Shown here piece after piece: positions 1 to 11,762 of a DNA stretch of 11,762 nucleotides. The stretch is from an uncultured archaeon (GTDB lineage: Archaea; Altiarchaeota; Altiarchaeia; JAFGQM01): positions 1-11,762 of the forward strand of contig CAZUDQ010000014.1 of the NCBI GenBank assembly GCA_964619365.1. The letters run 5' to 3'. The translations under genes were made by a program, and so were the position numbers. How positions within the stretch are numbered: position 1 is the first letter of the stretch; every line of letters starts with the position of its first letter. Below the pieces are notes generated by a model. That model had not been told where the DNA came from. It ran no database searches and was given only the letters and a program-made list of their open reading frames with translations.

Positions 1-753
1 CTCTTCTGCAACTACTTTCTTTGCAACTGGAGCTTCCTTTGGCGCATCATCCTTAGCTTTGGTTTCAGGCTTTGCCTTGGGAGTCTCTTTTACTGCGTTT
101 TCAGCTTTGGATTCGATTGCTTCGACTGCCTCTTCAACAATCTCAAAGTCCTCTGGCTTAATAATACTTATTTCGTCGGGGAATCTTACTCCCTGTGGAA
201 CGATGCTAACTTCAACGCCGATGACACCAGCCTTACATGTTGCTATTGTTGCACCGTGAAGAACTTGCTCGATTGCAGGCTTTCCGCACTTTTTCATGTA
301 TCCTGCTTTCATCTTAAGGACACGTGAACGTCCTCCTTTTCCAACAAGCTTTCCTGAAAGTGAGATTTCTGCGCCTTTTGCGCCATCATGCATTATAGAC
401 TGAAGTGCCCTGTATCCAACGCGCCTTGAATTCATTCCGCGCTCAAGAGCTGATGCGATACGGTATGCAACAATTGTAGGTTCAAGATTTGGTTTTTCAA
501 CCTTTTTAATCTCAAGTTCTGGCTTTTCTATCTTGAAATCTTCTTCTATGGTTCGTGTTATGTTCTTGACATTGCGACCCTTTCGTCCGATAACAATTGC
601 AGGACGATCGCATTCAAGGACTATTCGGGTTACAAGCGGCGTCCTCTGTATCTTAATTGAGGCGACGCCAGCCCTTTTTAGTTCTTTAGTCAGGTACTTT
701 TTGATTTCGGCCTCTTTAACGCCTTCGCCTATGAATAGTCTTTCAATAGCCAT
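1..753 (-). CDS. rpsC: 30S ribosomal protein uS3 (rps3p), 3'-truncated by the window edge
   Basis: Not in the ORF track. Manual translation from ATG at 753 (TAATG overlap with the uL22 stop) gives MAIERLFIGEGVKEAEIKKYLTKELKRAG...IQRTPLVTRIVLECDRPAIVIGRKGRNV (KH domain GxxG)...GAKGAEISLSGKL...GVIGVEVSIVP. The frame stays open to base 1, and the position after uL22 is the expected one. Confidence 0.97.
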   Translation of the reverse strand, partial: MAIERLFIGEGVKEAEIKKYLTKELKRAGVASIKIQRTPLVTRIVLECDRPAIVIGRKGRNVKNITRTIEEDFKIEKPELEIKKVEKPNLEPTIVAYRIASALERGMNSRRVGYRALQSIMHDGAKGAEISLSGKLVGKGGRSRVLKMKAGYMKKCGKPAIEQVLHGATIATCKAGVIGVEVSIVPQGVRFPDEISIIKPEDFEIVEEAVEAIESKAENAVKETPKAKPETKAKDDAPKEAPVAKKVVAEE

Positions 754-1205
754 TATTCTGATTTCTCCTCAAGGAACACTTGGATTGTTGTTAAGTGGAT
801 TTCATATACTGCCTGACGACCCTTTGGGCGCCTGCGGCGCATCTTGTGCCCGCGCAATGCAAGGGCCGATATGACTACACAATTGTCAACGTCAAGACCT
901 TTAAACTCTGCATTTGTAATGGCGGCTTTAAGGACATCAAGAACTTCGCCGACCGCTTTAACCGGGCGTGCACCGTATGGCGCCATTCCTGCTTTGTGAC
1001 CGCTTTGCTTCTTGGTCTTTTTAATTGGAACAAGTGCTTTCTCGTTAAGGACATCTTCGAGTACTTTTTGTGCATCCTTGGCTTTCTTGCCTTGGATAAA
1101 TGCGCAAACCTCAATACAGTCTTTAATCTTAACGCGGAGCTCTTTTCCACAAGCCTTTGCGACGAAGCTTTCGTCTTCCGGAGTATATGCGTAACCGACC
1201 TTCAT
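753..1205 (-). CDS. rplV: 50S ribosomal protein uL22 (rpl22p)
   Basis: Archaeal-type 150-aa uL22 with AKA.G.ELRV, VPIKK...GHK, PVKA...NAEFKGLD and C-terminal GR...LTTIQVFLEE. Lies between uS19 and uS3, with an ATGA overlap with the uS19 stop. Confidence 0.96.
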   Translation of the reverse strand: MKVGYAYTPEDESFVAKACGKELRVKIKDCIEVCAFIQGKKAKDAQKVLEDVLNEKALVPIKKTKKQSGHKAGMAPYGARPVKAVGEVLDVLKAAITNAEFKGLDVDNCVVISALALRGHKMRRRRPKGRQAVYEIHLTTIQVFLEEKSE

Positions 1206-1600
1206 GCTCTCACCGATACAAATTTAGTTGATTTCGAAGCACCGATTCCCGGTGTCGAATGTGTTAAGAATACTCTTGTAAGGACATATTCGCCGAGCCT
1301 GTGACCAAGCATCTTATCAACGATGATAACGTCCTTGAATTCAGTTCCATTGTGAACTGCTATTGTCGTACCCACCATCTCGGGGAGTATTACGAACTCA
1401 CGGCAATGGGTTCTTATCTTTGGTTTTTTCGCGTTTATCTTAAGATAAAGTTTATACATGTCGCTGTTATCCTTTTGAGCAAACATACGCTCAATAGACC
1501 TACGCTCGCGTGATGGCAGGAGCACTATAAACTCCTTGATACTCATCGCCTGAAGCTCTGCAAGCTTCTTTCCATGAAATAAAAACTCTTTTTTTGCCAT
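1202..1600 (-). CDS. rpsS: 30S ribosomal protein uS19 (rps19p)
   Basis: LPSRERRS, IRTHCREFVILPEMVG..IAVHNG, MLGHRLGEY, PGIGASKSTKFV; conserved operon position. Confidence 0.98.
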   Translation of the reverse strand: MAKKEFLFHGKKLAELQAMSIKEFIVLLPSRERRSIERMFAQKDNSDMYKLYLKINAKKPKIRTHCREFVILPEMVGTTIAVHNGTEFKDVIIVDKMLGHRLGEYVLTRVFLTHSTPGIGASKSTKFVSVRA

Positions 1601-1605
1601 TATAA

Positions 1606-2340
1606 TTAATTGTTAATCTTGCTCTTTCTAACACCAGTTCTTCTTGGTGCGATGTTTCCGACTTTCTGTCCTGGTGGAGCATTTCTGCTAACAGATGTTG
1701 CACGACCAATACTTGTGCGCCCGCCAAACGGGTGGTCTTGTGCATTCATCGCAACGGCTGAAGTCTTTGGATAAAGTTTGCCACGTGCGCGTTCTTTTTT
1801 AGCGCGGTTGCCTGCTTTCATAAAGGGCTTTTCAGTCCGTCCGCCACCTGCAACAGAGCCTACTGTAGCTCTGCAACCCCAGCGAACTTCGATTTTCTTT
1901 TTTGATGGAAGCCTGACTATTGTCTTTTTAGTCTCGGCATCCTGTGAAACTACATATGCGTTGAGTCCTGAGGCGCGAACAAGCTTGCCGCCGTCTCCGG
2001 GAGTAAGTTCTAGATTATATATCTGAGTTCCTTCGAGTATGTTTTCGATGCACATTAAGTTTCCTGTTGAAACTGGAACTTTCTTTCCAAACTCCAAAAT
2101 ATCCCCGACACAAAGTCCTTCGGGGGCGACAAGATATGTCGTCTTAAAGTCTTCTGTTAAGAGTTTTGCAAGAGGTGCGCTTCTGGAAGTATCGCAGACA
2201 ATATCGATTACCTGCATCACACCACCAGTTTTAAACTCGTTAAGACCCATATACTTTGAGTCTGAGACGAACTTGTGAGACGATGCACGATATAATGGGC
2301 CTCCTTTGCCCCTTGCCTGAGATACTAGTCGCTTACCCAT
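1606..2340 (-). CDS. rplB: 50S ribosomal protein uL2 (rpl2p)
   Basis: MGKRLVSQARGKG, PGDGGKLVRASG, GGGRTEKPFMKAG, AMNAQDHPFGG, APPGQKVGNIAPRRTG. Confidence 0.99.
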   Translation of the reverse strand: MGKRLVSQARGKGGPLYRASSHKFVSDSKYMGLNEFKTGGVMQVIDIVCDTSRSAPLAKLLTEDFKTTYLVAPEGLCVGDILEFGKKVPVSTGNLMCIENILEGTQIYNLELTPGDGGKLVRASGLNAYVVSQDAETKKTIVRLPSKKKIEVRWGCRATVGSVAGGGRTEKPFMKAGNRAKKERARGKLYPKTSAVAMNAQDHPFGGRTSIGRATSVSRNAPPGQKVGNIAPRRTGVRKSKINN

Positions 2341-2344
2341 TTTA

Positions 2345-2593
2345 TTACATTAATCCTAAATCACCGAGTATCTTTCCCGCATCGGAGTCCGGTGAGAGTT
2401 TGACCATCGCCTTTTTCTCACGGGCAAAGTCGTTAAGTACATTGACTTTTTCAACTTTAACTCCGTATTCCTTTTCAACTGCGGCCTTTATATCTCCTTT
2501 TGTTGCCGAATCCTTAACTGCAAAGACTAGTTTATTCTCCTTTTCAAGGAGGTCAAAGGACTTTTCAGTCAATATTGGAAAGAGTAGTGTCAT
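2345..2593 (-). CDS. rplW: 50S ribosomal protein uL23 (rpl23p)
   Basis: PILTEK, ENKLVFAV...ATKGDIKAAVE..YGVKVEKVN, KKAMVKL; lies between uL4 and uL2. Confidence 0.98.
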   Translation of the reverse strand: MTLLFPILTEKSFDLLEKENKLVFAVKDSATKGDIKAAVEKEYGVKVEKVNVLNDFAREKKAMVKLSPDSDAGKILGDLGLM

Positions 2594-2597
2594 CGTT

Positions 2598-3446
2598 TTA
2601 GTTTAATAATTTTTCTATTGCGCCTTCTGTCCAGAGAGTCAGCCTGCCCGGGTTTCCGCCTGGTGCAAGAAGCCTTACGGTGAGGTCGTCAACATCAATC
2701 ACATCAACACCTGCAATGTTTTCTGCCGCGCGCGCACCATCACATGAACCTGAGACGACAACAAGTGCTGATATTCTTGTCTTCTTCTTGCCTGTGCGTG
2801 CTTTTCCGGCTTTTTCTTTTGTATCCTTTGCACGCACGATATCATCTGAGAGTCCTAGTTTCTCAAATACTGCCATTGCATCCTTTGTCTTTTTGATGGA
2901 CTCAAAGGAATTATCAACAATAAGTGGTAAAGTTATGTCTTTTGAGACTGCGTGGTTGCGGTTTTCTCCGGTTACTAAAGAAACGTTAGTTGTTGCACCG
3001 ATTGCTGAGGCCAAAGCAAGTATCCACTCACGCTCATTAATCTTTTTCTCCCAAATCTTCTCAGCCTTTGGAGGGTGTGCTCTGTGACCGCCTTTTGACT
3101 GTGGGACGAACCTGACTTGTCCAAGACCACCGCCAGGGAGCTTTTGACGTGGCAAGATTGACATTCCACGGTTTACTGTAAGCCTGTAATATTCTCTTCT
3201 TCTTGTAAAACAATCTGCTGTTGACTCGAATCCTGCACGAGGATCTGTTCCATACGGCTGGCGAGCCCATGACGCTTCTGCGACAAATGCCCTTTGTATT
3301 AGGTCGGGGCGAAGCTCGGTTTCAAAAGCCTCAGGTAAGCTGATATCCTTTGTTGCCTTTCCTTCAAGGCTAAGAATCTTTGCCGAAAGCGTATTTTTTA
3401 CTTTCGTTTCTGTCTTCTTGGTTCCTGATGTAGCTTTTTCTGCCAT
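2598..3446 (-). CDS. rplD: 50S ribosomal protein uL4 (rpl4p, archaeal/eukaryotic type)
   Basis: LRPDLIQRA, QPYGTDPRAG, GGHRAHPPKAEK, KINERE...A..SAIGAT, LAPGGNPGRLTLWTE. Confidence 0.98.
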   Translation of the reverse strand: MAEKATSGTKKTETKVKNTLSAKILSLEGKATKDISLPEAFETELRPDLIQRAFVAEASWARQPYGTDPRAGFESTADCFTRRREYYRLTVNRGMSILPRQKLPGGGLGQVRFVPQSKGGHRAHPPKAEKIWEKKINEREWILALASAIGATTNVSLVTGENRNHAVSKDITLPLIVDNSFESIKKTKDAMAVFEKLGLSDDIVRAKDTKEKAGKARTGKKKTRISALVVVSGSCDGARAAENIAGVDVIDVDDLTVRLLAPGGNPGRLTLWTEGAIEKLLN

Positions 3447-3454
3447 TATGATTC

Positions 3455-4453
3455 TTATGCCCCTTGCTGTGAGGCTGTTGAAATGTGGTCTATTGAATAT
3501 GAGGTCTTGGCCTGTGGAGGTCTGATTGAAGTCCTGAGTGCAATGGCTCTTTTCTTTGGACCGGGAATTGAACCTTTTACCATAAGATAGTTTCCGGAGA
3601 CTATGCCGTAACCGACAAAACCGCCGTTGGGGTTTATCTCTTCGCCCTTCTCACCAATTTTTAGTATGAGCTTGTTGAATTCTGTTCTGTTGTGATATCC
3701 CATTTGACCTGCCATAGGGGCGAGCCATGAGACGTTTGCCGGTTTCCAACCACCAATTGAACCTATATGCCTCATGTGCCCTGCACGCTTGGCTTTTCTT
3801 TTTTGTATCTTGATTCCCCAACGCTTAACGGGTCCTTGGAATCCTTTTCCTTTAGTGACTGCTATTGCATCAATGAAATCTGATTCAGAGAAAATATCTG
3901 CGATTGGAACTTCTTTTCCAAGAATGCTTTTAGCGTACTCCCACTGTGCAGAAACATCACCACCGATTCCAAGCTCCATTACAGCAGGCGCCTTTTTCCC
4001 GATGCCTGACTGCTTTGGTTGAGTTGCGATAATAAGAACGAATTTTGTGATTTTATCCATGTAGTCTGCGACCTTCTTTTCCTTTTCGGCGTTTTTGACT
4101 TCCTTTGGGATTTGTATGGAACGCGCGAGGTCGGAGTCTAGTTTTTCTGCAAATATCTCAGTGAGGGATTCAGTTCCTTCATATCCATCAACGTATGCTC
4201 TTATGCCAATGACTTTCATCGGCGGGCAGTCAAGGACTGTTACTGGAATCTGAACATCCATGTTGTAAGTCGGGTTGCCTTTGTTTAGGTCTTTTGCAAT
4301 AATGTGTGTCATTCCTGCTTTGTAACAGAGGAAGCCTAAAGCTCCTACTTCTGTTTCAGGACGAAACACACTTATTGAGGGCGTCTCCTTCTTTGCCCTG
4401 ACCCTTGGGGAATACCCTGTAGATCCACAACGTGGCTTGTGATGTTTTGCCAT
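3455..4453 (-). CDS. rplC: 50S ribosomal protein uL3 (rpl3p); start reassigned to ATG 4453
   Basis: MAKHHKPRCGS.GYSPR.RA, YKAGMTH, TKGKGFQGPVKRWG, AGQMGYHNRTEFNK, KGSIPGPKKR. ATG 4453 matches the usual archaeal N-terminus, whereas the track's GTG at 4480 lies inside the structured leader. Confidence 0.98.
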   Translation of the reverse strand: MAKHHKPRCGSTGYSPRVRAKKETPSISVFRPETEVGALGFLCYKAGMTHIIAKDLNKGNPTYNMDVQIPVTVLDCPPMKVIGIRAYVDGYEGTESLTEIFAEKLDSDLARSIQIPKEVKNAEKEKKVADYMDKITKFVLIIATQPKQSGIGKKAPAVMELGIGGDVSAQWEYAKSILGKEVPIADIFSESDFIDAIAVTKGKGFQGPVKRWGIKIQKRKAKRAGHMRHIGSIGGWKPANVSWLAPMAGQMGYHNRTEFNKLILKIGEKGEEINPNGGFVGYGIVSGNYLMVKGSIPGPKKRAIALRTSIRPPQAKTSYSIDHISTASQQGA

Positions 4454-4471
4454 TATATATTTATTGACTAT

Positions 4472-4572
4472 GGCAACCACCTAGTTAACTAGAGGGCTAA
4501 TGCAAAAAATTATCGCATAGCCGCCTAAACAGAGAAGGCGGGTGCCTGTTATTTCCTCCAATGTGGAAGAAA
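4472..4572 (-). ncRNA. Structured 5' leader of the uL3 operon (candidate ribosomal-protein leader, cis-regulatory RNA)
   Basis: Minus strand: hairpin TTTCTTCCA-CAT-TGGAGGAAA (4572-4552). It is followed by a closing stem GGCACC/GG(T)TGCC (4546-4541 with 4478-4472) enclosing three hairpins: CGCCT/AGGCG, GCTA-TGCG/TGCA-(T)-TAGC and CTAG-TTAA-CTAG. Lies between the TATA box and the uL3 start. Folded by eye only. Confidence 0.55.
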
Positions 4573-4594
4573 GCGCTATCTTTGAAGGTAAGGG

Positions 4595-4608
4595 TATAAA
4601 AAGGTTTG
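4595..4608 (-). promoter_or_regulatory. Archaeal BRE/TATA promoter of the ribosomal protein operon
   Basis: Minus strand CAAACC-TTTTTATA; the usual spacing predicts a transcription start near 4570-4577. Confidence 0.7.
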
Positions 4609-4610
4609 TG

Positions 4611-4628
4611 AGAAAAACGAAGAAAAAG
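4611..4628 (-). terminator. Oligo-T terminator candidate for the Cys-rich protein gene
   Basis: Minus strand CTTTTTCTTCGTTTTTCT just after the TAA at 4635; archaeal intrinsic terminators are U-tracts. Confidence 0.5.
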
Positions 4629-4634
4629 CAGGAT

Positions 4635-7600
4635 TTAACACCTGCCAAAGTTCATATCCTCTTCTGCGCGCTGTGAGTAGTACTGCGCAAGGCGACATGA
4701 AAGGTCTGCGTTTGCCCCACCTTCATTACACGACCTGAGGAACGCTGCTGCGCCCGTAAGGGAATCCTCAGCTCCCGGACAATTATCTACTGCGATAAAT
4801 GCTTTGGTGTATGCTTCTGCGGCGTCTGCCGGACTTGTCGAGTACATTCCAAGCGGATGAGTTATCGCCGGAAGTTCAGGCACGCTCTCACTGGGGAGAA
4901 GCAATGACTCTGGACTAAAGACATAACATTTCTGTGTTTTTGAAGCACCAGAAGGCGCAGTCATTAGAACGTTATACTCGCACACATATCCTTTTGGTAC
5001 CTCAACTGTTACCGTACCGACTTCTTCTGTTGAGCCGTGTTCTATTGAACTTACTCCAAGAGTGTCAGAATATACCGTGCATCCTTGTCCGAACTGAACA
5101 TCAAAGTCCCAGGGTATGTTTATACCTGCCTTGTTGGAGGTAAGCGTTGATTTCTCTTTAAAGACTACGGGCTCAGCTGAAATGGATTCTGTCAGGAAGT
5201 CGCAAGTCACTTCGCCGGTATAATCTTCATTGCAGGCGCCCGGGTCAAGAGTCTTGGCACATGAAGCATAGCCATCTGGGAAACAGTAGCCTCTGAAGTT
5301 CTGACCATTTATTTCTGAATTGGCGTTGTCGTGCGGCTGGCAGTAATATCCGTTTCCTTGAGCAACGGGGCTATCACAAGCCGACCCTGAAAGCGCGGTT
5401 CCGTCTGTAGAACATATACCGCCCTCACAACTGCCGCTGGAACAATCAGCATCACTATTGCAGTCTTCAAAAGAGATTTGAGTACAGGAACTGCAATAAC
5501 AATCAGCCCCTTCAGGAACGCATGCCTCGCCTGAAGCGCATAAACTCGCATCGCATGCACCCGCATTAGAGCACTCGACTCTGCATTCACATGAACTTGT
5601 ACAGGATTCGCCTAAAGGACATCCTGTTGGGTCTGCCATCGGATCACATACTTCATCAGCATCTTTGGAGCCATCGCCACAAGAGCTTTCTATTGTCGTC
5701 TTAACACAATCACAGGTTGTAACCCCACCGTCAATTACTTCAGAGCATTTCCACCCAGAGCCAAACGCGCTCTCACAATCATCATATATAGAGCAGCTTG
5801 AACTTGCCGCCTGGCACTCAGTCGGTGATTCACAAACGCACTGACAAGTTTCCGGACTGCAGAAACCTCCATCTGGACAGTCATCATCCGAGTCACAGCT
5901 TTCACCATTTAGCAGTATGCCGTCTTCAATATTACAAGAGGGGAGAATCTGTTTGCACGCGCAGTTTTCACAATCATCAGGATTAATGCTTCCACTTGAT
6001 GCACTTATGTCTTCCTGACACTTCCATTGGGTATTTAGAGTTCCAAGTTTAGTCTGACAATCATCTTTTGTGTCACACGCACCCGGAGCACTTGTGTTCT
6101 CGCACTCTGTGAATTCATAACAACAACCGTCATCTCTGCAGTCTGGCGTTCCTGCCGGGCAGTCAGCATCACTTGAACATGCCTGGTGTCCTGCTGGACA
6201 GGCCTTTTGGGCACTGCAGCCACAATAACTGCCTAAATCGTTGCAGTAAGGTAATATGCTATTACAAAGTGAGGGATCACATGCACCCGATTCTTCATCA
6301 GTACAATTTATCCTAGAATAACAGTAACAGCTGCCAGATGTCGCGCCAACGCATTCATAATAACCTTCAGGACAAAGACTTGGGTCGCATGCTCCTGCGT
6401 CTGTTGTACAATCAATACATTCATCGACATCAGAATCCGCACTTGCAACAGGATAGCTTGACTGTGGCGGACATGCGTCTTCCACGCACCACCCTTGAGC
6501 CGCGGCAGTCTCCCAGTCGTCAAGTGGCGTCACCTGACAAGCCCATTCTCCATTTTGTCCATAAGCCGGGATTATAACCGCAGTTGTAGACGAGCTTTGC
6601 GAGGTCTTTGAATCGTCCTTTGTACCACCATAATACCACTCATACTGGTACTCTATCTCATCAGCTGAATCAAAATCAATACTTGTTCCTGTCACCCTGC
6701 ACTCAAGGTCTGCGTTTATGCAAGAATCCTCAGGAATTGTTAGCGCCGCAGGCATTGAAGGAACATTATTGCATGTACGTTCAAGAGGAACTGCATGTCC
6801 GCACGTTTCTGATTCTACCGTTGCCCAGCTTACAGTTGATGCATACTGGGTATGATCCTGACAAGACGTCCAGCTTGTTACTGCATCTATATAATTACAG
6901 AGTTGGTAGCTTTCGGTAACAGTCATTGTTGTCGAATAAGAACCGCCATATGTGTTACTGCAATAATATGTGCCCGTGCAGGTATTGCGAACCGCATAAG
7001 AATCGTGACGGCAATTGACTCCTCTTTTACATGTCCCCACCATTTGGCCTGTGGGTGTATATGCCGCTGAACAGCGGCTCCAGGAACCTCCATTAGAACT
7101 CGCGTAAGAGCTAGTATAATAGGTGAGGTCATCATCGTAAATCAAGATACAGTTCGGTCCATGGTAAAAGATTCCAATACGTTCCCAATAACAAGAAACG
7201 CTCCTTTGAACTTGCCTTGTGTGGGATGTAAGGTATGTATCAGCTATAAATGACTCAGGAACTTCCCTGATTTCCACAGCAGTCGATGTCGCCCAGGGTG
7301 AGAAGTCCATCCCGTCAAATGCCCTTACTTTAAGTTTCCAGATATCGCCCTCGACTAGTGCTGAGTCTGGGACACTTGCTGTTGTGTAAGCTGTTTTAAC
7401 ATCATTTTTGTACCACTCATAATCAAATGATACTATGTCCCCGTCAGAATCAATGAGTATACTGGGATTTGGGCAATCTGGCCCACATAGATCATATCCA
7501 GATATGACGGCTGATAAAGGACTTGTTGTAAATCCACCCTCTACTGAAATCAGAGGTGTTGCCGGCGGATTATTTATAATTAGTGTGTTTATTGTTGTAT

Positions 7601-8120
7601 GAAGACTTATCGTTCCACCTTCTCCATCAGAAACCGTCGCGTCGCAAGCAACAGTCTCACCTTCAACATAAGAATCAAAAGAAGAGCTCTCAGATACGTC
7701 TTTTGGGCCGTCTGTTGTAACATGAATCCCAGAGGGTGACCAGATATATGTGACAGACAAATCGTCCCCTTCTGAATCTGCGTAGTTTAGTACTCTACAT
7801 ATTAACTCATCCGCCGTATTTTTTATAAGGCTTATCCTTGCAGAAGGTCTTGAATTACAATATTTTTCTAAACTGACTACGTGTTCGCAATCAGAAGCAG
7901 GTGAAGCAACGCGCACGGAATTCCAGTTTACATCTGTTGCTTCCTGGACGTGGTGTATACAATTTCCCCAAGTGTTGACTCTAGTTATATAATTACAGGA
8001 ATAGTTGCCATCATCTTCAAGAACTACATGAGCTGGCCCCGGTGCTGCCGCAAGTGCTGTTGCCGGAATAAGCAAAAGTACTAGTCCTATTAAGATTCCC
8101 AGTTGTGTTTTAGAGTCCAT
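4635..8120 (-). CDS. Large secreted cysteine-rich multidomain protein (signal peptide, three Ig-like repeats, tandem 6-Cys modules); putative adhesin or surface protein
   Basis: 1161-aa ORF with a Sec-type signal (K..LGILIGLVLLLIPATALA). Three repeats follow N.xP...D.(D/E).(G/A)D....Y.W...G...(W/V).(C/L).(V/A)...D. About 93 Cys by hand count, including GACD(P/A)SLC x3, CxxDxDC-type motifs and CGDG......EVCD. No C-terminal TM segment. Confidence 0.85.
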   Translation of the reverse strand: MDSKTQLGILIGLVLLLIPATALAAAPGPAHVVLEDDGNYSCNYITRVNTWGNCIHHVQEATDVNWNSVRVASPASDCEHVVSLEKYCNSRPSARISLIKNTADELICRVLNYADSEGDDLSVTYIWSPSGIHVTTDGPKDVSESSSFDSYVEGETVACDATVSDGEGGTISLHTTINTLIINNPPATPLISVEGGFTTSPLSAVISGYDLCGPDCPNPSILIDSDGDIVSFDYEWYKNDVKTAYTTASVPDSALVEGDIWKLKVRAFDGMDFSPWATSTAVEIREVPESFIADTYLTSHTRQVQRSVSCYWERIGIFYHGPNCILIYDDDLTYYTSSYASSNGGSWSRCSAAYTPTGQMVGTCKRGVNCRHDSYAVRNTCTGTYYCSNTYGGSYSTTMTVTESYQLCNYIDAVTSWTSCQDHTQYASTVSWATVESETCGHAVPLERTCNNVPSMPAALTIPEDSCINADLECRVTGTSIDFDSADEIEYQYEWYYGGTKDDSKTSQSSSTTAVIIPAYGQNGEWACQVTPLDDWETAAAQGWCVEDACPPQSSYPVASADSDVDECIDCTTDAGACDPSLCPEGYYECVGATSGSCYCYSRINCTDEESGACDPSLCNSILPYCNDLGSYCGCSAQKACPAGHQACSSDADCPAGTPDCRDDGCCYEFTECENTSAPGACDTKDDCQTKLGTLNTQWKCQEDISASSGSINPDDCENCACKQILPSCNIEDGILLNGESCDSDDDCPDGGFCSPETCQCVCESPTECQAASSSCSIYDDCESAFGSGWKCSEVIDGGVTTCDCVKTTIESSCGDGSKDADEVCDPMADPTGCPLGESCTSSCECRVECSNAGACDASLCASGEACVPEGADCYCSSCTQISFEDCNSDADCSSGSCEGGICSTDGTALSGSACDSPVAQGNGYYCQPHDNANSEINGQNFRGYCFPDGYASCAKTLDPGACNEDYTGEVTCDFLTESISAEPVVFKEKSTLTSNKAGINIPWDFDVQFGQGCTVYSDTLGVSSIEHGSTEEVGTVTVEVPKGYVCEYNVLMTAPSGASKTQKCYVFSPESLLLPSESVPELPAITHPLGMYSTSPADAAEAYTKAFIAVDNCPGAEDSLTGAAAFLRSCNEGGANADLSCRLAQYYSQRAEEDMNFGRC
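5493..6410 (-). repeat. Eight tandem degenerate ~6-Cys protein modules ending in CxC or CC
   Basis: Examples: CTTDAGACDPSLCPEGYYECVGATSGSCYC; CTDEESGACDPSLCNSILPYCNDLGSYCGC; CSNAGACDASLCASGEACVPEGADCYC. The repeat is visible in protein; the DNA is diverged. Confidence 0.75.
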
Positions 8121-8122
8121 TT

Positions 8123-9610
8123 TTATTCTGATATCTTTGCCGCATACTCGGCTTCTTTGTCTCCCTCACCCATTGCTGAATATATGTTTGCAAGATTTGC
8201 ATAGATGTCTGTTTCAAGTGATAATGCAGTTGACGCAATTAGTGTCTCATCGCTTGGCAAAAGTTCTGCTGCCTTAAGGCCAGCCGTTTCTGCCTGGTCA
8301 AGCATACCCTGCTTGTATAATGCATAGGAAAGCTCATAGTATGCTGCTGAACTGCCTGCATCTATTGCAATTGCTTTTTGCGCGCTGTCCTGGGCTTTCT
8401 TATAATCGCCTTCAATGCTACACGTGTGTGCCATACTTGAGTAAAGCGGGGCGTATTCCGGCAAGAACGAAATACCCATCTCGTATGCGCCTATTGCAGC
8501 ATCGTATTCTCCAGCCCTTGTCTGCAGATATCCAATTGAGATGTATGCATCTGCTTTTTCTGTTGCCAGGAGGCTTGAATCTGAGTTTACAACTATCTCA
8601 CAATCTTCTATTGCCTCAGTTAAGTAATTATCATTAGTGCTAAGAATACTGCAAAGCTGGCGGTATATTTCAGTGTACTTATGATCTGGGTCTAATTCCT
8701 TTGCTTCAAGGAAATCCTGAGTCGCATTCTCAAGGATGCCTGCATATGCATAAACGTGTCCACGCCCAACAAGCGCTGGAATATTTTTAGCATCCATTTC
8801 AAGAGCTTTTGAATACTGATCTGAAGCGTTAAACGGCATTAAGACCGCCTCGTAAGCATGACCTAGAGATACAAACGAGTTTGAATCAAGAGGTTTTAGT
8901 GTAACGAGTTTTTTGCCCAGTTCTATCGCCTTTGTTGCATTTCCACTTTCTGGGCCACTTTCCCAGGCAAGATTTGAATAAGCATCGACTGCAACAGATA
9001 AGAGCCATGCGTCGTCAGGATGCTCAATTAATAGTGGTTCAAGAAGGGGCATAAGTTCAGCATAATTTTGGTTTGACAAGTATGATAAGACAAGTGTCTG
9101 GTACTCACCGGTAGCTTCCACATACGCCTTGCCGGAACCTGATACTGATGTGCACGCATCCCTTGTTTCCTTAGAGACAATGTACTGGCAAAGGCTTGGG
9201 TCAAAAGTGTCTATTGCGTTTGTGTAATAAAGGTTATCAAGAAGGGCAATTCTGCAGGCGTCTCTTTTTTCAGTTATGTTGATACACGAACAGTAGTCTT
9301 GTTTCTCTGTTAATGAAAGGTAATTTGCATCGGCAACTGAAAGGCCTTCGCATTTTTTGGTGTCAAGGGCTCCTATGACTTTTTCTATCTCGCTTTTTTG
9401 TGCACGGCAGTCGGCAGGGCATGATTCACCTGTTTCGCCGGGAGAACAAACCCCATCGCCGCAAACATCTTTTGTAATAGGTGTTGTGACATTCTTTTCT
9501 ACAACGGGCGCGGAGCCTGTCAAGAAGACTGCAATGGCGATTACTAAAATTATACCTGCGATAATTGCAATAAGGATCTGTGGATCTTTTAGTTCCATTT
9601 TTAAGTTCAT
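8123..9610 (-). CDS. Membrane-anchored tetratricopeptide-repeat protein with N-terminal Cys-rich motifs
   Basis: N-terminal TM helix (ILIAIIAGIILVIAIAVFL), CGDGVCSPGETGESCPADC, C..I.....RDAC x2. Multiple TPRs follow (SFVSLGHAYEA...YSKALEMDAK; ALVGRGHVY...AKELDP; AYISIGY...GEYDAAIGAYE; AYYELSYALYKQG). Several N-x-S/T sequons. Confidence 0.9.
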   Translation of the reverse strand: MNLKMELKDPQILIAIIAGIILVIAIAVFLTGSAPVVEKNVTTPITKDVCGDGVCSPGETGESCPADCRAQKSEIEKVIGALDTKKCEGLSVADANYLSLTEKQDYCSCINITEKRDACRIALLDNLYYTNAIDTFDPSLCQYIVSKETRDACTSVSGSGKAYVEATGEYQTLVLSYLSNQNYAELMPLLEPLLIEHPDDAWLLSVAVDAYSNLAWESGPESGNATKAIELGKKLVTLKPLDSNSFVSLGHAYEAVLMPFNASDQYSKALEMDAKNIPALVGRGHVYAYAGILENATQDFLEAKELDPDHKYTEIYRQLCSILSTNDNYLTEAIEDCEIVVNSDSSLLATEKADAYISIGYLQTRAGEYDAAIGAYEMGISFLPEYAPLYSSMAHTCSIEGDYKKAQDSAQKAIAIDAGSSAAYYELSYALYKQGMLDQAETAGLKAAELLPSDETLIASTALSLETDIYANLANIYSAMGEGDKEAEYAAKISE

Positions 9611-9680
9611 TATTCTTATCAGGAATAGTATAAAAGTAAGTATATTTTTATATAATTAGATTTAATCTAATGGACTTGAA
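9611..9680. promoter_or_regulatory. Divergent AT-rich promoter region with a perfect 17-bp operator-like inverted repeat
   Basis: TATA-like TTTTATA on the minus strand (9635-9629) about 25 nt before the TPR ATG. TTTTTATATA on the plus strand (9645-9654) before the phasin-like ATG. ATTAGATT-T-AATCTAAT at 9655-9671. Confidence 0.6.
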
Positions 9681-10010
9681 ATGACAAAAAGCATAATTGA
9701 GGAGGTAATTCTCCTTGCGGCAGGCTTTGGCGTTATTGCCGAAGAGAAGCTAAACGAATATCTGACCCAGGCTGAAAAGATGGGGATAATTGACAAGAAA
9801 GAAGCAAAGGCGCTGGCTGAAAAGGTCATGGAAAGGCAGAAAAAAGACCACAATGCCCTTGCAAAAGATATTGACAAGAGCATCTCTGAAAGCTTAAAGT
9901 CGCTTGGCCTTGTCCAGAAAAAAGACTATGACAAACTTGTTGAAAAGTTAGAAAAGATCAAGGAAGGGAAGAAATCTGCTCCCAAGAAAAAGCCTAAGAA
10001 GAAAGCTTAG
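9681..10010 (+). CDS. Phasin-family (COG3937 / PhaF-like) coiled-coil protein with Lys-rich tail
   Basis: Matches the recalled family pattern: LL.A.G.G.I.EEK......L....K.G.I.KKEAK.L.E, then SLKSLGLVQKKDYDKL.EKLE.I (cf. LGLATKEDxxxLxxRI). Ends KKSAPKKKPKKKA. Confidence 0.7.
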   Translation: MTKSIIEEVILLAAGFGVIAEEKLNEYLTQAEKMGIIDKKEAKALAEKVMERQKKDHNALAKDIDKSISESLKSLGLVQKKDYDKLVEKLEKIKEGKKSAPKKKPKKKA

Positions 10011-10756
10011 AAAAAGATAAGCTTAATGCTTGCGGCAATTGCCACGACAAAAAATATCCTCCTAATCCATTTGTTGCCAAGGCGTTCGGCGTATTTTAAC
10101 GAAAGAATAGTGCCAAGTGTCATCCCAAGAAGTACGGCAAGAGTTACCTCCCAGTTCACTTGCCCTGCCCAGATAAATATGGTGCCCGATATTATCGCGC
10201 AGAATAAAACCGCAATCTTTCTGGTACCTGCTGTCTCAAGAAAAGTGAGACCAAAAAAGAATATCATCATATAGGCTAGAAAAGTCCCAAATGAGGCTCC
10301 GTAAAAGCCCGCATAGATTCCAAGGAAAAATGCGATTGTGGCTCCTAGTAGATACCTCTTAGTTGAGGGGCTCATATCTATCTTTTTCATACCAGCTTGC
10401 GGATTAAGCGCCATTAGCGCCAGGACAAAAAGCGTGACTCCTGCAATTATATAATTAATGAGAAACGGTTCTATTGCCAGAAGTACATACGCTCCGATTA
10501 TTGCACCAAAGGCGGCGGGTATTGCAATTATAAATCCTAATTTTTTATCAACATACCCCTTCTTTGCAAAGCCTGCCCAGCCGACAACACCTAAGCCTAT
10601 GACGCCGACCCTGTTTGATGCTATTGCGATCTGCGGCGGGATACCTAATGCGAGAATTACAGGGATTGTAACAAGACTTCCACCCCCGCTAAGGCTGCCA
10701 TAAAACCCACCAAGAAGAGCTGCGGCAAATATTAAAATAAATGATAGGAGTTCCAT
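10007..10756 (-). CDS. TSUP family (TauE/SafE, DUF81) transporter, putative sulfite or anion exporter
   Basis: About 8 hydrophobic segments; GFYGSLSGGGSLVTIP...LGIPPQIAIASN and the internal repeat GIYAGFYGASFGTF. An alternative GTG start lies at 10759. The stop overlaps the convergent phasin stop (10007-10010). Confidence 0.92.
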   Translation of the reverse strand: MELLSFILIFAAALLGGFYGSLSGGGSLVTIPVILALGIPPQIAIASNRVGVIGLGVVGWAGFAKKGYVDKKLGFIIAIPAAFGAIIGAYVLLAIEPFLINYIIAGVTLFVLALMALNPQAGMKKIDMSPSTKRYLLGATIAFFLGIYAGFYGASFGTFLAYMMIFFFGLTFLETAGTRKIAVLFCAIISGTIFIWAGQVNWEVTLAVLLGMTLGTILSLKYAERLGNKWIRRIFFVVAIAASIKLIFF

Positions 10757-10799
10757 CACGCCTTAGTTTGAAGGCTAAGTGTAAGAAAAGAAATGGGTG

Positions 10800-10824
10800 C
10801 CTTAAAGATTTATTAATCTAAAGG
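10800..10824 (-). promoter_or_regulatory. Putative TSUP promoter overlapped by an imperfect inverted repeat
   Basis: Minus strand CCTTTAGATT-AATA-AATCTTTAAGG contains AAATC-TTTAAG (BRE/TATA-like) and the AGATT...AATCT half-sites. Confidence 0.45.
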
Positions 10825-10849
10825 TAGATATCCAAAAGCACAAGTGCGC

Positions 10850-11674
10850 TCACAATTTGACGGCAGTCGACTTCTTTTTGAAATAATCAAACAGCCTCAA
10901 CTGGAACTGGACACACTTTGGATCCCAGCTCTCTATACACATGTCCATGTAAGTTGAAGGTCCTTTTTTGGATTTGAAGCCTATCGTGCAGAAATCGTCG
11001 CCTATTGTGAATGCTATGGAAAGGTCCTCAATTAAGAAAAACTGCAGATTTTTCATAGAACGCAGTTTTGATATCTGGTCTTTTGGTATCTTACTAAGCA
11101 TACTATCGAGTATCTCTTTAGTAAATATCAATTGGACCTTTGCATTATTGTTGATTGCCTGCATGATTGCTTCCATATAATCGTCGCGGAAGACGGGAGT
11201 AACACCCCACAATCTTTTTTTAGCTCCTTTGTACAGTTCAATCCATCGCCTATCTGGATAATCAATTACGTCCGCCTTGGGTTTTAAGAGGACTGCAGTA
11301 GCATAGAGGCCTATTTCTTGCCTGAACTCTTCAGGCAAACCGGAGAGAATATGACTGTCCCAGTATTCTCTAAATTTATTTAAGCTTGAGTAAAACTGCA
11401 ATTCTTCCTTAATTCTCTCTAGTACCAGTTCTCCCCACTCAGTTAATGTGTAATCTCCGTCAGGTTTTTCCACTAGCCCAAGGTCCATAAGACCCTTGCA
11501 ATTAGCAGAAGTGTTTGGCGCGTTTAAGTTTAATTTGTACCTCAAATCAGAGAGTCTATGAGGCTTATTTTCGTATAGTGCATCAAGTATTGCTAACTTG
11601 GTACTTGAGCCATACAGACTTTTGATGGTTCCTTCATTATCTTTGTAAAGTTGGAGAAAGGGGGAAACTTTCAT
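10850..11674 (-). CDS. Winged-HTH transcriptional regulator with DUF1724 / FilR1-type middle domain (COG4742-like)
   Basis: N-terminal ArsR-like wHTH (SSTKLAILDAL...LSDLR..L......S.....L.DLGLVEK....YTLTEWG). It is followed by YW.SH.LSGLPEEF...IG and GVTPVF...Y....V.LI.T, typical of this archaeal family. ATG 11674 is preferred over TTG 11689 because CCAACC-TTTTAT lies about 28 nt upstream (leaderless spacing). Confidence 0.85.
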   Translation of the reverse strand: MKVSPFLQLYKDNEGTIKSLYGSSTKLAILDALYENKPHRLSDLRYKLNLNAPNTSANCKGLMDLGLVEKPDGDYTLTEWGELVLERIKEELQFYSSLNKFREYWDSHILSGLPEEFRQEIGLYATAVLLKPKADVIDYPDRRWIELYKGAKKRLWGVTPVFRDDYMEAIMQAINNNAKVQLIFTKEILDSMLSKIPKDQISKLRSMKNLQFFLIEDLSIAFTIGDDFCTIGFKSKKGPSTYMDMCIESWDPKCVQFQLRLFDYFKKKSTAVKL

Positions 11675-11709
11675 ATTAGCTTTAGGCAATTATCCAATAA
11701 AAGGTTGGA

Positions 11710-11762
11710 CGCCGAGGCTGGGTGGCAAGGTGGATGCGTCGTTTATGCACATGACCTTGCCT
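11710..11762 (-). other. GC-rich structured segment truncated by the window; possible 3' end of an RNA gene or a tRNA fragment
   Basis: About 61% GC over 11707-11762 (hand count). An 8-bp inverted repeat GGCAAGGT/ACCTTGCC (11724-11731 with 11754-11761) is followed on the minus strand by CCCAG-CCTCGGC-G. Confidence 0.3.

What the first reader, a model, noticed from the sequence alone, without database searches (positions are those of the whole stretch)
4635..9610. Two-gene extracellular module: membrane-tethered TPR scaffold plus unanchored giant disulfide-rich protein
Seen: the genes are co-oriented, 2 nt apart, and lie between one promoter region and one U-tract. Gene 1 has a single N-terminal TM, Cys motifs, sequons and a long TPR array predicted to face outward. 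Gene 2 has a signal peptide, Ig-like repeats and Cys-rich modules, but no TM or recognisable archaeosortase signal. Both contain DPSLC and CGDG motifs. Inference: the TPR protein anchors, chaperones or displays the large protein, giving a two-partner adhesion or host-recognition apparatus of the kind expected in a symbiotic DPANN cell. This is the best candidate for an undescribed system in the window.
Basis: partly seen in the sequence, partly recalled or inferred. Interest (0 to 1): 0.78.

Follow-up and report, generated by a model that had tools for sequence, protein, structure and literature searches.

The report
Membrane TPR gene plus secreted cysteine-rich protein
An uncultured archaeon carries a two-gene unit for a membrane-anchored repeat protein and a large, secreted, cysteine-rich protein that looks like a surface adhesin, but nothing yet shows that the two work as partners.

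Summary
The two genes are real. They lie on the minus strand: gene 1 at 8123-9610 (495 aa) and gene 2 at 4635-8120 (1161 aa), 2 nt apart. An AT-rich promoter-like region lies upstream and a T-tract downstream.

Gene 1 has one N-terminal membrane helix, a stretch with 10 Cys, and a confidently modelled TPR superhelix. Gene 2 has a signal peptide with an AxA-type site and Ig-like repeats. It has 93 Cys, no Pfam or NCBIfam match, and no second hydrophobic segment.

The shared DPSLC and CGDG motifs are at chance level. Sequons are not enriched in gene 1 and are depleted in gene 2.

Gene 2 belongs to a very small family: P0004, P0046 and the partial P0042. The family has exchangeable N-terminal heads and a conserved C-terminal domain. 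The last 84 aa are identical in the paralogue P0004.

Gene 1 has no relative beyond generic TPR proteins. In a related genome the orthologous neighbours abut with no module between them, and none of the four related genomes with visible upstream sequence has it there.

So an extracellular two-gene operon is supported. A TPR-anchors-adhesin apparatus and a DPANN host remain untested inferences. Moderate interest.

The parts
9611..9680 (-). Intergenic region shared with the divergent phasin-like gene. AT-rich TATA-like boxes on the minus strand at about 9656-9641 and 9636-9628. Presumed promoter of the two-gene unit.
   Evidence: Sequence read. TTTWTAWA matches at 9645-9654 on the plus strand. 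This is a consensus match only; no transcript data.
8123..9610 (-). Gene 1: 495-aa signal-anchored TPR protein (P0001). An alternative start at M5 (9598) gives 491 aa.
   Evidence: ORF, translation, the 491-aa form, Pfam TPR families, AF2 mean pLDDT 79.3.
9521..9583 (-). Gene 1 residues 10-30: the only hydrophobic helix. It is followed by TGSA-P; the Pro at +1 argues against signal-peptidase cleavage.
   Evidence: Hydropathy; helix 10-30 in the AF2 model. The Pro+1 rule is established knowledge and was not computed here.
9152..9463 (-). Gene 1 residues 50-153: stretch with 10 Cys (C-x4-C-x8-C-x3-C, then helical Cys pairs). No known family; poorly modelled.
   Evidence: Cys positions. pLDDT below 50 for 32-61, 84-90 and 95-134. 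No Pfam hit at a meaningful E-value. No Atlas lead.
8126..9133 (-). Gene 1 residues 160-495: TPR superhelix of about 8-9 repeats.
   Evidence: Pfam TPR_1 2.4e-17 and TPR_2 1.8e-16. pLDDT mostly above 90. Foldseek best matches are consensus TPR and the OGT TPR domain, E 1.9e-12. PDB sequence hits.
4635..8120 (-). Gene 2: 1161-aa secreted, acidic, cysteine-rich multidomain protein (P0002).
   Evidence: ORF, translation, 93 Cys and D+E/K+R of 171/51, pI 4.05, no Pfam or NCBIfam family.
8046..8120 (-). Gene 2 residues 1-25: signal peptide with an ALA-A site.
   Evidence: Hydropathy. Relatives P0004, P0046 and P0042 also have small-x-small sites after their hydrophobic N-termini (VSA-L, ASA-A, AMA-I; sequences). 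SignalP was not available.
6486..8045 (-). Gene 2 residues 26-545: N-terminal 'head'. A duplicated 4-Cys module (42-98 and 408-460) is combined with three Ig-like beta-sandwich repeats and a conserved middle segment.
   Evidence: Internal duplication at 40% identity, E 1.2e-12. 534 HMMER hits, nearly all to residues ~100-290 and 450-535. Segment scan. Beta strands in the low-confidence model.
5196..6485 (-). Gene 2 residues 546-975: cysteine-rich 'stalk' with 64 Cys. Found only in the paralogue P0004, apart from one CGDG-type module (813-847) that recurs in P0112.
   Evidence: 95% identity to P0004 in residues 641-680 and 761-800. No Pfam hit.
4638..5195 (-). Gene 2 residues 976-1161: conserved C-terminal domain. 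A beta domain is followed by an ELPAI-x-HPL motif and three helices (1097-1157) containing CRLAQYY. The last 84 residues are identical in P0004.
   Evidence: identical run of 84; P0046 aligns at 34% identity, E 7e-16; helical part found in 7 of 189 session proteins, all from the P0002, P0004 or P0046 groups; secondary structure.
4611..4646 (-). Short hairpin overlapping the stop codon, followed by T-tracts. Presumed transcript end of the unit.
   Evidence: Terminator-like site at 4646-4627 (4 found against 5.1 expected, so not significant by count). T runs read.
4595..4602 (-). TTTTTATA box between the module and the L3 gene. This is the boundary: the ribosomal-protein operon probably has its own promoter.
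   Evidence: It is the only minus-strand TTTWTAWA match in the window. L3 and the downstream ribosomal genes were identified.

Best explanation
This is a lineage-specific two-gene operon for envelope proteins of an uncultured archaeon.

Gene 1 encodes a type-II (signal-anchored) membrane protein. Its Cys-containing juxtamembrane region and its 8-9-repeat TPR superhelix face outward.

Gene 2 encodes a Sec-secreted, disulfide-rich, very acidic modular protein built like an adhesin. It has three parts:
- an exchangeable N-terminal head of Ig-like and small 4-Cys modules;
- a cysteine-rich stalk;
- a strictly conserved C-terminal domain, which is the most likely attachment or oligomerisation module, because the protein has no membrane anchor, lipobox or sortase-type signal.

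What is shown: the gene structures, the domain layout, the family relations and the operon-like arrangement.

What is inferred: the outward topology, cleavage of the gene 2 signal peptide, co-transcription and the adhesin role.

Weakest step, my odds about 0.3: the TPR ectodomain holds or helps assemble the large protein through that conserved C-terminal domain.
For: - Arrangement: a 2-nt gap, one AT-rich upstream region and a T-tract downstream, and no minus-strand TATA consensus inside the unit.
- Compartment: both products have pI 4.05 and 4.36, against 8.65-9.83 for the non-ribosomal neighbours FilR1-like, phasin-like and TauE. Ten Cys follow the single TM of gene 1 directly. Gene 2 has 93 Cys and a signal peptide.
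- No own anchor: there is no second hydrophobic segment, and no Pfam or NCBIfam hit of any kind.
- Adhesin-like build: the N-terminal repeats match multi-repeat proteins of up to 5694 aa. Those proteins also carry Big_5, PKD, FG-GAP and beta-helix domains.
- Modular family: the N-terminal half scores 206 and 175 bits to P0042 and P0046 but only 63.5 to the paralogue P0004. The C-terminal half scores 733 bits to P0004. The last 84 aa are identical in P0004. The C-terminal domain is also kept in P0046.
- Inserted as a unit: in L002 the phasin-like orthologue (38% identity) lies directly upstream of L3 with nothing between.
- Native codon usage: GC3 is 0.365-0.367 for the two genes against 0.355-0.50 for the neighbours.
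Against: - The TPR protein has no detectable orthologue or paralogue, although gene 2 has relatives. The pair is therefore not seen to be conserved.
- The paralogue P0004 appears to lie on the same 133,581-nt contig. This rests on equal longest-contig lengths and is an inference. No second TPR of this type exists in the database.
- The charge distribution around the gene 1 TM is neutral on both sides (sequence), so topology is not settled.
- Sequons do not support exposure of gene 1: 5 against 2.5 expected, not significant.
- The gene 2 model is unusable (mean pLDDT 31.3), so its domain folds are inferred from sequence only.
- Promoter and terminator calls are consensus matches at background frequency.
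Confidence: 0.45

Rival explanations
1. The two genes are co-transcribed or merely adjacent but functionally independent. The TPR protein is a general envelope scaffold or has unrelated clients. The large protein attaches to the S-layer or another envelope component, or self-assembles, through its conserved C-terminal domain.
For: No TPR orthologue or paralogue accompanies the gene 2 family. The shared motifs are at chance level. The TPR fold is generic; the best matches are consensus TPR and OGT. In a tool benchmark quoted in its description, only 7 of 44 blind neighbour pairs passed a binding test.
Against: The 2-nt spacing, the absence of an internal TATA consensus and the joint absence of both genes from the L002 locus suggest they came and stay together.
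Confidence: 0.3
2. The TPR domain faces the cytoplasm (N-out, C-in). The Cys cluster after the helix binds metal, and the protein acts as a membrane-bound cytoplasmic adaptor that never meets the secreted protein.
For: Flanking charges are balanced on both sides of the helix (sequence). The C-x4-C-x8-C-x3-C spacing could bind zinc. Most characterised TPR proteins are cytoplasmic; the PDB hits are of that kind. Sequons are not enriched.
Against: The protein has pI 4.36 like the secreted partner, unlike the basic neighbours. The N-tail is only 9 residues. Ten Cys are spread over 104 residues, with helical Cys pairs rather than a compact knuckle. Extracytoplasmic TPR proteins are well known in bacteria; NCBIfam gives sub-threshold similarity to PrsT, PilW, Tgl and GltE.
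Confidence: 0.12
3. The large protein needs no partner. Either its N-terminal hydrophobic segment is not cleaved and anchors it, or it is released as a soluble exoprotein.
For: The hydrophobic stretch is long; 19-residue windows starting at residues 4-12 exceed 1.6 on the Kyte-Doolittle scale. No anchor signal of any kind was found.
Against: Four of four family members have a small-x-small site right after the hydrophobic core (sequences). The 84-residue identical C-terminus between paralogues points to a conserved interaction at that end.
Confidence: 0.13

Closest known systems
Large multi-repeat surface (adhesin-like) proteins of bacteria and archaea that carry the same unnamed Ig-like repeat (for example P0043-P0045; one cluster member is named 'MopE-related protein [Myxococcota bacterium]')
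   Same: Residues ~100-290 and 450-545 of gene 2 match their repeats at 28-44% identity, with E-values down to 7.6e-52. Both have a signal peptide and an acidic, beta-rich build. Accompanying domains such as Big_5, PKD and FG-GAP are typical of surface proteins.
   Different: Gene 2 has only three such repeats. They are combined with a duplicated 4-Cys module, a 430-residue cysteine-rich stalk and a C-terminal domain, and these are seen only in P0004, with the C-terminal domain also in P0046. The repeat has no Pfam or NCBIfam model.
Extracytoplasmic, membrane-tethered TPR accessory proteins of bacteria (PrsT of the PEP-CTERM system, PilW/PilF, Tgl, GltE, BcsC N-terminal region)
   Same: A TPR array is held at the membrane and thought to face outward, encoded beside genes for a surface structure. 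NCBIfam gives weak similarity: PrsT 3.1e-12, PilW 2.3e-08, GltE 3.3e-06, Tgl 5.7e-04.
   Different: All scores are far below the family cut-offs (45.2 against 312.2, and 33.9 against 154). The anchor is a transmembrane helix, not a lipobox. The host is an archaeon with no outer membrane to pilot to. The client is unknown. How those bacterial proteins function is recalled knowledge and was not tested here.
TPR receptors that capture a C-terminal tail (PEX5-PTS1, Tom71/Hop-EEVD)
   Same: These are structural neighbours of the TPR model: 1fch and 2c0m (PEX5), 3lca (Tom71 with an Hsp70 tail). Gene 2 ends in an invariant acidic tail...AEEDMNFGRC, that is identical in the paralogue.
   Different: This is a resemblance of fold class only. 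No carboxylate-clamp residues were examined. P0046 ends differently, in ...ASARSLI. The one complex prediction gave no verdict (see Tried and rejected).
Cysteine-rich variant surface proteins with a variable N-terminus and an invariant C-terminus (Giardia VSPs). Recalled; only a search listing of a Giardia review, PMC13671459, was seen.
   Same: High Cys content (8%). There are paralogues whose N-terminal parts differ strongly while the C-terminal end is identical.
   Different: No sequence relation. Gene 2 has no C-terminal transmembrane anchor. Only two paralogues are known. The host is an archaeon.

Membership tests
TPR repeat proteins (Pfam clan: TPR_1, TPR_2, TPR_17, TPR_14, TPR_8) | Repeated 34-residue helix-turn-helix units scoring above the Pfam gathering thresholds | tested here: met
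   TPR_1 62.4 bits (cut-off 27.8), TPR_2 59.3 (27), TPR_17 51.9 (24.4), TPR_14 37.8 (23.5), TPR_8 33.8 (25.7).
TPR repeat proteins | Right-handed superhelix of paired antiparallel helices | tested here: met
   The AF2 model has 18 helices between residues 160 and 494, with pLDDT mostly above 90. Foldseek to an 8-repeat consensus TPR gives E 1.9e-12 and TM (target) 0.69.
XrtA/PEP-CTERM system TPR lipoprotein PrsT (TIGR02917) and type IV pilus PilW (TIGR02521) | Whole-protein score above the NCBIfam equivalog cut-off | tested here: not met
   PrsT 45.2 bits against cut-off 312.2. PilW 33.9 against 154.
Archaeosortase/exosortase substrates (PGF-CTERM, PEF-CTERM, PIP-CTERM, PEP-CTERM) | C-terminal tripartite signal: short motif, hydrophobic helix, basic tail | tested here: not met
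   Gene 2 has no 19-residue window above 1.6 (Kyte-Doolittle) beyond windows starting at residues 4-12. The C-terminus is ...AEEDMNFGRC. No NCBIfam hit at E <= 0.1. That NCBIfam holds these signal models is recalled.
Lipoproteins (lipobox-anchored) | Cys at the +1 position of a lipobox at the end of the signal peptide | tested here: not met
   The first Cys of gene 2 is residue 42 and the first Cys of gene 1 is residue 50.
Two-partner secretion (TpsA/TpsB) | TPS secretion domain in the exoprotein and an Omp85-type POTRA transporter as partner | tested here: not met
   No Pfam domain of either kind is present in P0001 or P0002. The partner is a TPR protein, not a beta-barrel.
Unnamed family of gene 2 (P0002, P0004, P0046, partial P0042) | Signal peptide, 4-Cys module plus Ig-like repeats, and a C-terminal beta domain with ELPAI-x-HPL and a CRLAQYY three-helix end | tested here: met
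   Pairwise alignments. Segment scan: the C-terminal helical part is found only in these groups, 7 of 189 proteins. P0042 lacks the C-terminal part and may be cut by its 4001-nt contig.
DPANN archaea (as host of the module) | Phylogenetic placement within a DPANN lineage | tested here: inconclusive
   In an L3+L4+L2 tree of 74 rows, the window groups with 4 unnamed MAGs (SH-aLRT 100) on a 0.45 stem. Micrarchaeota are the nearest named rows (path 1.61). The sampling was the best 80 L3 matches only, with midpoint rooting.

The most novel reading that the evidence does not exclude
The invariant C-terminal domain of the large protein (84 residues identical between paralogues, also kept in a distant relative) is a docking module. 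It is captured by the outward-facing TPR superhelix of the neighbouring signal-anchored protein. This would be a sortase-independent way for an uncultured archaeal lineage to display surface proteins, in which one membrane receptor holds interchangeable cysteine-rich adhesins with different heads.
Probability: 0.15. Interest if true: 0.7.

Novelty: new variant of a known kind. Interest (0 to 1): 0.4.

Why it matters
How archaea without a recognised sorting signal keep large adhesin-like proteins on their surface is poorly understood. This is especially true for uncultured lineages that may live attached to other cells.

The locus offers a small test case with three features:
- a secreted, disulfide-rich protein whose only conserved end is a new C-terminal domain;
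- a membrane TPR protein encoded 2 nt upstream;
- a paralogue with a different head but an identical tail.

If the TPR protein proved to be the holdfast, this would be a new display principle. If not, the locus is still a useful example of head-swapping in a tiny orphan surface-protein family. As it stands, it is an uncharacterised but not extraordinary envelope operon.

Tried and rejected
- Complex prediction of TPR ectodomain (36-495) with gene 2 residues 975-1161, using alignments A2 and A3: no verdict, score 0.00 in two runs, controls not run. This is neither for nor against binding.
- Structure of gene 2: mean pLDDT 31.3 with a 4-row alignment. It is unusable for fold search, so no fold search was run on it.
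- Genome-collection scan with the gene 2 alignment A1: 88 pattern matches, none a relative. The patterns the tool chose (AEEDMNF and one other) were narrow.
As a result the C-terminal domain could not be searched in genomes.
- Word-index searches for gene 2, whole length and residues 960-1161: only the self entry and P0004.
- Pfam on five sub-segments at E <= 10: only noise, namely zf-RAG1 0.016, PTN_MK_C 0.15, CDGP 0.38 and COX17 0.016.
- No hits from PDB sequence search of gene 2 (0 hits), ESM Atlas, PHROGs for gene 2, plasmid tblastn or Rfam.
- Intermolecular-disulfide idea from odd Cys counts (13 in gene 1 and 93 in gene 2): dropped, because the paralogue has 88, an even number.
- Flanking direct repeats as an insertion scar: none of note.
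- Foreign origin judged from codon usage: not supported.
- tblastn of both proteins against the 80 fetched loci: no hit at 1e-5.
- Literature: three full-text searches returned nothing on such a pair. Only listings were seen and no paper was read.


Full report
**What is in the window**

All long genes but one lie on the minus strand. Reading along that strand, the order is:
- a FilR1-like regulator (10850-11689);
- a TauE/SafE membrane protein (10007-10759);
- a small phasin-like gene on the plus strand (9681-10010), divergent from the next gene;
- the two genes of the finding (8123-9610 and 4635-8120);
- the archaeal ribosomal-protein genes L3, L4, L23, L2, S19, L22 and S3.

The finding's coordinates are exact, but both genes are on the minus strand. 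The stop codon of gene 1 and the start codon of gene 2 are separated by two bases.

**Transcription signals**

The 70-nt space between gene 1 and the divergent phasin-like gene is AT-rich and has TATA-like boxes. On the minus strand, no match to TTTWTAWA lies inside the two genes. The only minus-strand match in the window is at 4595-4602, between gene 2 and L3.

Directly after the gene 2 stop codon come a short hairpin and two T5 runs. A separate bicistronic unit is therefore the simplest reading. These are consensus matches at background frequency, and there are no transcript data.

**Gene 1 (P0001, 495 aa)**

- It has one hydrophobic segment at residues 10-30 and 13 Cys, ten of them between residues 50 and 153.
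- Five Pfam TPR families score above threshold across residues 169-455.
- The AF2 model, built on a 21-row alignment, has mean pLDDT 79.3. It shows the membrane helix, a poorly modelled region at 32-134 and a confident TPR superhelix at 160-495.
- The nearest solved folds are consensus TPR proteins and the OGT TPR domain.
- The charges flanking the helix are balanced, so the positive-inside rule does not decide topology.
- I favour an outward-facing C-terminal part, at about 0.7. The reasons are the Cys-dense stretch right after the helix, the very short N-tail, and a pI of 4.36. That pI matches the secreted neighbour and contrasts with 8.65-9.83 for the non-ribosomal neighbours FilR1-like, phasin-like and TauE.
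- The residues after the helix read TGSA-P. A proline at +1 is known to block signal-peptidase cleavage (established knowledge), so a signal anchor is more likely than a cleaved signal.
- A database entry starts the protein at M5.

**Gene 2 (P0002, 1161 aa)**

- Its only hydrophobic segment is N-terminal and ends in ALA-A. It has 93 Cys (8.0%), 171 acidic against 51 basic residues, and no Cys before residue 42.
- Neither Pfam nor NCBIfam recognises any part of it, whether searched whole or in five pieces. The PDB sequence search also finds nothing.
- The AF2 model is unusable (mean pLDDT 31.3). The domain map below therefore comes from sequence comparisons.
- Residues 42-98 and 408-460 are a duplicated 4-Cys module (40% identity, E 1.2e-12).
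- Residues ~100-290 and 450-545 are beta-rich repeats. They account for nearly all of the 534 HMMER hits among 1.84 billion representatives.
- The carriers of these repeats are proteins of up to 5694 aa with up to 32 matched stretches. They give weak Ig_2 hits and also carry Big_5, PKD, FG-GAP and beta-helix domains. One cluster member is labelled as a Myxococcota protein. 'Ig-like repeats' is therefore a fair description.
- Residues 546-975 hold 64 Cys and have relatives only in P0004, apart from one CGDG-type module that recurs in P0112.
- Residues 976-1161 form a beta domain, then an ELPAI-x-HPL motif and three helices.

**The family of gene 2**

The family is tiny and mosaic.
- P0004 (1228 aa) is the only full-length relative in the word-index searches.
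- P0004 is identical to gene 2 over the last 84 residues and 95% identical in residues 641-680 and 761-800. It is only 10-30% identical over most of the first 400 residues.
- The N-terminal half of gene 2 is closer to P0042 (206 bits) and P0046 (175 bits) than to P0004 (63.5 bits). The C-terminal half scores 733 bits to P0004.
- P0046 (1299 aa) also keeps the C-terminal domain, at 34% identity and E 7e-16.
- A member of the P0004 cluster, gene 1, gene 2 and the window's L2 all report the same longest contig length, 133,581 nt. P0004 is therefore probably a paralogue on the same contig; this is an inference.
- The pattern of exchangeable heads on a conserved stalk and an invariant tail points to the C-terminal end as the place of a conserved interaction.

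**Is the TPR protein that interaction partner?**

In favour, there is only the tight operon-like arrangement and the likely shared compartment.

Against a conserved partnership:
- Gene 1 has no relative beyond generic TPR proteins. The best of 32 non-self hits has 27-30% identity, covers only the TPR part, and none of the 32 has the CG[DN]G motif.
Shared 4-mers number 10 against 8.28 +/- 2.88, and shared 5-mers number 2 against 0.52, reached in 10.9% of shuffles.
- Sequons do not help either. Gene 1 has 5 against 2.5 expected. Gene 2 and its relatives are depleted: 3 against 9.1, 5 against 13.0, and 5 against 10.4.

The genomic context of P0004, P0046 and P0042 could not be read.

**Synteny and host**

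- The L3 scan returned 80 loci.
- The closest are five unnamed 'uncultured archaeon' MAGs at 62-70% L3 identity. Named taxa start at about 50%, and these are mostly Methanobacteriales.
- An L3+L4+L2 tree of 74 rows was built; 7 of the 80 loci were dropped for incomplete genes, L004 among them. It groups the window with four of the unnamed MAGs (SH-aLRT 100) on a long stem. Micrarchaeota are the nearest named rows by path.
- This neither shows nor excludes a DPANN host.
- In L002 the orthologue of the phasin-like gene (38% identity) lies directly upstream of L3, with nothing between them.
- In L003, L004 and L005 other small genes precede L3.
- None of the 80 loci encodes a relative of either module protein.
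- The module is therefore a lineage-specific insertion into a variable spot, present or absent as a pair. It has native codon usage and no flanking repeats.

**Verdict**

I read the locus as an envelope operon. It encodes a signal-anchored TPR protein and a secreted, disulfide-rich, adhesin-like protein of a new small family. The conserved C-terminal domain of the large protein is its likely attachment module.

- My odds that the TPR protein is the holdfast or an assembly helper are about 0.3.
- My odds that the two act independently are about the same.

No disulfide-forming machinery is encoded in the window. The rest of the genome was not available.

Noticed in passing
P0002 against P0004, P0042 and P0046 (gene 2 = window 4635-8120, minus strand): Mosaic kinship. 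The N-terminal half of gene 2 is closer to proteins from other contigs (206 and 175 bits) than to its probable paralogue (63.5 bits). The C-terminal half is near-identical to the paralogue (733 bits, last 84 aa identical). This suggests head swapping or gene conversion of the tail.
   Followed up: partly
window 4635-8120 (minus strand) and relatives P0004, P0046: N-X-S/T sequons are depleted in the whole family: 3 against 9.1 +/- 2.6, 5 against 13.0 +/- 3.1, and 5 against 10.4 +/- 2.9 in shuffles. This may be avoidance of N-glycosylation in a densely disulfide-bonded protein. It is unexplained.
   Followed up: no
window 7827-7994 and 6741-6896 (gene 2 residues 42-98 and 408-460): A duplicated 4-Cys module with a W-x-x-C core (for example SWTSC) is also present in P0004, P0042 and P0046. 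It shows a weak, non-significant resemblance to the PTN/MK C-terminal (thrombospondin-repeat-like) domain, E 0.15. This is a lead only.
   Followed up: partly
window 9681-10010 (+); L002 8282-8620 (-): A small basic coiled-coil-like protein scores just below the Pfam Phasin threshold (26.1 against 28.8 bits). It is conserved next to the L3 operon in a related MAG (38% identity). Its function is unknown.
   Followed up: partly
window 3455-4480 (minus strand): The longest L3 ORF starts at GTG 4480. However, the ATG at 4450 (MAKH...) matches the N-termini of L3 in relatives and follows the TTTTTATA box at 4595-4602, so 4450 is the likely start.
   Followed up: partly
window 10850-11689 (-) and 10007-10759 (-): A FilR1-like winged-helix regulator (FilR1_middle 1e-18, HVO_A0261_N 5.5e-09) and a TauE/SafE-family membrane protein (1.2e-41) lie upstream. 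No link to the module is evident.
   Followed up: no
L002 3503-6058 (+): The related MAG encodes an 851-aa protein with bacterial TSP3 repeats about 2.7 kb upstream of its L3 operon. This is another probable calcium-binding surface protein, unrelated in sequence to gene 2.
   Followed up: no
whole window; L001-L005: The organism belongs to a clade known here only from unnamed 'uncultured archaeon' MAGs, at 55-70% identity in L3, L4 and L2. Named archaea reach only about 50% in L3.
   Followed up: partly
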